Source of the DNA: Patescibacteria group bacterium
Lineage (GTDB): Bacteria; Patescibacteriota; Patescibacteriia; Buchananbacterales; UBA6539
Assembly (NCBI GenBank): GCA_041662625.1
Contig: JBAZSB010000001.1
Span: 374,467-438,466, forward strand
Length of the DNA stretch: 64,000 nt
Direction of reading: 5' to 3'
In this document: positions 1 through 64,000 of the stretch, piece after piece
How the letters are laid out: each line of letters begins with the position of its first letter
How positions within the stretch are numbered: position 1 is the first letter of the stretch
The notes under the pieces: model-generated
What the model was told of the DNA's origin: nothing
What the model saw: the letters and a program-made list of their open reading frames with translations, nothing else
Database searches by the model: none
Made by a program: the position numbers and the translations under genes

Positions 1-834
1 GCGATATTCACGCAGATAAGCATTTTTTCTGATGGCTTTGATTAAACGATGATATAAAGGGCTAATCTTTAATTTTTGCTCTAATTTTTTCTGCTCGGCA
101 ATTAACTTCTTTTTTTTGATTTCTAAATCTCTTAAAGTCTTGTTGGGATTTTTATTCTCCTTTATAATTTTTCTGACTATTTTTTTAAAATCATTTTTGG
201 TTCTCAATTTACCCTCATAATTTATTAAAAGCCAACTGTAATCCTTTACCAACTGATCTAAAACTTTCCCTTCAGTCTTTTTGTCATTTTTTATTTTAAT
301 GGCTGCACGTAACAGATCCTTTTCTTCTTTAAGATAATAAGTATCTTTTGTACTTGAAGTTAAAATAGTAAAAAAATAATTGGCTTTTGATTGCGGCCAA
401 TTACTTAAAAAATATTTTTTTGTTTGAGCGACTAATTTCTGGTCATAAGTATTAACTAGCCCAAAGGCAAAAATTTCTGCATACAACTCATTGAATTTTT
501 TTAATAAATATATTAATTTTTGGTTCGAATAGCTATTAAGATCACTATGATAGAAACTAGCAGCAAAAATTAATAAATTACTTGCTGCCTTTTTGACTTC
601 TTTTTCCACTTGATTCATGAAACTTTGATTATTAAAAATTTTCCCAAAAGCAATAGCCGAATAATAATCTTCACTTTCCCGGTCTAAATAGCAATCCATC
701 TTGCCCTGATAAAAATGAGCAATAACTCTTTGGTCAGTTTTCCCAAAAGCTTTTTTCTTATTTTTTAGATTACCCAAAAAAGTCGGCCAAATCGTCAGGG
801 GATAAGTTATCCGGGAGTAACCTTGGATCCACAT
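1..834 (-). CDS. PEP-utilizing enzyme family protein, N-terminal 278 aa only (runs off the window start); paralog of the next gene
   Basis: Manual translation of the minus strand from ATG at 834-832 is an open frame all the way to position 1 (MWIQGYSRITYPLTIWPTF...LYHRLIKAIRKNAYLREYR). It is collinear and similar to the N-terminal 280 aa of ORF 843..2306 (e.g. DYSWLLINYEGK vs KKYFWILNSYHH). It is not in the ORF track because it is edge-truncated. Confidence 0.5.
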   Translation of the reverse strand, partial: MWIQGYSRITYPLTIWPTFLGNLKNKKKAFGKTDQRVIAHFYQGKMDCYLDRESEDYYSAIAFGKIFNNQSFMNQVEKEVKKAASNLLIFAASFYHSDLNSYSNQKLIYLLKKFNELYAEIFAFGLVNTYDQKLVAQTKKYFLSNWPQSKANYFFTILTSSTKDTYYLKEEKDLLRAAIKIKNDKKTEGKVLDQLVKDYSWLLINYEGKLRTKNDFKKIVRKIIKENKNPNKTLRDLEIKKKKLIAEQKKLEQKLKISPLYHRLIKAIRKNAYLREYR

Positions 835-842
835 AAAATTAA

Positions 843-2306
843 TTATTTCTTCAAAATAGTCACTACGCCTTGATTAGTATTAACTTCAACCAAATCACCA
901 TCGTGCAAAACTTTGGTGGCAATTTTCGTATTAACAATGCAAGGAATTTTTAATTCGCGAGAAACAATCGCCGCATGACTAGTCATTCCACCTTCGTCAG
1001 TAACAATGGCACTGGCCTTTTTAATCGCCACAATGTAGTCAGGCGAAGTCATTGCCGCCACTAAAACTTCACCTTTTTTCATTTGGCCAAAATTAGCAAC
1101 GCTGGTTAAAATTCTAACTTTGGCTCTAACTATCTTACCCCGACTGACAACTAAACCTTTAAATTTCTTAGTTGTTTTGTCAACTTTAACGGCAGTATAA
1201 CGACTACTGATTTTTTTTGCCAATGGGCCGGAAATATATTCCAATTTGTTCTTTTTTTCTGAATAAAAAACAACAAGATTTTTATAACGAGAAGCAATTT
1301 CTTTTTTAAAGATTATCTTTTGGTCCTTGGCTAACTTTAAAATCTCAAAACCACTATAATAATGCAGGCTGGAAAAATCCAAGTTATAACGCCGGCAAAA
1401 TTCTTTGATAAATAAATCAATATAATGATTAGCTAAAAAAATGTAATATTTGCGCAAATCCTGCCACCAAATACAGAAAGCTAACCGGTCAGCAATCTTT
1501 CTAATTTCTGGCTTGAGGTGGTACTTTTTAATAATCTGATCCTTTTCTTTTTTTACCCTCTTACTGTGATTTTCCAGCTCTTTAATTTTAGTTTGGGCTT
1601 TCTTTAAACTATAATTTGCCAGTTCCATTCTGAAATAATTTTCAGCCAAAATCCGGGTGTGGTGATAACTATTCAAAATCCAAAAATATTTTTTCTGGTG
1701 ATTGGCTAACTTTTGCTTAAATAATTTTGGCTTTTTACTAAATTTCTTAAGTTTCAATAAATCTAATTCAGCTTGTTGGTAAAAAGATAAATTAATTGGC
1801 GCTGATAGCCTTTCATAGATATAAATAAAGTCTTTGGCCGGCACTAATTTTTCTAACTTCTCCTTAAGGGTGATTTCGCCACCCCAGTTTGCCACTTCCG
1901 GCAATAAACCCAGGACCCAAAAATTAATATAAGAATCAGCCCACGTCTTAAAAATTAAATATAACTCTTTATTACTAAGGTCTTTGGCCGCAGAAAAAGA
2001 TATAGTTTTTTGAAAATCTAGCCAGCGGCTTAAATTTTTTTGCCAAAGGCGATAATAATACTTAAAGTTATTGTCAACCATTATAAATTTTTTGAAATTT
2101 TTCCGGCCACAGTTGTACAAAGCATTACTATTAAGCACAAAAAGTATTTTTTCTTTTCCCGCCAATAATAAAAGATCTGGCCAACTGAAAAATCCGTCCT
2201 TTTGAAATTTGATAAAGGCAATATTAAAAAAATCGGGGTAAATTAACTTACCATCAATCGGCCCCCATTTGAATAATTCACCCAAGGGATCAATATCTAT
2301 CTTCAT
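843..2306 (-). CDS. PEP-utilizing enzyme, mobile (swivel phosphohistidine) domain protein
   Basis: C-terminus has the GGMTSHAAIVSRELKIPCIV motif typical of the PEP-utilizing enzyme phosphohistidine domain. The N-terminal 350 aa are a lineage-specific domain. Confidence 0.7.
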   Translation of the reverse strand: MKIDIDPLGELFKWGPIDGKLIYPDFFNIAFIKFQKDGFFSWPDLLLLAGKEKILFVLNSNALYNCGRKNFKKFIMVDNNFKYYYRLWQKNLSRWLDFQKTISFSAAKDLSNKELYLIFKTWADSYINFWVLGLLPEVANWGGEITLKEKLEKLVPAKDFIYIYERLSAPINLSFYQQAELDLLKLKKFSKKPKLFKQKLANHQKKYFWILNSYHHTRILAENYFRMELANYSLKKAQTKIKELENHSKRVKKEKDQIIKKYHLKPEIRKIADRLAFCIWWQDLRKYYIFLANHYIDLFIKEFCRRYNLDFSSLHYYSGFEILKLAKDQKIIFKKEIASRYKNLVVFYSEKKNKLEYISGPLAKKISSRYTAVKVDKTTKKFKGLVVSRGKIVRAKVRILTSVANFGQMKKGEVLVAAMTSPDYIVAIKKASAIVTDEGGMTSHAAIVSRELKIPCIVNTKIATKVLHDGDLVEVNTNQGVVTILKK

Positions 2307-2333
2307 ATTAAATTTGTAATAACGGCACTATTC

Positions 2334-3638
2334 TTATTCCGTTGTTTTCAAAATCTGGAGCGCCTTATCTAATTGAGGATCTTTATCACTGTTATAATCT
2401 TCAGTGGTTAATTCAATTTCAATATCAGGCTTAATTCCCTCCTCGTTGATATTACGGCCATTTGGTGTCAACCATTCAGCAATCGTTAACTTAACCGATG
2501 AACCGTCAGAAAACTTTTTTAGATCCTGAACTGAACCTTTACCAAAAGTTGTTTCCCCAACTAAAGTGGCTACTTTATAGTCCTGCAAAGCACCAGCGAC
2601 GATTTCCGAACCTGAAGCACTACCTTTATTAACCAAAACTACCGTTGGGATATCCTTAAGCCTCGCCAGCCGATTGGCCTGATGGGCAATTTTTGTTCCA
2701 TTGCGCAGTTGTTCATAAACTACTACTTCACTGTCAACCCATTCACCGGCAACTTCAATTGCGGTATTTAAAAAGCCACCGGGATTATTCCTTAAATCCA
2801 AAATTATCCCTTTGGGACCAGCCGCTAAAACTTCCTGAATGGTTTTATTCCAATCAGCTAAAGTATTTTCATTAAAATAAAGTAACTCAATATAGGCGAT
2901 GTTCCCTTCTTTAAGCTCAAAACTTTTATCCTCACCTGCTGGTGTTGGTTCCGTACTTTTTCGGGAAAATTTTACACTATCAATTTCAATTTTTTCCCGG
3001 GTAATAGAAACTTCCTTTGGCTCTTCATCACCATTGCTTAAAACTGTCAGTTTAACTTGCGTCCCTTTATTGCCCCGGATGATGCTGACGGCATAATCCA
3101 AGGCAATACCGGCAGTATCAGCACCATCAATGGCTAAAATTTTATCACCAGCCCGCAAGCCGGCTTTATCTGCCGGTGTCCCGGGTAAAGGCGCAATGAT
3201 GGTCAGACGGTCTTGTTTAATACCAATCTCGGCGCCAATTCCTTCAAAACTGCCGGCTAGCTCTTCTTCAAATTTATTGGAAATTTCCGGATTTAAAAAT
3301 ACCGAGTAAGGATCCCCAAGTGAAGCAACAATACCAGCCATGGCCCCGTAAAAAAGCTGGCTTTCAGGCACGTCAGACTTAACGTAATTATCTTTGACAT
3401 AATTCCAGACCTGCCAAAATTCACTGAAATTGACGTCCTTGGTCAAAAAATCCGGTATTTCTTGAGTATGTTTAACTGTACCGCCTTCGACTTTAGCCTT
3501 CTGGCTTAGCTGAAACCGGCCAAAAATAAAACCGGCACTGAAAATTAAGACAATAAGAACAATCAAAGAATAAACTTTGATCAATCTAGAATTAAATTTA
3601 GATTTTGTTTTTTCGGTTTGATTTTGATTTAGTTCCAT
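2334..3638 (-). CDS. ctpA: S41 family carboxyl-terminal processing peptidase (PDZ + S41)
   Basis: PDZ-like GDKILAIDGADTAG, S41 catalytic region TLVGETTFGKGSVQ, N-terminal TM anchor. Confidence 0.85.
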   Translation of the reverse strand: MELNQNQTEKTKSKFNSRLIKVYSLIVLIVLIFSAGFIFGRFQLSQKAKVEGGTVKHTQEIPDFLTKDVNFSEFWQVWNYVKDNYVKSDVPESQLFYGAMAGIVASLGDPYSVFLNPEISNKFEEELAGSFEGIGAEIGIKQDRLTIIAPLPGTPADKAGLRAGDKILAIDGADTAGIALDYAVSIIRGNKGTQVKLTVLSNGDEEPKEVSITREKIEIDSVKFSRKSTEPTPAGEDKSFELKEGNIAYIELLYFNENTLADWNKTIQEVLAAGPKGIILDLRNNPGGFLNTAIEVAGEWVDSEVVVYEQLRNGTKIAHQANRLARLKDIPTVVLVNKGSASGSEIVAGALQDYKVATLVGETTFGKGSVQDLKKFSDGSSVKLTIAEWLTPNGRNINEEGIKPDIEIELTTEDYNSDKDPQLDKALQILKTTE

Positions 3639-3724
3639 TTATTTTTAGAAATTAGGATTTAGGCTCTAGGCGCTAGGATTCAATACCTAATTGCCTAAAG
3701 CCTAAAGCCTAAATATCCTAGCAC

Positions 3725-5029
3725 CTACTCAATCTTCCTAATCTTCGCCCCCACCTTGGCCAACCGACCGCATAAATCCTCGTAACCTCGCTCAATTGAA
3801 TAGACGTTTCTTAAAATCGACTGGCCCGTGGCTGCTAAAAGAGCCACTAAAATTATAGTTGAAGGCCGTAAGGCCGGCGGACAGACAATCTCGTTTCCTT
3901 TCAATTTAGTCGGTCCGACAACATAAACCCGGTGAGGATCGGCTAACTCAACTTTAGCGCCTAATTTATTAAGCTCGGTATAATAAATTGCCCGATTTTC
4001 ATAAACCCAGTCAAAAATTAAAGTTCTGCCTCTAGCTTGGGTAGCAATTGGCACAAAAAACGGCAAATTATCAATATTAATTCCCGGGTACGGCCGGGCA
4101 TAAATCTTTTCATCAAGGGCCACTAGTTTACTTGGGGAAGTCTGAATATCAACCAACTTGGTTTTTCCGTTTCTTGCTTTGTATCTTTTAGTTATTTTGA
4201 ATTTGAAACCCATTTTTTCCAGTTTCAAAAGTTCAAGCTCTAAAAATTCAATTGGGCAGCGTAAAATTTTCAGGCCAGAATTAGTCGTTGCCGCAATAGC
4301 TAAAAAAAGCATTGACTCAATCGGGTCTTCACTTAAAAAATAACTAATATTTTTATTAATATTTTTTTTGCCTTCAACTTCAAGAGTAGTAGTACCAATC
4401 CCTTTAATTTTAATACCCAGTTTTTCCAAAAAATAACAAAGGTCCTGAACCTGATAATTAGCGGAGGCAAACTTAATTATAGTTTTACCCGGAATTTTAG
4501 CAGCCGCCATTATAGCGTTTTCAGTCACGGTGTCACCAGATTCATACAAAACAATTTCCCCGCCGGGCTTTAAATTATTTGCTTTAACTTGATAATGTTT
4601 ACGTAAAGTTTCAATATTAATACCAAAATTCTCCAACGCCCAAAGATGAGGCTTAACGGTCCGTTTGCCCAACCGGCAGCCACCCGGTTGCGGCACTAAA
4701 AATGATTTTTCATAATGAACCATTACGCCCAACAAAAATAAAACACTTCGAGTCTTAATCGCTGATTCATAGTTGATTGCCCCTAAATTGAATTTTTTTG
4801 GCGGCAGAATAACCACATCCCGATTATTAACCCACTTGACAGTCACGCCGATACTCTGCAATACTTCAATAATCCGATTTACTTCTTCAATTTTGGGCAC
4901 ATCTTTTAAAGTGGTTTTTCCCTGATTTAAAAGTGCCGCATTAAGCATTACTACTGCGGCATTTTTTGAGGTATTGGTCACCAGTGTGCCACTTAATTTT
5001 TGTTGACCAGTGATTAAATAATTACTCAT
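3725..5029 (-). CDS. murA: UDP-N-acetylglucosamine 1-carboxyvinyltransferase
   Basis: 434 aa. EPT-fold motifs (LLNQGKTTLKDVP, GGCRLGKRTVKPHL, RGYEDL) match MurA. Confidence 0.85.
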   Translation of the reverse strand: MSNYLITGQQKLSGTLVTNTSKNAAVVMLNAALLNQGKTTLKDVPKIEEVNRIIEVLQSIGVTVKWVNNRDVVILPPKKFNLGAINYESAIKTRSVLFLLGVMVHYEKSFLVPQPGGCRLGKRTVKPHLWALENFGINIETLRKHYQVKANNLKPGGEIVLYESGDTVTENAIMAAAKIPGKTIIKFASANYQVQDLCYFLEKLGIKIKGIGTTTLEVEGKKNINKNISYFLSEDPIESMLFLAIAATTNSGLKILRCPIEFLELELLKLEKMGFKFKITKRYKARNGKTKLVDIQTSPSKLVALDEKIYARPYPGINIDNLPFFVPIATQARGRTLIFDWVYENRAIYYTELNKLGAKVELADPHRVYVVGPTKLKGNEIVCPPALRPSTIILVALLAATGQSILRNVYSIERGYEDLCGRLAKVGAKIRKIE

Positions 5030-5062
5030 CTTGGTGGTAAATAATTAAAAATTCTGCTAAAA

Positions 5063-5071
5063 TTTAATTAA
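5063..5071 (+). promoter_or_regulatory. extended -10 element TGcTAAAAT upstream of the PEGA gene
   Basis: tgctaaaat lies 50 nt upstream of ATG 5121. The same 9-mer recurs at 20544-20552. Confidence 0.35.
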
Positions 5072-5120
5072 CTTGGACTCAGTAATTTTACTATTTTAAG
5101 CTTATTTTTACAAGCCCCCT

Positions 5121-6494
5121 ATGAAGCTAAGGCTTAGGCGATTCATCTATTTAACCTTTATTACGTTTTTTATAATTATTGTACCGGTTATTACCTTATA
5201 CGCTGCCGGCTATAGTTACAATTTCAAAAAAAATAAAATTGAAAAAACCGGTATTCTTTATATCGAATCAAAACCAAAAGATGCCCAAATTTATATCAAC
5301 GGTAAATATCAAGCCAATACTCCTAAACGTTTTAGCCGGCTTTTGCCTGACAACTACCAAGTTGACGTCGAAAAAACCGGTTATTATCCTTGGCAAAAAA
5401 AACTTGAGGTAAAAAGTAATTCAACTACCTTTAGTAAAAACATTGTTTTATTTAAAAAAAATCTGCCAATCAACATCATTGAAGGTCAAATTAATATTTT
5501 AAGTGTTTCCCCAAATCAAGAAAAAATGGTCTATTCGTTGCTTGAGCAAAATACCGAGGAATTAAGGCTAAGAAACTTAAAAAACCAACTAGATCTTTCA
5601 ATCGAAAAACTTAATAGCCGAAATTATGACCAGCTTGAACCGATTGAATGGTCACCGGATCAAAGCAAAGTTTTACTAAAAGAAACAATTGGTGATTTCA
5701 ACAAGTATTTAATTATTGATACTGAGACTTTAAAAGTCAATGAATTATTTGATATTACTCGTCTTAACTTCACCAAAGTTAACTGGGACACTCTTAATGG
5801 CACCTATCTTTATGGCTTAAGAAATGCCATTTTATACCAAATTGATTTAGTGAACAACTCAACTAAAACCCTGGTTTCTGCTAACATTGAGGATTTTCAA
5901 ATCAAAAGAGAAGAAATTTATTATATTACGCGGGTCATTAATGAATCATTCCTCAATAGAAGTATTTTGGAAAATCAAACAGTAAGCAAATCGGAAAAAA
6001 TCAAACTCCCTTCTCCTTCCCAATATACTCTTCAACCATCAAGCCAAAATTATATCGTCTTGTTGGACAAAAAAAATAATGACCTATTTGTCATTAGTCC
6101 AAAATCTTTTACCGATCAAGATATCAACCAAAATGTAATTCTGCAGGATCGGGCAAAAAAAATTATTTGGTCAAAAAACTTAAAACGACTCCTATATTAC
6201 ACTGACTTTGAAATTTGGACTTTTGATTTCGTGACGAGGCAAAAAAATCTAATCACTCGCTATGGTGAAACTATTAAACAAGCCTTCTGGTATACTGGTG
6301 AAAATTATATCATTTACCAAATCAATAACCAGATTAAAGTGATTGAGGACTCTCTTGACGAAGCCAAAAATGACATTCAATTAACGGACTTTTCGGAAAT
6401 TGACTCAGTGACACTTGATAACACCGGCACCAATCTTTATTTCAAAGGTAAAGCTGGCAATCAAAGTGGCATCTACCAGCTAGCAATCCAATAG
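5121..6494 (+). CDS. membrane-anchored PEGA-domain protein with a C-terminal beta-rich (propeller-like) region
   Basis: N-terminal TM helix. PEGA-like segment (ILYIESKPKDAQIYINGKYQANTPKR...YQVDVEKTGYYPW). Confidence 0.5.
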   Translation: MKLRLRRFIYLTFITFFIIIVPVITLYAAGYSYNFKKNKIEKTGILYIESKPKDAQIYINGKYQANTPKRFSRLLPDNYQVDVEKTGYYPWQKKLEVKSNSTTFSKNIVLFKKNLPINIIEGQINILSVSPNQEKMVYSLLEQNTEELRLRNLKNQLDLSIEKLNSRNYDQLEPIEWSPDQSKVLLKETIGDFNKYLIIDTETLKVNELFDITRLNFTKVNWDTLNGTYLYGLRNAILYQIDLVNNSTKTLVSANIEDFQIKREEIYYITRVINESFLNRSILENQTVSKSEKIKLPSPSQYTLQPSSQNYIVLLDKKNNDLFVISPKSFTDQDINQNVILQDRAKKIIWSKNLKRLLYYTDFEIWTFDFVTRQKNLITRYGETIKQAFWYTGENYIIYQINNQIKVIEDSLDEAKNDIQLTDFSEIDSVTLDNTGTNLYFKGKAGNQSGIYQLAIQ

Positions 6495-6605
6495 TTAATC
6501 TTACTTTAACAAAAAACCCACCAAAATGGGCTTTTTGAATTACCTGGTTAATCTAAAATTCTAAACTTTATTAACTTTATTAACTATATCGCTTTATTAA
6601 CTCTA

Positions 6606-7325
6606 TTACTTCTCTCTTCCCGCCACCAAATTACCAGCTTCTAATAAACTAGCAAACGACTCTCCCCCATCACCCCACCAGCCGGACAATATTTCAAAAG
6701 TCATTGAATTTTTGGCCACGTAAAAATTATTCACATCGGTAATTTCCAGTTCACCACGGCCAGAAGGCTTTAGAGTTTTAATGGCTTGCCAAACAGAATT
6801 ATCATACATATAAACTCCAATTACCGCTAAATTACTTTTGGGATTTTGGGGTTTTTCTTCAATACTTTTAATTTTATCGCCTGCCAGTTCCGCAATGCCA
6901 AAGGACTCCGGGTTAGTTACTTCTTTAAGAAAAATCTTCGCTCCTTTTGGCTGGGATTCAAAATCTTTAGCCGCCTGACTGATATCATCTTCCAAAATAT
7001 TATCACCCAGCATAACAACAATTTTCTTATCATCGGCAAAATCTTCACACAGACCTAAAGCCTGAGCAATCCCACCGGCTTCTTCCTGAACGGCATAAGA
7101 AAAATTAGCCCCAAATTCCTGGCCCGATTTCAGTAATTCCAAAAATTGACCCGCATGGCCTTTGCCGGAAACAATCATAATATCTTTAATTCCAGCTTTA
7201 ACTAAAGTCTGAATCGGATAATAAATCATCGGTTTATTGTAAACCGGCAAAAGATGCTTATTTGTCACTTTGGTCAGTGGGTCTAAGCGTGAGCCAGTCC
7301 CACCAGCAAGAATTATACCTTTCAT
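6606..7325 (-). CDS. rmlA: short-form sugar-1-phosphate nucleotidyltransferase (glucose-1-phosphate thymidylyltransferase-like)
   Basis: MKGIILAGGTGSRLDPLT...KHLLPV nucleotidyltransferase signature, 239 aa. It is clustered with rmlB/C/D. Confidence 0.7.
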   Translation of the reverse strand: MKGIILAGGTGSRLDPLTKVTNKHLLPVYNKPMIYYPIQTLVKAGIKDIMIVSGKGHAGQFLELLKSGQEFGANFSYAVQEEAGGIAQALGLCEDFADDKKIVVMLGDNILEDDISQAAKDFESQPKGAKIFLKEVTNPESFGIAELAGDKIKSIEEKPQNPKSNLAVIGVYMYDNSVWQAIKTLKPSGRGELEITDVNNFYVAKNSMTFEILSGWWGDGGESFASLLEAGNLVAGREK

Positions 7326-7344
7326 AAATTTTCCTATTTTCCTT

Positions 7345-8193
7345 TTAAGTTAAGAAATTTTTCTTTAAATCGCTTTCTTTAGCCTGACGAATCACTTCTT
7401 TTGAGGCTCGGCTTTGCTTGCTTTGCTCCAAACGTACAGCATTCATTACCGCCATCAAATAAACCAGCCAAAATCCGGGCTTAAAAGCCTCAATCTCCAG
7501 GCTAAATTTATAAACCAAGTCAGTTTTATTTTCATAAATCAGAACTGAACTATAATTTTCAAAAGTCTTGATAAAAACTAAATTATATTCTTTACCATCA
7601 AATTGAAAACAATAATTCAAAATATCAGTTCCTTCGGTCAAATAATAACCATTGATTAACTGGCTTAGAAATGATTGACTTAGTTTTTCGGCCAAAAGTT
7701 CACTAGACTTAATTACTCCACTGGGCCAACTTCCCGTAGCCAAAGGATAGTCTTTAATATCCTGAAAAAATTGTTTTAATTTATTATGAAAACCAAGTTG
7801 ATTTTCCAGTTTTAGCCTTTCTTTTTTAACTTTTTCAATATCATCCCGGATAGTCTCAACATACTGATTATGTTTTCCAATTAATCTTCCAATGATTTCT
7901 TGGGTATTTTTGCGAAATAACCCTAGCTCCGGAATAACGATATTAGATTCACTTTTAATCCGAGAAAAAATACTGGCAATAATTGTGGGCAAAAGAAGAA
8001 TAAAAGCCCAAAGCCATTCTTCACTGTAAAATAAATATAATGATAAGGGCAAAGTGATTAAAGCAACCAACCAAAGAAAAATTACGATATAGCCACGGAT
8101 TGTTTCGGGAATTAACTCATCTTCCGAACGGCTAATATAATAAACTAGAAAAGCCAAAATGCCGATAACAAAAATCCAACCAGGAATATACAT
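7345..8193 (-). CDS. hypothetical membrane protein (3 N-terminal TM helices + coiled-coil)
   Basis: ORF with hydrophobic N-terminus. No recognisable domain. Confidence 0.4.
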   Translation of the reverse strand: MYIPGWIFVIGILAFLVYYISRSEDELIPETIRGYIVIFLWLVALITLPLSLYLFYSEEWLWAFILLLPTIIASIFSRIKSESNIVIPELGLFRKNTQEIIGRLIGKHNQYVETIRDDIEKVKKERLKLENQLGFHNKLKQFFQDIKDYPLATGSWPSGVIKSSELLAEKLSQSFLSQLINGYYLTEGTDILNYCFQFDGKEYNLVFIKTFENYSSVLIYENKTDLVYKFSLEIEAFKPGFWLVYLMAVMNAVRLEQSKQSRASKEVIRQAKESDLKKNFLT

Positions 8194-8209
8194 AATTTAT
8201 TTAAAGGAA

Positions 8210-9049
8210 TTAAATATTTTTTAAATAATCTTCTAGCGCCTCCTGCCACTCCCTCATCGGTTCCAATTTGGTGTTGACCAGCATCGCATACTTGGGTCGC
8301 TTGGCGGGCTGGGGAAATTCGGAGGAACTGCAAGGCACGACTTTGGTTTTCAGACCTTTTAACTCAACTGCTTTTTTTGCTAAATCATACCAGCTGATTC
8401 CTTCAACTGGCGTTTCATTGGTTACATGATAAATGCCACAAGGTTTTTGGCGGTCAATAATTTCTCGCGTTCTTTTTGCCAAATCCTTGGCATAAGTTGG
8501 CCGACCAAAATGGTCATTTACTACTTTCAATTTACGCTGATTTTGAGCTTTTGTCAAAATTCTTTTAACAAAATTTTTGCCACCATATTCGCCAAAAAGC
8601 CAAGAAGAACGAATCAAATAATACATTTCGCAATTTTGCTGTAACTGCTGCTCGCCCAACATCTTCGAAGCGCCATAAGCACTAATGGGATTAGGCAAAT
8701 CCTCCTCTTTATAGCCATTTTGATTTTCACCACTAAAAACATAATCAGTGCTGTAATGGACCAAAATTGCACCAAGCTCTTTGGCCGCTTTGGCCAAGTA
8801 GCCAACGCCATAACCATTAACCGAGTTAGCCAGCTCCTTATTTTTCTCGGCACAGTCAACATCAGTGTAAGCCGCGGCGTTTAAAATTAAAGTTGGCTTA
8901 AGCTTGGCTAATTTATTACTTACTTGATTTTCATTAGTGATATCCAAATCAGCCGAATCCCAAAGAATTGGATTTTGGTCGGCAAAAACTTCGGCCAGAG
9001 CATGACCGAGCATTCCGTTGGCACCTAAAATTAAGATTTGTTGTTCCAT
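8210..9049 (-). CDS. rmlD: dTDP-4-dehydrorhamnose reductase
   Basis: ILILGANGMLG Rossmann start, YSTDYVF motif, about 280 aa, typical of RmlD. Confidence 0.8.
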   Translation of the reverse strand: MEQQILILGANGMLGHALAEVFADQNPILWDSADLDITNENQVSNKLAKLKPTLILNAAAYTDVDCAEKNKELANSVNGYGVGYLAKAAKELGAILVHYSTDYVFSGENQNGYKEEDLPNPISAYGASKMLGEQQLQQNCEMYYLIRSSWLFGEYGGKNFVKRILTKAQNQRKLKVVNDHFGRPTYAKDLAKRTREIIDRQKPCGIYHVTNETPVEGISWYDLAKKAVELKGLKTKVVPCSSSEFPQPAKRPKYAMLVNTKLEPMREWQEALEDYLKNI

Positions 9050-9453
9050 TTTTTGAAATCATTAATAATCTTCCGATGATCAAAGCCAATATCTTTAGGC
9101 AGCTTATTTAAAGGAAAAAAATTGTGCGCTGTTGATTCCCGATTGCCTTTCAGTCTACTATTTATCGACTGACAGAAATAGGCTAAAGAGACAGTATGAT
9201 AGCGCGGATCACGCTTCGGATCAGAATAAACACCAAATAGTGTATAACTTTTTATTTTAAGATTAGTTTCTTCAAAAATTTCACGCTTTAAGGCCGTCTC
9301 AACCCTTTCACCATATTTAACATGGCCACCGGGCAGAACCCAAAAACCAACAAAAGGAAAATAATTTCTTTTGATCATTAAGACTTCACCTTTTTTATTA
9401 ATAATCAAGCTGTCAACGGTTAAAATTGGTGTTTTCGGCCTATTTACAGACAT
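9031..9453 (-). CDS. NUDIX hydrolase
   Basis: Nudix box GGHVKYGERVETALKREIFEETNL. Confidence 0.75.
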   Translation of the reverse strand: MSVNRPKTPILTVDSLIINKKGEVLMIKRNYFPFVGFWVLPGGHVKYGERVETALKREIFEETNLKIKSYTLFGVYSDPKRDPRYHTVSLAYFCQSINSRLKGNRESTAHNFFPLNKLPKDIGFDHRKIINDFKKWNNKS

Positions 9454-9454
9454 A

Positions 9455-10144
9455 TTACTTTTTCCAAGCTTGGGCTAAAATTTTGGCCAGGTATTTCTTA
9501 AACCGAAGCTGCTGCGCGATGCTATTAACTAATTCTAAATTAATATAAGATGAAAAATAAAATTGAGGAATATTTTTAACGTAATCCAGATCAGATAATT
9601 TTTTGACTGCATGCCAGCTTAAACCATTAGGTAAAACGGCACTGAGATGATTACAGCCAACTTTATATTGAGTTGCCAATTGCTGGCTTAATTTGTAATC
9701 TTTTGGGCAGCGGCGGCGAAAATACTCCAAATGGGATAAATCGATACAAACACCACCGGCATTCTCAAAAATTTTAAAGTTCTTGATTCTGGCTTTACCA
9801 TTATTATTCTCGATAAAAATTTTAGCCCGGTGTTTTGAATTTTTAAAATATTTTAAAAAGTACTGATAATGAGTGGTAAAAACTTTTGTCCCATACTGAT
9901 TAACAAAAAAATTAATTTCTGATTCTCTCATGTCTTGACGAAGATGAACATGATAAATTTTTTTTACTTTGGTTTGAGACAATGACTGATAAATTTCTTT
10001 CCTTTCCAAGTATCCAGCTGCAGTCAAAAATAAAGAAATTTCCTTTAACCCGAGATTTCTGACTTCAGCCATCATTTTTCGCCAATCACCGGCATAAGTC
10101 ACAACTGATGGATAAATTCTTTTTAAAATTTCCGCTTCAGTCAT
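9455..10144 (-). CDS. hypothetical protein
   Basis: 229-aa ORF, tightly packed in the operon. No family recognised. Confidence 0.4.
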   Translation of the reverse strand: MTEAEILKRIYPSVVTYAGDWRKMMAEVRNLGLKEISLFLTAAGYLERKEIYQSLSQTKVKKIYHVHLRQDMRESEINFFVNQYGTKVFTTHYQYFLKYFKNSKHRAKIFIENNNGKARIKNFKIFENAGGVCIDLSHLEYFRRRCPKDYKLSQQLATQYKVGCNHLSAVLPNGLSWHAVKKLSDLDYVKNIPQFYFSSYINLELVNSIAQQLRFKKYLAKILAQAWKK

Positions 10145-11160
10145 TAGCAGCTTTCTCCCCCATATTGCTTTTTGTAATACTTCTGATACTCGCCGGACTT
10201 AACTTTTTGCCACCAATCTTGATTCTCTTGATACCATTTAACTGTTTGCGTTAAATACTCGTCAAAGTCGTGCTCTGGCTTGTAACCCAATTCAATTTTA
10301 GCTTTTGACCAGTCAACCGCATATCGCCGGTCATGAGCTGGCCGGTCTTTGACAAATTCAATCATGGTTTTGTCTTTGCCTAAAATTTTCAGAATTTTTT
10401 CAATGATTTGCAGATTATTAATATCGCTAGCCATCCCGCCAATACAGTAAGTCTCGCCGATTTTGCCTTTTTGCAAAATTAAATCAATCGCCCGGCAATG
10501 GTCAGTAACATAAATCCAGTCACGGACATACAAGCCATCACCATAAATTGGCACTTTTTTTTCGGTCAAAAGGTTAGTAATAGCCAGCGGAATAAATTTC
10601 TCCGGAAATTGATAAGGCCCAAAATTATTTGAGCAATTAGAAATAGTAATCGCTAACTTATGCGTATCAAAATAAGCCCTGACTAAATGGTCAGAACCGG
10701 CCTTACTGGCCGAATACGGACTATGAGGATTATAAGATGTACTCTCATTAAACTTTTCTTTGGAGTCCAGGCTTAAAGCGCCAAAAACTTCATCGGTAGA
10801 AACATGATGAAAACGTTTGTCATGCTCTTTAGCGGCATCAAGTAAAATCTGAGTACCCATTACATTGGTTCTGACAAACTCGGCGCAGTCAATAATTGAG
10901 CGGTCAACATGCGACTCAGCCGCAAAATGAACCACTATATCACAATCCCGGACTAAAGGTCCCACCACATCAATATTACAAATGTCACCTAAAACAAATT
11001 TGTAATTGGGGTTATTTTCTACTGCTTTTAAATTTTCTAAATTACCGGCATAAGTCAGCTTATCAAGATTAATAATCTCATCTTGAGGATGATTTTTTAA
11101 CCAGTAATGGATGAAATTGGAGCCGATAAACCCAGCTCCGCCTGTTACTAATACTTTCAT
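10144..11160 (-). CDS. rmlB: dTDP-glucose 4,6-dehydratase
   Basis: MKVLVTGGAGFIGSNF, YxxxK SDR-extended motifs, 338 aa. Confidence 0.85.
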   Translation of the reverse strand: MKVLVTGGAGFIGSNFIHYWLKNHPQDEIINLDKLTYAGNLENLKAVENNPNYKFVLGDICNIDVVGPLVRDCDIVVHFAAESHVDRSIIDCAEFVRTNVMGTQILLDAAKEHDKRFHHVSTDEVFGALSLDSKEKFNESTSYNPHSPYSASKAGSDHLVRAYFDTHKLAITISNCSNNFGPYQFPEKFIPLAITNLLTEKKVPIYGDGLYVRDWIYVTDHCRAIDLILQKGKIGETYCIGGMASDINNLQIIEKILKILGKDKTMIEFVKDRPAHDRRYAVDWSKAKIELGYKPEHDFDEYLTQTVKWYQENQDWWQKVKSGEYQKYYKKQYGGESC

Positions 11161-11254
11161 ATTTTCAGTAAATTAAGCGAGTTAAGCGAGTTCGGCAAGT
11201 TAAGTTTCTTAACTCACTTAGTTTACTGAACTCGCTGAACTTGCTAAAAAATTA

Positions 11255-11653
11255 TTATAAACTCCCCTTAATCTTCTCAGCATACTCAGCCATTTCATTC
11301 TCACCATATTTCTTCGTTGGCCCAAAGCCAGCTAAACCATCATCTTTAAAACGAGGGACTAAATGGACATGAAAATGAGGCACGTCAACTCCAACGACAG
11401 ACACAACCACAAAATCAGCTTTAAGCGCTATTTTTATGACTTTCATTAATTCCTTAGCTTTAGTGAAGATATAAGCCACTAGTTCATCAGGCGTATCAGC
11501 CATCATCCGATAGTGTTCTTTGGGAATAAGCAAAACATGGCCATAATTCACCGGATTAATATCCAAAAAAGCCAGGACTTTATCATCTTCATATACTTTT
11601 GCCGCCGGAATTTCCCCAGCGATAATTTTACAAAAAATGCAATCCGCTGCCAT
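11255..11653 (-). CDS. HIT family (histidine triad) hydrolase
   Basis: HFHVHLVPR histidine-triad motif. Confidence 0.8.
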   Translation of the reverse strand: MAADCIFCKIIAGEIPAAKVYEDDKVLAFLDINPVNYGHVLLIPKEHYRMMADTPDELVAYIFTKAKELMKVIKIALKADFVVVSVVGVDVPHFHVHLVPRFKDDGLAGFGPTKKYGENEMAEYAEKIKGSL

Positions 11654-11756
11654 ATTTTAGGTCTTAATCTTTAGAAAGACAAAGTACTCGTCTTCCAAAA
11701 CTTTAACAAAATATTGCTCATCAATCAAGTCCCCCCTACGACCATAATTTTATCTT

Positions 11757-13451
11757 CTACTCATCCCGGCCCATCATTTTTAACAAATTGGTTAATTTAT
11801 ACTCCAATTTCTCATACTCGGTCTGGGAATGATGAATTTTATAATCAGGTAATAAAATAAAAGTGTCATCAATGTTAACCAGAAGATTTCTTTCTAAATT
11901 TAAATTATCAATAAAAAACTCCATATCACTAGACAAAATATAAATAGTATCTTTTTTATATAAACCCCTTTTCGCATCTTCAGTTTCTTTTTCAATAACA
12001 TTATTAAGTCCCTTGATCGGCCGAGCAAAATATCCATTATTTACAGTCAGATGATTTTGGGCGGCATACAAGGCAAAATCCATGTAATTTCGGTGATGGA
12101 TAACCGGTATAAATGAAATGTGCTTATAATCTTTAGCTAGACCTTCCCAGTCACGAGAAATTATGTGGTTTGACCATTTTTTTCCTTCAAATACTTTGCC
12201 CCTTTCCACCAGCATATTACTTAAATCAAATAATTGAAAAAATACTGCTAAAAGCAATATGGCCAAAGCTATCTTATACTTAGTCACTTTCAAAATATAA
12301 AAAGATAATAATAACAGCAGATAAAAAACCGGCCAAAATAATCTGCCCGAAGAACGCACAGCGCCTAAAATATTATTGGCAAAAAACTCAGGTAGTTGAA
12401 CATTGATTATTACCTTTGAATTAAACGTAACGACATTGCTGATTGCCAACAAAGTCAGAATTAAAGCGACTACGATGATCGGCCAATTTCTTTGAATAAC
12501 TTTAAGTAATATCTTTCTTTTAACCGCCGCCAGAAACGATAAAACTAACAAAAATATAATACCAACTCCTAAATAGTTAAAGCCTTCAGCCTGATATTCA
12601 GTGATTGGCAGACTATGAATTATGCGGGAAAAAACCAACGGATTAACTAAGGCATTAAGATTCATCGAAAACTGACCATAACCGCCTCCAAGGGCAAAAT
12701 CACCCATAAAATAACCTAGGGCGTATGCAATTAATGATATTAAAATTATTTGGCTAGCAAAAAAAATAAAAGCCTTCGATAGTTTAATTTTTTTATAAAC
12801 CAATAAAAGCATAATGATATCGGCAAACACCAAAAAAACATTCATAAAAAACAAATAGGGATGAACTAACAAAGATACCACCAATAATAAACTCCAATAA
12901 AACCACTGAATCTTTTCGTGAGGTCTTAATAATAACCAGAGGGCCGATAAAATCAACCATTGGCCGCCCAAGGCAAGATGACCGCCAATTCTAAACAACA
13001 TAATTGGACTCAATAAAAAAAGGACTGACCCCAAAATAGCCAACGTCTTTTTCTTAATAAAATTTTCTATAAGCAAATAGCCAAATATCGCCTGCAGGAT
13101 AAAACAAATGAGCATCCAAATACCAAAGTACTGAAATTGCCCAGGCAAAACGCTGCTGAGTAACTTTAATGGCATTGCCAGTATTGGTATTGAGTCAGTA
13201 AATATTACTGGGACACCCACCGGATAGCCATAATTATTTGCCACACCAATTGGAAAAGACCAATCAGAGTAACGATACATTTCCCAACCAACATAATACT
13301 GGACTAAATCTGGCTCATCGGTCGCCAATAACCATGCGTAGTATTTCGGATTTAAAACTTCAGAATACAAAATCAAAAAAAATATTAAGCCAAGGAGTAA
13401 AGAAATCAATATTGCAGCAATGTTTTTTTGCTTATTTAATCCTGGGGGCAT
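11757..13451 (-). CDS. polytopic membrane protein, GT-C-like glycosyltransferase candidate
   Basis: 564 aa with more than 10 predicted TM helices. It lies in a glycan-biosynthesis context. Confidence 0.45.
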   Translation of the reverse strand: MPPGLNKQKNIAAILISLLLGLIFFLILYSEVLNPKYYAWLLATDEPDLVQYYVGWEMYRYSDWSFPIGVANNYGYPVGVPVIFTDSIPILAMPLKLLSSVLPGQFQYFGIWMLICFILQAIFGYLLIENFIKKKTLAILGSVLFLLSPIMLFRIGGHLALGGQWLILSALWLLLRPHEKIQWFYWSLLLVVSLLVHPYLFFMNVFLVFADIIMLLLVYKKIKLSKAFIFFASQIILISLIAYALGYFMGDFALGGGYGQFSMNLNALVNPLVFSRIIHSLPITEYQAEGFNYLGVGIIFLLVLSFLAAVKRKILLKVIQRNWPIIVVALILTLLAISNVVTFNSKVIINVQLPEFFANNILGAVRSSGRLFWPVFYLLLLLSFYILKVTKYKIALAILLLAVFFQLFDLSNMLVERGKVFEGKKWSNHIISRDWEGLAKDYKHISFIPVIHHRNYMDFALYAAQNHLTVNNGYFARPIKGLNNVIEKETEDAKRGLYKKDTIYILSSDMEFFIDNLNLERNLLVNIDDTFILLPDYKIHHSQTEYEKLEYKLTNLLKMMGRDE

Positions 13452-13478
13452 AATTGACGATTGATTAGACTAAAAAGG

Positions 13479-14843
13479 CTAAGAAACCAGTAAAATTGGC
13501 CAAGCGACTCCTAAATAAATTAATAACGGTATAAGAATAAAAATTACAGCAATAATTTTATTTTTAAATCTTTGCCACCACCAACTATAAGATATGGCCG
13601 TTAACAGCGGAAAGGTAAAATAAATAAAAGCAGCCTTAGCTACTCCCCTCTCAAGATAAGGAAACCGCAAATTGTTATAAATAAGCGCAGCTAAACCAGC
13701 AAAAAACAAAATCATTAGAAAAAATTTATAATAATCAATTTCTTTATTTCTTATCACTAATAAAGCCTCGCCAAAAAATCCAACAAACCAAATTAAGGTA
13801 ATAAAAAAGCCCACCCGATTGATTAGCAGCATTGATTGCCATAGATTGGCTGTTGTATAGCGTCCATTATTGACTAAAATTTTTTGTTCGACTGGTATTG
13901 AATTTATCTTATCGACATTATTAAATAAATTATAATAATCACCAAAAGAATCACCCAGCAAAATGGAAAAAAATGATTGCGGCTGGCTATACCAGTAAGG
14001 GTAATCAAAAAAAATCTTATAGTTGATCTTCCTTAAATATTGCCAGCCATCACTCTTTAATATATTTTGCTTGTTTTGTCTTTCATACAAATTAATGGAA
14101 AAAGCCTCACCAAATTTATTTTGTTTATATATAAACCAAGGAATATTAATTGCTCCTACTATAAAAATTACAAAAAAGATATAAAGCAAAAAATATCTTT
14201 TTTTATTAGCAACAAAATTAAAAAGCCAAATAATAATAGCAACTAATAAGATGATAAAGGCAGTCAATTTGACTAGGGTTGCTAAACCTAAAATGATAGA
14301 CCACCAAATCACAAGTTTCTGCTTATTTTTTGCCAATAACTGCCAACGACAAAATAAGATAACTAACAAAATGATCAAAACATGAACCAAAATTTCATTA
14401 TTTACATAAACTGATAATTTTATTCCAACAAAAAAAATGGAGAATAAAAAAACATTCAACAACGCTAACCATTTATTTTTCTGACTGTAATCATAAGCCA
14501 GCAGCCAGACCAGAAATAAAAAAATAAAATAAAAAAATACATTTAAGCTTTCCCACCAATTCAGGCTATCATTTTGAAAAAACTCACCAATTTTAGACCA
14601 GCCAGCAAGAATTAGGTAATAAAGCGGCTCATGCCAGGATAAATATGTCTCTTCAAAAGTCGGTAACCGTTGCTTTTCTAAAATTGTTTTAGTATAGGCG
14701 ATATGCGCCCCGCCGTCATCTGCCCACCAGGTATTATAATTTCTGAGGTTGTTAAAAGAAATAAATAAAGTTAGCAACAAAATAATAAACAGGAGCACTA
14801 AATATAGTAGATTTTTTTTGAGAAATAACGAGGTATTTAACAT
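13479..14843 (-). CDS. GT-C family glycosyltransferase (PMT_2/ArnT-like)
   Basis: WWADDGGAHIAYTKTILEKQRLP motif typical of the GT39/GT83 PMT_2 family. Polytopic. Confidence 0.55.
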   Translation of the reverse strand: MLNTSLFLKKNLLYLVLLFIILLLTLFISFNNLRNYNTWWADDGGAHIAYTKTILEKQRLPTFEETYLSWHEPLYYLILAGWSKIGEFFQNDSLNWWESLNVFFYFIFLFLVWLLAYDYSQKNKWLALLNVFLFSIFFVGIKLSVYVNNEILVHVLIILLVILFCRWQLLAKNKQKLVIWWSIILGLATLVKLTAFIILLVAIIIWLFNFVANKKRYFLLYIFFVIFIVGAINIPWFIYKQNKFGEAFSINLYERQNKQNILKSDGWQYLRKINYKIFFDYPYWYSQPQSFFSILLGDSFGDYYNLFNNVDKINSIPVEQKILVNNGRYTTANLWQSMLLINRVGFFITLIWFVGFFGEALLVIRNKEIDYYKFFLMILFFAGLAALIYNNLRFPYLERGVAKAAFIYFTFPLLTAISYSWWWQRFKNKIIAVIFILIPLLIYLGVAWPILLVS

Positions 14844-14892
14844 AGTTTATCCAGCAAATCACAGGCTCGCCTATTAGATTAAAAAATGGCAA

Positions 14893-16608
14893 CTAGGTTT
14901 TTACCATATAAAATACAAAGTTTTTATCTTCAAAAATTTTAGTATAATATTGCTCACTGATTAAGCTAGAAGGAATCTCGATTGTCCCTTCCTTACCACC
15001 CAAAGGATAATCGTCAAGCCAGAAAAAAATCGGATAATTTTGATTACTCTTGTATAGCAACAAGGCATCAATTGGTTCAAAAGGTGAATTTCGGAGATTT
15101 TTGGCAAAATCTTGCGGACTTTTACTGACGGCCAATCCAGAAATAAAATAATAGCGCTGCGAAAAATTAGCCGCCGGGTGAGAAAAATGAATATTATAAC
15201 TAATATAATAATCAAACGGTAGATAGGCGGAAAGTTGGGGCACGCCGCTGGACAGTATTGTCAGTTTTTCAAGATCAGGGACATTTTTCAGTTCTTCAAT
15301 TAAATTAACAAGCTCTTCCCTTAAAGGTTGCTTTGTGGTTATCAATTGATTTCGCACCATTGGGCTATCAATAAAACTACCGCCTAAAAGTTGGGTGGCT
15401 AAAATTAGCCAAGCCAAAACAAAAATTGCTGAATGCCAATTTTTATAATTCAGCTTAGTTTCTAAAAATTCACTGAGACCATAGGCAGCGCTAATAGCCA
15501 AAACAGCGCCACCAAAAAATACAAACGGTTTATCCGGCAAAAATGGCGCTTGCCGAAAAGCAACGGTAATTAAACTAATAAATTGCCAAAGGTAAAGAGA
15601 AACTAATATTGCCCCCAGCGCTTTGAAATGGGGCTTTGACCAATAAAAGATGATCGATAATAAACCGATTAGAGAAACTAAACCAAAAATTGAAAATTGA
15701 AAAAAGGGCAAGAATAAATCTAAACTTTGAATGGTAAAAAAGGCAGGCTGCCAATTTTCCAAACCAAACTTCAAAGAAGAAATTAAAAGTGGCAAAGTAT
15801 AAGGCAAAGAAATTAAAATTACTAAAGCTCCGACTAAAAACAAGCGGCTATAATAATACCAAATCTTGGTTGGCGTCAATAATTTAAATAAGGCAACCGC
15901 TAAAACTAGAGGAAAAAACCAAAAGTAAAAAGTTAAAAATAACAAACCGCCACTAATGCCATAAAATAAAATCTTTTTAACATTTAATGATTTGAAGTGC
16001 AAATCACAAAGTAAAAAAGCTAACCAAAAAACAATTAGAACAGCGGAAATAAACTCATAAGGCTTAGTAATCACTGTAGTCCAATCGGCAACGACAAAAA
16101 CTAGAGCCGGCGCTAAAACTAATTTCCACTTATTGCTGCTTGCCTTATCTGAATTCTGCTGATCGGCCAAAGTCTTAAAGGTGTAACTGAACCAAAAATA
16201 GACTAAAAAAGGTAGGATAAGTAAAACTATGGCTACTCCCAATTGGGCGGCACCAACGCCGTTTAATTTAAATAAAAAAGCTAAACCACCAATTAGCCAA
16301 AAATAAAGCGGCGGATAAAAAGGCGGCAAGCCACTATAAAAGAAATCAGAAAATGGTTGGCCGGAAGCGACTTTTTCCAAAAAAGCGGTAACAAAAATTT
16401 CATCCCCTTGCAGTCCCCACCAAGTTACTTTTGCCTGGTAAATTAAAACTAGATAAGTCGTAGCCAAAAAAACAGAAATTAAAGTTACCAATAGAATCGG
16501 TTTTTTTAGTTTAAAAAAGAAAATTAAACCTAGGCCAATAAATAAATAAAAAAGCAGTTTTATTACTGCTATCTGCCAAACCTCAGTTGGACTTAAAATA
16601 ATATCCAT
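14893..16608 (-). CDS. polytopic membrane protein, GT-C-like candidate
   Basis: 571 aa, many TM helices. Confidence 0.45.
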   Translation of the reverse strand: MDIILSPTEVWQIAVIKLLFYLFIGLGLIFFFKLKKPILLVTLISVFLATTYLVLIYQAKVTWWGLQGDEIFVTAFLEKVASGQPFSDFFYSGLPPFYPPLYFWLIGGLAFLFKLNGVGAAQLGVAIVLLILPFLVYFWFSYTFKTLADQQNSDKASSNKWKLVLAPALVFVVADWTTVITKPYEFISAVLIVFWLAFLLCDLHFKSLNVKKILFYGISGGLLFLTFYFWFFPLVLAVALFKLLTPTKIWYYYSRLFLVGALVILISLPYTLPLLISSLKFGLENWQPAFFTIQSLDLFLPFFQFSIFGLVSLIGLLSIIFYWSKPHFKALGAILVSLYLWQFISLITVAFRQAPFLPDKPFVFFGGAVLAISAAYGLSEFLETKLNYKNWHSAIFVLAWLILATQLLGGSFIDSPMVRNQLITTKQPLREELVNLIEELKNVPDLEKLTILSSGVPQLSAYLPFDYYISYNIHFSHPAANFSQRYYFISGLAVSKSPQDFAKNLRNSPFEPIDALLLYKSNQNYPIFFWLDDYPLGGKEGTIEIPSSLISEQYYTKIFEDKNFVFYMVKT

Positions 16609-16612
16609 AAGA

Positions 16613-17644
16613 CTAATTTAGATTTTTGAAATTTTCGGCGGCGGCAATAATTTTTTTGGCTACCTGTATGGAATGGCCAGGCGTTAGACTAATTCCCGTT
16701 TCCCGACTGAGCATCATACCATCAACACCATCCAAAACTAGGTTGGTTAAGTCCAAAATTTCTGCCCGGGTTGGAACATAAGAGCTGACAATGCTGGCTA
16801 AAATTTGCGTCGCGACAATGACTGGTTTGCCAGCAGCTTTAGTTTGCCGGACAATTTCCTTCTGACTTATGCCCAAATTTTCAAAAGGCATGGTTAAACC
16901 TAAATCACCCCGCGCTACCATTATAATATCAGTCTCCTTAATAATTTCTTTAATATTTTTGAGCCCTAGCGGTGATTCAATTTTGGAAACGATCAAAGGC
17001 TGCCAATCTTTCGTCGTGACTTCAGCCAGTAATTTTTTGGCTTTTATTAGATAATCACGGCTATTCACAAAGGAAAAAGCCACCCAGTCCGGCTTAATCT
17101 GAGCTAAATTTTTAATATGATTCAAGGTTTTTTCATTGAAATGGTCAAGTTGGTCGATTTTTTCACCAATGTTAATCCCCTTCATATTAAGGATGGCATT
17201 GGTGTTTAAAGCCCGCGCCTTAAAACTGTCCTGATCGACTATTGAAGTTACAACAAAAGCAATCTCCCCGTCCGCTAAAGTAAAAATTTGTCCCTTTTTG
17301 ACCAAAGTACCAACGGCGGGAAAAGCCACTGGCACATACTCCGCCAGATCGGGAGAAAAATCTTTGCTGGCAAATGTCAGCTCCTGATCTTTAACTACTG
17401 GATATTCTTTGGCGGCAAAATCACCCAGCCTGACTTTACTGCCCGGCAGGTCAGCCAAAATCTTAATTTTATTTTCCAAACCAAGTTTAGCAATTACTGG
17501 ACGGGCAATATCAATTTTCGTCTTTAATTCTTGAGGAGAGCCGTGAGCAAAATTGTAACGCAAAACCGTAGCGCCAGCCGTTATAATTTCTTCAATTTTA
17601 TTGGCCGGGTAAGAACTTTTGGAAATTGTAGCAATAATATACAT
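16613..17644 (-). CDS. pyk: pyruvate kinase, barrel domain only (no C-terminal domain)
   Basis: PK motifs IVSKIESPLGL, MVARGDLGLTMP, GKPVIVATQILASIV, DGVDGMMLSRETG. The ORF-track start at 17680 is a GTG overlapping rmlC. The first ATG (MYIIATISKS, matching the PK N-terminus) is at 17644. Confidence 0.7.
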   Translation of the reverse strand: MYIIATISKSSYPANKIEEIITAGATVLRYNFAHGSPQELKTKIDIARPVIAKLGLENKIKILADLPGSKVRLGDFAAKEYPVVKDQELTFASKDFSPDLAEYVPVAFPAVGTLVKKGQIFTLADGEIAFVVTSIVDQDSFKARALNTNAILNMKGINIGEKIDQLDHFNEKTLNHIKNLAQIKPDWVAFSFVNSRDYLIKAKKLLAEVTTKDWQPLIVSKIESPLGLKNIKEIIKETDIIMVARGDLGLTMPFENLGISQKEIVRQTKAAGKPVIVATQILASIVSSYVPTRAEILDLTNLVLDGVDGMMLSRETGISLTPGHSIQVAKKIIAAAENFKNLN

Positions 17645-17649
17645 TTTTT

Positions 17650-18126
17650 TTAACCACCCGTAGTTACTTCTTTTGGCCACTGATATGGTACTTCCGTTGA
17701 ATTCCAGGCAACCCGATATTCATCAGGTTTTTCATAATCATACTTTTCGGTGGGGAGATTAATGATTTTGGCTTGTTCACAATCAATGGCAGTAAAGCCA
17801 TGGTAAACGCCGACAGGAATTTTTAATAAGATGTGTTCACCAGCCATTTCTGGTTCACTTAAGATAAATTCCTGAATTTTACCTTTAGTGGGTGAATCCG
17901 GTCGCGGATCATAGAGAACGACTAAGGCCTTACCTGCCACACAGATGAAATGGTCGGTTTGTTTTTGATGATAATGCCAACCTTTGGCCACGCCGCGTTT
18001 GACACCAGTCAGATATACCTGGCCAAATTTTTCAAAGACTTCATCGTCGTTTCTTAGCATCTCCATTAAAAATCCCCTTTCATCCGGAATGACTTTCAAT
18101 TTTTTTATTTTGGATCCATCAATCAT
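17650..18126 (-). CDS. rmlC: dTDP-4-dehydrorhamnose 3,5-epimerase-like cupin (short form)
   Basis: 158-aa cupin with the RmlC-like core (ERGFLMEMLRNDD...GWHYH...YDPR). Clustered with rmlA/B/D. Confidence 0.6.
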   Translation of the reverse strand: MIDGSKIKKLKVIPDERGFLMEMLRNDDEVFEKFGQVYLTGVKRGVAKGWHYHQKQTDHFICVAGKALVVLYDPRPDSPTKGKIQEFILSEPEMAGEHILLKIPVGVYHGFTAIDCEQAKIINLPTEKYDYEKPDEYRVAWNSTEVPYQWPKEVTTGG

Positions 18127-18138
18127 ACTGGTTAACTG

Positions 18139-18339
18139 TTAATTGTTAATTGTTGTTATAATACCGCTTAATATGGCAACGATCAAGAACCAAATGGGAT
18201 TAAACCAGTTAGTCGCAAAACCAGGAACTAAATATTCAATCAGTAATAAAATCAAAAAAATTATAAGACTAAAATGAAAAATGATTTCCGCTATTTCCCG
18301 AAAATGGCTATCTTCTCTTTTAAATAATTTAAATTTCAT
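18139..18339 (-). CDS. small membrane protein
   Basis: 66 aa, two hydrophobic helices. Translationally coupled to the upstream ORF. Confidence 0.3.
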   Translation of the reverse strand: MKFKLFKREDSHFREIAEIIFHFSLIIFLILLLIEYLVPGFATNWFNPIWFLIVAILSGIITTINN

Positions 18340-18848
18340 CGACTTAAAATTATTTTCAAGCTTTTAATCCTTAGCTCTCCCCCACCACCGGTCGGATCGG
18401 TGGCAATCAAAAATCGCCGGACATTTTTTTGCTGATAAATTTTAGTTAAATCAAAAGTAAAAACCGCTTCCTGGAAACCTTCTTCACTTTCAGCCAAATC
18501 ACTAATAACCAAAGGCTTTTGTGGATCATAACCCCAGCCTGGTCCGGTTTGACCGCCCAGGCCAGTCAGTTCCAAACCCGCCTCTTGGTAAACCAAACGG
18601 ACCTGAGCTTTGGTAAACCAAGGCATTGACCTCAAATCAAAATAGACCGGAGATTCCAAAACTGTTTGGTAATCAGCATTTAATTTAACTCGCACTGCCG
18701 GACCCAATTGAGTAATCATTGTCTGATCTTTACCTAACTTCATTTCAACGACCAATTCTCCGCTAGAAGGAATATTTGTATTGACTAGCCAAAGCAAAAG
18801 ACCACCGGAAGCCAAAATTAGTAAAATAAAAGTTATTTTTTTAAACAT
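18336..18848 (-). CDS. hypothetical exported protein
   Basis: N-terminal signal/TM (MFKKITFILLILASGGLLLWLV). Confidence 0.4.
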   Translation of the reverse strand: MFKKITFILLILASGGLLLWLVNTNIPSSGELVVEMKLGKDQTMITQLGPAVRVKLNADYQTVLESPVYFDLRSMPWFTKAQVRLVYQEAGLELTGLGGQTGPGWGYDPQKPLVISDLAESEEGFQEAVFTFDLTKIYQQKNVRRFLIATDPTGGGGELRIKSLKIILSR

Positions 18849-18870
18849 AGAAAAATCAAAAATTAATAAT

Positions 18871-18898
18871 CAAGAATTAAGGGTTCCCTTAATTCTTG
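18871..18898 (-). terminator. perfect 13-bp palindrome (caagaattaaggg-tt-cccttaattcttg) followed on the minus strand by a T-rich tract; terminator or operator
   Basis: Read directly. It overlaps the stop of ORF 18889..20130 and precedes ORF 18336..18848. Confidence 0.4.
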
Positions 18899-20130
18899 AT
18901 TCCAGCCCCTTGATTCTCAACTCGGTACAGCACTTCCTGGCCAATATTCTTAATCGGCTCTAACTTCAAACCATTATCAAATTCCAGCGTTGGCTCCGGG
19001 CCCAAAGCATAATAATAAAGAGGCACTACCTTTGTCAAATCGGGCAAAATTGTCAGCAGCTCTTGATTTAATGACAAAGCGTCAAAAGTATGAATGACTT
19101 TACGCTCCGGAAAAAACACTTTGTCTTTGCGGACAGTGACAATAACCGAACCCGGCTCAGTTAGATTAATCACTTCCTGAGCCGTTTGTTTATAAGTGTA
19201 AATCCGCTCGCGCACCGGCAAAATACTATCTGGCTTAGCGGCTAAAACCAAGCAGGCCGAAGGATAAAATAAAGCTACCAGCAACAAAGCCAAAACTAAA
19301 TTCTGCCAGCGGTTTTTTAAAAAATTAGTCAAAACGAGTAAGCTCAAAGCGACAAACGGCAAAGCTAAAAGATAAAGCGGCAACCAATAACGGACATAAG
19401 ACAAACCAAGGGTGTTAAGATGAACCGTCAGTAAATCCGAGAATTGCCAGCTCCCGTAGTAAATGATTAGCCAGCCAAATGAAAACAAACTGAATAAAAT
19501 ATAGCCAAAGATTTCAATTTTCTGTCGGCCTTTTTGGGTCAAGAAAGCCACTAAACCCAAAATAGCCAAAAGTGAAAACCACCAAAGCCGGCTTAGATAA
19601 TGAGTCCAAAAATTATAAGCGGCCAAAGCGGGATGAAAGCCAAAAGGCAGAATCACTGATTTAACCATCTGACAACTTTGGCAAACTCCTGATTGATTAT
19701 CCTGAAGTTGGCTATAACCAGAGGTTAAAAAATCGCCAAACAAAATCCGCTGCTGATAAAGGCTGGGCAAAAAGACTAAAAAAGCAATAGCCAAAAATAA
19801 AATTAAGTGTCTAAGTTTTAATTTCCCCTGCAAATAAATTATAACTACTAAATAAACCACGATTAACCAAATAATTTCTGATGGCCGAATTGATAAAGCT
19901 AAACCCGCAAAAAAAGCCGCCAGTAAAGTCTGGCTGATTTTCAATTTCTGCCCTTGGAATAGAAAATAAATACTTAGCAGGATCAAAGAAATGAAGGTGA
20001 CATTGGGCAACATTGAGGCAACCGAATAATACCACCAGGCTGGATGAGCCAACATTAAAATTGCCGAAATTAAAGCAATTTTTTCATTAAAAATCCGTTT
20101 GCATATACCAAAAAAAGCTAAAACTCCCAA
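18889..20130 (-). CDS. polytopic membrane protein, GT-C-like candidate
   Basis: 413 aa, multiple TM helices. Confidence 0.45.
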   Translation of the reverse strand: MGVLAFFGICKRIFNEKIALISAILMLAHPAWWYYSVASMLPNVTFISLILLSIYFLFQGQKLKISQTLLAAFFAGLALSIRPSEIIWLIVVYLVVIIYLQGKLKLRHLILFLAIAFLVFLPSLYQQRILFGDFLTSGYSQLQDNQSGVCQSCQMVKSVILPFGFHPALAAYNFWTHYLSRLWWFSLLAILGLVAFLTQKGRQKIEIFGYILFSLFSFGWLIIYYGSWQFSDLLTVHLNTLGLSYVRYWLPLYLLALPFVALSLLVLTNFLKNRWQNLVLALLLVALFYPSACLVLAAKPDSILPVRERIYTYKQTAQEVINLTEPGSVIVTVRKDKVFFPERKVIHTFDALSLNQELLTILPDLTKVVPLYYYALGPEPTLEFDNGLKLEPIKNIGQEVLYRVENQGAGIKN

Positions 20131-20228
20131 AATGGAAAAAAGCGGGGTAAAATAGATGATTGCTTTAAGACTAAAAATTTTGGCTAAAGTCCCGTAAAGC
20201 AGAATTAAACCTAAAAAACTGCCCGGTA

Positions 20229-20492
20229 CTAAAGAACCGTCAGTTCGGACATTGAAACTCCGGGGGTGATTTGATTTTTAGCCACTGTATTTAAGGGTTC
20301 AGCCAAAAAAAGCTGGCCAGTCTGGGCATATTCTTTCACCCAAAAATAATTGGCAGTTTCATCCGGCCAATCAAACCGCGGGTCAAGATTAGTGTTAATT
20401 GTAAGCGGCGTTGCTAGATATAAATAAACCCCGCCAAAAATAATGGCTATAACGATTAAAATAAAGGTTGGTTTAGTAAATATGTGATTCAT
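20229..20492 (-). CDS. small membrane protein
   Basis: 87 aa with an N-terminal TM. Confidence 0.35.
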   Translation of the reverse strand: MNHIFTKPTFILIVIAIIFGGVYLYLATPLTINTNLDPRFDWPDETANYFWVKEYAQTGQLFLAEPLNTVAKNQITPGVSMSELTVL

Positions 20493-20558
20493 AATTCTTA
20501 CTTGGTGATTCTAACCTCATTATAGCAAAAAATCACCCTTTTGTGCTAAAATGTAAGG

Positions 20559-22652
20559 ATGGAGGAAAAAATCGGTCAACTTAAATATTTAGTGATAAGT
20601 GTCATACTTTGTCTGGTATTGATTTTTAATTTTCTCAATTGGAGCAACCAAATTATTGGCCTGGGTTTTGGCCTAATCTACCTTTTATTTTATAGTTTTA
20701 TTTTTGGCTCAATCTTCATCAACAAAAAGGGCTGGCAAATTATTTTTGGCCTGCTTTTTTTATTCGCCCTGATTGCCGTTTTGGGCGCCGTAGCAATTTA
20801 TTTTTATGAACTCAATGATTATTTATTTATTCTTTTAATCCTTTTAATTCCCCTGATCTTAGTTACTCCCTATTATTTGGTCCAACCCAAAGAAAAATTT
20901 TCTTTGAAAAAAACCATCAAAAAATACTTGGATAAATTTGACCAGCGGCGGGAGCCAAAAACTAATTTTATTTTAGTGATTGCCTACCTGGCTTTGATCT
21001 CTTTGGCTTTTGCTTTTTTAATTAAAGGCCAGACCACCGAGTCAATTCAGGCACCCTGGCAAGTGGTTTCTTCCAAATTCCTGCCGGTTTATTTTCTATC
21101 CAGCTTTGTTCTTTTAACTTACCTTTTTCGTTCCCGCCGGACCAAGCTGCCTTTGATTTTATTAGTTATTCACACATTTTTGAGCAGCACGGTGGCTTTG
21201 CTGGTCTATAAAATTGGCTACGGTTTTGATCCTTTTATTCATCAGGCTACCGAAAGGATTATTGCCCAAACCGGAACCATCTGGCCTAAACCTCTTTATT
21301 ATCTTGGCCAATATGCCATAGTAGTCTTTTTTCATAAATTAACCACTTTAGACATTGCTTTAATTGATCGGATCTTAGTGCCGAGTCTTTTTTCTTTATT
21401 CCTGCCAACGATTATTTTTTATACCTTCAGCCACTGGGTGGAAAAAAAGTTTGCCTTAATCTTGGCCTTGGCGGTTTTGGTTATTCCCTACTCCGGTTTT
21501 ATTATGACCGCCCCCCAAAATTTAGCCAATCTGATTTTCATTCTCACTATTATTTTGTCGCTGCTTTATTACAAAAACCAAATCAGCCCCATCATTTTAT
21601 ACCTTCTGACCTTAGCTACCATTGCCATTCATCCCATGGCTGGCATTCCCCTATTGATTGCCGTATTTTTGCTGAATTTATTCAAATTCCTTTACACCAG
21701 CTACATTAAATATTTAAGTCTTTACTTTTTTTCCGCCCTGGTCTTTGTCATCTTTTTGCCTTTGGCTTTTATCAGCAATGGTTCCACCCTGAATCTAAAA
21801 CCGGTTTTCAAGCTTTCTGATTTTAAATGGTTTGGCTGGATTGATAAATTTGATTTGCCGCTAAATTTGGTTTATTTGGTCAATGCAAATAAAATAATTC
21901 TTGCCAGCCTAATTATTATAATCGGTCTAGTTTATCTTGCTAAAAATAAACTGCTAAAAAACAACGCCGGCTACCTGATGGCAGCTTTGATTATCGTTGT
22001 AGATTTTGTCATTACCAAATACTTTCTGGCCTTCCCCGACCTCCAAGATTATGACAAAAATTTCTTTGTCGCCCGGCTAGCAATTATTGCTTTCTATATA
22101 TTGCTGCCTTTCTTTCTGCTTGGCCTTTATTTCATTAGCAAAAAATTATATCAGCATGATTTTTACACCCGCCTGTTGCTTATTTTAGTTTTAGCCGGCA
22201 GCCTAACCATTTCTTTGTATCTTTCTTATCCCCGCCTAAATCAATATGAACCAGCCAAATTCTTTAGTGTTTCGGCTTCTGATATCAAAGCTGTTGATTT
22301 CATCGAAAAAAGCGCCGCACCAAACCATCTGGTTTTGGCTAATCAGATGATTGGGGTAACGGCAATCAAAGAATTTGGATTTAAAAAATATTATAATAAT
22401 CAATTTTATTATTCCATGCCCATGGGTAGTCCGCGCACTTTTTATGAATACTACTTGGAAATGATTTACCAAGGTGCCAAAAGAGAAACTATGGAAAAAG
22501 CGATGAATGAAGCCGGGGTCACGGAAGCTTATTTTGTTTTGAATCAATACTGGAATAATTCAACTAAAATTGCCAAGCAAGCAACAGAATCAGCCGATAA
22601 AATTTACGATATTGATAATGGCAAAATTTATATCTTTAAATATGTAAAATAA
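20559..22652 (+). CDS. large polytopic membrane protein
   Basis: 697 aa with about 14 TM helices. TGcTAAAAT (-10) ends 6 nt before the ATG, so the mRNA is possibly leaderless. Confidence 0.5.
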   Translation: MEEKIGQLKYLVISVILCLVLIFNFLNWSNQIIGLGFGLIYLLFYSFIFGSIFINKKGWQIIFGLLFLFALIAVLGAVAIYFYELNDYLFILLILLIPLILVTPYYLVQPKEKFSLKKTIKKYLDKFDQRREPKTNFILVIAYLALISLAFAFLIKGQTTESIQAPWQVVSSKFLPVYFLSSFVLLTYLFRSRRTKLPLILLVIHTFLSSTVALLVYKIGYGFDPFIHQATERIIAQTGTIWPKPLYYLGQYAIVVFFHKLTTLDIALIDRILVPSLFSLFLPTIIFYTFSHWVEKKFALILALAVLVIPYSGFIMTAPQNLANLIFILTIILSLLYYKNQISPIILYLLTLATIAIHPMAGIPLLIAVFLLNLFKFLYTSYIKYLSLYFFSALVFVIFLPLAFISNGSTLNLKPVFKLSDFKWFGWIDKFDLPLNLVYLVNANKIILASLIIIIGLVYLAKNKLLKNNAGYLMAALIIVVDFVITKYFLAFPDLQDYDKNFFVARLAIIAFYILLPFFLLGLYFISKKLYQHDFYTRLLLILVLAGSLTISLYLSYPRLNQYEPAKFFSVSASDIKAVDFIEKSAAPNHLVLANQMIGVTAIKEFGFKKYYNNQFYYSMPMGSPRTFYEYYLEMIYQGAKRETMEKAMNEAGVTEAYFVLNQYWNNSTKIAKQATESADKIYDIDNGKIYIFKYVK

Positions 22653-22683
22653 AAGAGAATATTACACACTTTATTGTGTATTA

Positions 22684-22716
22684 CAAAAAAAGTATGATAT
22701 AAGCCATACTTTTTTT
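22684..22716 (+). terminator. bidirectional intrinsic terminator (A7-agtatg-loop-catact-T7)
   Basis: Perfect 12-13-bp inverted repeat aaaaaaagtatg / catacttttttt, 32 nt after the stop of ORF 20559..22652. Confidence 0.5.
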
Positions 22717-22755
22717 CATTTTGTCTTATTTTAGCTAAAAATATGCCTTTTACCC

Positions 22756-22783
22756 TTGACAAAGCCAAAAATAATCCTACAAT
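22756..22783 (+). promoter_or_regulatory. sigma70-type promoter TTGACA-N16-TACAAT
   Basis: ttgaca at 22756-22761 and tacaat at 22778-22783. GGGAGG Shine-Dalgarno at 22826-22831. Confidence 0.55.
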
Positions 22784-22843
22784 GAATATTCACTAGCCCC
22801 TTATCAAGGGCACTTTCGTAACAAAGGGAGGTACAAGAAAATC

Positions 22844-23200
22844 ATGGACATAAATGAGTTGCTGCAGGAAATCGGCGAGTCACAACCAGGGCTTGCTAAA
22901 AGATTCAGGCAAGTCTTTACGACGGTACAAGAAGGTCTCAAGGATAGGTGTCCAAATTCGCCAGAATTAGCCTGGGCCATCAGGGCCATTCTCCCTCGGG
23001 AAGAAGCGAAACCGGGCCAAAGTGAAAAAGATCGACCGCTAGTCAAAGGCCAAAACCTTTGGGCTTTGCTAGTCGAAATCTATCCCAGCCACGCCACCAA
23101 CTCGCCTGAACTCGATATCAGCGCCCTACTCAACCGGTGGCTACCAATGATTGGCGCCTTGATCCACATCAATCGAAAGCGATCAAAGCCAATCTGCTGA
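22844..23200 (+). CDS. hypothetical 118-aa protein (island ORF A), GC-rich, no recognisable family
   Basis: ORF with Shine-Dalgarno, own promoter and own terminator. Composition (about 55-60% GC) contrasts with the host (about 30%). Confidence 0.5.
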   Translation: MDINELLQEIGESQPGLAKRFRQVFTTVQEGLKDRCPNSPELAWAIRAILPREEAKPGQSEKDRPLVKGQNLWALLVEIYPSHATNSPELDISALLNRWLPMIGALIHINRKRSKPIC

Positions 23201-23217
23201 TAATGCTTCTAGTGATT

Positions 23218-23251
23218 CCACCAAGACATTGATCTTGGTGGCTCTTTTTTA
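23218..23251 (+). terminator. intrinsic terminator ccaccaaga-cattga-tcttggtgg + CTCTTTTTT
   Basis: 9-bp GC-rich stem plus U-tract 18 nt after the ORF A stop. Confidence 0.7.
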
Positions 23252-23282
23252 TTCTGGTTTGAATTCTGGTTCTATCTTTAAG

Positions 23283-23311
23283 TTGACAATTTCCTATAAT
23301 TAAGCTATAAT
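23283..23311 (+). promoter_or_regulatory. perfect-consensus sigma70 promoter TTGACA-N17-TATAAT
   Basis: ttgaca at 23283-23288, 17-nt spacer, tataat at 23306-23311. Confidence 0.65.
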
Positions 23312-23317
23312 AAAAAA

Positions 23318-23354
23318 TCAAGACCCATCGTCTTGACCCAGCAATGATTTGCTG
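23318..23354 (+). promoter_or_regulatory. two operator-like palindromes at/after the predicted TSS: tcaagac-ccatc-gtcttga and cagcaa-tgat-ttgctg
   Basis: Inverted repeats at 23318-23336 and 23339-23354, between the -10 and the Shine-Dalgarno. Confidence 0.5.
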
Positions 23355-23396
23355 GTAGTTCCAAACCCGGCAAGCAACAAAGCGAAGGAGGTTCCA

Positions 23397-23570
23397 ATGC
23401 AAGGTTGGTATTTGGTAGTTGATGTAACACCGGAGCAACTTGAGGCGATGCGAGGCAAACTCGAACCGGTTATTCGGGCCGCGCTCGAAGAACTCCACCT
23501 CACGCCGCGCGTGGATGACACGAATGCAGCGGGTAAACCCGGACTCAACATCAACTTCGTCACCGGCTGA
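23397..23570 (+). CDS. hypothetical 57-aa protein (island ORF B)
   Basis: AAGGAGG Shine-Dalgarno at 23385-23391, 6 nt before ATG 23397. The ORF-track start at 23349 lacks a Shine-Dalgarno. Confidence 0.5.
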   Translation: MQGWYLVVDVTPEQLEAMRGKLEPVIRAALEELHLTPRVDDTNAAGKPGLNINFVTG

Positions 23571-23598
23571 TTCGTCATCGGCTAAAAGGAGGCACCCT

Positions 23599-23940
23599 AT
23601 GCAAAAGCTAAAGCGCACATTCGACGGATTAGCGGCAGGTTGCCCCTGGCTACCCAGTCTCCTCCATGACCTGCCAGGAGCCTTTACCCGGGAAAGCGAA
23701 GAAATCCTCTGCGACGGAATTGTTGCTCTGACCAGCGAAGACCCCCAAGACCATTTGGTCGGGGATGATCTCTGGAATGAGTTACATCGACAGTTCCCCG
23801 CCGGCGACGACATCAATTTCCTCGGCCTGGTAGGCGCACTGGAAGAAAAACTCAGCTACATCAAGGCTATGGCAGCCAGATGTGCTGATGCGGCTGCCGA
23901 TGCAGAACCTGAGGAGACTACCGTCGTTCTCGTCGGCTGA
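23599..23940 (+). CDS. hypothetical acidic 113-aa protein (island ORF C)
   Basis: AAAGGAGG at 23583-23591 precedes ATG 23599. It is 28 nt downstream of ORF B (bicistronic). D/E-rich. The ORF-track 166-aa version from 23440 overlaps ORF B out of frame and lacks a Shine-Dalgarno. Confidence 0.5.
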   Translation: MQKLKRTFDGLAAGCPWLPSLLHDLPGAFTRESEEILCDGIVALTSEDPQDHLVGDDLWNELHRQFPAGDDINFLGLVGALEEKLSYIKAMAARCADAAADAEPEETTVVLVG

Positions 23941-23979
23941 GACAGCCCCCTGCCCTCCCTTGGCACTACTGCCTAAGGG

Positions 23980-24014
23980 GACGACCATGCACTCGCGTGG
24001 TCGTCATTTTCTTT
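23980..24014 (+). terminator. intrinsic terminator gacgacca-tgcactcgcg-tggtcgtc + ATTTTCTTT
   Basis: 8-bp stem plus T-rich tail 40 nt after the ORF C stop. It abuts the stop codon of the convergent host gene at 24013. Confidence 0.65.
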
Positions 24015-24597
24015 AGCAACATTTTTTCTGAAAAGCCAAAGCTAACTGGCCGGCTTCGGTCATATCCTTACCCAAAGCAATAAAACCGTGATTTTTCAAA
24101 ACTAAAAAATTATTATTTTCTAAAATAGACAAAGCTTGTCTGACTAATTCGAGGCTGCCATAAGGGGCTTCTTTTTTGGTTTGCGGGATATTTAATTTTT
24201 TCGCCTGGGCTAAAATTTGCTGACAGTGGCCATGAAAGATGGCATTAACTTCCACTCGCTTCTGATAAAGGGCAAAATGAAGCATCGTTTCCGAAGATGG
24301 CTCCATTACCCCTTCAGCTTGAATAATTTTTCTTTCAAAATCACAATTAAAGATTTTGACAAAAGATTGATTAGTTAAATCTTCTTTGGCTTTTAGGCCT
24401 GCGCCGGTAATAATAAAAATGTTTTCTCCTTCTTTTAGGCGAAAACTGAGATTCCCGGCTGAGCAACCATCGTAAACCGGCGCCAAATTAGACTGGTGAA
24501 AATCCTGGCACCATTTGATTAGTTCAATAATTCTTGGATCTTGGGGCGCTTGCTTTTTTATAAATTCGGTTTTAAATTTTACACCGGGATACACCAT
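24013..24597 (-). CDS. class II aldolase/adducin family protein (MtnB-like dehydratase/aldolase)
   Basis: 194 aa with HGH-type metal-binding motifs (AIFHGHC). Adjacent to an e2B2-family isomerase. Confidence 0.6.
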   Translation of the reverse strand: MVYPGVKFKTEFIKKQAPQDPRIIELIKWCQDFHQSNLAPVYDGCSAGNLSFRLKEGENIFIITGAGLKAKEDLTNQSFVKIFNCDFERKIIQAEGVMEPSSETMLHFALYQKRVEVNAIFHGHCQQILAQAKKLNIPQTKKEAPYGSLELVRQALSILENNNFLVLKNHGFIALGKDMTEAGQLALAFQKKCC

Positions 24598-24630
24598 AGA
24601 AATTAGGTTGTAGGTAGTAGGTTGTAGCAG

Positions 24631-25680
24631 TTAGAATAATTTGCTGATTGCTTTTTCATTCGCTTTGATTATTCCTTTCTCGGTAATGATACCAGTGATA
24701 TATTTTGCCGGGGTAACATCAAAAGCCGGATTAATTGCCTCTGACCCCGGTGAACAAACTAAAATTCTTTCAATTTTTCCGGCCGAGTTTGGTCCGGTCT
24801 GGTATAAAACTTCGTCTTCACTGCGTTGTTCAATGGGAATTTCTGTCCCACTTGGGCAATTCCGATCAATCGTTGAAGTTGGCGCGGCAACATAAAATGG
24901 CACGTCATAAACTTTAGCTACAATCGCTTTTTCCAAAGTCCCGATTTTATTGGCCACGTCGCCATTTCGGGCAATCCGGTCAGCACCAACAATCATTAAG
25001 TCCACTTTATGCTGGCTCATCAGATAAGCCCCGGCATTATCCGGAATAATCTTATGAGGCACGCCTTCATTTTTTAATTCCCAGGCTGTCAATCGTGCCC
25101 CCTGGCTGCGCGGCCGGGTTTCGTCAGTGTAGACAAAGATTTTTTTGCCTGCCCGGTGAGCCGTGTAAATTGGTGCCAAAGCACTGCCCCAGTCCACAAA
25201 GGCCAGCCAGCCGGCATTACAATGGGTTTCAATCTGAAAGCCGTCTTTAATTAATTCATTGCCATACTCCCCTATTTTTCTGCCATTTTCAGCATTTTCT
25301 AAAGCCAGCCTTTGCGCTTCATTCAAAGCCGCTTCAGTCGGCTGAGCGGAATTTTTTCCGGCTTGGTAAACCATTTTAGTCGCATAAAACAAATCATGAG
25401 CCGTGGGCCGGGTGGCTTCAATATCCGCTTTTGCTTTTTCTATAAATTGCCAAAAATTATCAGCTGGTGCTTCCAGAAATGCTTGAGCCAAGGCATAGCC
25501 AGCGGTTGCGCCGATGGCTCCGGCTCCCCTGACAATCATAGTATTAATCGCCTGACAACTTGCCAAATAATTTTTGGCTTCAAAAATCTTGAATTCAAAA
25601 GGTAATAAATTTTGCTCAATCAAAAAAACGGATGAACCCGCCATCCAGACTGTTTGATAATCTTTGCCTGCTACCTTCAT
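24631..25680 (-). CDS. mtnA: eIF-2B alpha/beta/delta-like isomerase (methylthioribose-1-phosphate or ribose-1,5-bisphosphate isomerase)
   Basis: RGAGAIGATAGYALAQA and CNAGWLAFVDWGSALAPIYTA motifs of the e2B2/MtnA family. Confidence 0.7.
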   Translation of the reverse strand: MKVAGKDYQTVWMAGSSVFLIEQNLLPFEFKIFEAKNYLASCQAINTMIVRGAGAIGATAGYALAQAFLEAPADNFWQFIEKAKADIEATRPTAHDLFYATKMVYQAGKNSAQPTEAALNEAQRLALENAENGRKIGEYGNELIKDGFQIETHCNAGWLAFVDWGSALAPIYTAHRAGKKIFVYTDETRPRSQGARLTAWELKNEGVPHKIIPDNAGAYLMSQHKVDLMIVGADRIARNGDVANKIGTLEKAIVAKVYDVPFYVAAPTSTIDRNCPSGTEIPIEQRSEDEVLYQTGPNSAGKIERILVCSPGSEAINPAFDVTPAKYITGIITEKGIIKANEKAISKLF

Positions 25681-25682
25681 AG

Positions 25683-26852
25683 CTATAATAATTTAATCAG
25701 CTGCTTTAAATAGTTACTGACCGAAAAATTCCGAACTGAAACAAAACAATTCTTTTTCAGCTCTTCAATTTTTTCCGGATGATTCAAAAAATATTCTAAA
25801 ACCTCAATCAAATTTTTTTCATTACCCGGGGCAAAAGTAAAACCGTTGTAATCATCTTTGACAATTTCCGAAACACCACCGATATCAGCAGCAATCACCG
25901 GAACGTTGGCCACCAAACTTTCATCAATCACTTTGGGTGAATTTTCATAACAAAGTGAAGGCACAATCGTCAAATCAGCCTGGCGATAATAATCCGCTAA
26001 TTTGTCCTGCTCAACGCGGCCAATCAACTGAAAACGATTATCATCTTGGGCTAATCTTTTCGCTTCTTCCATCACTCCCCCGCCACCAACAACAGTCAGC
26101 TGCCAATTTTGCGGTTTTACTTTTTTCAAAGCCTCAATCAAAAGTAAAACACCTTTGAATCTTTCCAGCTGCCCGACAAACAATAAATTAATTTTTCGAT
26201 TTCTGATATCACCCAGTTCAATCTTTTCAACTTTTTTAAATTCCAAAGGATTAGGCATAATTAATTTTTTTGATTCATAGAAAAACCCCCGGGCCTGATA
26301 ATAACCCAGCAACCAGCGCGAGGGCGAAATTACCACATCAGGATTACTAAAAAGTCGCTTAACCGTTTTTTCATAAACTTTATCCAAAACCAAAAAAGGT
26401 TTTTCCGCTCCAAAAATTATCAAACCTGACGGCCGGGAAAGCTGGACATCATGAACCGTATGAAAATGGCGGATGCCGACTTTACGAATCGCTTTGGGAA
26501 TTAAATAACCCACACCTTTTAAATTATGAGTCATAACCACAGCGGGTTTTTCCTGCTCCAAAATCTTTTTCACCTGAGAATAACTGCTCAGATTAAAAAC
26601 ATCGATTGGATGCCACAACAAGCGCAACCAAACCGGCCGTTTATCAATATCCAAAAAAGAAAAAACATTTTTAGGCTTGATCCGGTAAATCGTCAATTTA
26701 CCCTCTTTGGTCACTGCCTTTTGCCGGCCTAAAGTAATCAAAACTACCTCATGGCCCAAACTCAAAAGGCCGCGGACAATGATTTCCACTACCACTTCCG
26801 CCCCACCCCGCTTATAGGGCTTGTATAGGCTATGAATTAGGCAAATCTTCAT
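25683..26852 (-). CDS. glycosyltransferase family 4 (GT-B)
   Basis: C-terminal GT1/GT4 signature (FVGQLERFKG...E...P). 389 aa. Confidence 0.8.
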   Translation of the reverse strand: MKICLIHSLYKPYKRGGAEVVVEIIVRGLLSLGHEVVLITLGRQKAVTKEGKLTIYRIKPKNVFSFLDIDKRPVWLRLLWHPIDVFNLSSYSQVKKILEQEKPAVVMTHNLKGVGYLIPKAIRKVGIRHFHTVHDVQLSRPSGLIIFGAEKPFLVLDKVYEKTVKRLFSNPDVVISPSRWLLGYYQARGFFYESKKLIMPNPLEFKKVEKIELGDIRNRKINLLFVGQLERFKGVLLLIEALKKVKPQNWQLTVVGGGGVMEEAKRLAQDDNRFQLIGRVEQDKLADYYRQADLTIVPSLCYENSPKVIDESLVANVPVIAADIGGVSEIVKDDYNGFTFAPGNEKNLIEVLEYFLNHPEKIEELKKNCFVSVRNFSVSNYLKQLIKLL

Positions 26853-27167
26853 ATTTCCAGTAAATGATTGAAAACTATACCATAAACTATGGCTAGTACC
26901 CTGCTTTTTAATTTTAGCATTTTTTAAGACTTTCTGGAAAATCTTTTGGTAATATAAGTATCAAAAAACATAGCGTTTTTTTAAGTTATTTGTTAGGATA
27001 TAACTAGGTTATAGGCGCTATGTTGGCAAGTTAATATTAGCTTATTTTAAATAAAAAAGTCAACAAGTTCGCATAAAAGAAGTTGTCGGAAATATTGTTC
27101 TTAAAAATAAAATACTTTGGGGAAGTTACTCTGCTTAATGGGTCAATGGATCAAAAGGAGATAAAAC

Positions 27168-27296
27168 ATGCTGTTAGAAGAAGAACAAAAAAAAGCCGAC
27201 CGACTGGATCGATTGCGTAGGATTTGCGAGAGAGTAAGAAAAGAAGTATACGAAGAAGTATGGTGCAGAGCTCATCATGTACACTGTTGTCCATAG
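27168..27296 (+). CDS. 42-aa Cys/His-rich peptide (MLLEEEQKKADRLDRLRRICERVRKEVYEEVWCRAHHVHCCP)
   Basis: AAGGAG at 27155-27160, 7 nt before the ATG. Too short for the ORF track. Followed by hairpin 27318-27348. Confidence 0.3.
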   Translation: MLLEEEQKKADRLDRLRRICERVRKEVYEEVWCRAHHVHCCP

Positions 27297-27317
27297 CTTT
27301 TCTATGGTACCTTTGTT

Positions 27318-27348
27318 GGGGAGAACGGAGAACTAAGTCGTTTTCCCC
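27318..27348 (+). terminator. 10-bp hairpin ggggagaacg / cgttttcccc, candidate terminator of the small peptide gene
   Basis: Stem with one G-U pair; the downstream T-tract is weak (tattttgtt). Confidence 0.35.
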
Positions 27349-27413
27349 ACTTCCCCAAAGTATTTTGTTAAAAAGGATAACAATACATCCAACAACACGT
27401 TTTATCTGGTTTC

Positions 27414-27433
27414 GCAAAAGAGATATAATCTGT
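27414..27433. repeat. left 20-bp terminal inverted repeat gcaaaagagatataatctgt
   Basis: Exact reverse complement of 27950-27969. Confidence 0.8.
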
Positions 27434-27486
27434 ACAAAGCAAAGACCCCTGAACAAGCGAGTCTTTACAAGAAACGCGTCCAGGGG

Positions 27487-27768
27487 TTAGGAGTTGTGTG
27501 GATCATGCCGCAGGGCATTATCTAGTGCAAGCCGGCTTTCCGTCAAAGGTCCACCCATGCGGGCAACTTCCTGTCTGATTTCGTTAACCAGTTCTTCGGG
27601 TAACCCTTGCACCGTTCGCATAATGTCGTAGAGGGCCTCTGGTGTTGCTCCCTCATAAGAGCATAACCTGCGAACAGTTTCGGCTTGTTTGGCAACGAGC
27701 GCGTGCCGAAATATCAAGCTGTGCTCAGCTAGTTTTCGGCCAAGTGCCTTCAATACTCTTCTAAACAT
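27487..27768 (-). CDS. hypothetical 93-aa protein, GC-rich (about 53%), inside the IR-bounded segment
   Basis: AAAGGAGA Shine-Dalgarno 5 nt before the ATG (minus strand). A stem-loop (7-bp stem ccctggg / cccaggg style, large loop) plus T-rich tail follows the stop. Confidence 0.45.
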   Translation of the reverse strand: MFRRVLKALGRKLAEHSLIFRHALVAKQAETVRRLCSYEGATPEALYDIMRTVQGLPEELVNEIRQEVARMGGPLTESRLALDNALRHDPHNS

Positions 27769-27841
27769 CGTCGTCTCCTTTACCGTAGATTCATTTTTTG
27801 CCTTACTTGACCATAACTAGCTACAACTATCGTGAAATTAT

Positions 27842-27869
27842 TACCAATTATGGTTAGATAAGGTATCTG
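27842..27869 (-). promoter_or_regulatory. direct repeats TTATCTAAC (x2, 19-bp register) with an embedded tagata-agg-tatct palindrome in the leader of ORF 27487..27768
   Basis: gttagataa at 27842-27850 and 27861-27869 (plus strand). TTGACA/TTGACT hexamers lie upstream (minus strand) at about 27893-27915. Confidence 0.35.
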
Positions 27870-27949
27870 AAGTTAGATAAATAACAATAGCATATTTATA
27901 TATTTTTGTCAATAAGAAATAGTCAAAAAATACTAAATTTATCCAAAAA

Positions 27950-27969
27950 ACAGATTATATCTCTTTTGC
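27950..27969. repeat. right 20-bp terminal inverted repeat acagattatatctcttttgc
   Basis: Exact reverse complement of 27414-27433. Confidence 0.8.
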
Positions 27970-27983
27970 TCCACCCAAATTCT

Positions 27984-28034
27984 GCACATATTTCTGCGGT
28001 GACCTCCGGTCAATTTTACCACAGAAATATGTGT
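27984..28034. other. 17-bp imperfect inverted repeat (gcacatatttctgcggt ... accacagaaatatgtgt) with a 17-nt loop
   Basis: One mismatch and one wobble. Immediately outside the right IR. Confidence 0.4.
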
Positions 28035-28107
28035 AGAACTTCAGATAAAACGGTAATGTTGTATTTAATCGAGAAAGGATAAACATAATTAAATAAATAT
28101 TACCTAT

Positions 28108-28422
28108 ATGCTATTTTTTGAAACAAAAGATAAAGGAGAATATATCTATTTTAGAAGAAAAAAATTTACATTACAATTGGCGTTTATTCCGGCAATATGT
28201 TACTTTGTTTTGTTCCCAATCATTTATTCTATTTTCAGGTCAGGTGCCTTAGCTATAGCTATAGCACTTTTACTGTTGCTATTTTGGTTTTTTGGAATGT
28301 GGATGGCAATCGAGGGTGTAATAGCTGGATCTAAAATTAAAAAACAAAAAAAGCAAGGTAAAAAGATTGAATATGAGCATGGTGAATCATCTGGAATCCG
28401 AGGGGTTAAAATATATAAATAG
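28108..28422 (+). CDS. small membrane protein
   Basis: 104 aa, two TM helices, lysine-rich tail. Confidence 0.4.
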   Translation: MLFFETKDKGEYIYFRRKKFTLQLAFIPAICYFVLFPIIYSIFRSGALAIAIALLLLLFWFFGMWMAIEGVIAGSKIKKQKKQGKKIEYEHGESSGIRGVKIYK

Positions 28423-28525
28423 AAAGCCCTTTCTCGACTAAATCTAACGCGTTTTATAAGGCTCACCCATTACTAAGTAGTTCGGCTCGCGGACATTTCA
28501 AATATTAATAGTTAACGCAAAAAAT

Positions 28526-28897
28526 ATGGGAAAAAAAGTTAATAAATTTGTTTATTGGGCACCGAGAATACTAGCGATTTTATTTATACTATTTCTGGCT
28601 ATGTTTTCGTTGGATATTTTTGACGGCAACTACGGATTCTGGGGAACAATTGTGGGATTATTTATGCATAATATCCCAGCCTTGATCTTGCTAGCAGTTC
28701 TCATAATTTCTTGGAAATATGAAATAGTCGGAGGAATCGTATTTATTCTGGCCGGACTAGCATATATTATAATGCTAATGATGAACCAAACATTTGAATG
28801 GTATATGCTATCCTGGGCTCTAACAATTTCTGGACCGGCATTTCTGGTAGGAATTCTATTTTTGATTAACTGGATTAAGAAAAGCCGACATAATTAA
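28526..28897 (+). CDS. membrane protein (4 TM)
   Basis: 123 aa, hydrophobic. Confidence 0.45.
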   Translation: MGKKVNKFVYWAPRILAILFILFLAMFSLDIFDGNYGFWGTIVGLFMHNIPALILLAVLIISWKYEIVGGIVFILAGLAYIIMLMMNQTFEWYMLSWALTISGPAFLVGILFLINWIKKSRHN

Positions 28898-28931
28898 AGC
28901 TGTTTAATCAAAATTTTACATAATAAATGCA

Positions 28932-29017
28932 TGTTAGGTCTAGGAATTATAATTTTAATTGTTTTGGCGGTAATAATAGCCTTGATCATGGGTGCCCGAG
29001 AAGATAAAAATAGTTAG
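28932..29017 (+). CDS. 28-aa single-TM micropeptide (MLGLGIIILIVLAVIIALIMGAREDKNS)
   Basis: Read manually. Below the ORF-track size cut-off. No clear Shine-Dalgarno. Confidence 0.2.
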
Positions 29018-29081
29018 ATCATCCTTTACTCTTGACTTTTTACAAAAATTATGGTATTATTAATAATGAATTAATAAATAA

Positions 29082-29606
29082 TTGAATAATACTATGATAA
29101 GTCTTGAAAAAGGAGATCCTACACTCCAAGAAATGGGGATTGAACCAGACCAAGATGAATCAACTGAGCTTCCCCAAATACCTGAAGAAAAAAAATCAGA
29201 ATCAGGTATTACACCTGAACAATTGGCTGAAGCGATAAAAAAAGCTGAAGGAAATTATGGCAATGTATATCTTGACACGCCACTTGGAGATGCGACTCCG
29301 TATATAATAAGCGGCGACCAGGTAATGGTTGAATTTGTCGGCATGCCTGACTCAAGGCACTCTTTTGATATGAAGGATTTGAGATTAATTGATAAACCAA
29401 ATATTGATGATAGACCAAAGCCGTCGGCAAGTATTTATCCTGAAGGAGAAGGAGAAACCGATCCAGAAGATGACTTATATGCTGAACAAAGAATAATTCC
29501 TACTGATGGCGGCTTAGTGGAAGGCAGAATTGTTTCAGGACTTAAAGGTGGACCAGGGGTAATAGAAACTGATAAGGGAAAATTAAGAGTTAATAGATTA
29601 GGATAA
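29082..29606 (+). CDS. hypothetical acidic protein
   Basis: 174-aa ORF. No family recognised. Confidence 0.4.
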   Translation: MNNTMISLEKGDPTLQEMGIEPDQDESTELPQIPEEKKSESGITPEQLAEAIKKAEGNYGNVYLDTPLGDATPYIISGDQVMVEFVGMPDSRHSFDMKDLRLIDKPNIDDRPKPSASIYPEGEGETDPEDDLYAEQRIIPTDGGLVEGRIVSGLKGGPGVIETDKGKLRVNRLG

Positions 29607-29722
29607 ACCTTATATTAAAAAAGTTAGAAGCATAATAAAAGCAGTTATCTTTGATTGGAATGGCGTCATTATCAATGCCATGGCTGCTCATCAAATAGAA
29701 ATAAAATCAAACAAATAAAAGC

Positions 29723-30220
29723 ATGCTAGTTGGAATTGCCGGCTTGCCTGGCTCAGGCAAAACAAAAATCACTTGGGCTTTAGAAAAGCAAGGCTTCAAA
29801 GGTTTACATCGTGATGATTTCATTACTTTTTTGTTTAACCCAGTTGATTATAGTTCCCGAGCCCAAAAAGATCTTGCCTTCAAGATAATGCTAGCAGTAG
29901 CTGAATATTATTTAAAGCATAATAAAAATGTGGCACTGGATTGCCCTTCCTTCAGCCAAAAATGGGCGGTAAATTTGGCAAGGGCAACTGCCAAAAAAGC
30001 TAAAACTAAATTTAAATTAATTTACTGCCAGTGCCCGGATGAAATTGCAATCAAAAGGATTAAAAAAGCAAAACATCATATTGCGACTGACCGCACCCCA
30101 AAACTTTATTTTGAAGTTAAAGCCCGCTTTGAACCAATTAAAATCAAACATAAAAAAATCAATACCAATCGACCGCTGGCACAGACAATAAAGGAAGTTA
30201 ACCAGTATCTGAAAAAGTAG
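29723..30220 (+). CDS. P-loop NTPase / small kinase-like protein
   Basis: Walker A GLPGSGKT at the N-terminus. Confidence 0.55.
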   Translation: MLVGIAGLPGSGKTKITWALEKQGFKGLHRDDFITFLFNPVDYSSRAQKDLAFKIMLAVAEYYLKHNKNVALDCPSFSQKWAVNLARATAKKAKTKFKLIYCQCPDEIAIKRIKKAKHHIATDRTPKLYFEVKARFEPIKIKHKKINTNRPLAQTIKEVNQYLKK

Positions 30221-30278
30221 ATTTAAATAAAAATCGCCTTTTGACTGAACTCAAGGCGGTTTTTTAATAATATAAGTC

Positions 30279-30653
30279 CTAACTATTATTTGGCTTTTTT
30301 TGGAAGAAACATAAAATTGCAAAAAATAAAATTCCCATCCCATCGATTCCGATATCTTTAAGGCTTGCCACCCGGCCCGCCACATAGCTTTGGTGCCATT
30401 CATCAAAACCAGCATAGGCCAACGATAGGATAAAAGCAAAAATTAATGAGGTTTTTGAATTGATTTTAGACTGCCCCAAAGCCCGAAAAAATAAATAGGC
30501 CAAAATAAAAAATTCTGCCATGTGGGCAATCTTTCGGAAGATATAGTCCCAGAACGGTTCCAGGCTTGATTTGAGGTCAGGCTGAGCCGAAAAATAGTAA
30601 ATTACTCCCATCCAAGCGATGACAGCAAGCCAATTAAAGATTTTCTTTGACAT
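30279..30653 (-). CDS. VanZ-like family membrane protein
   Basis: FDEWHQSYVAGRVASLKDIGIDGMG motif, 4 TM. Confidence 0.55.
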   Translation of the reverse strand: MSKKIFNWLAVIAWMGVIYYFSAQPDLKSSLEPFWDYIFRKIAHMAEFFILAYLFFRALGQSKINSKTSLIFAFILSLAYAGFDEWHQSYVAGRVASLKDIGIDGMGILFFAILCFFQKKPNNS

Positions 30654-30712
30654 ACTTAAGATAATTTTGAATTTTGAAATTAGAATTTTGATTCAAAATT
30701 TAAAATTAAAAA

Positions 30713-31861
30713 TTATAATTTCTTATAAAGCTCATCCAACTGCTGACCGATAATCCGCCAGTCATATTTAAGCAAAACTTTCCTTCTCCCCGCCCGGCCA
30801 AATTCCAAGGCTTGACTGGGATTATCCAAAAAATAATTAATTTTAGCGGCCAAGTCGTCGGGATTTTTTGGTTCAGCCAATAACCCATCCATTTTTTCGG
30901 TGATGACGCTACGCACCCCAACTAAATTAGAGGCAACGACAGGCTTAGCACAGCTCATCCCTTCAATCAAAGCTAAACCAAAAGCTTCCGATTTATCAAC
31001 TGAGGGTAGAACAACCACATCGGCTAAATTATAATATTTTGGCAAATCCTCGTTAGGCACATAACCGGTGAAAACTGTCCGCAGATGAATTTTTAACTGA
31101 TGGACCAAATCCACATAGGTTTGCTTCAGTTCACCTTCGCCGACAATAACTAATTTCCATTCATAGTTTTCCTGGCGCAGCCGACTGGCCCCTTCAATCA
31201 GATATTCCACACCCTTGAAATAATGGGCTTTGTCCAGCCCGCCAACAAATAAAACTACTTTATCATTAAAATTGATTTCATGTTTTCTCAGCAGTTCACT
31301 ATCCTTAGCTTGGGGGGAAAAGTTCTGGGTATCAACACCGTTGGGTAACTCGACAAATTTAGCCGGGTTTTTCCCGATTTTTTTGGCCAGGTTAGAATGC
31401 TGGCCGTAATCCAGGGAAGTAAAAATGACTTTATCCGCTTTTTTGACAATCCGTGGCAGAACGAACCAATTATGAATTTTAAAAATCAATTTGAAAATTC
31501 CCTCCCCGACAACATCCATATGGTAATGCAAAATAATCTTTGTTTTTTGCTTTTTAAACCTCCGCCAATAAAACCAAATCACTTCCGCCCCGCCAAAAAA
31601 AGGATAATGCAGATGAATAATATCGTAGCCTTTCAGCATCCAGCCTAAAGCCGGAACAAAGGCAGCATTGCCGTATTTGAATAAAGGCTTAACCCGTTTA
31701 ATATCTAGATCACTGAATTCTTCCTCAACTGCCTGATAAAAAGGAGTAAAGATGGTTACCTGGTAGCCAAGCCGGACCAGTTCTTTGGCATTAAAAGCAG
31801 CGACATTACCAATGCCGCCGGCGTAAGGGGGAAAAGTAGGAGTAACTATGGCAATTTTCAT
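30713..31861 (-). CDS. glycosyltransferase family 4 (BshA/MshA-like)
   Basis: MKIAIVTPTFPPYAGGIGNV N-terminus and GT4 C-terminal motifs. Confidence 0.8.
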   Translation of the reverse strand: MKIAIVTPTFPPYAGGIGNVAAFNAKELVRLGYQVTIFTPFYQAVEEEFSDLDIKRVKPLFKYGNAAFVPALGWMLKGYDIIHLHYPFFGGAEVIWFYWRRFKKQKTKIILHYHMDVVGEGIFKLIFKIHNWFVLPRIVKKADKVIFTSLDYGQHSNLAKKIGKNPAKFVELPNGVDTQNFSPQAKDSELLRKHEINFNDKVVLFVGGLDKAHYFKGVEYLIEGASRLRQENYEWKLVIVGEGELKQTYVDLVHQLKIHLRTVFTGYVPNEDLPKYYNLADVVVLPSVDKSEAFGLALIEGMSCAKPVVASNLVGVRSVITEKMDGLLAEPKNPDDLAAKINYFLDNPSQALEFGRAGRRKVLLKYDWRIIGQQLDELYKKL

Positions 31862-31914
31862 AAAAAAAAGATATAATAATTCTAACTTATTTAATCTTAA
31901 AAGGCAATAAAATT

Positions 31915-32289
31915 ATGAAAAAAACCTTCTTATTTATCGTTATCGGGTTAGCTCTAATCTTAGTCGGCTGCAGCCCAAAAACTAGTCAAAATCAACCAGC
32001 CACCAATCAGCCTGTCGCTAATATCAACGAAAACATTAATACCAGTCAGAATAACATCACCATCCAAAATTTTGCCTTTGCACCCACAAATTTGGTGGTC
32101 ACCAAAGGATCAACCGTGACTTGGACTAATCAAGACTCTACTATCCACGCCATCACTGCCTCAGGGACTTTTGATTCCGGAAATTTAAATCAAGGGCAAT
32201 CTTTCAGTCATACCTTTAATGAAGCAGGTACCTTTAATTATCACTGTTCTATTCATCCTTCAATGACTGGAACGATAACTGTTCAATAA
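31915..32289 (+). CDS. cupredoxin (plastocyanin/azurin-like blue copper) lipoprotein
   Basis: Lipobox LVGCS. Type-1 copper ligands H...YHCSIHPSM. Confidence 0.7.
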   Translation: MKKTFLFIVIGLALILVGCSPKTSQNQPATNQPVANINENINTSQNNITIQNFAFAPTNLVVTKGSTVTWTNQDSTIHAITASGTFDSGNLNQGQSFSHTFNEAGTFNYHCSIHPSMTGTITVQ

Positions 32290-32291
32290 AT

Positions 32292-32510
32292 ATGCTAAAA
32301 AATATTGCCTATTTTTTAATATTAGGTAAGCCTCTGGTTCTCTATTTAGGCAGTATCACCCTTATCCTTTTGCTGCTTACTGCCACCATGGGTTTTTTGG
32401 TCATGAAAGGTAAAGCTAATTTCAAACATCATTTATTGTTGGCCAAAATCACCATTGCTTTGGCGTTAATCCATGGCATTTTAGGTTTAGCACTTTATTT
32501 TAATCTTTAA
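32292..32510 (+). CDS. small membrane protein
   Basis: 72 aa, 2 TM, translationally coupled to the cupredoxin gene. Confidence 0.35.
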   Translation: MLKNIAYFLILGKPLVLYLGSITLILLLLTATMGFLVMKGKANFKHHLLLAKITIALALIHGILGLALYFNL

Positions 32511-32514
32511 AAAT

Positions 32515-32979
32515 ATGAAATCTGATACTAAAATTACCAGCTTGATGATCAAAAGTCATCAACAAATTGAACAACTAATTAATCAGTTTGAAAAAAGTTT
32601 AGGGCGGGACTCTAAATTAGCGGACAAATCATTTCTAGAATTGAGAATTGGCCTAGAACAACATTTTCTAACAGAAGAAAAAGCTATTTTTGCCTTTAGC
32701 CAGCAAGGAAATGATAAATACAATGGTATTCCAAATCTGATCCAGCAGCATGGAATTATGCTGGAAATGATTAATAATATAAAAAACCAACTAGCCACAA
32801 AAAAAAGTTTTAGCATCTCAGAATTCAAAACATATATAGGTAAGCATCGAATGATTGAGGAAGGAATTCTATATCCGAAGTTGGATGCAGAATTAAATGA
32901 GTCACAGAAACAATTTATTATTAAAAAAATTGAAGAAATCCCCTCTCTAACCGAAAAATACCAGGACGAAAACGATTAA
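32515..32979 (+). CDS. hemerythrin-like domain protein
   Basis: Four-helix pattern with H/E spacing (HQQIEQL, EQHFLTEE, QQHGIMLE, HRMIEEG). Confidence 0.4.
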   Translation: MKSDTKITSLMIKSHQQIEQLINQFEKSLGRDSKLADKSFLELRIGLEQHFLTEEKAIFAFSQQGNDKYNGIPNLIQQHGIMLEMINNIKNQLATKKSFSISEFKTYIGKHRMIEEGILYPKLDAELNESQKQFIIKKIEEIPSLTEKYQDEND

Positions 32980-33029
32980 AAAATTTAATATTAAGGATAT
33001 TCAGGAGGGAACAAAAGGATAATCGAATT

Positions 33030-33302
33030 ATGACTAAAGACGAATTAAAAAAAGTTTGGGATAGATTTACCCAAAACAAAGACTTTATTTTGAATCCGGA
33101 CCCTGATCACGTCGAGGAAGTCGCTACCGGACTAATAGTTATGGAACAAAAGTACGGCTTAAGGCTTTGCCCTTGCCGTCTGCGTGATGGCTCCCGAAAG
33201 CGTGATTTGGAACTAATGTGCCCCTGCAATTTCAAAGCCCAAGATATCTGGCAGAGCCAAGGCCGTTGCTGGTGTGGCTTGTTTGTCAAAAAAGATAATT
33301 AG
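33030..33302 (+). CDS. ferredoxin-thioredoxin reductase catalytic-subunit-like protein
   Basis: CPC...CPC...CWCGLF cysteine pattern, matching the FTR-C fold. Confidence 0.55.
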   Translation: MTKDELKKVWDRFTQNKDFILNPDPDHVEEVATGLIVMEQKYGLRLCPCRLRDGSRKRDLELMCPCNFKAQDIWQSQGRCWCGLFVKKDN

Positions 33303-33337
33303 CTTTATCGCTTTATTAACTTTATTAACTTAAATTT

Positions 33338-33715
33338 ATGACTGAAGTAAATCAAATCTACAGATGTAATATCTGCGGCAATATTGTCCAGGTCTTACAT
33401 GATGGCGTCGGACAATTGGTCTGTTGCGGTCAACCGATGGAATTGCTCAAAGAAAACACCGTTGACGCCAGCCGGGAAAAGCACGTGCCAGTCATTGAAA
33501 AAACCGCCAATGGCTATAAGGTCAAAGTCGGCTCAGTCCCCCATCCGATGGAAGAAAAGCATTATATTGAGTGGATTCAGCTAATTGTCGGCAATATGGC
33601 CTATCACCGCTATCTCAAGCCTGGCGACGCGCCTGAGGCCGAATTCTGTGTCCCCAAGGCCGGCGAGGTCATTGCTCGGGAATACTGCAACTTGCACGGG
33701 CTTTGGAAGTCGTAA
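33338..33715 (+). CDS. desulfoferrodoxin (2Fe superoxide reductase)
   Basis: N-terminal desulforedoxin CNICGN...CCG. SOR centre EKHVPVIE...H...C. Confidence 0.8.
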
Positions 33716-33722
33716 ATAAAGT

Positions 33723-34028
33723 ATGGGCATTACCATCTACGTCACCTACCCGAGTCTAACTGAAGCCAAAAAAATAACCGACAAGCTGCTGGCCCAAAAA
33801 CTGGTGGCTTGTGTTACTTTCTTCCCAATCAAAAGTAAATTTTGGTGGCAAGGGAAAATCCAACAGGCAAACGAAGTGGTGACATTGCTAACTACCAAAA
33901 AAGAAAATTGGGCAAAAGTTAGAGCTGAAATAAAAAAAATGCACTCTTACAAAGTACCGTGCATTGAAAAAACTGAGTTTGCGGCTAATATTGATTATGA
34001 GGATTGGATCAAAAAAGTAACAAAATAA
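33723..34028 (+). CDS. cutA: divalent-cation tolerance protein CutA
   Basis: 101 aa. CutA1 signature (VACV...WW.G.I...E). Confidence 0.75.
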   Translation: MGITIYVTYPSLTEAKKITDKLLAQKLVACVTFFPIKSKFWWQGKIQQANEVVTLLTTKKENWAKVRAEIKKMHSYKVPCIEKTEFAANIDYEDWIKKVTK

Positions 34029-34045
34029 TATTCATCAGATTTACT

Positions 34046-34073
34046 GCCGAGGCATCCCCGCCTCGGCTTTTTT
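34046..34073. terminator. bidirectional intrinsic terminator gccgaggc-atcccc-gcctcggc + T6
   Basis: Lies between convergent cutA and GT2. Confidence 0.75.
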
Positions 34074-35118
34074 ACCACCAAACTATTTTTTTTATAACTT
34101 GCCAATAGCAGTTAAAAATTGGATTAGCGATATACTTCAATAATGGGTTTTGTAAATCTTGAAATTCAATTTTGCCGACAAAACGTTTAATAATTTCTTT
34201 GTCTTTGACTATTCGTTTACTCTGGACCTCTTTTCTGGTTTTAATGAATTTACCCCAATTGCGGGGATTAAAAAAATAAGCATAGACGTTAAACTCCTCT
34301 TGCCACCAGCCGCCGATAAAAGAATAGAAAAACATGGCAATATCCATTATCAGCCAAGCCGGACTGATTAAAAAAATCGTTGCCATTTTATAATTCTGAA
34401 GCATTACCAAATAGCGGTTGCGCTCCATATAATAATATTTTTTGATGCTTCGGGAAAATTCGTATTTGTGATAAACTACCGAGTTGGGTGCTAACATTAC
34501 TTTCCAGCCAGCCAGCCAAAGTCGCCAGCCTAAATCTGCATCTTCGTGGTACATAAAAAAATCGGCATTAAACAAACCGACTTGTTTTAAAACGCTAGTT
34601 CTAAACAGGGCACAAGCACCAGAAGGATAAGTAATTTCTTTGACCGCCAATTCCTGATCAACCATCTGATAGCCGCCCGCAAAAGCAAAGCCTAAGTAAT
34701 GAATTTCATTGCCAATACTGTTAATTTTACCCTGATCTTGATAAAGTAATAATTTTGACTGCACCGCACCAATTTTCTCATCAGTTTGGGCAATAGCCAT
34801 AACTTCGTCTAAAAAATTGGGGCTAACCACGGTATCTTGATTTAATAAATATACGTAATCAAAACCATTATCAATGCCATATTGCAAACCAATGTTATTA
34901 CCAGCCGCAAAGCCACTATTTTCTTTATTTTCAATCAACTTAATATCTGCCCAGTTGTTCTTTAAATATTGAACCGAAGCATCAGTTGAAGCGTTGTCAA
35001 TAACTAAAATCTCAAAACTATCTTTAGGATAAGTAATTTTGGCTAAACTAGATAAACAATCGCGGAGGAAATCCGCGCCGTTGTAAACTAAAATAACAAT
35101 TAGAACTTTTTTGACCAT
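34072..35118 (-). CDS. glycosyltransferase family 2
   Basis: LVYNGADFL...IDNASTD GT2 motifs. Confidence 0.8.
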   Translation of the reverse strand: MVKKVLIVILVYNGADFLRDCLSSLAKITYPKDSFEILVIDNASTDASVQYLKNNWADIKLIENKENSGFAAGNNIGLQYGIDNGFDYVYLLNQDTVVSPNFLDEVMAIAQTDEKIGAVQSKLLLYQDQGKINSIGNEIHYLGFAFAGGYQMVDQELAVKEITYPSGACALFRTSVLKQVGLFNADFFMYHEDADLGWRLWLAGWKVMLAPNSVVYHKYEFSRSIKKYYYMERNRYLVMLQNYKMATIFLISPAWLIMDIAMFFYSFIGGWWQEEFNVYAYFFNPRNWGKFIKTRKEVQSKRIVKDKEIIKRFVGKIEFQDLQNPLLKYIANPIFNCYWQVIKKIVWW

Positions 35119-35179
35119 GAAGGAATTAGGAATTAGGAATTAGGAATTAGGAATTCTACCCTGATTCATAATTCCTAAT

Positions 35180-35515
35180 TCATGATTCTGGGTCTTCTTT
35201 ATCTTCCAAGGCTGTTCGGCGCACGACCTTCGTTATATCCCGGTCAATTTTTTCTAGCCTGACAATAATTTTGAAAACCAGAAAGAACAAGACAATGACG
35301 GAAAGATAAACCAATAAATCGGCACCGCGTTCCACGCCAAGCCATTGCGAAACAGCATCGGTCTTTTTTGGCACTAACGTGGCAGCAGCAACCAGAAACC
35401 AAAAAATCAGCCAAATCACCAATTCCCGACTAGTAATATCACCTTTACGGAAACGTAAAAACGTCCGCCAAAAAACAAACACAATAAACAAAATTATAAT
35501 AATTTTTATAATCAT
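35180..35515 (-). CDS. DUF2304-like small membrane protein
   Basis: 111 aa, 3 TM. Typical partner of GT2 DPM-synthase-like genes. Confidence 0.5.
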   Translation of the reverse strand: MIIKIIIILFIVFVFWRTFLRFRKGDITSRELVIWLIFWFLVAAATLVPKKTDAVSQWLGVERGADLLVYLSVIVLFFLVFKIIVRLEKIDRDITKVVRRTALEDKEDPES

Positions 35516-36183
35516 CGGCCGACTCGATCAATAATTAAAGCCCAAATTATTCTAAAAGCATTGGATAGTTTTTGGCCTTTGCGAATTGAATAATCAGTAT
35601 AATACATTGTGATTGGCACTTCAATGAATTTCAGCCTGTATTTTTTAACCTGCTCAAGAATTTCTGAAGCATGGGCCATACCATCTTGCCTAATTCTGAT
35701 TTTTTCCGCTGCTAAGCGCGACATGGCCCGAAAACCATTATGAGTATCGGTCAATTTTAAACCAGTATATAGATTAGTCACCCAAACGGCTAATTTTAAA
35801 ACTACCCTTTTGGCAACTGGGATCTGACTGTTTGGCTTGAGAAAACGGGAACCTAAAACAATATCAACCCCACCCAAAATTAACGGCTCAACTACTTTAT
35901 CAATTTCCTCAGCGTTCAACTGACCATCGGCATCAAAAGTAACAATGATATCTGCGTTGGACTTCAGGGCAAAATTAATGCCAGTTTGCAAAGCTGCACC
36001 CTGGCCACGATTTAAAAAATGAGTTAGGACAATAGCTCCGGCTCGCTTGGCCTGCTGGCCAGTATCATCACTTGAACCGTCGTCAACTACTATTACCTGA
36101 TTAGCTTTATTTTTGACTGCCCTAACCACGCTGGCAACCATGGTTGCCTCGTTAAAAGCCGGAATCACAATACTAGTCATCAT
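35512..36183 (-). CDS. GT2 polyprenol-phosphate sugar synthase-like glycosyltransferase
   Basis: IVIPAFNE...VVDDGSSDDT motifs. Confidence 0.8.
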   Translation of the reverse strand: MMTSIVIPAFNEATMVASVVRAVKNKANQVIVVDDGSSDDTGQQAKRAGAIVLTHFLNRGQGAALQTGINFALKSNADIIVTFDADGQLNAEEIDKVVEPLILGGVDIVLGSRFLKPNSQIPVAKRVVLKLAVWVTNLYTGLKLTDTHNGFRAMSRLAAEKIRIRQDGMAHASEILEQVKKYRLKFIEVPITMYYTDYSIRKGQKLSNAFRIIWALIIDRVGR

Positions 36184-37217
36184 AATCTTCTCAAACCACT
36201 AGTTGGGCCCAAAATAGACTTATAGGCTTTAAAGTAATCGATTGCTCCTTGGATGCCATCTTCTAATAAAACTATGGGAAACCAAGTCAGTCGCTCCTTG
36301 GCTAAAGTGATATCGGGTAAACCAAGCGGGGTCATAAAGAGTAAAGGTTTTTGGAAAACAACTTTTGATTTAGAACTAGTCATGGCAATGATCTTATTGG
36401 CTACATCAACAATTTTATATTCTAAATCACTCCCTAAATTAATTGGACCACTCTCGCCGCTTTTCATCATTTTGGTTAAGCCCTGAACAATATCAGAAAC
36501 GTAACAAAGCGAGGTGGAAAAACCTTCATCACCAAAAATTACCAGGTCTTCACCCACCAAAGCGCTGGAGACAAAATCAGGTATCATCTGCCCAATATTA
36601 AGTTTCATCCGCGGTCCGTAGGTCCGAAAAATTCGGACAATCTTAGTATCTAAGTTATAAACTTGGCCGTAAGTGTTAGTTAAAGTCTCAGCAAATCTTT
36701 TGCCTTCATCATAACAAGCCCTGGGGCTAATTTGATCAACTACGCCGGAATAACTTTCTTTAAAATAAGGACTTTGCGGATCACGCGAACCATAGACTAC
36801 CGAAGAAGAGGCAAACAAAAATTTAGCTTTATATTTTACGGCTAAATCTAAAATGTTTCTGGTGCCAACTGAATTAGCTAAGACAGTTTCAATTCTGGTC
36901 TTTTCAAAGTCCTTGGGTGAAGTCGGACAAGCCAAATGATAAATTTCTTGAATCCCCTGGAATTTAATTCTGAATTCTTCCAGCTCGGGCAAACTCTCTA
37001 GGTCAATTGGTTGGTTGATGTCATGTTTAATAAAACGAAAATTGGGGTTTTGGAGCAAATGATCGATATTGGCTTCATCGCCTGAAATAAAATTATCAAT
37101 ACAGATAATTTTATTTTTTTCAATCAAATCATCACAAAGATAGGAACCGATAAATCCGGCCCCACCGGTGATTAAGACATTTTTCTTCTCAAAAATTGCT
37201 TTGGTATTTATAGGCAT
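36180..37217 (-). CDS. NAD-dependent epimerase/dehydratase (UDP-glucuronate decarboxylase-like)
   Basis: TGGAGFIGSYLCDDL Rossmann, SDR-extended. Confidence 0.8.
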   Translation of the reverse strand: MPINTKAIFEKKNVLITGGAGFIGSYLCDDLIEKNKIICIDNFISGDEANIDHLLQNPNFRFIKHDINQPIDLESLPELEEFRIKFQGIQEIYHLACPTSPKDFEKTRIETVLANSVGTRNILDLAVKYKAKFLFASSSVVYGSRDPQSPYFKESYSGVVDQISPRACYDEGKRFAETLTNTYGQVYNLDTKIVRIFRTYGPRMKLNIGQMIPDFVSSALVGEDLVIFGDEGFSTSLCYVSDIVQGLTKMMKSGESGPINLGSDLEYKIVDVANKIIAMTSSKSKVVFQKPLLFMTPLGLPDITLAKERLTWFPIVLLEDGIQGAIDYFKAYKSILGPTSGLRRL

Positions 37218-37327
37218 ATATTTATTCCGGAACTTATAGCTACAGCCGGTAACGTTTTTTAAGATTTGCTAGGTTACAGACTAATTATATTATAGCTCAA
37301 AAATATCCTCTAAGCAAACCACCTAAA

Positions 37328-37927
37328 TCACTTAAATTTGGCTAATTTCTTAAAAAAATTAAGGGTATACAGGTAATCACTGCGGTATTGCCTTTTAATT
37401 TCGGGAAACTTAATGGCTTGCCATTTTCTTTTAACTTTACCGTCAGTCAAAAACCATTTAACAATCGTGGTTAAATCATAACCCCGAATTGACATCGGGG
37501 TGATTATCCGATAAACACCCATTGGCCCCAAAGTATCAACCTTATCAAATGCTTTCATAATATCCCCTTCTAAACCACCAGCTTGCTTTTTACCGCTACG
37601 ATGAGTAGAGATTATCCCACAAACTACCTTAATTTTTTCCTTAGGAAAATTGATACTTTCCAAAACCGACTTGGCGATTTTGGCCGATTGCAAATTATGG
37701 CCATTGATAGGACTTTTATTAAAAGCAGCCAAATCATGCAGTAAACAACTGGCCACTAAAATTTCTAGATCAGCCCCTTTTTTCTTACCAAACTTTTCAG
37801 CGTTTTTCCAAACCCGCCAGTGATGTGACGGACCATGACAAGGCAAAAATTTATTGCTTTTCTGCCAAAGTTGATTAATTTTTTGACTAATCTTCTTTTC
37901 CCAATACTTATAATCTTTCGTCTTCAT
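37328..37927 (-). CDS. HD-domain phosphohydrolase
   Basis: H...HD motif (CLLHDLAAF). Confidence 0.6.
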   Translation of the reverse strand: MKTKDYKYWEKKISQKINQLWQKSNKFLPCHGPSHHWRVWKNAEKFGKKKGADLEILVASCLLHDLAAFNKSPINGHNLQSAKIAKSVLESINFPKEKIKVVCGIISTHRSGKKQAGGLEGDIMKAFDKVDTLGPMGVYRIITPMSIRGYDLTTIVKWFLTDGKVKRKWQAIKFPEIKRQYRSDYLYTLNFFKKLAKFK

Positions 37928-38352
37928 AAAACAGAATGATGATGTTTAAAAGTCCAAAAACGATTGAAGCCAAAATTCCAAAAGGTCACGGTGCCAGTGG
38001 CAAAAACCCAGGATAACCGATAGTCAATCCCCTGCCAATCGGTTAAAACATAGATAATAAGGGTGTTAATAACTAACCCCAAAAACACGACCACAAAAAA
38101 TTTTACCATCTGAGTTATAGCTTGTTTACCCCGCTCTTGATTGGCAAATGTCCAAAACTTGTTAGCTAAAAAATTGAAGACAGCTGAGATTATAAAAGAA
38201 CAAACGGATGAATAGATATACCACATCTTCAAGTATTCAGTAAAAGAATAATAAATGGAAAAACTGATTAATGCCGCCGTCCCCCCAACCAGACAAAATT
38301 TACAAAACTGCTTCAAAAATGGATAGCGATTTAAAAAACTAATAAAATCCAT
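37924..38352 (-). CDS. GtrA-family membrane protein
   Basis: 142 aa, 4 TM. GtrA-like FxxVGxxxxxI pattern. Confidence 0.7.
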   Translation of the reverse strand: MDFISFLNRYPFLKQFCKFCLVGGTAALISFSIYYSFTEYLKMWYIYSSVCSFIISAVFNFLANKFWTFANQERGKQAITQMVKFFVVVFLGLVINTLIIYVLTDWQGIDYRLSWVFATGTVTFWNFGFNRFWTFKHHHSVL

Positions 38353-38354
38353 AG

Positions 38355-40598
38355 CTAATACCTTATTAATGCGGGTCGCACTCCCCCTTGATAATTTCCC
38401 CCATTGGCTAAAATTTCTAACCGCATTTTACCATGGAGATCAAAAACTTTTATTTTGGCCGCCCCGCCAATACCGGTGCCGGTAATAATTTCATCTACTC
38501 CGTCGTTTTCTAGATCACCACTGGCGACATAAACACCCTTCAAATAATTAGGTTCGTAAGCAAAAAAATCACCCAGAATCGTGCCCCGATAATCAAAAAC
38601 TCGAACCGTTGGCACTGAATCTTTTTCCACGCTGACAATAATCTCCTCTTGACCATCACCATGAAGGTTACCACAAGCAACATTAATACCACCCTTATAA
38701 TTTTTATTGTAGGCAAAAAATTGGGAAACCACCTGGCCGTCAATATTGAAAACCCGGACATGGGGGCCACCGCCAGCGCCAGCACCAGTAATAATTTCAA
38801 TTTTACCATCCTTGTTAATGTCGCCAGCGGCCACCTTAACTCCGCCTAAAAAACTTTCTTGATAGGCTAAAAATTTGACTAAAAGATTACCCTGATAATC
38901 AAATATTCTAACTTCCGGGGCTAAACCTCTACCTGGACCAGTAATGATTTCGGCTTTATTGTCATTATTAATATCTTTTGCAAGAACGTTAACTCCACCT
39001 CGGGAATTTTTATCATAGGCAAAAAATTGGGAAACCACCTGGCCTTCAATATTGAAAACCCGGACATGGGGGCCACCGCCAGCGCCAGCACCAGTAATAA
39101 TTTCATCTTTACCATCACTATTAACATCAGCAGCAGCAACGTTAATTGGCCCGTTGAAATGAGGACTATAAGCGTAAAATGATTTAAAAATTGAACCATC
39201 AGCTTCTAAAATCTTAACCTGGGGAAAAGAACCAAAACCCAGACCGGCAATAATATAACTGGCATTGCCAACTTTAGTGGGGGAAATTTTTGGATTTATT
39301 GCCGCCTCTAAAGCCTGGGCCGGATCAAGCAAGCCAGAACCTAATTTATTCTCATACCCGGGGTTATAGCTGGAGATATCATCAGTATTACCCAAAACAA
39401 AATCTCGGATTATCCCGGCATTATAAGCGGGTCTTAAAGCCTTAATAGAAGCCAAGGTTCCACTGACTAACGGCGCTGATAAAGAAGTACCAGACCAATA
39501 GCCATCATAGTATTTATTGAAATCAGCAAGATCGGACTGGTAAAATTGGGTTGAATAAAAATTTTCTCCCGGCGCCACAATATCAATACAGCCGCCATAA
39601 CTAGAAAAACTTGATTTAGTCAGACTTGGGCTGACTGAAGCAACACCGATAACCATATTTTCACCGTTCAAACCGTCATAACAAACCGGGTACGATTTAA
39701 CCAAATCTAAATCAATACCATTAACTGTCGGGTCGGTATTGCCAGCGGCCGCAACGATTAAAACACCACGATTATAAGCATTTTGAATAGCATCAAAGAG
39801 ACTTTGACTGAAACCCGTACCAACAAAGCTCATATTTATCACATCAGCGCCATTGGCAACTGCATAATCAATCGCTTTAACGACCGAATAAACGTCACCG
39901 GATCCAGTGCTATCTAAAACCCTTAGCGGCATAATTTGACTAAACCAACTGATGCCGGCAATTCCTTCCTGATTATTAGTGGTTGCCGCCGCGATCCCAG
40001 CCACAATTGTTCCATGTTTAACTGCATCAGCGATATAATCACCACTCAAAGAAGGGCTTGGATCGGCGTCATTATTAACAAAATCCCAACCATGGAGATC
40101 ACCAATATAACCATTTTTGTCATTATCCATATTGGCTGCCTCATCTTTATTAACCCAAATCTTATCTTTTAGATCAGGATGCATTAAATCAACACCAGTA
40201 TCTAAAATGGCAATAACTGAACGACGAGTGATATTTTCTTGTTCTCTAATTACTAATTCTTTTGACCAAGCGGTTTGTGCATCGACTGTTTTTAAATATA
40301 GCTGCAAAGGATAATTAGGATCATTGGGAAAAGCCGTGGTCTGAAAAGTATAGTTTGGTTCTAAATATTCAATTGCTGATTCATTTTGATATTTTTCAAT
40401 CGCCGCGATCGGATCAACTTCACTAGTAAATTGAAATTTATAAATTTGGGGGTTATTCTTAAACTTAACCAAAAATTCACCAGCTTTATAGTTAGCTGGC
40501 GTATTAGCAAAAACTGGCAAAGAAAAAAATGATCCTGGGTTTAAAAGTGCCAAAACTAAAAAAGAAAAAATATGGATTTTAATTTTTTTGATCTTCAT
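38355..40598 (-). CDS. secreted subtilisin-like S8 protease with C-terminal FG-GAP repeats (x5)
   Basis: D (DTGVDLMHPDL), H (HGTIVAGIAAA) and S (GTSLSAPLVSG) triad. Repeated ...DGKxEIITGAGAGGGPHVRVF... units. Confidence 0.75.
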   Translation of the reverse strand: MKIKKIKIHIFSFLVLALLNPGSFFSLPVFANTPANYKAGEFLVKFKNNPQIYKFQFTSEVDPIAAIEKYQNESAIEYLEPNYTFQTTAFPNDPNYPLQLYLKTVDAQTAWSKELVIREQENITRRSVIAILDTGVDLMHPDLKDKIWVNKDEAANMDNDKNGYIGDLHGWDFVNNDADPSPSLSGDYIADAVKHGTIVAGIAAATTNNQEGIAGISWFSQIMPLRVLDSTGSGDVYSVVKAIDYAVANGADVINMSFVGTGFSQSLFDAIQNAYNRGVLIVAAAGNTDPTVNGIDLDLVKSYPVCYDGLNGENMVIGVASVSPSLTKSSFSSYGGCIDIVAPGENFYSTQFYQSDLADFNKYYDGYWSGTSLSAPLVSGTLASIKALRPAYNAGIIRDFVLGNTDDISSYNPGYENKLGSGLLDPAQALEAAINPKISPTKVGNASYIIAGLGFGSFPQVKILEADGSIFKSFYAYSPHFNGPINVAAADVNSDGKDEIITGAGAGGGPHVRVFNIEGQVVSQFFAYDKNSRGGVNVLAKDINNDNKAEIITGPGRGLAPEVRIFDYQGNLLVKFLAYQESFLGGVKVAAGDINKDGKIEIITGAGAGGGPHVRVFNIDGQVVSQFFAYNKNYKGGINVACGNLHGDGQEEIIVSVEKDSVPTVRVFDYRGTILGDFFAYEPNYLKGVYVASGDLENDGVDEIITGTGIGGAAKIKVFDLHGKMRLEILANGGNYQGGVRPALIRY

Positions 40599-43078
40599 TA
40601 TTTGGTTTGTTCTAATAATTCCCCGGCTTCCAGCAGCTGCAAAAATTGTTCGGCTTCTTTAGAAAAAGCCGGATCTAATTCTACTGCTTTTTGGGTTGCC
40701 TCTTTCGCTTTTTGGTTCTCACCGATTTTAGCGTAAATCGCCGCTAATCTAGCATATTCGGCTGCCGTCGGCTGTAATTCAACAACCTTATTTTGAAATT
40801 CGATCATTTTGGGATAAAAATTATTTCGGCCATACAACTCAACCAGTCTTTGGTAATCAGCAACAGTTGGCTGCCATTTCAGTTCATCAAGCATCAGTTT
40901 AAATTGATTATCGGCTGATTCATAGTTTTTCGAAACTATATAAATCGATAATAATGACAAATTATCCTCCAATACCAAGGGCGCTAATTTCAAACCTTTT
41001 TTGAAATATTCGTCGGCGAGATCAAACTTCCCTAAATAAAGATAGGCTTGGCCGGCTTCATAATAAGCCTGGGGCCGAGTCGGGCTAAGTTTAGTTCCGG
41101 TTTCCATTAATTCAAGGACTTTTTGAGGATTAGTTGTATTAAATTTTGTGGTGGCATTATAGAATGTGGCTAAATACAAATAATGGCGGACGTTGAGTGG
41201 CTCTTCTTTGACACTTTTATTTAGCTCGTCACTGGCATAATTGATCATAGTCTGCGCTTTGGCTAAGGAAGCGTCTTTACTTTTAGCAAAATTATTAACA
41301 TAATCAGCCAACTGCTGGCGAGCTTCAAATTTACCTACAACCGCTTCATTAATCGACTTTTTAATAAGCTCAAAAGCAGCATCGCTGAACTGGCCGGTGA
41401 TCGCTTTAGAGACTAAGCCCTGATAAAGATAACCATTAGCCCGTAAAGTCCTGATGTTAATACCCAAGACACCAAACAATAAAGCAATGATTATAATGAC
41501 CAGATAAATATAATTAGGATCCTTGACTTGGCCTTCGGCTGGCTTTTCGCTTTCTTGATTTCTTATTGAAGATAAATAAACTACAAAAGCCAAAAGGAGA
41601 TAGAAAGGAATCTCCGTATTTAAGGTATCAAAAACAAAAAAATTCTGAATAAAATAGGCAATAATTAAAGCAATAAGTAAAAAGCTGGAACTGAATACTT
41701 TACTTTTTTGATAATCTTTAAATAACGACCAAGAGGCAAAGAATAAAATGCTTAGATAAACAATCAGACCGATGATACCAGTTGTTACCCCCACATCAAA
41801 AATTATATTATGTGCCCGGTCAAACCAAATTTGTGAACCAGCGTCTTTGTAGATAGGAACGGGAAAATTTTTGTTAAAGGCATAATAATAATTCTCCGGA
41901 CCAAAACCTACAAGAAATGACTTGGGACTTTCCGTCCAACCTTTCCAACTGGCCTGCCAAGTCAATAACCGTGACTGAGTGGTAATATTTGTCATTGAAA
42001 TATTAGCCAAACGTTTCAATGTACCAATATTCTGAACAAAAGGCGTATCCTTGGCAAAAAATAAGGCCAAAGGGGAAACTAGAATCAAAAGCAGAAGAAT
42101 TAAACTAAAAAGTCTAATTTTTTTATCAATTTTTTTCAAAAATAAAGTAGCAAAAGCTAAAAAAGCTATCCCGGCAACAAAACCAACAACGGCTCCTCTA
42201 GTTTGGGTATTAAAAAAGATAATAAATTCAAAAAGAAAAATAATAGCTAATAAGACAGTAATACATTTTTTAGAACGGAAAAACCAGACTGCCAAAATTA
42301 AAATTTGCAGGAATAAAAATGCATAGAAAAAAGACGGATATTTGAACGCTTCAATCAAAACCGGCGCCTTCAAAAAATTAAGACCCTGCCAGTCAAATGT
42401 CGGAAAAATTTTATAGAGCAACGAAGATATAATTAGGTAGCCGTCAAAAAAGAAAAAGCTGTAAGAAAACACCTTTAAATTAAACCTACCGGGTTTAGCA
42501 ATAAAATATAAAATAAAGAAAAGATTAAATATCAAATAAGCGGCAAAAAATGTTGGATTGCCAACTGTCCCGGTTAACCGAACACCACCAGACGACCTTA
42601 ATAAAAATGGCACGCCTAACCACTGAGCTAGACCTAAAATGCACATAAAAGAACTAACAACAACCGAAAAGGTTAAAAATGAATGCCAATCTTTCTTTTC
42701 TTTAAAGACACCAACCAGAACTAAAAAATACATCACTAAATGCCCCAGATGAAAAAGTCCACTCATTCTTTCATAATTGCCCCAAAAACTGCTATAGATC
42801 CCGATGCCAGCAAAAGTGGCGAGGGTCGAAACACCAAAAAACAACAAAACCGACCAAACAATTTTGTTAAATGATGGCCGGAATTCTGGTTTGAGATGAG
42901 CCAAAATTAAATAAGCGGCAAAGATAACTTCGGTGGCAATTCGGAAAAAAATATTCTTCGGTACAATAAAAGGAAAGAAAAAAGTGTTCTGCATTACTAT
43001 CGGCAGAAATAAAATAAAAAAGACGCCGATTTTGATAAATTTTAACAAAATATAAGATAGCCTCTCGCGGTCTAACAT
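40598..43078 (-). CDS. O-antigen ligase/polymerase-like membrane domain fused to C-terminal TPR repeats
   Basis: 826 aa with about 12 TM N-terminal half. C-terminal TPR-like repeats (AxxYxxxG). Confidence 0.6.
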   Translation of the reverse strand: MLDRERLSYILLKFIKIGVFFILFLPIVMQNTFFFPFIVPKNIFFRIATEVIFAAYLILAHLKPEFRPSFNKIVWSVLLFFGVSTLATFAGIGIYSSFWGNYERMSGLFHLGHLVMYFLVLVGVFKEKKDWHSFLTFSVVVSSFMCILGLAQWLGVPFLLRSSGGVRLTGTVGNPTFFAAYLIFNLFFILYFIAKPGRFNLKVFSYSFFFFDGYLIISSLLYKIFPTFDWQGLNFLKAPVLIEAFKYPSFFYAFLFLQILILAVWFFRSKKCITVLLAIIFLFEFIIFFNTQTRGAVVGFVAGIAFLAFATLFLKKIDKKIRLFSLILLLLILVSPLALFFAKDTPFVQNIGTLKRLANISMTNITTQSRLLTWQASWKGWTESPKSFLVGFGPENYYYAFNKNFPVPIYKDAGSQIWFDRAHNIIFDVGVTTGIIGLIVYLSILFFASWSLFKDYQKSKVFSSSFLLIALIIAYFIQNFFVFDTLNTEIPFYLLLAFVVYLSSIRNQESEKPAEGQVKDPNYIYLVIIIIALLFGVLGINIRTLRANGYLYQGLVSKAITGQFSDAAFELIKKSINEAVVGKFEARQQLADYVNNFAKSKDASLAKAQTMINYASDELNKSVKEEPLNVRHYLYLATFYNATTKFNTTNPQKVLELMETGTKLSPTRPQAYYEAGQAYLYLGKFDLADEYFKKGLKLAPLVLEDNLSLLSIYIVSKNYESADNQFKLMLDELKWQPTVADYQRLVELYGRNNFYPKMIEFQNKVVELQPTAAEYARLAAIYAKIGENQKAKEATQKAVELDPAFSKEAEQFLQLLEAGELLEQTK

Positions 43079-43144
43079 AAATAATTTTTATTAATAATGG
43101 ATTAATTTTAACAAAATTCCAAAAATTTGGCAAATCTGAACCAA

Positions 43145-43173
43145 TTGACTAAACTCGCCAGATATCGTATAAT
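43145..43173 (+). promoter_or_regulatory. sigma70 promoter TTGACT-N17-TATAAT for the plus-strand glycan operon
   Basis: ttgact at 43145-43150, tataat at 43168-43173, 24 nt upstream of ORF start 43197. Confidence 0.55.
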
Positions 43174-43196
43174 CTAGCTATCATTAAAACTAATTA

Positions 43197-44597
43197 TTGT
43201 CACTTGTGGCCAAAAATTCAGTGCTTGGTGCTAAAAAGTACTTCTTGATTTTAGGGGATATATTTATCCTTTATTTTTCTCTTTGGTTAACTCTCATAAT
43301 TAGATATGGGGACAAATATGACAATGAACTTTGGCTCAGGCATCTTTGGCCGTTCACTCTTGTCTTTCTAGTCTGGTTAGTAATTTTTTATATTGATGAT
43401 TTATATGAACTGAACCTCCGCCAAGGGCGAGCTAATATTTTAAGCCGGATAATCAGAGATATCTTAATTGGTGGCATCCTAGCTATTATCTTCTTCTATT
43501 TAGGCGAAAATCGCCTCTTTGCCATCAAACCGCAAACAGTACTCTTAATTAATGGCGGTATTGCTGTTATTTCAATTTATCTTTGGCATATTGCTTTCGA
43601 CTCTTTCATTAAATTATCAAAGACTAATAGTTTAGTGATTATCGGCTTTAATCCACTAATTCAAGAAGTTATTGAGGAAATTAAAAAACGACCGCAACTT
43701 GGCTTCCAGCTCAAACATATAATTATCGAGGATAATAATATAAATATTCCTGACAACTTAAAAAGTGTCACTATCTATGACCACTTCGAAAATTTAAAAA
43801 ATATCTGCCTCAACAATAAAATTAATACCATCGTTTCTAACATTCATCCGAGAGACAACAATAGTTTGTCAAAAAGCTTATTTGATTGTTTGCCCCTACA
43901 AATAAACTTTTTCGATATTGCTAATTTTTACGAAAAAATCACTGGCAAAATTCCTGTAACAACGATCGAACAAATTTGGTTTCTGGAAAATTTAGAGGAA
44001 AGCAACAAAAAATTCTACGAAAGAACAAAAAGGGTTTTTGATCTTATTTTGTCGTTTATCCTTTTTACTTTATCACTCCCCTTCATTCCGCTGATTGCTT
44101 TGATTATAAAATTAAGTAGTAAGGGAAAAGTATTTTTTACCCAAATCAGAGTTGGAAAAAATGGCCAAACTTTCAAGGTGATTAAATTTCGAACAATGTT
44201 TGAAAATGCCGAAACTAACGGCCCCCAATGGGCCACAACAAATGATTCCCGCATAACTAAAGTTGGCAGATTACTCCGCAAAACCAGAATTGATGAAATC
44301 CCTCAGCTGCTAAACATAATTAAAAATGAAATGAGTATAATCGGTCCCCGCCCCGAAAGGCCGGAATTTATTGAACAATTGCAAAATCAAATCCCCTTTT
44401 ATAAAGAAAGGCTTTTAATCAAACCGGGTTTAACTGGTTGGGCTCAGGTAGCCGGACCGTCCTATGGCGGCTCCAAAGAGGAAAGCCTGGAAAAACTCCA
44501 GTATGATCTATTTTATATCAAAAATCGCTCCCTGACTTTAGATTTAAGTATTCTCCTTAAAACCATCAGGATTGTTTTGAGTCGACAAGGACAATAA
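43197..44597 (+). CDS. polyprenyl-phosphate glycosyl-1-phosphate transferase (WbaP/bacterial sugar transferase)
   Basis: C-terminal sugar-transferase domain (RVFDLILS...KFRTM...GPRPERPEF). The start codon is uncertain: TTG at 43197 and no ATG nearby. Confidence 0.8.
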   Translation: MSLVAKNSVLGAKKYFLILGDIFILYFSLWLTLIIRYGDKYDNELWLRHLWPFTLVFLVWLVIFYIDDLYELNLRQGRANILSRIIRDILIGGILAIIFFYLGENRLFAIKPQTVLLINGGIAVISIYLWHIAFDSFIKLSKTNSLVIIGFNPLIQEVIEEIKKRPQLGFQLKHIIIEDNNINIPDNLKSVTIYDHFENLKNICLNNKINTIVSNIHPRDNNSLSKSLFDCLPLQINFFDIANFYEKITGKIPVTTIEQIWFLENLEESNKKFYERTKRVFDLILSFILFTLSLPFIPLIALIIKLSSKGKVFFTQIRVGKNGQTFKVIKFRTMFENAETNGPQWATTNDSRITKVGRLLRKTRIDEIPQLLNIIKNEMSIIGPRPERPEFIEQLQNQIPFYKERLLIKPGLTGWAQVAGPSYGGSKEESLEKLQYDLFYIKNRSLTLDLSILLKTIRIVLSRQGQ

Positions 44598-44601
44598 ATC
44601 C

Positions 44602-46446
44602 ATGTGTGGCATTGCTGGCTATTTAAAATTTAATAATTCTACCGATTTTGACCAGGAACACCTGGCTAAAATGTTAAAAACTATTGAATACCGGGGACCC
44701 AATGACCAAGGTATTTTTATTGACAAAAAAATTGGCCTGGGCCACCGCCGGTTAAGTATTCTTGATTTGAGCTCAGCCGGGCATCAGCCGATGTTTGATT
44801 CGGAAAAATCATTAGCAATTATCTATAACGGCGAAGTATTTAATTATCTTGAAATCAGAGAAGAATTAAAAAACAAGGGCTATAAATTCCAAACAGAGAC
44901 CGATACAGAAGTAATCATCTATTCCTACAAGGAATGGGGTCAAGACTGCGTTAAAAGATTCAACGGCATGTGGTCTTTCGTTATTTGGGATAAACAAAAA
45001 GAAGAATTATTTGCTAGCCGGGATCGCTTTGGCATCAAGCCATTCTTTTACCAAAAAACAGACGACTACTTTATTTTTGGATCGGAGATTAAAACTATCC
45101 TTGCCGTCTCACCATTACCAAAAAAAATTAACTACAAGCAGCTGTATAACTTTATTGATAGAAATATGTCCTATGGCTGTTCCGAAACGATATTTGAAAA
45201 TATCAATGAACTCCCACCCGGCCACAGCCTGAAAATAACGGGAAATAAAATGACATTTGATCAATATTGGCAGCTTGATTTGGAAAAAATAAAAACCAAA
45301 TACGATTATACCAAGCCGGAAAAAACTTTTCGTGAATTGCTGATTGACGCTGTTAAATTAAGATTAAGAAGTGATGTACCGGTTGGTGTCTGCTTGTCTG
45401 GTGGAATTGACTCAACAGTAATAACTGGAATCATTACTAAAATTTTAGGCCAAAAAATTGATACATTTTCTTCGGTCTACGACCAACCAGATTATAACGA
45501 AAAAAAGTTTATTGAAATTGCCAATAATTATTATGGCACTACCGCTCATTATCTCAAACCTGATCCGAATAAATTATTTGAGATAACGGAAAAAATAGTC
45601 AAACATCATGACTTACCGGTCAGGATGCCCAGCACTTTTTCCCATTGGCATGTGATGGAATGTGCCGCCCAAAAAGTCATTGTCACTTTAGATGGCCAGG
45701 GAGCCGACGAAATTTTAGGCGGCTATCCTGCCTATTACCCTTTTTATCTGGCTGATTTACTAAGGGGGTTAAAATTAAAAAAATTTGTTCAAACCAGAAA
45801 AGAAATAAAACATTACCTCAACCAAAGCTACGATAAAGAGGTAATTAAAATTTTAACGCCAAAATTTATCCTTAAAATCAAACGGCTATTCAAACCGCAG
45901 CGCCGCTGGCAGGACCAAATTCTAAGCGGAGAAATGCTAAAATTTAAAAGCGGACCAAATAAAATACCTAAATTTTTTTCCGGCTACCTGAATCAAGCTC
46001 TTTTTGAAGCATTCAGCACCACCAATCTGCCGGTTTTGCTTAGTAACGAAGACCGGATTAGCATGGCTTTCTCTCTGGAAGCCAGAGTCCCCTTTCTTGA
46101 TTACCGCTTAGTAGAATTTTGCTTCGGTCTGCCAATTAAATACAAAATTGATGGCTATAGAAATAAAGTAATCTTAAGGGAAGCATTCAAAGATATTTTG
46201 CCGCCAGAAATTTACGATCGAAAGGATAAAAAGGGTTTTCCGACACCAAATGATCACTGGTTTAAAAATGAACTAAAAAATAAGCTGCAAGAGTTATTCT
46301 ATTCACCAAATTTCAACCAAAACGGCTTACTGGATACCAAAAAAGTCCAAAATATTTTCCAGCAACACTTAAGCGGGAAAAACCATGGCCGATTACTTTG
46401 GCGAATACTGACACTGGAAATTTGGCTAAAAAAGTACTTTACTTAA
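44602..46446 (+). CDS. asnB: asparagine synthase (glutamine-hydrolysing)
   Basis: MCGIAG Ntn glutaminase. PP-loop SGGIDSTV. Confidence 0.8.
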   Translation: MCGIAGYLKFNNSTDFDQEHLAKMLKTIEYRGPNDQGIFIDKKIGLGHRRLSILDLSSAGHQPMFDSEKSLAIIYNGEVFNYLEIREELKNKGYKFQTETDTEVIIYSYKEWGQDCVKRFNGMWSFVIWDKQKEELFASRDRFGIKPFFYQKTDDYFIFGSEIKTILAVSPLPKKINYKQLYNFIDRNMSYGCSETIFENINELPPGHSLKITGNKMTFDQYWQLDLEKIKTKYDYTKPEKTFRELLIDAVKLRLRSDVPVGVCLSGGIDSTVITGIITKILGQKIDTFSSVYDQPDYNEKKFIEIANNYYGTTAHYLKPDPNKLFEITEKIVKHHDLPVRMPSTFSHWHVMECAAQKVIVTLDGQGADEILGGYPAYYPFYLADLLRGLKLKKFVQTRKEIKHYLNQSYDKEVIKILTPKFILKIKRLFKPQRRWQDQILSGEMLKFKSGPNKIPKFFSGYLNQALFEAFSTTNLPVLLSNEDRISMAFSLEARVPFLDYRLVEFCFGLPIKYKIDGYRNKVILREAFKDILPPEIYDRKDKKGFPTPNDHWFKNELKNKLQELFYSPNFNQNGLLDTKKVQNIFQQHLSGKNHGRLLWRILTLEIWLKKYFT

Positions 46447-46453
46447 GCTTAAT

Positions 46454-47098
46454 ATGAAAAAATTAATAAATAAGCTATTTAATCGTAGTGGTATCTTCCA
46501 CCCCACAAAAAATCATTCTCATTATCTAGAAAAATTTTCTAAGATTAAAGATAAAAAGATAATTAATATTGGTTCAGGGGGTTATGATCCTATACCTGGT
46601 GCTATTAATATTGATCCCTATCGCCAGGGTCCTAATACTATTAAAGCTTTTGGTGAAAACCTACCTCTAGAAGACAATTCAATTGATTTAGCAATTTGCA
46701 TGGCTGTTTTAGAACATACAAAATCACCGGAATTAATAATTAAAGAAATATATCGAGTTTTAAAAGTAAATGGACAAATTTATATTGAAATCCCTTTTAT
46801 TCAACCATATCATGCTGCGCCAGAAGATTTTATAAGATTTACCCTGCCGGGAATAGAAAAACTGTGTCAACAATTCAAAAAAATTGATTCGGGCATTGTT
46901 AATGGACCTGGATCAGGTGTTGCCTGGATATTAGTTGAATATGGCCAGCTATTCTTCAAAAATAGACTACTTAAAAAAATATCAAAGAATATAATTAAAA
47001 TTATAGTTTCTCCATTAAAATATATAGATAATTGGCTCATAAAAAAAGAAGACAGTATAAATTTAGCTGGCGGTTTTTACTTCTATGGAAAAAAATAA
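46454..47098 (+). CDS. class I SAM-dependent methyltransferase
   Basis: Methyltransf_11-like motifs (INIGSGG). Confidence 0.6.
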   Translation: MKKLINKLFNRSGIFHPTKNHSHYLEKFSKIKDKKIINIGSGGYDPIPGAINIDPYRQGPNTIKAFGENLPLEDNSIDLAICMAVLEHTKSPELIIKEIYRVLKVNGQIYIEIPFIQPYHAAPEDFIRFTLPGIEKLCQQFKKIDSGIVNGPGSGVAWILVEYGQLFFKNRLLKKISKNIIKIIVSPLKYIDNWLIKKEDSINLAGGFYFYGKK

Positions 47099-47105
47099 TA
47101 ACTGA

Positions 47106-48240
47106 TGTGAAAATTTTTATTTTTACAAAAGATTTTCCTAAAAAAAATTTTATCGGCGGGGCGGAAATCCAGGCTTATCTTTTAGCAAAATATCTCACTT
47201 TAAAAAATCATCAAATTAAATATTTGGTCTTAAAGGGAAAAAAAGGATTAGCCCAAACAGAAATTGAAGGATTTAAATTATTTTCTCTTAGTAGTCAACA
47301 AGAAAGCGACTTAAAAGCAATCATTAATTTTTATCAGATCAACAAAAAAGAAAAGCCAGATTTATTTTTTATCCGCGATTTTCGCTATTTATTTATTTTT
47401 TATCTTACCTGCCGCTTCTTAAAAATTCCGGTAATTTACAATACCACCCATATTAATAATTGTTTGCCTTATCCTAAAAAAATAAAATTCAGTATAAATA
47501 TCCTGGCAACCTTAATTTCGGCCAAAGCAGCACTAATCCATTTCTTGAACTTTAAAACTTTAAAAAAAGTCCACGTTATAACCATCAATAGACTCCATGC
47601 TGAAATCCTTAAAACTAAATACAATATAACGGCTACCCCAATTTATAACAGCATGGAAGATAATTACCAAAAATTTAAAGTCGCTGAAAAAGAAGATATT
47701 ATTGTTTGGGTGGCAAATTTGAAAGGTAGAAAAAGACCAGAAATTTTCTTACAGCTAGCTCAAGAGCTAAAAGAAACTAATTTTAAATTTTTAATGATCG
47801 GTTACCTGCAGAATAATATTGATTTATACAAAAAGTTAATTGAAGAAACACAAAATTTTAATCCCAATTTCAAATACTTAGGCGGACAAGCAGTTGAAAA
47901 AGTTGATGAAATTTTAGCCAAAGCAAAAATTTTTGTTAATACCTGCCTGCCAGAAGGCTTTGGCAATAATTTCATCCAAGCCTGGCTAAATGAATGCCCA
48001 ACAATCACTTTAGATTTTGACCCCGATGATATTATCAAAAACAATAAAATCGGTTTTCATTCCGCCTCCTATGAACAATTGGCTAAAGATACTAAATTTT
48101 TAATTACTAATGAAAATACCAGAGCCGAGATGGGCAAACATGCCCGGGAGTTCGCCCTAAAAAATCATTTACCAAAAAATAATGTCTTGAAGTATGAAAA
48201 TTACTTCCTAAGCATAATTAATAAAAAACAACATGATTAA
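47106..48240 (+). CDS. glycosyltransferase family 4
   Basis: GT4 C-terminal motifs. The GTG at 47106 (VKIFIFTKDF) is the likely start, because the ORF-track start at 47032 overlaps the upstream gene. Confidence 0.65.
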
Positions 48241-49276
48241 AAAATTGAATAATTTTATTAACAAAATTGAAACAAGCCTGGGTCGGACTAAACTGATTTC
48301 CCTGCCTAGATATGCTCAGATTGAGCCCACCAATCGCTGCAATGAAAAATGCGTCTTTTGCCCCCGCAATGAAGCCAATTATGACGTCCCGCTTGGTGAC
48401 ATGAGTTTTGACCAATTTAAAAGTATACTTAAGCAAATTCCGACTTTGACTGATATTCAAATTAACGGTTTGGGTGAGCCGCTGCTTAATAAGGATATCT
48501 TGACGATGATCAAATATGCCGCCAACCGAGGCATCAGTGTCGCCATGAATTCCAATGTTACTGTTGTCAACGAAGAAATGGCCAAGAAATTAGTTAGCTC
48601 CGGCCTTGGACTGCTAAAAGTATCAGTGGACACTACTGATCCAAAAGTTTATCAATCTATCAGAAAAGGCAACTTCGAAAATGCTATCAATGGCATAAAA
48701 AATTTAGTCAAAGCCAAAAAAGAATTGGGTTTAAGCAAGCCAAGTATTTGGTTTAACTCAATAATTTTAAAACAAAATATTGACGAGTTATCAAAAATTA
48801 TAAAACTGGGAGAAGAATTGGGTATTGATCAGGTAAGGTTTAAACCAATTGATACTTTTGATCTATACCAGAAAAATGACTTGCTGGTAGATAATAATAA
48901 ACTGTTGGAAACACTAGAAGCAACCCAAAAGGAATGCAAAAACCTAAAAATAAAGCATAACTTGGATAAATTAATTGACGAGTTTAAAAATTATTACCGT
49001 CCGCCGCAAAAGCTCCCCTGCTTTTCTCCTTGGTATGAAGTGTATATTCAATATTATGGCGGCGTCAGACTTTGCTGCGAATTTTATAGCAAAAAATATG
49101 ATGTTGGCAACATCTTTGAACAAGGATTCAGAAATGTTTGGAATAGTAAAAAATACCAACATATTCGCGCCTCATTCAGTAAAGGCGATACTTATTTCCC
49201 CGTCTGCCAAACTTGCAACCGGTTCAAAAGAAATATTAGAATTTATAATAAACTAAAAAAATTAAAATTAAGATAA
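48233..49276 (+). CDS. radical SAM / SPASM-domain protein
   Basis: CNEKCVFC (Cx3Cx2C). C-terminal Cys cluster. Confidence 0.75.
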   Translation: MIKKLNNFINKIETSLGRTKLISLPRYAQIEPTNRCNEKCVFCPRNEANYDVPLGDMSFDQFKSILKQIPTLTDIQINGLGEPLLNKDILTMIKYAANRGISVAMNSNVTVVNEEMAKKLVSSGLGLLKVSVDTTDPKVYQSIRKGNFENAINGIKNLVKAKKELGLSKPSIWFNSIILKQNIDELSKIIKLGEELGIDQVRFKPIDTFDLYQKNDLLVDNNKLLETLEATQKECKNLKIKHNLDKLIDEFKNYYRPPQKLPCFSPWYEVYIQYYGGVRLCCEFYSKKYDVGNIFEQGFRNVWNSKKYQHIRASFSKGDTYFPVCQTCNRFKRNIRIYNKLKKLKLR

Positions 49277-49280
49277 TAAT

Positions 49281-50153
49281 ATGGAAAACATAAAATTTTC
49301 AGTAATTATCCCGGCCTATAACGAACAAGCTACTATTTTAACTACCATCAATGCACTAAAAGATTACCTTCGGCTCAATTTTGCCAATCACTATGAAATA
49401 ATAGTAGTCAACGATGGTTCAAATGATAAAACAGCAGAAATTCTTGGTCAGATAAATGAAAACGAGATTAAAGTAATCAATCATCCTTACAACAAAGGCT
49501 ACGGCGCCTCCGTCAAAACAGCAGTGGCGGCAAGCTTGATGGACTGGATTTTAGTCTTTGACGCCGATGGTCAGCACAAAATAGAAGATATTGGCCGCCT
49601 CATTCAAGCTAGCGATGGATTTGATATGGTGGTTGGCTCTAGACAGGGCTATAAAGGACCACTGGTCAGGCAACCAGGGAAAAAAGTCCTACACTGGGTA
49701 GCCGAATATTTAGTGGAACACAAAATCCCTGATTTAAATTCTGGCTTAAGATTAATAAAAAGAGAGTATTTTAATAAATACGCTCACTTGCTGCCAAATG
49801 CTTTCTCCTGGACAACGACAATCACCTTAGCATTCTTCAAAAACGGGCTAAATGTTAATTATCTGCCAATTGAAATTAAAAAAAGACAAGGCGGCAAAAG
49901 CACCGTAAAGATCAGTGATGCTTTTAAGACCTTAATGCTAATCTTGAGAATAATTATGCTTTTTTCGCCGCTAAGAATTTTTCTGCCGATAACCATTGTT
50001 TTAGGCACATTAACTTTAGCTTTTGGCATATTCGATTTAAGTCAGGGAAATATTACTGATGCTACGGTTTTATTACTTGTCAGCACTATTCTAATATTTT
50101 TCTTTGGCCTTTTGGCTGACCAAATTGCTTCAATCAGGCGAGAAATAAAATAA
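49281..50153 (+). CDS. GT2 polyprenol-phosphate sugar synthase-like glycosyltransferase with C-terminal TM helices
   Basis: VIIPAYNE...VVNDGSNDKT. Confidence 0.8.
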   Translation: MENIKFSVIIPAYNEQATILTTINALKDYLRLNFANHYEIIVVNDGSNDKTAEILGQINENEIKVINHPYNKGYGASVKTAVAASLMDWILVFDADGQHKIEDIGRLIQASDGFDMVVGSRQGYKGPLVRQPGKKVLHWVAEYLVEHKIPDLNSGLRLIKREYFNKYAHLLPNAFSWTTTITLAFFKNGLNVNYLPIEIKKRQGGKSTVKISDAFKTLMLILRIIMLFSPLRIFLPITIVLGTLTLAFGIFDLSQGNITDATVLLLVSTILIFFFGLLADQIASIRREIK

Positions 50154-50154
50154 T

Positions 50155-52128
50155 ATGTGCGGTATATTTGGTGTCATTACTAAAGAAGATTCAAAATTTT
50201 CGCCAGCTCTCAAACAAGGGTGGCTAGATGTTTTATTTAAATTATCTGAATCTCGCGGTAAAGAAGCAGCTGGCTTGGCAATTAAAACCGTGGAAAGTAT
50301 TGCTGTCTTTAAAAAACCAACGGCGGCTTCGGAAATGATTGGTTCCCCGGAATATAAAAAAATAATCCAGCAATATGTGACCGGCAATCATTCGGCAATT
50401 ATCGGTCATTCTCGACTGGTGACAAATGGCTTGCAAACATTACATAATAATAATCAGCCGGTAATTAAAGACAATCTAGTCGGCGTTCATAATGGCATTA
50501 TTGTCAATGTTGATAATTTATGGCAACAATTTTCTGATTTAGCAAGAAAATACGAAGTCGATACGGAAGTTATTTTGAGTCTTATCAGAAAATTTATTCG
50601 GGAAAAAGGATCAATTATTCAAGCCGTGCAAACTACTTTCGGTCATCTCGAAGGAGCGGCCTCAATTGCAGTTTTACTTGCTGATGCCCCCTATTTAATC
50701 TTAACTACCAATACAGGTTCACTTTATACCTGCCTGAGTAAAAATAAGGATGCATTTGTTTTTGCCTCGGAAAATTATATTTTAAAAAAATTTGCTGAAA
50801 AATCTAAAGAAACTTTTGATCAGGAAGAAGTCAAACATTTACCCCCAGGCATCGGCTATTTAATCAACCTAAATGATTTAAAAATTGAAGAATTTAAATT
50901 GACTGAGCTTCAAATTTCTAAAATGCCTATTGAACCGGCAAAAAACTTAGAAATAATTGATCTTTCTTTGCCTAATGGCTCACCAGAAAAAATAGACACA
51001 ATCACCCAACAAAAATCAATCAAAGGTATAGTTCAATATGAGATCCCTAATCTAAAACGATGCACTAAATGCATCTTACCAGAAACTTTTCCGGGTATAA
51101 ATTTTGATGAGCAGGGAGTTTGCAATCTCTGTCGCAATCATCAAAAAAATCAAGTTAAAGGTGAAGACGCTCTACAAATATTTACTAGTAAATATAAAAA
51201 TAATTCGGGAAAACCTGATTGTTTGGTTGCTTTCAGCGGCGGCCGAGACAGCTCTTATGGCCTTCATTATATAAAAAATATTCTGAAAATGAACCCAATT
51301 GCTTTCACCTACGATTGGGGGATGGTCACCGATTTGGCTCGAAGAAATCAAGCCAGAATATGCGCTAAATTAGGAATTGAACATATAATAGTATCAGCTG
51401 ATATCAAGAAAAAAAGAGAAAATATCAGAAAAAATATCGAGGCTTGGCTGAAAAAACCTGATTTAGGGATGGTTCCCCTCTTTATGGCTGGTGACAAGCA
51501 GTTCTTCTATTATGCCAATAAACTGATGAAACAAAATAATCTAAAATTGATGGTTTGGTGTGAAAATGAAAAGTTGGAAAATACCAAATTTAAAACCGGC
51601 TTTTGCGGTGTCTATGAAGGTAATAACCGCTGGGCCAATATGCCAGGGCGGCAAAAAATCAAATTGGCGTTTTATTATGCTAAACAATTCATTAAAAACC
51701 CCTCCTATTTGAATGCCTCGTTACTTGATACTTTATTTGCCTACCTTTCAACTTATTTACTTTCCCACGATTATCTATTTTTATACCGTTATATTGATTG
51801 GGAAGAACAAAAATTAACTTCCACCTTAATTAATAATTACAATTGGGAAACAGCCAAAGACACTAAAACCACTTGGCGGATCGGCGATGGCACTGCCCCT
51901 TTCTATAATTATATTTATTATACCGTTGCCGGCTTTTCTGAAAATGATACTTTTCGCAGTAACCAAATCAGAGAAGGATTAATTTCTCGAGAAGAAGCAT
52001 TAAAGTTTGTGAAGGAGGAAAATGAACCGCGGCCGGAGTCACTTCAATGGTATGCTGATCAACTCGGACTTGATTTAGAAAAAACGATAAAAATTATCAA
52101 TTCAATCCCTAAACGTTATAAAATATGA
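50155..52128 (+). CDS. N-acetyl sugar amidotransferase (AsnB-like glutaminase + PP-loop, WbpG-like)
   Basis: MCGIFGV N-terminus. PP-loop SGGRDSSY in the C-terminal half. Confidence 0.65.
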   Translation: MCGIFGVITKEDSKFSPALKQGWLDVLFKLSESRGKEAAGLAIKTVESIAVFKKPTAASEMIGSPEYKKIIQQYVTGNHSAIIGHSRLVTNGLQTLHNNNQPVIKDNLVGVHNGIIVNVDNLWQQFSDLARKYEVDTEVILSLIRKFIREKGSIIQAVQTTFGHLEGAASIAVLLADAPYLILTTNTGSLYTCLSKNKDAFVFASENYILKKFAEKSKETFDQEEVKHLPPGIGYLINLNDLKIEEFKLTELQISKMPIEPAKNLEIIDLSLPNGSPEKIDTITQQKSIKGIVQYEIPNLKRCTKCILPETFPGINFDEQGVCNLCRNHQKNQVKGEDALQIFTSKYKNNSGKPDCLVAFSGGRDSSYGLHYIKNILKMNPIAFTYDWGMVTDLARRNQARICAKLGIEHIIVSADIKKKRENIRKNIEAWLKKPDLGMVPLFMAGDKQFFYYANKLMKQNNLKLMVWCENEKLENTKFKTGFCGVYEGNNRWANMPGRQKIKLAFYYAKQFIKNPSYLNASLLDTLFAYLSTYLLSHDYLFLYRYIDWEEQKLTSTLINNYNWETAKDTKTTWRIGDGTAPFYNYIYYTVAGFSENDTFRSNQIREGLISREEALKFVKEENEPRPESLQWYADQLGLDLEKTIKIINSIPKRYKI

Positions 52129-53189
52129 GCAAACTAAATATCATACACTCAATACTTAAAAATAAACTTGGAATCCCCCAATACCCAGCTTTTGTCACTT
52201 ATCTAGTCACCTGGCGATGCAACGCACGTTGCATTATGTGCAATGTTTGGAAAAAAGAACAAAAAATAGCTGAAGAATTAACCCTCCCAGAAATAGAAGG
52301 GATATTTAAGCAACTTAAAAAAATAAATGTCTTGAGAATTACTGGCGGTGAACCGTTTTTGCGTCAAGATTTGGCGGAAATAATTAATAAAATAGAAAAA
52401 ATAAATTCGCCGGAATTGATCCATATCACCAGTAACGGTATTTTGACTGAACAAATTATCGAGATTGTTAAAAAAATAGAGTGCCCAGAAAAAATTCATA
52501 TAAAAATTTCAATTGACAGCATCGGCAAAAAACATGATGAGATTAGAGGCATAACAAATGCTTATGATAAAGCGATGGAAACTGTAAAAAGATTAGTTGA
52601 GCTCAGAGGAAAAACTCATCTCCATGTAGGGGTAAATCAAACAATTGTTGAAGAAAAAGAAATTGATTCTTATTCCAAACTAAAAAAAATACTAGAACCG
52701 CTGAAAGTGCCCGTCTATCCAGTCATCGCCACCGATACCACTGGCAGTTTATATAATGACGAAGATACTGCTAACCCTAATAATGCCACTAAGACTTTTA
52801 CTCCCTTTTCCAAAGATGGGCTAAAAAGATTCATTAACGAGATGCTAAAAGACAGTAAAAAAATGAACAATCTTGAAGAAAGAATAGTAGATCGATATCA
52901 CCTTAAGGGTTTGTATAATAGACTAGTCAATAATAAGAATAAACCTAATCCTAAATGTGTCGCTTTAAACAATCATCTCAGGATACTCCCTAATGGTGAT
53001 ATTCCAGTTTGTTTATACAACGGTAATATTGTCGGCAATCTAAAAAGAACACCTTTCAAGGATATTTGGTTTGGCAAAGATTTAAAAAAATATCGCACCT
53101 GGGTGAAAAATTGCCAAGGTTGCTGGTTCAGCTGCGAATCAGCCGTTAGCGGAATTTATACCGGCGATATTTGGAAAGGGTTGCTGTAA
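52125..53189 (+). CDS. radical SAM / SPASM-domain protein
   Basis: CNARCIMC. C-terminal CQGCWFSCE. Confidence 0.75.
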   Translation: MSKLNIIHSILKNKLGIPQYPAFVTYLVTWRCNARCIMCNVWKKEQKIAEELTLPEIEGIFKQLKKINVLRITGGEPFLRQDLAEIINKIEKINSPELIHITSNGILTEQIIEIVKKIECPEKIHIKISIDSIGKKHDEIRGITNAYDKAMETVKRLVELRGKTHLHVGVNQTIVEEKEIDSYSKLKKILEPLKVPVYPVIATDTTGSLYNDEDTANPNNATKTFTPFSKDGLKRFINEMLKDSKKMNNLEERIVDRYHLKGLYNRLVNNKNKPNPKCVALNNHLRILPNGDIPVCLYNGNIVGNLKRTPFKDIWFGKDLKKYRTWVKNCQGCWFSCESAVSGIYTGDIWKGLL

Positions 53190-53235
53190 ATACCCGAATC
53201 TAAAATATTGAATTTGACCAAACTAGCTATAAAAA

Positions 53236-54180
53236 ATGAAAAAAAGATTTAATTATAAAAATTTTTTGTCCTTAATTGGCATTGGCTTTTTTATCTTCAT
53301 TATTGTTTATGTTATTGACCTAAAGAGTTTATTATTAACTATTAAAAGAACAAACTACCTTTATTTTATTCCTATATTTTTTCTTTGCTTTCCCCTGATT
53401 GGCTTTAAAGCCTGGCGCTGGCAGATAATAATGAGGAAACAAAGCATTAATTATTCATTCATAGGCTGTTTTGCCATGTATTCAGTCGGGACATTATTAA
53501 GCCTGGTTACACCAGGGAAAATCGGGGAAGCAGCAAAAATATTTTATCTTCATCAGGATAATTACCCTTTAAGGTCTTCATTAATTACTATTATTTTTGA
53601 CCGATTAGCCGATCTGATCTTCTTAATTCTAACGACTTACGTTGGTTTTTTTATTTTCAGCCAGTATTTTTCCCAAGAAATTCTTTACTTAACCCTATTA
53701 ATGATCATCAGCCTGATCTTTTTGTACTTGATAAACAAAAACAAAAACTATCTAAAGATATTAGAGTTTATTGTCCCAAATAAATACAGAGAACTAATTA
53801 TCAAAAATTCCCAAGGAATCATTGGCGACTTTAAAAAATATAATTTTAATGAGTACTTGTTTATTTTTTTTCTGACATTCGGAAGCTGGCTGATCTATAT
53901 AGGTCAAATCTATCTTTTAGGGCTATCACTAGGCTTAAATCTAAATTTTTTATTTATTATTCCCATGGTTGCCTTAGCCAATACTGCCGATCTATTACCA
54001 ATAAGTTTTAACGGGTTAGGCACTCGCGAAGCAATCTTTATCTTTTTTTTCAAAATCATAAATTTACCAGCCGAGAAAGCAGTAGCTTTGGGAATTTGCC
54101 AACTCTTTATTGTTTTATCGGTTGCGGCTATCGGTTTTCTTTACTGGCTAAAAAAACCTATAAAATTTAATCTTAGATAA
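53236..54180 (+). CDS. flippase-like membrane protein (LPG-synthase-TM / UPF0104 family)
   Basis: 314 aa, about 8 TM. Confidence 0.5.
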   Translation: MKKRFNYKNFLSLIGIGFFIFIIVYVIDLKSLLLTIKRTNYLYFIPIFFLCFPLIGFKAWRWQIIMRKQSINYSFIGCFAMYSVGTLLSLVTPGKIGEAAKIFYLHQDNYPLRSSLITIIFDRLADLIFLILTTYVGFFIFSQYFSQEILYLTLLMIISLIFLYLINKNKNYLKILEFIVPNKYRELIIKNSQGIIGDFKKYNFNEYLFIFFLTFGSWLIYIGQIYLLGLSLGLNLNFLFIIPMVALANTADLLPISFNGLGTREAIFIFFFKIINLPAEKAVALGICQLFIVLSVAAIGFLYWLKKPIKFNLR

Positions 54181-54181
54181 A

Positions 54182-54853
54182 ATGGCTGAAGAATTTCAAA
54201 AAAAATATTGGGAAAGAGACGAACTAGACAAAAGGAGGCAACCGGACCATCCGATTATTAAATTATTTGCCGAATCAAAGATTCAAGAGATCCGAAAGTA
54301 CATCAATTTTGATAATCAACAAAAACTCTTGGACGTAGGAGCAGGCAATGGCTTTTTTTCTTATTACTTTGATAAAATTTGCCAAGTAACAGCTGTGGAC
54401 TACTCGGAAAAAATGATCGAGTTAAATCCGGTTAAAAACAAAATGGTCATGGATGCCAATAATTTAAAATTTGCTGATAATTATTTTGACATAGTTTTTG
54501 AATCTTGCCTCTTACACCATGTTGAAAATGAAGATAAAATTATTTCGGAAATGAAAAGGGTTTCTAAAAAATATTTAATTTTTTTAGAGCCCAATCGCAG
54601 TAATCCTTTAATTTTTCTTTTTGGACTAATTAAAAAAGAAGAAAGAAAATCTTTGAACTTCTCTTTAAAATATTTAACAAAAAAAATTAGGAATAACAAC
54701 CTAAAAATATTATTAGCTATTTCCCATGGCATAATTGCGCCAAATAAAATGCCAAAGTTCCTAGCACCAGTTTTAAATCTGTTTGACAAAAAAATACCTC
54801 TTATAGGTATAGATAATTTGATTATTTGCGAAAAGTTGCAAAATAAATCCTAA
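54182..54853 (+). CDS. class I SAM-dependent methyltransferase
   Basis: LDVGAGNGFF motif I. Confidence 0.6.
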   Translation: MAEEFQKKYWERDELDKRRQPDHPIIKLFAESKIQEIRKYINFDNQQKLLDVGAGNGFFSYYFDKICQVTAVDYSEKMIELNPVKNKMVMDANNLKFADNYFDIVFESCLLHHVENEDKIISEMKRVSKKYLIFLEPNRSNPLIFLFGLIKKEERKSLNFSLKYLTKKIRNNNLKILLAISHGIIAPNKMPKFLAPVLNLFDKKIPLIGIDNLIICEKLQNKS

Positions 54854-54897
54854 AACCTAAAAACATTGTTTTGTTTTAAATCATCCTTAGATAAAGG

Positions 54898-57741
54898 TTA
54901 CTTGCCAAAACCAATCTCCAAATTCTTAGCAACAAAATTACTATCAAATTCTGGCTCAAGGGAAAAATTACCTTCTCCAGCAAAACCACCTTGAATATCA
55001 CTATTAGTAATATCAACTGAAGAATTATCTTCGGTTTTTATTTGGACCAAATTGTTCCAAATAATATTTTTATCAAGTCTGGCTGAAGATTTACCAAAAA
55101 TTTCCTTTTTTTGATACAAAAATACCCCGGAATCCTTATTGTCAATTATGGTATTTTGAATGATTTCTGATTCAGATAGATCCTTGACCGCAATACCAAT
55201 ATTACAACCCTTCAATAAATTGCTAAGTATTTTCGGAGTGGAATTTTCACCAACACTAATACATTTATCCCCCGAGCTCAGGATTTTATTATCTTTAATC
55301 AATACAGAAGAACCAGAAATATCAATTCCATCATTACCATTATCATAAAATTGATTACCTTCAATCAGGCTACCTTTAGCGGCAAAATCAAAATCAAAAG
55401 CATCAAAACCATTACTATGGAAAATTGAACTATAAACTTCACCAATAGCATCTTTAATATTCAAACTATCATCGCCCGAAGCTTGATAAAAAACGCTATT
55501 TTTTATTATGACATCAGAATGGTAAAAAGATATTTGGCCGGAAACAAAAATGCCATTCACATAAGCCTGGCTCCCACCACCGATACTGACATTCTCAAGC
55601 TGGCTTGTTTTATCTTCTTGACCAATGACTGCCACAACGCCCCAAGGCTTAGTATTATCTAAACGATGAATTACAATCGGATTTTGAGCAGTCCCTGCTG
55701 CTTTAAGCGGTATATAACTGAAAATAGAAACTTCAGGCCCCACTTCCAAAACTGCTCCAGCACTAATTATCCATTGATCAAAACATTTAGGGATAATTAT
55801 ATTCTTATCAAAGCGATAGACCCCGGATGGCAAAACCAAACTTTGACCGACCATTTTGAATTGGGGAAATTTTCTTAAAAATTCTGATTGGCTTAGAAGT
55901 AAATCATTAAAATTGTTGAAAGTCGTACTGTCAATATAAACTTTATCATCACTCATTTTTTTACCCGTAACGGCGTTATTTATGTCAAATTCAAGATTAT
56001 TAAATACTTCCACTGATGATAAATTCGAATGATTATTAGCTACGATAAAAAAATTATATTTAGTATTAATAATTTGAATTGGCTTCATCAAAGGCCCAAC
56101 ACCAGCTTCGTAATCTTGTACATTATAATCAATATTTTGACTAATTTCTCGATCGGCCAACATCCGCTGGTTAAAATTATCTATAATTAATGCCTGATTA
56201 TCACTAGTAAAATTGCCAAGTTTTGAGTCATCATTATCAAATTTGCCATTTTTATTGCGATCAAAATATAAACTTAATGTTCCTTGTATTTTTTGGTCCT
56301 GATTTAAATTTATTTTTAATTCATTTAATTCAACCCCGCTGAAATTGTTCACTAAAAATTCGATCCGAGCTAAAACAGCTAAGGAATTGATTTGGCTTTC
56401 TAAATTTTCCGAAAAATCAATTGCAACCGAAACCTTACCATCGTTTAAAAGGTCCTGCGCCTCATGGAAAAGATCATTGAATCTTTGGCGCCTGATTTTC
56501 AATTTTCGGTCAAAATAAAAGCTACTGTAATTTGTCTTGCGATCCCGATAAACCGCAAAGCGTATATCGTCATAAGCCTGATCGAAAAAAGCTAAATCAT
56601 CAGTTAAATTCTGTTCATTTTTGACATAATCCCATAAGACTTGGTTCCTTTGATCAAGAAATTCTGAATTTTTAATAATTCTTGTTACTAAGGGATTATA
56701 GACGATATCAATAACGGAAGAATTTGATAAACCAACATCAGATGGGATAAATTTAAATTTGCCAATAGTGCTATCAAAGTAAATCCTCATATTATGAGCA
56801 AAATCTTGATGATAACTGCCAGCTAGCATATTTAAAGCACTCCACTTATAAAAATTGTCTAGATCAACCAAATATGGAATTTTAGCAAAAAATTCTTCAT
56901 CACTGGCATTATTGATTAGATCCAAAAGCAGATTAATTTCGGCATAATTGTCAATAAGGGAAATTTTATCTTGATTATCTTTTTGCCAAGCATTAGGATC
57001 CTTAAATAGCTGATCAGTAATCTTTTGATCACTATAAACGTTAACGTCAGCTGCCTGTCGATTTTTCTCTAACATCTTACCGTCAGTTGGTTCCTGCTGG
57101 ATATAAGGTCCATAAAACGCCCCATTAATCTTCAAAGTAACTAGCTTAAATTCTGGCACGGCCAGACCCAATTTTTTTGCTCGATAATTATTCAAATATT
57201 CAGCAATATATTCCCGATCATCAGGCAAAATTAGATCAAATTCCGCTAAGCCAAAAAAGTCACCGTCTTTAAATCTAATACGCCATGATTTCTTCGTATT
57301 CGACCAATGATTTGCACAATCGCCCCTCACTCTTACTTCTACCGGATAGCTTTTATTTTGAAATTCAAAGGTGGCCGATGTATATTTTGTTGCTTCTTTG
57401 GGCAGACAGTTACAACAAAGGCCATTAATCGAGGCTAGTACTCTTTCTAGATCTTTTAAATCATCTTTGTTGATTGTTAATTTATACCGGGGTAAATCTG
57501 GTCCTTTAATCATTAAGGGTAGATAATAAATATCTAAAATTTTTGGCACACGACTTAAAAAACTCAGGGAAGGATGATTATTAACTAAACCGTCAATTCG
57601 ACCGTTGAATTCAGACCAAAAAAGAAAGCCAGAAAATAAAAATATTAGCGCCAATAGTATTGATAAAAACAAAAATCTTTTCCGGAAAATCCTAACACTA
57701 AATTTTCTACCAAAATAATTTAAAAAATTTAAGATTTTCAT
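54898..57741 (-). CDS. CotH-domain protein with C-terminal right-handed parallel beta-helix repeats
   Basis: N-terminal CotH-like region. C-terminal NxxG/beta-helix repeat pattern. N-terminal TM anchor. Confidence 0.55.
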   Translation of the reverse strand: MKILNFLNYFGRKFSVRIFRKRFLFLSILLALIFLFSGFLFWSEFNGRIDGLVNNHPSLSFLSRVPKILDIYYLPLMIKGPDLPRYKLTINKDDLKDLERVLASINGLCCNCLPKEATKYTSATFEFQNKSYPVEVRVRGDCANHWSNTKKSWRIRFKDGDFFGLAEFDLILPDDREYIAEYLNNYRAKKLGLAVPEFKLVTLKINGAFYGPYIQQEPTDGKMLEKNRQAADVNVYSDQKITDQLFKDPNAWQKDNQDKISLIDNYAEINLLLDLINNASDEEFFAKIPYLVDLDNFYKWSALNMLAGSYHQDFAHNMRIYFDSTIGKFKFIPSDVGLSNSSVIDIVYNPLVTRIIKNSEFLDQRNQVLWDYVKNEQNLTDDLAFFDQAYDDIRFAVYRDRKTNYSSFYFDRKLKIRRQRFNDLFHEAQDLLNDGKVSVAIDFSENLESQINSLAVLARIEFLVNNFSGVELNELKINLNQDQKIQGTLSLYFDRNKNGKFDNDDSKLGNFTSDNQALIIDNFNQRMLADREISQNIDYNVQDYEAGVGPLMKPIQIINTKYNFFIVANNHSNLSSVEVFNNLEFDINNAVTGKKMSDDKVYIDSTTFNNFNDLLLSQSEFLRKFPQFKMVGQSLVLPSGVYRFDKNIIIPKCFDQWIISAGAVLEVGPEVSIFSYIPLKAAGTAQNPIVIHRLDNTKPWGVVAVIGQEDKTSQLENVSIGGGSQAYVNGIFVSGQISFYHSDVIIKNSVFYQASGDDSLNIKDAIGEVYSSIFHSNGFDAFDFDFAAKGSLIEGNQFYDNGNDGIDISGSSVLIKDNKILSSGDKCISVGENSTPKILSNLLKGCNIGIAVKDLSESEIIQNTIIDNKDSGVFLYQKKEIFGKSSARLDKNIIWNNLVQIKTEDNSSVDITNSDIQGGFAGEGNFSLEPEFDSNFVAKNLEIGFGK

Positions 57742-57749
57742 AATTTAAT

Positions 57750-59477
57750 TTATTTAATAAGATTTAAAAACCAACTCTGATTAGGTAATTTAACGTTAAA
57801 AGAATTAATCGGGATTTGATTATCGGCAATATTTTTAATGTTATAATTTTCAACAATTTTTTTAGATAACTCCGGATCATAGCCTAAAATATATTTTACC
57901 TTGAACTCATCAAAAACTTGACCGAGTTTATTTTCAGAGATTAACTTTTCTATTGTTTCCTTTTGGAAGACCACAAAAGATTTGTTACTCCGATAATTAA
58001 GGTAATAAACTTCATTGGCACTAGTAGGGGTAGCAATAACATCATTGCTGACAATATTATTTTCCTTAATTTTTTCTATATAGCTGTCTAGTAATGGTAT
58101 GGGGTTATTATTATATTTCTGGCTCCACATCACATGGTTAGAAAGGATTAGATTATAAATGACTAAAATCAAAATAAAAAAGGTAATGAGATTTTTATTT
58201 TTTTGGTAAGATAATTGATTAGACAAAGAATCGGTTAATAAAATAATGCCTAAACTCGAGCAGACAGCTAAACCAAAACCTAAATCCATCATATGATTAC
58301 GCCCAACTAATGCCACCCCGCCCCATAGAATGATACTCCCTAAAAACCAAGATGTAAATAAAATAAACCAAGGCTTTCTTTTAATTTTAAGGGCAATTAA
58401 ACCAATAATTAATAGCAACGTAATTAATGGGCCACCCGTTTCGGAAATCGACATAAATCTAAATAAATGCCGGACGGTCAAAATTGAACTAATTTTTAAA
58501 CGCCCAATAAAATCAAGGGGCATGGCCCCAACACTGGAGGCTTGTTTATTAATCGCCTGTTGCTTGGTAAAATCAGAATTTTCTCCCTGACTGAGTTGCT
58601 CCTGTAAGTAAGATTCCTGAGCAAAATGATAAGTATAGGGATCAGGAAAAAATTCAGCGTAATAACTATAATCTATGGCTTTTGAATTCTCAACTTCGGA
58701 TGGGGTTTTAAAAATGAAGGAATAAACATTGTTTCCTGAAATAAAATTTGGCAACCAAAAAATTATTAATATCAAGGTTAAAGGTATAAAAATATACAGC
58801 AGACGCTTCTTGTTTTGAGAAAACAAGAGAAAAATAAATAAAATCGGGAAAAAAATCAAAAATGCCTCCTTGCTTAAACCAGCTAAGGCCAAAAAAATAC
58901 CAGAAAAAATTAAATAAATTGTTGAAAGACTAAAAAAATTACTTTTTATTTCTTTCCCTAATCCCCTGGTTCCCAAAGTAAACAACAAAAAGAAAATGGC
59001 TAAAAATAAAACGGCAAATTGATAACTCAAAAGTGATTGGGTGATAAACCAGTTTGAAGGTAAAAAGATATAAATCAAAGAAAAAAATAAAAATACTTTA
59101 TAACCAAACAAATAATAAACTGCTAAACCAAAAATAATTAAAGCTAAAGCTAAAACTACGCAATTAAATAAAATAACTGACAAAACATTAAAACTGCCAA
59201 AAATCTTAATTATTTTTGCCATTAGGAAAACACTTAAATTATTCCCCTGTAAAGATTGATTACCTTGCTCTTTTAATAAATCAGTAGACAGAACAACGTT
59301 CAAATCATTTTCCGCACCATTGATTTCAGCGTTTGCTAAATTCCTAGCTCTGACTAAAGCATTTACGTCTAAAATTGAAACATTGTAACCTTTAAAAATT
59401 ATTGGTGAATACCAAACCAAAACTGCCAATAAAGCAATTACTCCTAACGATGCAATTAAAATTATCTTTTGTTTCAT
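57750..59477 (-). CDS. polytopic membrane protein
   Basis: 575 aa, about 12 TM, with a C-terminal soluble domain. Confidence 0.45.
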   Translation of the reverse strand: MKQKIILIASLGVIALLAVLVWYSPIIFKGYNVSILDVNALVRARNLANAEINGAENDLNVVLSTDLLKEQGNQSLQGNNLSVFLMAKIIKIFGSFNVLSVILFNCVVLALALIIFGLAVYYLFGYKVFLFFSLIYIFLPSNWFITQSLLSYQFAVLFLAIFFLLFTLGTRGLGKEIKSNFFSLSTIYLIFSGIFLALAGLSKEAFLIFFPILFIFLLFSQNKKRLLYIFIPLTLILIIFWLPNFISGNNVYSFIFKTPSEVENSKAIDYSYYAEFFPDPYTYHFAQESYLQEQLSQGENSDFTKQQAINKQASSVGAMPLDFIGRLKISSILTVRHLFRFMSISETGGPLITLLLIIGLIALKIKRKPWFILFTSWFLGSIILWGGVALVGRNHMMDLGFGLAVCSSLGIILLTDSLSNQLSYQKNKNLITFFILILVIYNLILSNHVMWSQKYNNNPIPLLDSYIEKIKENNIVSNDVIATPTSANEVYYLNYRSNKSFVVFQKETIEKLISENKLGQVFDEFKVKYILGYDPELSKKIVENYNIKNIADNQIPINSFNVKLPNQSWFLNLIK

Positions 59478-59524
59478 CTATTTTTTACTTATTCAACTGA
59501 CAATAATTTATTATCCAATATTTT

Positions 59525-60727
59525 TTAATTATTGTCAAATAAAATTTCTGGCAAAACTTTTTCCCCTAAAACTTTTGCTAAATAAGATTGACCGCTGTCA
59601 CGGCGGTGCCAATTTTCCAAAAAACCCTGCGCTTTTGGTTGTTCAAGATAAACCAAAAATTCATCATCAATCTCAATCAAACGATTTGGATTTTTCACTA
59701 AACTTTTTAACCGAATAAATAAATTTCCTGGGGCAAAATGATTATTATCAACTTGCTTAACAAAAGATAAAACTTCAGTCATAAAGTCCTCGATTGTCAT
59801 ATGCTGGACTCGTTTAATAAAAGCAACGAATCCCTGATTTTGATAAAAAGAGTCTAAATTACCGGATTTTTCATACTCTTGAAAAAATTGCGATTGCTGC
59901 GGCGGTAACATTAAAATGTAAACCTTAGACTGACTATTATCAATTGTATAATCAATCACCTTAGCCATTCTATCAATTACCTCCGAAGTAGAAGTAGAGA
60001 TATCATCAAAGTAAACCTCGGGATAAGGTTTAAAAAGATCAGGAGCTATCCCACTTTCTGAAAAATTATCATTTTGATTTATTTTTTTCAAAAAATTATA
60101 GCTTGATCTTAAAAACTGATAAGTTTTAAAGGATCTAATACCGGTAGCTGAACCATTAATTGGGGTAAAATCTTTTTTTTCTTTAACAGTTCCATTTTCG
60201 TCAAAAACCAAAGCCGGGGCGTGATTAACGGTCTGATCGTTTCCTGCTACCAGTGACGGATCCTTTTGCGGATCAAAGACATAAATAAAATAATCAATAT
60301 TATATTCTTGGCTGAATTTTTTTATCAAAAAATAAGCCATCTCAATATTATATTTTGGGATACAAAAATTAAAGACTTCTATTTTTTTATTGGGATAATT
60401 TTTATTCCACTCTTTTTCTAAAATAGTGGTAGCAATATTTTCCAAGGCGGAATTAGTTCCTCGCAAATAATGAGAACCAACAAAGGCAAGGCGAGTAACA
60501 TCATTTGGTTTCTCTTGCAAATGATTAACGTCCCTAAAACCGTCTTTATTGATGGAAAATAAATTTCCTTCATACCAAAAATTATGGTTGGCTAGATGCG
60601 ACCAACCGAATTCTGGCTGATACTGTAATAAAACTTCCGTGTTGTAATGGCTCCAGTTTAAATAAAATTCAAAACCAATAACTAAGATAGCTGCTATAAT
60701 AACAAGGATGATAATTTTATTTATCAT
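59525..60727 (-). CDS. membrane-anchored hypothetical protein (possible SGNH/acyl-esterase-like)
   Basis: N-terminal TM. No firm family. Confidence 0.35.
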   Translation of the reverse strand: MINKIIILVIIAAILVIGFEFYLNWSHYNTEVLLQYQPEFGWSHLANHNFWYEGNLFSINKDGFRDVNHLQEKPNDVTRLAFVGSHYLRGTNSALENIATTILEKEWNKNYPNKKIEVFNFCIPKYNIEMAYFLIKKFSQEYNIDYFIYVFDPQKDPSLVAGNDQTVNHAPALVFDENGTVKEKKDFTPINGSATGIRSFKTYQFLRSSYNFLKKINQNDNFSESGIAPDLFKPYPEVYFDDISTSTSEVIDRMAKVIDYTIDNSQSKVYILMLPPQQSQFFQEYEKSGNLDSFYQNQGFVAFIKRVQHMTIEDFMTEVLSFVKQVDNNHFAPGNLFIRLKSLVKNPNRLIEIDDEFLVYLEQPKAQGFLENWHRRDSGQSYLAKVLGEKVLPEILFDNN

Positions 60728-61950
60728 AAATAAAACTTCAAGAGATTATTAATTTGATGTTCAACTGTAAAATGATTTTTTATTTTATCATAACCATTAT
60801 CACCAAAGTTTTTGGCTAAATTATCGTCATTTAAAATTAGCTTTATTTTTTCAGCCATTGTCTTAATATCTAAAGGATTGATAATAAAACCGGTTTTATT
60901 ATCTTCAACTAATTCCCGACTGCCGCCAAAGCAGGTAGCAATCACCGGCCTTTGACAAGCCATAGCTTCTAAATTTACTGTTGGGAAAGAATCAAAACAA
61001 ACTGAAGGGACAACAACGACACTGCTGCTCCCATAAGCAGCGGCTAATTCTTTCCCCTTAAGCCAACCAGTCTTCAGCAAAATAACGCCTTGGCTTTTGG
61101 CGAAATCCGAAATCTCATTTAAATATTGATCATTCCGGCCAACGACTAACAAAACTACATTGGGAACTGATTTCTTGACTTCGGCGGTGGCTAATATTAA
61201 TTCTCTGCCCCCCTTTAAGGCGCTAAGCCGACCGCCAAAAAAAACTACTCTTTTATCTAAAAGATTAAACTTTTTTTTAAATTGGCTTATTTCTAAATCA
61301 GTTATTTCCCACTCTCTTTGGTCTATACCATTATGAACCACGGCTACATTTTTAATACCATTTTGCTTTAAAGCATCGGCTAATGCATCACTAACGGCAA
61401 AAATCTTATCGACATACTTTAAGTAATGATTAATAATTGCGTTACGAAACGGATTATATCTCTTCTTATATCTTTTTAACTGCTGCCAGATACTAACCTG
61501 ATAATTAAAAGTCTGTGGTACAGCTAAATTGCCTTGATCAATAAATTCGACTAGCTTGCCGTAATGAAATAATTGGACATCATGAGCGGTCAAAAAGACT
61601 TTTGGACAATATTTTTTGGCAATCTTTAAAACACCGTAGGAAGAATAGTAGTGAAGGTTATGGGTATGGATTATATCAGGCCTTATTTCTTTCACTAGCT
61701 TCTTAATCTCCCGCACGGCTACTGGGTTATAAAGGCTGCGATAAGCTTTCCAGCGCGGGTGATAATCGGGGACATAAATGCGGTAGACTCCATTATTACC
61801 GTTTTCTGCCAAAGATTGATCCTGAACCGTGGAAATGACAAAAACTTCATAGCCTTTAGCCTTAAAACCATTTACCAGATTAAAAACAATCTGCTCGGCT
61901 CCCCCGGTGCTATAAGGCGGAAACCAGTCCGCAATAAATAATATCCTCAT
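60724..61950 (-). CDS. glycosyltransferase family 4
   Basis: MRILFIADWFPP...GGAEQ and C-terminal GT4 motifs. Confidence 0.8.
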   Translation of the reverse strand: MRILFIADWFPPYSTGGAEQIVFNLVNGFKAKGYEVFVISTVQDQSLAENGNNGVYRIYVPDYHPRWKAYRSLYNPVAVREIKKLVKEIRPDIIHTHNLHYYSSYGVLKIAKKYCPKVFLTAHDVQLFHYGKLVEFIDQGNLAVPQTFNYQVSIWQQLKRYKKRYNPFRNAIINHYLKYVDKIFAVSDALADALKQNGIKNVAVVHNGIDQREWEITDLEISQFKKKFNLLDKRVVFFGGRLSALKGGRELILATAEVKKSVPNVVLLVVGRNDQYLNEISDFAKSQGVILLKTGWLKGKELAAAYGSSSVVVVPSVCFDSFPTVNLEAMACQRPVIATCFGGSRELVEDNKTGFIINPLDIKTMAEKIKLILNDDNLAKNFGDNGYDKIKNHFTVEHQINNLLKFYL

Positions 61951-62699
61951 AAATTAGTTTGTTCTAAACTCTGGCCATTGGTTAGATACTGACACTCAGA
62001 CCGATTAGCCATATATTTAAAAACTGTCTCTAAATCATCCCACATGTCATACTTTTCGATTTCCCAAGAATGCCCCCAGAGATGGTAAACGCCGCCTTCT
62101 TTTAAAAAACAATCAAAAAGGGCTTGACTTAAATTATGCCAACTAAAAAATGATCTTTTCGGCAGCTTAAGTTTTAAAATCTGAAAAAAGCTATTCTGCA
62201 ATGGCTGAAACAAAAATCTAGAAAAATAATAATGATCTTTATCTCTTTTTCTAAAAGGAAACGGATAAACATGAATCGTAGTAGCAAATTCAAATTTGTC
62301 TTGGCTGATACCAAATTCAAATTCCCTGGTAGTCCGGGCAGCAATAAAACCGGCCTCCTTAACGGCCTGCTTTGTTCTGAAATCAAATTTCCCGCCCGGA
62401 TAGGCAAACATCTTTATCTCCCGGCCCAAAAATTGCTCCAAAAAATCCTTTGACCCCTTAATTTCTCGTTTAATTTCTTCATCAGATACTAAACTGGTTA
62501 AATTGGGATGGTTTAAAGTATGAGCACCAATCTCTTGAGTTTCGGCAATTAATTTAATTTCTTGACCAGTTAAAGATTTTAACTCCAAATTTTTAGGGAT
62601 ATAAAAAGTCCCTTTTAAATTATATTTGTTTAAAAGGTTAAGCAGCTTTAAATCCAGCTTATTACCATCATCCCAACTGGTTGTGACAATCTTTCTCAT
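61947..62699 (-). CDS. polysaccharide deacetylase (NodB homology)
   Basis: TSWDDG motif 1, H..H. Confidence 0.75.
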   Translation of the reverse strand: MRKIVTTSWDDGNKLDLKLLNLLNKYNLKGTFYIPKNLELKSLTGQEIKLIAETQEIGAHTLNHPNLTSLVSDEEIKREIKGSKDFLEQFLGREIKMFAYPGGKFDFRTKQAVKEAGFIAARTTREFEFGISQDKFEFATTIHVYPFPFRKRDKDHYYFSRFLFQPLQNSFFQILKLKLPKRSFFSWHNLSQALFDCFLKEGGVYHLWGHSWEIEKYDMWDDLETVFKYMANRSECQYLTNGQSLEQTNL

Positions 62700-64000
62700 T
62701 TGTTTAACAGTAACCTAAACCAACCAAAAAAATGACTAAATATAATTTTTAATCTCCGGGAAAGTTTTTTCCAGCCATCAATGGTAAATAATGATTGAAT
62801 AAAAAATTTGGCAAAATACCAATAGCCATTTTCAAATCTAAAAACCAATAACCGATAATAATTCTTTATCTCTTCACGGGTCATGGTATCAGTATGATGA
62901 ACAACAGTCAGCCTGGTATCATATTTAAAATAATCAAATTCATCTATCTGGCCCTTGCTATAAAGCTCATCCCAAAGCTCTGAACCGGGTAAGGGGGTAG
63001 TAATATGAATTCTTACTCGGTCCGGCTTTATCTCTTTGATCAGCTTTCCGGTTTTATTTATATCCTCTTTGGTTTCACCAGGAAATCCGACCATAACAAA
63101 CATCATTGAATGAATTCCTGCTTCTTTTGCTAATTTAAATGAATGATAAACATTTTCTAATTTTAAATCTTTCTTAATCCGATCCAGAACTTTTTGTGAT
63201 CCTGATTCAACCCCCCACCAAATCCAACGAAAACCGGCTTTGTGCATCATCTTTAAAGTTTCCAAGTCAATAAAACTATTGCAACGACCCTGACAAATAT
63301 AGCCTAAATCATCAACTCCCCTTTTGATAATTTCTTCACAAATTTCTCTTACCCACTGATTTTGCTGGGATGACATACCAATAAATTCATTATCATAAAG
63401 CTGCACCGATTTAACTTTCAGTTCCTTTTTATAAAATTCTATTTCGTCAACAATGCTTTTGGGACTGCGAAAACGAGGCTTTTTCCCAGCGTTACAACAA
63501 AAAATGCAGCGGTGGGGGCAACCACGCGAACCCATCATTACTGCATTAGGCATATCTATACCCTCCCAACCGCCATGAACTCCATGATAAGCGGAAAAAT
63601 CTGGCTCTACTATCTGATAATTAGGAAAAGGAATCGAATCAAGATCGTCAATTAAACTTTGGGGTTCAGTTTTGCAGAATTCACCATTTTGCCCTCTAAA
63701 AGCTATCCCCTTGACTGTTTTTAAGTCTTTTTTATTTTCAAGACATTCAATCAAATCAACAATATTACTTTCGCACTCCCCTAGCCCTAAAACATCTATT
63801 GCTGGACACTCATCTAAGGTCTTTTCCGGCTCTAGGGTGGGACCAAAACCACCAGCTAAAATTTTAGCTTCACCTAAAGCTTCCCGACAAACTTCGGCTG
63901 TTTTATACAAAATCGGCATCCCTAAGGTAGTTGCGGTTAAACCAATAATATCTGGCTTTTCTTGAGCCAGTCGTGCTTTCAGCTTATCCCAGGATAATTC
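62696..64000 (-). CDS. B12-binding radical SAM protein (5' end beyond the window)
   Basis: CPHRCIFC. The frame stays open upstream of the track start to the window end (…PDIIGLTATTLG = B12-binding domain). Confidence 0.75.
   Translation of the reverse strand, partial: ELSWDKLKARLAQEKPDIIGLTATTLGMPILYKTAEVCREALGEAKILAGGFGPTLEPEKTLDECPAIDVLGLGECESNIVDLIECLENKKDLKTVKGIAFRGQNGEFCKTEPQSLIDDLDSIPFPNYQIVEPDFSAYHGVHGGWEGIDMPNAVMMGSRGCPHRCIFCCNAGKKPRFRSPKSIVDEIEFYKKELKVKSVQLYDNEFIGMSSQQNQWVREICEEIIKRGVDDLGYICQGRCNSFIDLETLKMMHKAGFRWIWWGVESGSQKVLDRIKKDLKLENVYHSFKLAKEAGIHSMMFVMVGFPGETKEDINKTGKLIKEIKPDRVRIHITTPLPGSELWDELYSKGQIDEFDYFKYDTRLTVVHHTDTMTREEIKNYYRLLVFRFENGYWYFAKFFIQSLFTIDGWKKLSRRLKIIFSHFFGWFRLLLNK

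What the first reader, a model, noticed from the sequence alone, without database searches (positions are those of the whole stretch)
22717..24014. Compositionally foreign 1.3-kb dual-transcription-unit cassette inserted between convergent host genes
Between the terminator of the host membrane-protein gene (stop 22652) and the stop of the convergent MtnB-like gene (24013) lies a segment whose GC content is visibly about twice that of the flanks. One 60-nt line inside is about 63% GC; a typical host line is about 28%. It is fully self-contained: promoter TTGACA-N16-TACAAT, then GGGAGG Shine-Dalgarno, then ORF A (118 aa), then a GC-stem terminator. A perfect-consensus promoter with two palindromes follows, then AAGGAGG, ORF B (57 aa), AAAGGAGG, ORF C (113 aa, strongly acidic), and a second terminator. 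Host genes nearby use weak or no Shine-Dalgarno sites and AT-rich terminators. None of the three proteins matches a family I recognise. This is the strongest candidate for a horizontally acquired, undescribed module.
Basis: seen in the sequence. Interest (0 to 1): 0.9.

Follow-up and report, generated by a model that had tools for sequence, protein, structure and literature searches.

The report
Swappable small-gene units in a CPR bacterium
The GC-rich 1.3-kb segment is real, but it is not a one-off foreign insert: it holds three small genes built for strong expression, two of them from an undescribed protein family that sits at this same spot in about a dozen related candidate-phyla-radiation (CPR) bacteria, and its function is still unknown.

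Summary
Observation confirmed. Window 22717-24014 is 49.8% GC against 35.7 +/- 3.1% elsewhere (z 4.6; tetranucleotide z 7.2). It holds the only two TTGACA-N16-18-TAnAAT promoters in the 64 kb. ORFs B and C, and a separate 93-aa ORF at 27768, are the only gene starts preceded by a GGAGG/AGGAG motif at canonical 4-9-nt spacing; ORF A's GGGAGG lies 12 nt upstream.

Interpretation only partly supported. The window is from a Patescibacteria MAG close to Candidatus Buchananbacteria. ORF C belongs to a small, acidic, all-helical family. ORF A is a distant basic paralog (hhalign 90%, E 1.6e-6). In 13 related lineages a member sits directly after the same 697-aa membrane-protein gene. ORF B has one homolog, in the same place.

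In the closest relatives the promoter, a two-hairpin 5' leader with compensatory changes, and the terminator stem are conserved. The coding sequence is far more diverged than its flanks, also at synonymous sites (56% against 14% differing codons at identical residues, p 6e-7). This points to allele replacement within the clade, not import from a distant donor.

There are no homologs outside the clade among 1.84 billion representatives, and no Pfam, NCBIfam, PHROG, PADLOC, PDB or fold match. Function is unknown. My best guess is an abundant binding or inhibitor protein.

The parts
22756..22783 (+). P1 promoter of the ORF A unit (TTGACA-16-TACAAT, 11/12)
   Evidence: The surrounding 'ACCCTTGACAAAG' is conserved upstream of the ORF A ortholog in L019.
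22826..22831 (+). Shine-Dalgarno GGGAGG of ORF A, 12 nt before the ATG
22844..23200 (+). ORF A, 118 aa, mildly basic (pI 8.7) with a basic C-terminal tail ending in Cys. It is a distant paralog of ORF C. Its ortholog is L019 7306-7665.
   Evidence: A relatives-only HMM gives E 1.9e-4. hhalign of A-type against C-type gives 90% probability, E 1.6e-6, over 86 columns. The L019 ortholog is shown. GC1 > GC3 > GC2 phasing.
23218..23250 (+). Intrinsic terminator of the ORF A unit. Its stem carries a second copy of the CAAGAC-N-RTCTTG palindrome.
23283..23311 (+). P2 promoter (TTGACA-17-TATAAT, 12/12), conserved in L098, L101, L104, L010 and L108
23318..23355 (+). 5' leader with two stem-loops (23318-23336 and 23338-23355). 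It begins at the inferred transcription start.
   Evidence: The MFE fold forms both hairpins. 95% of cells pair, 3 pairs carry compensatory changes, U-G intermediates occur, and slid controls give 0.
23385..23391 (+). Shine-Dalgarno AAGGAGG of ORF B
23397..23570 (+). ORF B, 57 aa. Its only homolog is L010 1340-1516 (61% identity), in the same position.
   Evidence: pN/pS is 0.44.
23585..23592 (+). Shine-Dalgarno AAAGGAGG of ORF C
23599..23940 (+). ORF C, 113 aa, acidic (pI 4.3), with five predicted helices. It belongs to the G-x-x-L-W-x-x-L-x-x-x-[FY]-P-x-G family.
23956..24015 (+). 3' UTR hairpin plus intrinsic terminator (stem GACGACC...GGTCGTC at 23980-24005, then a T-run). The stem travels with the unit in relatives and abuts the aldolase stop codon.
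20559..22652 (+). 697-aa polytopic membrane-protein gene. It is the conserved upstream anchor of the slot.

Best explanation
What it is. The segment holds two autonomous, high-expression small-gene units. They are long-term residents of a variable 'slot' directly downstream of a 697-aa membrane-protein gene in Buchananbacteria-like Patescibacteria.
- Unit 1 is P1, an SD site, ORF A and a terminator.
- Unit 2 is P2, a two-hairpin 5' leader, an SD site, ORF B, an SD site, ORF C and a terminator.
- ORF A (basic) and ORF C (acidic) are diverged paralogs of one clade-restricted, all-helical protein family of about 90-120 aa. ORF B is an optional extra gene.

How it works (inferred).
- A consensus sigma-70 promoter fires strongly.
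- The hairpins at the very 5' end, and the strong ribosome binding site, protect the mRNA from 5'-end-dependent decay.
- The GC-rich intrinsic terminator closes the unit, so the small proteins are made abundantly and independently of their neighbours.

How it evolves. The expression signals stay recognisable. The coding part is replaced by deeply diverged alleles through recombination among members of the clade. That replacement, rather than import from a distant donor, accounts for the discordant history. About half of the GC excess comes from amino-acid composition. The other half is a GC3 excess that recurs in most lineages.

Function. This is not established. My working guess is an abundant cytoplasmic binding or inhibitor protein. 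The acidic C form may be partnered by the basic A form. It would act in envelope biology or a conflict process under frequency-dependent selection.
For: Shown:
- Composition, promoters, SD sites and terminators.
- Coding status: GC1 > GC3 > GC2 in the annotated frames only; dN/dS of 0.15-0.5 among alleles; pN/pS of 0.44 for B.
- Family membership and paralogy.
- Same position in 13 lineages, whatever gene follows: GT, aldolase, asd or others.
- Conserved P2, leader and terminator, with compensatory and wobble changes.
- Near-consensus promoter plus SD-like sequence upstream of nearly every small gene in the slot.
- Allele replacement. Between the window and L108 the aldolase is 91% identical in nucleotides with dS 0.25. 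The adjacent C coding sequence is 54% identical with pS 0.78. At identical residues, 56% of codons differ in C against 14% in the aldolase (p 5.8e-7).
- B and C shuffle independently: B is 61% identical and C only 25% between the window and L010.
- GC3 of family genes exceeds that of flanks in 9 of 11 lineages. Host codon usage would predict GC of 0.46-0.49, against 0.51-0.56 observed.
- Clade restriction: about 6 clusters among 1.84 billion representatives.

From the literature: 5' stem-loops and strong ribosome binding sites act as mRNA stabilisers (review PMC3997798).
Against: - No transcription, TSS or protein data exist. The TSS at about 23317-23318 is inferred from the -10 box.
- The leader alignment has only 6 sequences, and 13 of 500 shuffles reach the observed covariation. 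A palindromic operator could give a similar pattern; only the U-G pairs argue against that.
- Synonymous sites are saturated, so elevated local mutation cannot be formally excluded as an alternative to allele replacement.
- The flank available in L108 is only 399 nt.
- No GC-rich reservoir of alleles was found, so the persistent GC3 excess has no explanation.
- The functional guess rests only on size, charge, expression architecture and allele diversity. The AF2 model is of moderate confidence (pLDDT 75) and matches no fold.
Confidence: 0.6

Rival explanations
1. The segment is a recently acquired foreign module, such as a phage or plasmid 'moron', from a distant donor of about 55% GC, inserted between convergent host genes in this genome.
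For: - GC z 4.6 and tetranucleotide z 7.2.
- GC3 of 0.54-0.59 against 0.35-0.41 in the flanks.
- SD-led genes in a genome whose own genes lack SD sites.
- A promoter-gene-terminator anatomy that fits the published definition of a moron (PMC3594210).
- Synonymous divergence that disagrees with the flanks.
Against: - Homologous units occupy the same slot in 13 related lineages, with conserved promoter, leader and terminator.
- The ORF A promoter region is orthologous to that of L019.
- No homolog exists outside the clade in 1.84 billion representatives.
- Phage genomes, plasmids and viral contigs gave nothing.
- There is no integrase, tRNA or flanking direct repeat.
- The promoters are of the host's own sigma-70 type; similar host promoters occur, for example at 43145.
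Confidence: 0.12
2. Vertical inheritance with gene-intrinsic GC enrichment. The units are old residents. Their GC and GC3 excess and their fast divergence would come from selection for mRNA stability or translation of very highly expressed genes. Alternatively they would come from transcription-associated mutation or GC-biased gene conversion at a recombination hot spot. No allele exchange is needed.
For: - The GC3 excess recurs in 9 of 11 lineages regardless of genome GC.
- Half of the GC excess is explained by amino-acid composition.
- Every unit carries strong expression signals.
- Another GC3-rich gene in the window, desulfoferrodoxin (GC3 0.59), is a typical abundant protein.
Against: - A four-fold excess of synonymous differences over the adjacent gene in the closest pair is large for a mutation-rate effect.
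- B and C show discordant divergence between the same two genomes.
- The L013/L023 member has fully host-like GC3, so GC-richness is not obligatory for the family.
Confidence: 0.2
3. The functional products are structured non-coding RNAs, in the manner of GC-rich islands in AT-rich genomes, and the ORFs are incidental.
For: - High GC in an AT-rich genome.
- Whole-transcript folds are somewhat more stable than shuffled sequence (z -3.3 and -2.4).
- The leader hairpins are conserved.
Against: - No Rfam match, even at E <= 1.
- Amino-acid motifs and reading frames are conserved at 25-45% identity, with dN/dS below 1.
- Codon-phase GC appears only in the annotated frames.
- SD and ATG are conserved.
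- Nucleotide identity inside the coding sequence is only about 50%.
Confidence: 0.03
4. ORF B and ORF C form a type II toxin-antitoxin or toxin-immunity pair. Alternatively, C is an orphan colicin-type immunity protein.
For: - Two small co-transcribed genes 28 nt apart.
- C is small, very acidic and helical, and is expressed from its own strong promoter.
- Allelic diversity is high.
Against: - C occurs without B in 10 of 12 C-bearing lineages.
- Neither protein matches Pfam, NCBIfam, PADLOC or PHROG families.
- No toxin gene is adjacent.
- The fold search gives no immunity-protein match above noise; Tai4 appears at E 8.9.
Confidence: 0.05

Closest known systems
Phage 'morons' (autonomous promoter-gene-terminator units; Hendrix/Juhala, reviewed in PMC3594210)
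   Same: Each unit has its own sigma-70 promoter and factor-independent terminator. Its GC content differs from that of its neighbours. It lies between genes that are directly adjacent in some relatives (L020, L009). It is expressed independently of its surroundings.
   Different: The unit is not in a phage or prophage: the neighbours are glycan-synthesis and sugar-salvage (MtnA, aldolase) genes, and no phage homologs exist. It keeps a fixed chromosomal position across a clade. The same protein family recurs in the slot, rather than unrelated cargo.
Hypervariable chromosomal islets with allele replacement between conserved flanks (for example O-antigen or capsule loci, orphan immunity gene arrays)
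   Same: The flanks are conserved and the content is variable: family member, Cys-rich protein, zinc-ribbon protein, nucleoside deoxyribosyltransferase-like gene, or nothing. Alleles are deeply diverged between close relatives.
   Different: The slot holds only one to three genes of about 60-150 aa. The recognisable conserved boundaries are expression signals (promoter, leader and terminator) rather than large flanking genes. No function links it to the surface glycan genes nearby.
5'-terminal stem-loop mRNA stabilisers (ompA, papA, aprE leaders; strong-RBS stabilisers such as hbs and gsiB; review PMC3997798)
   Same: The hairpin begins 0-2 nt from the inferred 5' end, and a strong SD site follows. 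The stems are kept by compensatory and wobble substitutions while the loops vary.
   Different: There are no sequence relatives among known leaders and no Rfam family. The host is an SD-poor Patescibacterium whose RNase complement I did not examine. Stabilisation is untested.
Colicin/pyocin-type immunity proteins (Im7/Im9-like)
   Same: About 90-110 aa, strongly acidic, helical bundle, own constitutive promoter, high allelic diversity.
   Different: There is no sequence or fold similarity and no cognate toxin gene. A basic paralog exists, as do fusions to a four-Cys module.

Membership tests
Moron (phage-borne autonomous transcription unit) | Own promoter and own factor-independent terminator flanking the gene | tested here: met
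   P1 and P2 match the consensus at 11/12 and 12/12. Each unit has a hairpin plus T-run terminator.
Moron (phage-borne autonomous transcription unit) | Nucleotide composition differs from the adjacent genes | tested here: met
   GC z 4.6, tetranucleotide z 7.2.
Moron (phage-borne autonomous transcription unit) | Resides in a phage or prophage genome | tested here: not met
   The neighbours are glycan-synthesis and sugar-salvage (MtnA, aldolase) genes. Phage genomes, viral contigs and PHROGs gave no hits.
Integrative genomic island or mobile element | Integrase or transposase, flanking direct repeats or att sites, frequent tRNA target | tested here: not met
   There is no recombinase ORF in 22.6-24.1 kb, no tRNA in the window, and no convincing flanking direct or inverted repeats.
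Type II toxin-antitoxin pair (ORF B + ORF C) | Homology of either partner to a known toxin or antitoxin family | tested here: not met
   Pfam, NCBIfam, PADLOC and PHROGs gave nothing significant.
Type II toxin-antitoxin pair (ORF B + ORF C) | Obligate co-occurrence of the two genes | tested here: not met
   B accompanies C only in the window and in L010. C stands alone in L005, L007, L013, L021, L098, L101, L104 and L108.
Described structured RNA family (Rfam) | Covariance-model match | tested here: not met
   No match at the gathering threshold in the window, and none at E <= 1 in 22600-24100.
5'-terminal stem-loop mRNA stabiliser | Stable hairpin at or within a few nt of the transcript 5' end, maintained by selection | tested here: inconclusive
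   The hairpin starts 6-7 nt after the -10 box, so its position depends on an inferred TSS. 95% of cells pair, 3 pairs are compensatory, and U-G intermediates occur. The alignment has only 6 sequences.
5'-terminal stem-loop mRNA stabiliser | Longer mRNA half-life when the hairpin is present | not testable with these tools
   Needs decay measurements.
Any described protein family (Pfam, NCBIfam, PDB) for ORFs A, B and C | Significant sequence or fold match | tested here: not met
New clade-restricted family (G-x-x-L-W-x-x-L-x-x-x-[FY]-P-x-G) defined here | ORF C and ORF A are recognised by a profile built without them | tested here: met
   ORF C scores 1.7e-12 and ORF A 1.9e-4. They are the top two of 448 six-frame segments, and the next best scores 0.64. 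hhalign of A-type against C-type gives 90% probability.

The most novel reading that the evidence does not exclude
A conserved 'expression chassis' for swappable small proteins in a CPR clade. A fixed chromosomal site would carry a consensus promoter, a 5' stabiliser leader, a canonical Shine-Dalgarno site (in a genome that otherwise does without one) and a dedicated terminator. Deeply diverged alleles of an acidic small protein would be exchanged into this site by recombination, together with optional partners: the basic paralog, ORF B and a four-Cys module. This would be a previously unrecognised conflict or host-interaction locus of episymbiotic Patescibacteria. Its members would be selectively translated through the SD/anti-SD route.
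Probability: 0.25. Interest if true: 0.7.

Novelty: new variant of a known kind. Interest (0 to 1): 0.45.

Why it matters
Most Patescibacteria genes are uncharacterised, and very few leads point to genes that are both strongly expressed and rapidly exchanged. This locus offers three things.
- A compact, testable example: three tiny genes whose promoter, leader, SD sites and terminator are all defined.
- A natural experiment on translation initiation, because these are SD-led genes in an SD-poor genome. About half of Parcubacteria are reported to lack the anti-SD motif (PMC9297842).
- A possible marker of strain-level conflict or host interaction in a lineage with no cultured members.

If the proteins turn out to be ordinary, the locus still gives strong, portable expression signals for future CPR genetics.

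Tried and rejected
- Assembly chimera: rejected. Both junctions are identical in three independent assemblies.
- Strict orphan status: the word-indexed search found only self hits for A and C. This was overturned by tblastn and HMM searches on related loci, and by the full HMMER scan.
- Two hits in the representative search were set aside. P0125 is a tandem-repeat translation. P0128 is a STAND-like protein whose repeats only resemble the ELxRQFP motif.
- Empty-site search with the aldolase in genome contigs found nothing. It was replaced by searches anchored on the membrane protein.
The single-sequence AF2 model was useless (pLDDT 51).
- The afdb50 fold library was unavailable.
- Phage and plasmid blastn, phage tblastn, viral-contig protein and leader-motif scans, and PADLOC, PHROG, Pfam and NCBIfam searches were all negative.
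- DGR or repeat-template idea: nothing beyond chance-length repeats (10-25 nt, 72-100% identity), apart from the two copies of the CAAGAC palindrome, was found within window 22500-24200.
- 'Foreign promoter type': rejected. Host operons also use sigma-70-like promoters.
- Testing whether high expression explains GC3 could not be completed, because the window contains no ribosomal protein genes.
Full report
**1. The observation**

The window is an AT-rich genome segment (mean GC 0.357). The flagged stretch, 22717-24014, has GC 0.498. That is z = 4.6 against all other 1298-nt windows, and its tetranucleotide usage is z = 7.2 away from the window average. The 1-kb bin 23001-24000 is the GC maximum of all 64 bins.

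The consensus scan finds P1 (TTGACA-16-TACAAT, 22756-22783) and P2 (TTGACA-17-TATAAT, 23283-23311). It also finds two hairpin plus T-run terminators, at 23218-23241 and 23980-24005. A regular-expression scan shows that P1 and P2 are the only TTGACA-N16-18-TAnAAT sites on either strand of the 64 kb.

ORFs A (22844-23200), B (23397-23570) and C (23599-23940) have the stated lengths. Each is preceded by GGGAGG, AAGGAGG or AAAGGAGG.

Only 3% of 64 crude gene calls have a 5/6 SD match. The only true gene starts preceded by GGAGG or AGGAG at 4-9 nt are ORF B, ORF C and one more small ORF at 27768(-).

The same DNA, with both junctions, is present in three independent assemblies (L001-L003). It is therefore not a chimera. 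'Twice the GC' is true only locally; the whole segment is 1.4-fold richer.

**2. Are the ORFs genes?**

GC by codon position is GC1 > GC3 > GC2 in the annotated frames of A, B and C, as in the host genes. It is flat for the long antisense ORF. Homologs, described below, keep the frame at 25-45% identity with dN/dS of 0.15-0.5. ORF B has pN/pS of 0.44.

Rfam finds nothing, even at E <= 1. Whole-transcript folds are only moderately more stable than shuffles (z -3.3 and -2.4). I treat all three ORFs as protein-coding.

**3. Where it comes from**

Source names identify a Patescibacteria MAG on a 922-kb contig, with locus tags WC675_01945 to WC675_01955. The nearest named relatives, found through the upstream membrane protein, are Candidatus Buchananbacteria.

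The word-indexed protein search returned only self hits for A and C, which looked like true orphans. I then fetched loci that encode relatives of the 697-aa membrane protein (63-73% identity; 58-66% in species representatives). Scanning them by tblastn and HMM changed the picture.
- In these genomes the membrane-protein gene is followed, after 5-1060 bp, by the convergent GT4 gene that lies at 25683-26852 in the window.
- The short spacer very often encodes a small protein homologous to ORF C.
- Contexts of the closest aldolase homologs, and of hits from the full HMMER scan, add L098, L101, L104-L108 and L109/L110.

In all, 13 distinct lineages carry a family member directly after the membrane-protein gene. 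This holds whatever gene comes next: GT4, aldolase, asd or others.

An HMM built only from relatives recovers ORF C (1.7e-12) and ORF A (1.9e-4) as the two best of 448 six-frame segments of the window. The next hit scores 0.64. ORF A has a clear ortholog in the Buchananbacteria genome L019, including the promoter context 'ACCCTTGACAAAG'. A profile-profile comparison of the A type with the C type gives 90% probability, E 1.6e-6, over 86 columns.

So A and C are diverged paralogs. C-type members are acidic (pI 4.0-4.6). A-type members are basic, with a polybasic tail ending in Cys. ORF B has a single homolog, 61% identical, in L010, again between the leader and a C-type gene.

The exhaustive scan of 1.84 billion representatives finds only about six true clusters, all of this kind. 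No member occurs next to the more distant (30-39%) membrane-protein homologs of Falkowbacteria and others.

**4. The slot is variable**

Other relatives carry different content in the same place:
- a four-Cys small protein (L016, L017), which is fused to the family domain in L109;
- zinc-ribbon proteins (L008, L012);
- a nucleoside deoxyribosyltransferase-like gene (L011);
- a 415-aa cupin-like protein (L006);
- nothing (L009, L020, L004).

In the window's subclade an mtnA-like isomerase and a class II aldolase are additionally wedged between the unit and the GT4 gene.

**5. Expression signals are the conserved part**

I aligned the region from -35 to the start codon in the window, L098, L101, L108, L104 and L010. 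The alignment shows the same promoter (TTGACA-17-TATAAT or near) and the same two hairpins. The second hairpin is missing in L104.

On this alignment 95% of cells pair and three pairs carry compensatory double changes: T-A to C-G in hairpin 1, and G-C to A-T and C-G to T-A in hairpin 2. U-G intermediates occur on the sense strand. All slid controls give zero. The minimum-energy fold of the window leader forms exactly these hairpins.

Hairpin 1 starts 6-7 nt after the -10 box, at the inferred 5' end. This is the arrangement of classical 5' stem-loop stabilisers. Strong ribosome binding sites are also known stabilisers in RNase J organisms (review PMC3997798).

The terminator stem GACGACC...GGTCGTC is likewise shared. 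It is present in L010, which has no aldolase, so it belongs to the unit rather than to the aldolase.

The palindrome CAAGAC-N-RTCTTG occurs in the window only twice, against 0.05 expected: in hairpin 1 and in the ORF A terminator. An operator role is not excluded.

Nearly every small gene in the slot, across lineages, has its own 10-12/12 promoter and an SD-like tract. Host operons also use sigma-70-like promoters. The promoters are therefore of host type, only unusually close to consensus.

**6. History of the coding part**

Between the window and L108 the aldolase is 89% identical in protein and 91% in nucleotides, with dS 0.25. The adjacent C gene is 40% identical in protein and 54% in nucleotides, with pS 0.78.

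Restricting the count to codons for identical residues removes alignment and selection effects. By that measure 56% of codons differ in C against 14% in the aldolase (Fisher p 5.8e-7). The values are 52% against 27% for L101 (p 0.003) and 58% against about 35% for L098 (p 0.03).

The alleles are therefore much older than the genomes' divergence, which indicates replacement by recombination within the clade. B and C are also discordant between the window and L010: 61% against 25% identity.

The donors are relatives carrying the same slot, not a foreign element. I found no recombinase, tRNA or flanking repeats, and no phage, plasmid or viral-contig relatives.

**7. Composition**

Family genes exceed their flanks in GC3 in 9 of 11 lineages, for example 0.57 against 0.35-0.41 in the window and 0.69 against 0.45-0.49 in L021. 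The L013/L023 member is host-like.

With host codon usage the three window proteins would still be 0.46-0.49 GC, so roughly half of the anomaly is amino-acid composition. The rest has no explanation. Candidates are circulation of alleles from GC-richer members of the clade, selection on highly expressed or structured mRNAs, and biased gene conversion at a recombination hot spot. I could not discriminate among these.

**8. Function**

What can be said:
- the products are small, cytoplasmic (no signal peptide or TM segment was noticed on reading the sequences; no predictor was run) and helical;
- C is very acidic and A is basic;
- they are set up for abundant, autonomous expression;
- they persist next to an envelope membrane protein through rearrangements;
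- they show ancient allelic diversity.

I therefore favour, at low confidence, a stoichiometric binding or inhibitor role in a conflict or envelope-related process. A toxin-antitoxin pair is unlikely, because C usually occurs without B.

**9. SD sites in an SD-poor genome**

A published survey reports that the anti-SD motif is undetectable in about half of Parcubacteria (PMC9297842). The 16S rRNA of this genome is not in the window and I could not fetch it.

Purine-rich SD tracts are conserved across diverged leaders, which argues that they are functional. They may act for initiation or as ribosome-dependent mRNA stabilisers. This is the most interesting open thread.

**10. Verdict**

The anomaly is real. 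The segment is a pair of moron-like, strongly expressed small-gene units encoding an undescribed, clade-restricted protein family. They are long-term residents of a variable slot, with allele exchange inside the clade. The segment is not a unique foreign insert. Function is unknown.

I score it as a new variant of a known kind (autonomous gene cassettes in hypervariable islets), of moderate interest.

Noticed in passing
window 27487-27768 (-), promoter about 27912-27884, SD AAAGGAG at about 27775-27781: A third GC-rich (0.51) small unit. It encodes a 93-aa ORF with its own TTGACA-17-TATTGT promoter, a canonical SD site and a downstream hairpin. No homolog turned up among the fetched loci (local phmmer) and Pfam and PADLOC gave no significant match; it was not searched against the public protein collections. 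It has the same architecture as the flagged cassette, and the region is the second-strongest tetranucleotide outlier.
   Followed up: partly
whole window (64 gene calls): Host genes essentially lack Shine-Dalgarno sequences: 3% have a 5/6 match. Only the small GC-rich ORFs carry them. A published survey says about half of Parcubacteria lack the anti-SD motif. The 16S rRNA is not in the window.
   Followed up: partly
window 24013-25680 (-): The mtnA-like isomerase (NCBIfam 394 bits) and the class II aldolase are themselves extra relative to most relatives, where the small-gene slot abuts the GT4 gene directly. They occur only in the subclade of the window, L098, L101 and L105-L108. The mtnA gene is also GC-elevated (0.45).
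   Followed up: partly
L101 1116-1505 (read on the minus strand): In the closest sibling a hairpin-rich, GC-rich non-coding stretch of about 280 nt occupies the place of the ORF A unit. By eye it appears to contain two direct repeats of about 50 nt (GGGTCRCCGG...GAGGTTAAAACC); the repeat scan failed, so this is not confirmed. It may be a remnant or an RNA element.
   Followed up: no
L016 10177-10413, L017 10625-10834, L109 197-658: A four-Cys small-protein module (C...C-x3-5-C-x7-C-P) shares the slot. In L109 it is fused N-terminally to the family domain. This is a Rosetta-stone hint that the two modules work together, possibly through metal or Fe-S binding.
   Followed up: partly
window 23222-23237 and 23319-23335: The palindrome CAAGAC-N4-5-RTCTTG occurs only at these two sites in the 64 kb (expected 0.05). 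They are the ORF A terminator stem and leader hairpin 1, and they bracket P2 about 98 bp apart. Paired operators are a possible reading.
   Followed up: partly
window 33338-33715 (+): The desulfoferrodoxin gene has GC 0.49 and GC3 0.59, the highest GC3 of any host-type gene in the window. It lies next to a ferredoxin-thioredoxin reductase beta-chain gene. It is either another acquisition or a sign that abundant proteins are GC3-rich here.
   Followed up: no
window 21074-21123, 22274-22361, 25746-25752 compared with L001: The 14 SNPs that separate the window from assembly L001 are clustered in the membrane-protein and GT4 genes. None lie in the cassette, the aldolase or mtnA. The clustering suggests short recombination tracts in the flanking envelope genes.
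   Followed up: no
P0128 (1101-aa protein from the representative search): A protein of about 1100 aa, read by eye as a STAND/NTPase-like protein (no domain search was run), whose C-terminal helical repeats (…IEELYRQFPASQEIA…) resemble the family motif ELxRQFPxG (E 2e-5, 5 stretches). This is probably convergence in a helical hairpin, but I did not examine it further.
   Followed up: no
L098 3096-3923: A tyrosine recombinase (Phage_integrase domain, 275 aa) lies immediately upstream of the GT4-mtnA-aldolase block in the sibling contig. I did not check whether it is XerC/D or marks a mobile segment.
   Followed up: no

What the first reader, a model, noticed from the sequence alone, without database searches (positions are those of the whole stretch)
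22756..23251. Stand-alone monocistronic unit for ORF A (118 aa) with its own promoter and terminator
ORF A is insulated from ORF B/C by a GC-clamped terminator (ccaccaaga…tcttggtgg + U-tract) and has a separate promoter. Its C-terminus is basic (HINRKRSKPIC) while the rest is helical and acidic. It is a candidate regulator of the downstream palindromes, or a third component (e.g. a sensor or effector) of the same system.
Basis: partly seen in the sequence, partly recalled or inferred. Interest (0 to 1): 0.55.

Follow-up and report, generated by a model that had tools for sequence, protein, structure and literature searches.

The report
Orphan small-gene cassette in variable slot
ORF A is a real, self-contained small gene, but it is a diverged second copy of the neighbouring ORF C rather than a DNA-binding regulator; both belong to a tiny, fast-evolving family of helical proteins of unknown function that sits in a variable cargo slot between two conserved cell-envelope genes of Buchananbacteria-like Patescibacteria.

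Summary
Window 22756-23251 contains a near-consensus sigma-70 promoter (11/12), a Shine-Dalgarno site, a 118-aa ORF and a 9-bp GC-clamped terminator with a T6 tract. It lies in a 1.26-kb island of 50-58% GC in a ~36% GC Patescibacteria genome. The proposal that ORF A regulates the downstream palindromes is not supported.

Fifteen related metagenome loci show that the island sits at the 3'-3' junction of two conserved convergent genes, a 697-aa membrane protein and a GT4 glycosyltransferase. This junction carries different small genes in different lineages, most with their own TTGACA promoter, SD site and terminator.

ORF A, ORF C and five small proteins from this slot in relatives form one family of 87-118 aa helical proteins. 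Without ORF A in the profile, hhalign gives 81% probability (E 1e-5), and an HMM ranks ORF A first among 4836 ORFs, above all 5000 shuffles. No other relative turned up among 5.8 billion proteins, Pfam, PHROGs, PADLOC, NCBIfam, PDB, phages or plasmids.

Family proteins are 22-44% identical where the flanking protein is 63-76% identical. L031 keeps promoter P2, the second palindrome, ORF B and ORF C but has no ORF A. The function is unknown; I infer a strain-variable, protein-binding accessory factor.

The parts
22685..22716 (+). AT-rich hairpin AAAAAAAGTATG/CATACTTTTTTT after the stop of the 697-aa membrane-protein gene. It is probably the host gene's terminator and marks the left edge of the slot.
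   Evidence: Inverted repeat I10, 12 nt, 100% complementary; sequence.
22756..22783 (+). Promoter P1 of ORF A: TTGACA, 16 nt, TACAAT.
   Evidence: 11/12 match. One of only 8 sites >=11/12 in the window. The core TTGACAAAGCCAAAAAT is 16/17 identical to the promoter of the A-like gene in L028.
22826..22831 (+). Shine-Dalgarno GGGAGG, 12 nt upstream of the ATG.
   Evidence: Read from the sequence.
22844..23200 (+). ORF A, 118 aa, a divergent A-type member of the slot family. The conserved motif G-x-x-L-W-x-x-L-x-E-x-Y-P begins at residue 69. The tail is a hydrophobic helix followed by basic residues.
   Evidence: (GC1>GC3>GC2).
23218..23250 (+). Intrinsic terminator of ORF A: 9-bp stem CCACCAAGA/TCTTGGTGG, 6-nt loop, T6 tract.
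   Evidence: The same arms (CCACCAA...TCTTGGTGG plus a T run) follow the A-like gene of L038.
23283..23311 (+). Promoter P2 of the B/C operon: TTGACA, 17 nt, TATAAT.
   Evidence: 12/12, unique in the window. The first 26 nt are identical in L031.
23318..23355 (+). Two different palindromes or hairpins at the start of the P2 transcript: 23318-23336 and 23338-23355.
   Evidence: Fold of -22.7 kcal/mol, z -1.71. Hairpin 2 is kept in L031 with one compensatory pair; hairpin 1 is degenerate there.
23397..23570 (+). ORF B, 57 aa, the conserved partner gene.
   Evidence: 61% identical homologue at L031:1340-1516, tblastn E 5e-19. No hit in any family library.
23599..23940 (+). ORF C, 113 aa, pI 4.3, paralogue of ORF A and a core member of the slot family.
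   Evidence: Leave-one-out HMM E 2e-9 to 4e-8. BLASTP against the L034 member gives 2.7e-14.
23980..24005 (+). Strong terminator GACGACCATGC/GCGTGGTCGTC plus T tract, at the right edge of the cassette region.
   Evidence: The 76-nt stretch that contains it (23940-24015) folds at -33.7 kcal/mol, z -6.3. The 3' arm with its T run, GGTCGTCWTTTT, is also present in the slots of L026, L031, L037 and L038.

Best explanation
ORF A is a genuine protein-coding gene, expressed as a monocistronic unit from its own sigma-70-type promoter P1 and ended by its own intrinsic terminator.

It is the first-position ('A-type') member of a very small, lineage-restricted family of soluble, mostly helical proteins of 87-118 aa. 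ORF C in the same island belongs to the same family, so A and C are diverged paralogues.

The family lives in a single chromosomal place: the 3'-3' junction between a conserved 697-aa membrane protein gene and a convergent GT4 glycosyltransferase gene. This junction lies inside an envelope-glycan gene cluster of Buchananbacteria-like Patescibacteria. It acts as a cargo slot whose content differs between lineages. Nothing reads into it from either side, so most of the cargo genes examined carry their own promoter, SD site and terminator. That explains the textbook 'stand-alone' look of ORF A.

The coding sequences diverge much faster than the flanking genes, and in places faster than their own promoters and terminators. 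This points to diversifying evolution or to allele exchange between conserved regulatory flanks.

Shown here: the anatomy, the paralogy, the slot and the rate contrast.

Inferred: the protein acts by binding another protein as a dispensable, strain-variable accessory factor, not by binding DNA. Its hydrophobic-plus-basic C-terminal helix may hold it at the membrane, near the product of the upstream gene.
For: Anatomy.

Evidence that the ORF is coding:
- GC1>GC3>GC2 in A, B and C but not in the 215-aa antisense ORF.
- The invariant Gly and the two invariant Leu of the family motif, and the conserved Pro (six of seven members), are each encoded by three or four different synonymous codons across the members.

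Evidence that the locus is real: it is 100% and 99.83% identical in two other assemblies, and all 14 SNPs lie outside the island.

Evidence for the slot:
- In L025-L038 the synteny is up413, up87, mem697, a gap of 126-1062 bp (mostly 400-1060 bp), then GT389.
- The gap carries varied small + strand genes with TTGACA promoters and terminators.

Evidence for family membership:
- An HMM built without ORF A scores it 14.1-14.4 bits. It is the best non-member among 4836 six-frame ORFs (E 0.014; the next scores 6.4 bits), and none of 5000 shuffles reach it.
- hhalign of ORF A against the six other members gives 81% probability, E 1.2e-5. The control 93-aa ORF gives 0.08%.
- An untrained member, L026:8194-8454, was recovered at E 3e-15.
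- Promoter P1 is shared with L028 and the terminator with L038.

Evidence for fast evolution:
- Family proteins are 22-44% identical, against 63-76% for the mem697 C-terminus in the same genome pairs.
- Window against L031, DNA identity: mem697 3' end 79%, P2 plus 5'UTR 73%, ORF B 68%, 3'UTR plus terminator 66%, ORF C 49% (shuffled sequence gives 47%).

Evidence that the family is restricted: the profile search of 5.8 billion proteins returned only the members themselves.

Evidence that the protein is soluble: the highest Kyte-Doolittle 19-aa window is 1.07.
Against: - Membership of ORF A rests mainly on about 40 C-terminal residues. Its N-terminal half aligns only weakly, and pairwise BLASTP E-values are 0.002-0.12.
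- L038 is itself a marginal member.
- No transcript, ribosome or proteome data were available, so the use of promoter and terminator is predicted only.
- The AF2 models are low confidence (pLDDT 50 and 55.5), so neither an HTH nor any other fold can be excluded structurally.
- The protein-binding and membrane-proximal role is inference with no direct support.
- The family genes are 5-20 GC points richer than their host loci. This remains unexplained and could mean repeated import from an unsampled donor.
Confidence: 0.6

Rival explanations
1. ORF A is a transcription factor that binds the palindromes downstream of P2 and controls ORF B/C.
For: It has a basic C-terminal tail, it is adjacent to P2, and two palindromes overlap the predicted start of the P2 transcript.
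Against: - No HTH or RHH family hit.
- It is a paralogue of the acidic ORF C.
- L031 keeps P2, palindrome 2, B and C without any ORF A.
- The two palindromes are unlike each other.
- Palindrome 1 is not kept in L031.
- A-type relatives in L028 and L026 have no P2 unit downstream, and L038 has a different second promoter there.
Confidence: 0.06
2. The island is a recent foreign import. It would be a moron-like unit from a phage, plasmid or GC-richer donor, and ORF A would be unrelated to the host lineage.
For: - 50-58% GC against about 36% for the host.
- Autonomous promoter and terminator.
- ORFan status.
- The aldolase/MtnA pair next door does look imported.
Against: - Family members occupy the same slot in six lineages, with shared promoters and terminators.
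- No match in 50,697 phage records, 72,556 plasmids or IMG/VR.
- No PHROG hit.
- No integrase, and no flanking repeats above chance.
Confidence: 0.12
3. ORF A and ORF C are conflict proteins under diversifying selection, such as an anti-phage, anti-defence or immunity-type binder. ORF B would be the conserved partner.
For: - Coding sequence is saturated between conserved regulatory flanks.
- The family tree disagrees with the flanks: C is closest to L034, not to its positional orthologue in L031.
- Strong promoters.
- Small acidic helical proteins.
- The slot lies in an envelope-glycan cluster and carries heterogeneous cargo.
Against: - No PADLOC, Pfam or PHROG hit.
- No neighbouring toxin, nuclease or known defence gene.
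- Fast divergence is also what weakly constrained young orphan genes show.
- No dN/dS estimate is possible, because all close copies are identical.
Confidence: 0.17
4. ORF A is a non-functional or decaying duplicate of ORF C, possibly transcribed but without a selected role.
For: It is the most divergent family member, with a 19-residue insert (residues 50-68), a changed charge and only about 40 well-aligned residues.
Against: - The reading frame is intact, with an SD site and a near-consensus promoter and terminator.
- It shows a coding-type codon-position bias.
- The family motif is retained through synonymous codon changes.
- Positional A-type counterparts exist in L028 and L038, with shared regulatory DNA.
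Confidence: 0.06
5. ORF A is a degenerate two-repeat TPR protein.
For: - The only non-self phmmer hit among 1.84 billion representatives is a NACHT/NPHP3-TPR_12 protein (P0002, E 8e-4, 4 stretches).
- The NSPEL motifs at residues 38 and 86 are 48 residues apart, the same as the period of P0002's repeats.
Against: - No Pfam TPR model hits ORF A at E<=1.
- BLASTP finds nothing.
- hhalign gives 17% for ORF A and 0.07% for the family profile.
- The E-value is inflated because one short motif is summed over many repeats.
Confidence: 0.04

Closest known systems
Phage 'morons': independent transcription units added between conserved genes (definition as in PMC3594210, 'The moron comes of age')
   Same: One small gene is bracketed by its own strong promoter and its own intrinsic terminator. 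It sits between conserved genes, has a base composition unlike its surroundings, and is present in some relatives and absent in others.
   Different: The setting is a chromosomal envelope-glycan cluster of a Patescibacteria genome, not a prophage. No phage gene, PHROG hit or viral relative was found. The same slot is reused across lineages by a single protein family.
Accessory-gene hotspots between conserved core genes, such as the variable regions of surface-polysaccharide loci (from general knowledge)
   Same: The flanking genes are fixed and conserved, the cargo is heterogeneous and lineage-specific, and there is no dedicated recombinase. Turnover by homologous recombination in the flanks is plausible.
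   Different: The cargo is very small (60-130 aa ORFs). Each unit has its own regulatory elements, and some of these (P1, P2, both terminators) are conserved while the coding part between them is replaced or saturated.
Integron gene cassettes
   Same: A series of small, variable, often orphan genes lies at one chromosomal site.
   Different: There is no integrase, no attI and no attC-type sites. These cassettes carry their own promoters and terminators, which integron cassettes usually lack.
Operons pairing a small conserved gene with a hypervariable one behind a strong promoter that carries inverted repeats, such as anti-CRISPR/Aca operons (from general knowledge; a resemblance only)
   Same: The B/C unit has a perfect-consensus promoter, palindromes at the transcript start, a conserved small partner (B, 61% identical in L031) and a saturated variable acidic partner (C).
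   Different: The gene order is reversed, with the conserved gene first. B has no detectable HTH or RHH. There is no mobile-element context. ORF A stands alone without such a partner.
TPR_12-type helical repeat proteins
   Same: ORF A residues 15-49 match a 35-residue stretch of the P0002 repeat, and the motif spacing is 48 residues in both.
   Different: ORF A fails every TPR profile test, and the rest of the family shows no such signal.

Membership tests
Slot family (new, unnamed): small helical proteins between mem697 and GT389 | Sequence match to a profile built from the other members | tested here: met
   The leave-A-out HMM scores ORF A 14.1-14.4 bits, E 0.014 among 4836 ORFs. It is the top non-member, and none of 5000 shuffles reach it. 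hhalign gives 81%, E 1.2e-5, against 0.08% for the negative control. The match covers mainly residues 65-106.
Slot family (new, unnamed) | Located directly downstream of the mem697 gene, on the same strand, as a self-contained unit | tested here: met
   This holds for ORF A and for the members in L026, L028, L034 and L038. ORF C and the L031 member follow a B gene instead.
Slot family (new, unnamed) | Regulatory DNA shared with positional counterparts | tested here: met
   The P1 core TTGACAAAGCCAAAAAT matches TTGACAAAACCAAAAAT in L028. The terminator arms CCACCAA...TCTTGGTGG plus T run are shared with L038 and occur nowhere else in the 43 loci.
HTH or ribbon-helix-helix transcription regulators | Match to a DNA-binding domain profile | tested here: not met
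   No family at E<=1 in Pfam, NCBIfam, PHROGs or PADLOC. No PDB sequence match. No hit for any of the 7 family members.
HTH or ribbon-helix-helix transcription regulators | DNA-binding fold in the structure | tested here: inconclusive
   AF2 gives pLDDT 50 (single sequence) and 55.5 (5-sequence alignment), with five helices and no N-terminal strand. Foldseek against PDB has no match at E<=0.001. The models are too poor to decide.
HTH or ribbon-helix-helix transcription regulators | Co-occurrence of the regulator with its operator | tested here: not met
   L031 keeps P2 and palindrome 2 but lacks ORF A. L026 and L028 have A-type genes with no P2 or palindromes downstream, and L038 has a different second promoter there.
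TPR repeat proteins (Pfam TPR_1/2/10/12) | Match to TPR profiles, with repeats seen across the family | tested here: not met
   No Pfam TPR hit at E<=1. hhalign against P0002 repeats gives 17% for ORF A and 0.07% for the family. BLASTP gives E 8.
Phage moron | Own promoter and own terminator around a single gene, with deviant base composition | tested here: met
   These are consensus and folding predictions only.
Phage moron | Residence in a phage or prophage genome between conserved phage genes | tested here: not met
   The neighbours are AftA-like, PMT_2, dTDP-sugar isomerase, GT4, aldolase and MtnA genes. There are no PHROG hits and no phage or viral-contig relatives.
Known defence or toxin-antitoxin systems | Match to PADLOC or Pfam models of defence, toxin or antitoxin proteins | tested here: not met
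   No PADLOC hit for A, B or C, and no Pfam hit.
Independent transcription unit (the claim itself) | Transcript 5' end downstream of P1 and 3' end at the terminator | not testable with these tools
   No transcriptome data are accessible. Only sequence predictions and their conservation in relatives are available.

The most novel reading that the evidence does not exclude
The slot may be a 'socket' system. Conserved regulatory shells (P1 with its terminator; P2, 5'UTR and ORF B with the end terminator) would hold a protein-coding insert that is swapped or driven to sequence saturation. ORF A and ORF C would then be two alleles or paralogues of a diversifying binder that these ultra-small episymbiotic bacteria use in conflict with phages or with their host cells. 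That would make it a previously undescribed class of hypervariable intracellular factors specific to Patescibacteria.
Probability: 0.15. Interest if true: 0.65.

Novelty: new variant of a known kind. Interest (0 to 1): 0.36.

Why it matters
ORF A alone is a modest finding: an orphan hypothetical protein with clean expression signals.

It gains value from context. It exposes a previously undescribed protein family with seven members and no relative among 5.8 billion proteins. It also exposes a compact accessory-gene slot in an envelope-glycan cluster of Patescibacteria, where coding sequences turn over faster than their own promoters and terminators.

Patescibacteria have tiny genomes and depend on host cells. 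Dispensable, strongly promoted, fast-evolving genes in them are therefore reasonable candidates for interaction or conflict functions. The near-consensus and perfect sigma-70 promoters and the clean terminators also give usable examples of expression signals in an uncultivated lineage.

If the family proves to be only a weakly constrained young gene family, the finding is ordinary.

Tried and rejected
- TPR lead. The only remote hit is the NACHT-TPR protein P0002, with matching 48-residue motif spacing. I rejected it after BLASTP, hhalign at 17%, family-level hhalign at 0.07% and the absence of any Pfam TPR hit.
- Structure route. Two AF2 runs gave pLDDT 50 and 55.5. Foldseek against PDB gave no match below E 3. 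The models were not usable.
- Profile against PDB sequences, for the family and for ORF B. Only designed helical bundles and calmodulin appeared, at E>0.05.
- RNA explanations. Rfam had no hits in the whole window and there are no tRNAs. A 19-nt complementarity between the ORF A ribosome-binding region and the B/C leader (I4) is no better than 207 of 1000 shuffles.
- Mobile-element signs. No flanking direct or inverted repeats stand out from chance. There is no DNA or protein match in phages or plasmids or in viral contigs.
- Synteny through GTDB representative genomes. The aldolase query found nothing. The MtnA query found only distant Bacteroidales and archaeal loci with no shared context.
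- Population variation for dN/dS. Every other copy of the island, and of the L034 allele, is 100% identical.
- The 93-aa GC-rich ORF at 27487-27768 as a further family member. Rejected.
Full report
**1. What is in the sequence**

The window is a Patescibacteria metagenome-assembled genome of about 36% GC. NCBI names the ORF A product 'hypothetical protein WC675_01945 [Patescibacteria group bacterium]'. Positions 22800-24010 are the most GC-rich stretch of the 64 kb, at 0.49-0.58.

- Promoter P1: TTGACA-16-TACAAT at 22756-22783, 11/12.
- GGGAGG at 22826-22831.
- ATG at 22844, the first start codon after the upstream in-frame stop.
- A 118-codon ORF ending at 23200.
- A 9-bp stem CCACCAAGA/TCTTGGTGG at 23218-23241, followed by T6 at 23245-23250.

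A second unit follows:
- A perfect TTGACA-17-TATAAT promoter (P2) at 23283-23311.
- Two hairpins or palindromes at 23318-23355.
- ORF B, 57 aa, ATG at 23397.
- ORF C, 113 aa, ATG at 23599.
- A strong terminator at 23980-24005.

Only eight sites in the whole window, both strands, reach 11/12 for the promoter consensus. Two of them are these, and P2 is the only 12/12 site. The 61-nt stretch containing the ORF A terminator (23195-23255) folds at -14.5 kcal/mol, z -2.2. The 76-nt stretch containing the final terminator (23940-24015) folds at -33.7 kcal/mol, z -6.3.

Codon-position GC follows the coding pattern GC1>GC3>GC2 in A, B and C. It is flat in the long antisense ORF at 23169-23816.

The same locus appears in two further assemblies at 100% and 99.83% identity. 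All 14 differences lie outside the island, so it is not a chimera.

**2. No known relatives**

ORF A, B and C hit nothing in Pfam, PHROGs, PADLOC or NCBIfam at E<=1, apart from noise.
- ORF A finds only itself among 5.77 billion clustered proteins.
- An exhaustive phmmer search of 1.84 billion representatives adds one marginal hit, P0002, at E 8e-4.
- ORF C also finds only itself.
- There is no DNA or protein similarity in phage or plasmid collections or in viral contigs.
- Rfam and tRNA scans are empty.

**3. The context in relatives explains the anatomy**

I used the upstream 697-aa membrane protein ('mem697', 20559-22652) as an anchor. A metagenome scan returned 15 loci at 53-73% protein identity.

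In them the gene order is 413-aa PMT_2-like gene (-), 87-aa gene (-), mem697 (+), a gap of 126-1062 bp (mostly 400-1060 bp), then a GT4 glycosyltransferase (-). That GT4 gene is the orthologue of window 25683-26852. In the window, the gap holds the A/B/C island plus a class II aldolase and an MtnA-like gene. None of the relatives has that pair.

The surrounding region is an envelope-glycan cluster, with AftA-like, PMT_2, dTDP-sugar isomerase, epimerase and GT2/GT4 genes.

The gap is the 3'-3' junction of two convergent conserved genes, and its content varies by lineage:
- small helical proteins
- zinc-ribbon ORFs (L029, L033)
- a Cys-rich pair (L037, L038)
- a nucleoside-deoxyribosyltransferase-like ORF (L032)
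- a 415-aa cupin-like ORF (L027)
- structured non-coding DNA only (L025, L035, L036)

Most of these small genes have a TTGACA(A) -35 box with a -10 box at 16-18 nt, an SD site and a hairpin plus T-run. The L032 gene is an exception: no such promoter is visible in its upstream sequence. A gene placed at a convergent junction receives no transcription from either neighbour. Self-sufficient expression signals are therefore expected for any cargo there. The 'stand-alone' look of ORF A is a property of the slot, not a special feature of ORF A.

**4. ORF A and ORF C are paralogues in a new, tiny family**

tblastn found a 61% identical ORF B homologue in L031 and a 35% identical ORF C homologue in L034, both inside the slot.

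Reading the slot ORFs showed a shared pattern. The N-terminal motif is [FL]-E-E-L-A-x-G-x-x-x-L-x-x-L-[FL]. The C-terminal motif is G-x-x-L-W-x-x-L-x-x-x-[FY]-P...L-x-L. It is present in window ORF A, window ORF C, L028:8192-8458, L031:1529-1834, L034:842-1102 and L038:8171-8476.

Statistics:
- Leave-one-out HMMs give E 2e-9 to 2e-5 for C, L028, L031c and L034.
- A family HMM run over all 4836 six-frame ORFs of the window and 43 loci recovered an untrained member, L026:8194-8454, at E 3e-15.
- With L026 added and ORF A left out, ORF A scores 14.1-14.4 bits. It is the best non-member (E 0.014; the next scores 6.4 bits), and none of 5000 shuffles reach it, the best scoring 8.1.
- hhalign of ORF A against the other six gives 81% probability, E 1.2e-5, over residues 67-106. 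The unrelated GC-rich 93-aa ORF at 27487-27768 gives 0.08%.

The invariant Gly and the two invariant Leu, and the Pro kept in six of the seven members, are encoded by different synonymous codons across members: GGC/GGG/GGT/GGA, CTT/CTC/TTG/CTG, CTA/TTA/CTC and CCC/CCT/CCA. This is direct evidence that the frame is under selection at the amino-acid level.

Regulatory DNA supports positional orthology:
- The P1 core is 16/17 identical to the L028 promoter.
- The ORF A terminator arms recur after the L038 member and nowhere else in the fetched loci.
- The end-of-slot terminator arm GGTCGTC plus T-run recurs in L026, L031, L037 and L038.

A profile search of 5.8 billion proteins with the family alignment returned only the members themselves, one of them labelled Candidatus Buchananbacteria. 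The support for ORF A rests mostly on its C-terminal 40 residues, and I rate membership as likely, not certain.

**5. Evolutionary behaviour**

Family proteins are 22-44% identical between genomes whose mem697 C-termini are 63-76% identical.

The window and L031 share the whole B/C unit. DNA identity by segment:

| Segment | DNA identity |
|---|---|
| 3' end of mem697 | 79% |
| P2 plus 5'UTR (first 26 nt identical) | 73% |
| ORF B | 68% |
| 3'UTR plus terminator | 66% |
| ORF C | 49% (shuffled sequence: 47%) |

ORF C's best relative is the L034 protein (BLASTP 2.7e-14), not its positional counterpart in L031 (0.008). So the coding inserts either evolve at saturating speed or are exchanged between conserved regulatory flanks. 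All seven family genes are 5-20 GC points richer than their own loci, which I cannot explain.

**6. The regulator hypothesis**

Nothing supports DNA binding by ORF A.
- There is no HTH or RHH profile hit. The predicted secondary structure is five helices (3-13, 15-33, 40-49, 69-79, 92-113), but at pLDDT 50-55.5. The fold search was empty.
- L031 retains P2 and hairpin 2 (CCAGCAA/TTGCTGG becomes CTAGCAA/TTGCTAG, one compensatory pair), together with B and a C-type gene, but has no ORF A.
- A-type genes in L026 and L028 have no P2 downstream, and L038 has a different second promoter there.
- The two palindromes differ in sequence and lie in the first ~40 nt of the predicted transcript. In L031 only the second survives.

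They are at least as likely to be 5'-terminal mRNA hairpins as operators. With two sequences this cannot be settled. If anything in the island regulates P2, the conserved ORF B is the better candidate, though it too has no recognisable DNA-binding domain.

**7. How it most likely works**

Shown:
- ORF A is an autonomous, coding, slot-resident paralogue of ORF C.
- It is soluble: the highest Kyte-Doolittle 19-aa window is 1.07, and I saw no N-terminal signal peptide.

Inferred:
- It is expressed from P1 as a monocistronic mRNA.
- It acts as a small helical protein-binding module that is dispensable and strain-variable.
- The A-type members (ORF A, L028, L038) share a [NS]-[RN]-W motif followed by a hydrophobic stretch and a basic end. 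This could be an amphipathic membrane-proximal tail placing the protein near the product of the upstream membrane-protein gene. That is speculation.
- The fast divergence fits either a conflict role or weak constraint on a young gene family. I give the conflict reading about 15-17%.

**8. Comparison with known systems**

In architecture ORF A works like a phage moron: an independent transcription unit of deviant composition inserted between conserved genes (definition in PMC3594210). It fails the defining requirement of residing in a phage or prophage. It also resembles cargo in chromosomal accessory-gene hotspots and, loosely, integron cassettes, but there is no integrase and no attC. It is not a TPR protein, not a recognisable transcription factor, and not a known defence or toxin-antitoxin component.

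**9. Verdict**

- Novelty: a new, very small protein family and a new variant of the autonomous-cassette-in-a-hotspot theme, in an uncultivated lineage.
- Interest is moderate to low (0.36), because the function remains unknown and an ordinary reading, a fast-evolving orphan accessory gene, fits the data.

Noticed in passing
window 24013-25680 (-): The class II aldolase plus IF-2B/MtnA-like gene pair sits inside the same slot only in this genome. All 15 related loci lack it. The closest MtnA relatives among GTDB representatives are Bacteroidales and archaea at 57-70% identity, which suggests horizontal acquisition.
   Followed up: partly
window 27487-27768 (-): A second GC-rich (51%) small ORF of 93 aa has a good SD site (AAAGGAGA) and the coding-type GC1>GC3>GC2 pattern. 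It has no hit in any family library and is unrelated to the A/C family (hhalign 0.08%). It was not searched in the large protein databases.
   Followed up: partly
L025:8051-8488 (same in L035 and L036): In these relatives the slot has no ORF of 40 aa or more. It holds long GC-rich nested inverted repeats instead (for example ...CCTCCCCCCGATTGCC...GGCAATGGGGGGAGG...), so the cargo there may be structured RNA or DNA.
   Followed up: no
L026:8600-8900: Downstream of the family member in L026 there is a block of repeated units, direct and inverted, resembling GTGACCTTGAATGAAACTGAAAGGTCA. In this locus the GT4 gene is not adjacent.
   Followed up: no
L037:8177-8413 and L038:8625-8834: A second small family occupies the slot. 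These are Cys-rich proteins of 69-78 aa (pattern GC...Q.VP...C...C.DY[NQ]NG.C.[IV]L), each with its own TTGACA promoter, ended by the same GGTCGTC-T terminator as the window's B/C unit.
   Followed up: partly
L029:8184-8420 and L033:772-975: Zinc-ribbon-like small ORFs (CxxC...CxC) are another type of slot cargo. Their Pfam zinc-ribbon hits are weak and below threshold.
   Followed up: partly
window 23539-23561 and 23801-23823: ORF B and ORF C share a short C-terminal motif, P-G-L-N-I-N-F-V against P-A-G-D-D-I-N-F-L, seen as a 23-nt direct repeat at 74% identity. It may be chance.
   Followed up: no
All seven family genes (window ORF A and ORF C; members in L026, L028, L031, L034, L038): Every family gene is 5-20 GC percentage points richer than its own locus (0.39-0.56 against 0.32-0.41), whatever the host GC. 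No explanation was found.
   Followed up: partly

What the first reader, a model, noticed from the sequence alone, without database searches (positions are those of the whole stretch)
23283..23396. Perfect sigma70 consensus promoter followed by two tandem palindromic operator-like sites
TTGACA-17nt-TATAAT is a perfect consensus, which is rare in natural promoters. Directly at and after the predicted TSS sit tcaagac-ccatc-gtcttga (23318-23336) and cagcaa-tgat-ttgctg (23339-23354). This is the layout of a very strong promoter held in check by a dimeric repressor, as in TA autoregulation, phage immunity or anti-defense early genes. The two palindromes differ in sequence, which suggests two different binders or a composite site.
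Basis: seen in the sequence. Interest (0 to 1): 0.7.

Follow-up and report, generated by a model that had tools for sequence, protein, structure and literature searches.

The report
Strong promoter with 5' leader hairpins
A textbook-perfect bacterial promoter in a Patescibacteria genome drives a tiny, fast-evolving gene of unknown function, and the two palindromes right after it look more like RNA hairpins at the start of the message than like repressor binding sites, which would be an ordinary kind of element.

Summary
TTGACA-17-TATAAT (23283-23311) is the only 12/12 promoter match in the window. Two perfect 7-bp palindromes follow it, at 23318-23336 and 23338-23355.

They lie in a 1.25-kb GC-rich island (50-58% GC against about 36%) of a Patescibacteria MAG. 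The island has two promoter-to-terminator units: ORF A, then ORF B plus ORF C.

Only ORF C has relatives: five other proteins, all at the same chromosomal position in related Patescibacteria. Each has a near-consensus promoter.

Palindrome 1 is identical in its arms (14/14) and in its position, 6 nt after the -10, in three lineages. Their flanking genes are only 71-92% identical and the three loops all differ. Palindrome 2 is in two lineages, with one compensatory G:C to A:T change, and is absent from the third.

ORF A and ORF B are missing from the relatives that keep palindrome 1. ORF C proteins are acidic and show no DNA-binding fold.

My best reading is a strong, probably constitutive promoter whose transcript begins with 5'-terminal stem-loops that stabilise the mRNA. 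A host-factor operator or an antisense terminator remains possible. No TSS or binding data exist. The element type is ordinary, but the hypervariable gene it drives is a minor curiosity.

The parts
22756..22783 (+). Promoter P1 of the ORF A unit (TTGACA-16-TACAAT, 11/12)
22844..23200 (+). ORF A, 118 aa, basic (pI 8.7). It has no homologue in any database searched. It may be a very distant paralogue of ORF C, sharing a local GxxLWxxLxxxxP motif.
23218..23241 (+). Intrinsic terminator of the ORF A unit: 9-bp stem followed by CTCTTTTTTA
23283..23288 (+). -35 hexamer TTGACA of promoter P2
   Evidence: It is conserved in L024.
23306..23311 (+). -10 hexamer TATAAT of P2, after a 17-nt spacer
   Evidence: L027 has TATAAT and L024 has TATACT.
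23312..23317 (+). A6 tract between the -10 and palindrome 1. The predicted TSS is at about 23317-23318. Read on the minus strand it is the T-run that follows the hairpin.
   Evidence: It reads aaaaaa, aaaaca and aaaaaa in the three lineages.
23318..23336 (+). Palindrome/hairpin 1: TCAAGAC-ccatc-GTCTTGA
   Evidence: The arms are invariant in three lineages and the loops are ccatc, ctgtg and aaggg.
23338..23355 (+). Palindrome/hairpin 2: CCAGCAA-tgat-TTGCTGG
   Evidence: L027 has CCAACAA-ccat-TTGTTGG, a compensatory change. It is absent from L024.
23385..23391 (+). Shine-Dalgarno AAGGAGG of ORF B
23397..23570 (+). ORF B, 57 aa, found only in this species. It has coding-like GC1/2/3 (0.70/0.39/0.60). 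L027 and L024 have no counterpart.
23586..23592 (+). Shine-Dalgarno AAGGAGG of ORF C
23599..23940 (+). ORF C, 113 aa, acidic and all-helical. It belongs to a six-protein family confined to syntenic loci of related Patescibacteria.
23980..24015 (+). Intrinsic terminator of the ORF B-C unit: 11-bp stem followed by ATTTTCTTTA. The stem is conserved in relatives and has one compensatory change in L024.

Best explanation
P2 (23283-23311) is a genuine, very strong and probably constitutive sigma70-type promoter. It drives a small operon (ORF B, ORF C) that ends at the intrinsic terminator at 23980-24005. Transcription is predicted to start at about 23317-23318. The mRNA would then begin, with 0-1 unpaired nucleotide, with stem-loop 1 (7 bp, 5-nt loop), followed immediately by stem-loop 2 (7 bp, 4-nt loop).

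The palindromes therefore act as RNA. A 5'-terminal stem-loop denies 5'-end-dependent decay enzymes (RppH, RNase E or RNase J) the single-stranded 5' end they need, which stabilises the message and adds to the output of the strong promoter.

Shown: the promoter match and its conservation; the perfect pairing and its conservation; the fixed 6-nt distance from the -10; the absence of a U-tract after either hairpin on the sense strand.

Inferred: the TSS, that the hairpins form in vivo, and that they prolong mRNA half-life.
For: 1. The promoter is the only 12/12 match in the window, and the five ORF C family loci with visible upstream DNA each have a 9-12/12 promoter at a similar distance from the start codon.
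2. The first 44 nt of the predicted transcript fold into exactly the two hairpins: -18.1 kcal/mol, z -5.2, 69% of the ensemble. None of the other 48 promoter-like sites in the window has a comparably structured start.
3. Hairpin 1 starts exactly 6 nt after the -10 in all three lineages that have it, although the promoter spacer, the loop and the downstream leader have diverged. A 5'-terminal hairpin requires this distance to be held.
4. All 35 base-pair cells in three lineages are Watson-Crick. The loops are free to vary (ccatc, ctgtg, aaggg; tgat, ccat). The one arm substitution seen is compensatory (G:C to A:U in hairpin 2).
5. The operon's own terminator stem serves as an internal control RNA hairpin and behaves the same way: 10 of 11 pairs are unchanged and 1 is compensatory between the window and L024.
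6. Neither hairpin is followed by a U-run on the sense strand, so they are not attenuators.
7. The ORF A unit also has a hairpin, of unrelated sequence, near its predicted 5' end.
8. Established knowledge: BsRppH needs at least two unpaired 5' nucleotides, and 5'-terminal stem-loops stabilise mRNA (review PMC3997798, which cites Emory, Bouvet and Belasco 1992).
Against: - There is no experimental TSS. If transcription starts inside or after hairpin 1, the model fails for hairpin 1.
- Only three lineages carry hairpin 1 and only two carry hairpin 2. One compensatory change has no statistical weight (245 of 500 shuffles reach it).
- The arms of hairpin 1 never vary (14/14), which fits sequence-specific recognition by a protein equally well.
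- The more distant family members (L028, L031, L033) do without any 5' hairpin, so the hairpins are not essential to expression of the family.
- The hairpin plus the conserved A6 tract also reads as an intrinsic terminator on the opposite strand.
- Which 5'-end-dependent RNases this organism has was not examined.
Confidence: 0.5

Rival explanations
1. Operator sites. One or both palindromes are bound as double-stranded DNA by a dimeric repressor that blocks RNA polymerase at +1 to +38. Given the comparative data, the binder would have to be a host factor encoded elsewhere, or ORF C itself. It cannot be ORF A or ORF B.
For: - The palindromes overlap the predicted TSS, like lacO1.
- The 7-N5-7 and 7-N4-7 geometries put half-site centres 11-12 bp apart, which suits a dimer.
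- The arms of palindrome 1 are 14/14 identical while the central 5 nt are free, in lineages whose flanking genes are 71-73% identical. That is the pattern expected of half-sites plus a spacer.
Against: - No cassette protein has a DNA-binding domain.
- ORF C family proteins are acidic (pI 4.1-4.6 in five of six) and the model has no HTH or RHH neighbour.
- ORF A and ORF B are absent where palindrome 1 persists.
- ORF C homologues in L028, L031 and L033 have strong promoters and no palindrome.
- The two palindromes share no half-site.
- Neither palindrome recurs in the 64-kb window, even with 2 mismatches, nor elsewhere in the related loci.
- Natural operators are usually imperfect palindromes. 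Here all five instances are perfect and one change is compensatory.
- GTDB-wide hits to the motif are scattered in unrelated taxa; the one inspected is a terminator and two more match on both strands.
Confidence: 0.2
2. Antisense terminator. Read on the minus strand, hairpin 1 followed by the T6 run (GGGTCAAGACgatggGTCTTGA-TTTTTTATTAT) is an intrinsic terminator. It would stop read-through from the convergent aldolase/MtnA/GT4 operon before that transcription reaches promoter P2 and ORF A.
For: - The consensus scan calls it a terminator-like site on the minus strand.
- The minus-strand RNA folds at -20.6 kcal/mol, z -6.0.
- The T-run is kept in L024 (T6) and largely in L027 (TGTTTTATTAT).
- The hairpin at 23980-24005 has no T-run on the minus strand, so the aldolase operon has no obvious terminator of its own.
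- The same motif flanked by A and T runs acts as a bidirectional terminator in an unrelated Peribacteria genome.
Against: - The stem is short and has only 3 G:C pairs in its 7 perfect Watson-Crick pairs.
- The site lies about 680 nt beyond the aldolase stop codon, across the whole antisense ORF C/B region.
- This reading does not explain hairpin 2.
- It does not explain why the -10 hexamer sits exactly 6 nt from the hairpin in all three lineages.
- L028 and L033 have the same convergent layout with no such hairpin.
- An A-rich stretch between the -10 and +1 is in any case common in strong promoters (background knowledge).
Confidence: 0.12
3. Recombination boundary. Hairpin 1 and the terminator hairpin are the conserved edges of a slot in which divergent ORF C alleles are exchanged. 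Either they are simply where homologous recombination breakpoints fall, or they are sites for a recombinase that recognises hairpins.
For: - Window and L027 are 92% identical in the aldolase flank, and 27 of the 30 nt visible upstream of hairpin 1 match.
- Between the loop of hairpin 1 and the terminator stem they share too little DNA similarity for blastn to align, and ORF C is 41% identical in protein.
- Only 21 of 45 codons for identical residues are the same, which indicates old alleles rather than recent divergence.
Against: - No recombinase gene is near.
- The two hairpins are unrelated in sequence.
- Neither is repeated elsewhere.
- Only 30 nt of upstream flank are visible in L027.
- Ordinary homologous recombination in the flanks needs no special site.
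Confidence: 0.08

Closest known systems
5'-terminal mRNA stabiliser stem-loops (E. coli ompA and papA leaders; B. subtilis ermC and aprE leaders)
   Same: A stable hairpin sits at the very 5' end of a transcript from a strong promoter, with at most 1-2 unpaired 5' nucleotides. No U-tract follows it on the sense strand. The stem is conserved and the loop is free. The mechanism (blocking RppH and RNase E or RNase J access) comes from the literature (PMC3997798).
   Different: No TSS or half-life has been measured here. There are two tandem hairpins rather than one, and the second is dispensable in one lineage. The host is a Patescibacteria bacterium whose RNA-decay machinery was not examined. 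There is no sequence similarity to any described stabiliser and no Rfam hit.
Repressor operators overlapping +1 of strong promoters (lacO1; TA-operon operators; phage immunity operators)
   Same: Perfect inverted repeats of 18-19 bp lie at +1 to +38 of a consensus promoter. The half-sites are conserved and the central spacer is variable.
   Different: No candidate DNA-binding protein lies in or next to the cassette. The two repeats are unrelated to each other. Neither recurs elsewhere in the sequences searched. The palindrome does not co-occur with any cassette gene across relatives.
Intrinsic (Rho-independent) terminators, read on the minus strand
   Same: A hairpin immediately followed by a T6 run. 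An identical motif serves as a terminator elsewhere.
   Different: It lies inside the initial transcribed region of a promoter on the other strand. The stem is weak. It is far from the nearest gene end on the minus strand.

Membership tests
Sigma70-type promoter | -35 TTGACA and -10 TATAAT hexamers separated by 16-18 nt | tested here: met
   12/12 with a 17-nt spacer, the only perfect match in the window.
Sigma70-type promoter | Conserved at the orthologous position upstream of the gene in relatives | tested here: met
   L024 has TTGACA-17-TATACT. L027 keeps the TATAAT -10, but its contig starts inside the spacer. L028, L031 and L033 score 9-10/12.
Sigma70-type promoter | Transcription start 5-9 nt downstream of the -10 | not testable with these tools
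   No RNA data are available. The TSS at about 23317-23318 is a prediction.
5'-terminal mRNA stabiliser stem-loop | Stable stem-loop with at most 1-2 unpaired nt at the 5' end of the transcript | tested here: inconclusive
   The hairpin starts 6 nt after the -10 in three lineages and is stable (-18.1 kcal/mol for the two hairpins). The TSS, however, is only predicted.
5'-terminal mRNA stabiliser stem-loop | Selection on base pairing: pairs kept, loops free, compensatory changes | tested here: inconclusive
   35 of 35 cells are paired, the loops vary and there is 1 compensatory pair. With only three sequences there is no statistical power.
5'-terminal mRNA stabiliser stem-loop | Not an attenuator: no U-tract after the hairpin on the sense strand | tested here: met
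   Hairpin 1 is followed by CCCAGC and hairpin 2 by TAGTTCC.
5'-terminal mRNA stabiliser stem-loop | Lengthens mRNA half-life | not testable with these tools
   This needs rifampicin-chase or reporter experiments.
Repressor-operator module encoded by the cassette (TA autoregulation, phage immunity or anti-defence type) | Inverted repeat overlapping the promoter or TSS | tested here: met
   Palindromes at predicted +1 to +38.
Repressor-operator module encoded by the cassette (TA autoregulation, phage immunity or anti-defence type) | A DNA-binding protein (HTH, RHH or AbrB) encoded in the same cassette | tested here: not met
   No Pfam, PHROG or PADLOC hit for ORF A, B or C. The ORF C model has no DNA-binding neighbour, and the ORF C family is acidic in five of six members. 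The ORF A model was too poor to judge.
Repressor-operator module encoded by the cassette (TA autoregulation, phage immunity or anti-defence type) | Operator and repressor gene occur together in relatives | tested here: not met
   Palindrome 1 persists without ORF A or ORF B (L024, L027). ORF C homologues persist without a palindrome (L028, L031, L033).
Repressor-operator module encoded by the cassette (TA autoregulation, phage immunity or anti-defence type) | Membership of a known toxin-antitoxin or defence gene family | tested here: not met
   No PADLOC or Pfam hit. ORF C stands alone in the relatives.
Repressor-operator module encoded by the cassette (TA autoregulation, phage immunity or anti-defence type) | Protein binding and repression | not testable with these tools
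   This needs EMSA, footprinting or reporter assays.
Intrinsic terminator (minus strand) | G+C-containing stem followed directly by a U-run | tested here: met
   The scan hit at 23339-23315 on the minus strand has 10 pairs including G-U, 3 G:C, then TTTATTATAG after TTT. The fold is -20.6 kcal/mol.
Intrinsic terminator (minus strand) | Located at the 3' end of a transcription unit on that strand | tested here: inconclusive
   The nearest minus-strand gene ends at 24013, about 680 nt upstream of the site on that strand. The intervening hairpin lacks a T-run on the minus strand.

The most novel reading that the evidence does not exclude
The locus could be a conserved 'expression slot' in a clade of Patescibacteria. 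A fixed strong promoter with a 5' hairpin on one side and a fixed terminator hairpin on the other would bracket a small acidic protein gene whose alleles are anciently divergent: 41% protein identity between genomes whose flanks are 92% identical in DNA. The alleles would be swapped between lineages, with the invariant palindrome serving as a cassette-exchange or recognition site and the protein acting as a hypervariable immunity, anti-defence or host-interaction factor.
Probability: 0.07. Interest if true: 0.7.

Novelty: new member of a known kind. Interest (0 to 1): 0.3.

Why it matters
The element itself, a consensus promoter plus leader hairpins, is a familiar way to get high and stable expression and would not surprise a specialist. 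Two things give it modest value.

First, it marks a gene that this reduced Patescibacteria genome apparently expresses very strongly. That gene belongs to a six-member family with no known function or fold. Its GC content is far above that of the genome. Its alleles are deeply divergent between close relatives.

Second, the conserved promoter and hairpin could serve as an expression part for Patescibacteria, which remain largely genetically intractable, if the predicted TSS and stabilising effect are confirmed.

Tried and rejected
- **Known RNA family.** Rfam gave no hit at gathering thresholds over the window, and nothing meaningful at E up to 1 over the island. No tRNA or tmRNA was found.
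- **Phage, plasmid or vector origin.** blastn in distant mode found no match to 50,697 phage or 72,556 plasmid records. The motif is absent from IMG/VR.
- **Mobile-element ends.** No convincing flanking direct or inverted repeats were found.
- **TA or defence system.** No PADLOC, Pfam or PHROG hits.
- **Word-indexed homologue searches for ORF A, B and C.** Each returned only itself. Only the exhaustive HMMER search found the ORF C family.
- **Empty-site comparison through neighbouring genes.** The aldolase query found nothing in GTDB genomes. The MtnA query gave 19 metagenome loci, none carrying an ORF C homologue or the palindrome.
- **Palindrome as a widespread operator.** The GTDB scan for AAAANATCAAGAC-N5-GTCTTGA gave 16 scattered hits in unrelated phyla. 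The one inspected is a bidirectional terminator.
- **ORF B or ORF D as relatives of ORF C.** No similarity.
- **Structure of ORF A.** The single-sequence AF2 model had pLDDT 50 and was unusable.
- **ORF C as a lipoprotein.** Rejected by inspection: LAAGC resembles a lipobox, but there is no hydrophobic h-region before it and the Cys is not conserved.

Full report
**1. The observation.**
TTGACA lies at 23283-23288, followed by a 17-nt spacer and TATAAT at 23306-23311. After six A residues comes TCAAGAC-ccatc-GTCTTGA (23318-23336). One base later comes CCAGCAA-tgat-TTGCTGG (23338-23355), which is one pair longer on each side than reported.

The promoter is the only 12/12 match in the window. With one mismatch allowed there are 4 sites against 0.84 expected.

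Each palindrome is unique in the window even with two mismatches allowed. Perfect 7-bp hairpins are common, however: 66 observed against about 51 in Markov simulations. An adjacent pair turns up in 34% of simulations. The palindromes alone are therefore not beyond chance.

Position is what sets them apart. Of 49 promoter-like sites in the window, this is the only one whose first 45 transcribed bases fold strongly (-18.1 kcal/mol). Background 45-mers average -4.45 with sd 3.2, and 0.27% reach -18. The 44-nt leader has z = -5.2 against dinucleotide shuffles.

**2. Context.**
The site lies in a 1.25-kb island of 50-58% GC, in a window that averages about 36%. The source is a Patescibacteria MAG: NCBI names ORF A and ORF C WC675_01945 and WC675_01955, on a 922-kb contig.

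The island holds two tidy transcription units:
- P1 (TTGACA-16-TACAAT, 22756-22783), ORF A (22844-23200, 118 aa), terminator 23218-23241.
- P2 (the finding), two hairpins, ORF B (23397-23570, 57 aa), ORF C (23599-23940, 113 aa), terminator 23980-24005.

ORF B and ORF C have AAGGAGG ribosome-binding sites; ORF A has GGGAGG about 13 nt before its ATG. All three show a coding-type GC1 > GC3 > GC2 pattern, with GC3 of 54-60% against 35-41% in the neighbouring genes. None matches Pfam, PHROGs or PADLOC. The island matches no phage or plasmid record and no Rfam family. Three other metagenome contigs carry the same locus almost unchanged.

**3. Relatives.**
Word-indexed searches found only self-hits for ORF A, B and C. 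An exhaustive HMMER search with ORF C found five real homologues of 87-123 aa (E from 8e-17 to 3e-4). Each is a singleton cluster.

Four of the five lie in the same chromosomal place in other Patescibacteria contigs. They sit directly downstream of the orthologue of the 697-aa membrane protein, where the contig reaches it, and upstream of the convergent aldolase or GT4 genes, inside a cell-envelope glycosylation cluster. The fifth, P0008, is known only from short contigs (L031, L032) that show small neighbouring ORFs and none of these flanking genes. ORF C is therefore a vertically resident but very fast-diverging gene, not a recent foreign insertion.

ORF A and ORF B have no counterpart in any of these loci. 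ORF A shows only a weak local resemblance to the family, the motif GxxLWxxLxxxxP (pairwise E 0.023; hhalign E 4e-4 at probability 33%; hmmsearch E 0.13). L031 and L032 carry a clearer tandem paralogue (E 2.7e-6).

**4. What the relatives say about the promoter and the palindromes.**
Of the six distinct family loci, the five with visible upstream DNA have a 9-12/12 sigma70-type promoter 43-85 nt upstream of the start codon, and L027 keeps the TATAAT -10. The promoter is therefore real, and strong expression is a family trait.

The three closest lineages read as follows:

| Locus | Flank identity to window | -10 | Tract | Palindrome 1 | Palindrome 2 |
|---|---|---|---|---|---|
| window | - | TATAAT | aaaaaa | TCAAGAC-ccatc-GTCTTGA | CCAGCAA-tgat-TTGCTGG |
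| L027 | 92% | TATAAT | aaaaca | TCAAGAC-ctgtg-GTCTTGA | CCAACAA-ccat-TTGTTGG |
| L024 | 71-73% | TATACT | aaaaaa | TCAAGAC-aaggg-GTCTTGA | absent |

- Hairpin 1 keeps all 14 arm bases and its 6-nt distance from the -10, while its loop is free.
- Hairpin 2 is dispensable and shows one compensatory G:C to A:T change.
- All 35 pair cells are Watson-Crick, but three sequences give no statistical power.
- The three more distant loci (L028, L031, L033) have no 5' hairpin.
- The operon's terminator stem behaves like hairpin 1. Ten of its 11 pairs are unchanged and one is compensatory in L024. An invariant stem at this divergence is therefore also what a purely structural RNA hairpin shows here.

**5. 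Mechanism.**
A cassette-encoded repressor is not supported:
- No DNA-binding domain was found in any cassette protein.
- ORF A and ORF B are absent where palindrome 1 persists.
- ORF C homologues exist without palindromes.
- The two palindromes share no half-site.

The reading that fits most observations is that the palindromes act in the RNA. The transcript would begin at about 23317-23318 with two consecutive stem-loops. A 5'-terminal stem-loop with fewer than two unpaired 5' nucleotides blocks RppH and 5'-end-dependent RNases and stabilises mRNA (review PMC3997798). This explains the fixed -10-to-hairpin distance, the perfect pairing with free loops, the compensatory change, and the lack of a sense-strand U-tract. 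I give it 0.5.

The rivals are:
- A trans-acting host repressor that recognises the invariant arms (0.2).
- A minus-strand intrinsic terminator formed by hairpin 1 plus the T6 run. The scan flags it, and the convergent aldolase operon has no terminator of its own (0.12).
- A recombination boundary (0.08).

**6. A side result.**
Window and L027 are 92% identical over 417 nt of the aldolase flank. They match at 27 of the 30 visible bases upstream of hairpin 1. Between the hairpin-1 loop and the terminator stem they share too little DNA similarity for blastn to align, and ORF C is 41% identical in protein. Only 21 of 45 codons for identical residues are the same. ORF C alleles are thus old and divergent, and they sit in a conserved frame of promoter, hairpin and terminator. 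What the protein does is unknown.

**7. Verdict.**
The promoter is real and conserved, and the palindromes are functional elements. The repressor-operator interpretation is not supported for cassette proteins and is less likely than leader-RNA hairpins overall. The element is a new member of a known kind. Interest is modest (0.3) and rests mainly on the unknown, strongly expressed, hypervariable gene family it serves.

Noticed in passing
window 22790-24010: A GC-rich island (50-58% GC against about 36%) holds three small genes. ORF A and ORF B have no homologue in the word-indexed search of 5.8 billion protein clusters (each returned only itself) or in any fetched locus. High GC in the ORF C gene relative to its flanks recurs in L024, L027 and L028 but not in L031 or L033.
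   Followed up: partly
window 23599-23940 vs L027 111-446: ORF C is 41% identical in protein between two genomes whose flanking aldolase gene is 92% identical in DNA. Synonymous sites are largely scrambled (21 of 45 identical codons). These are anciently divergent alleles in a conserved frame.
   Followed up: partly
window 27487-27912 (minus strand): A second GC-richer small ORF with no family match (93 aa, pI 9.0, 51% GC). It has an extended -10 promoter (TTGACA-17-TGcTATTGT, 27912-27884) and a roughly 110-nt leader containing a long hairpin (z -2.5). It is not related to ORF A, B or C.
   Followed up: partly
window 23556-23585: A near-perfect 15-nt tandem duplication spans the ORF B stop codon: TTCGTCACCGGCTGA / TTCGTCATCGGCTAA. 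The ORF B C-terminus (...NINFVTG*) resembles the internal NF(L) motif and the ...VLVG* / ...VLTG* ends of the ORF C family. ORF B may therefore be a deleted remnant of a tandem family copy. hhalign does not support this.
   Followed up: partly
L031 191-658 and L032 109-570: A 153-155-aa protein immediately upstream of the ORF C homologue P0008 is a tandem paralogue of the family in its C-terminal half (hmmsearch E 2.7e-6). A further small gene with its own TTGACA promoter follows downstream.
   Followed up: no
window 37456-37501: This is the only other pair of adjacent perfect 7-bp hairpins in the window. It lies inside the coding region of ORF 37328-37927 (minus strand) and is probably chance.
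   Followed up: no
window 23295-23300: A second TATAAT hexamer lies inside the promoter spacer (cctataattaagctataat). It is only 6 nt from the -35, so it is not usable with that -35. It is conserved in L027.
   Followed up: no
window 20559-22652 and L023, L028, L033: A conserved 697-700-aa polytopic membrane protein with no Pfam domain lies next to a PMT_2 (GT-C type) glycosyltransferase. It always precedes the ORF C family gene.
   Followed up: no
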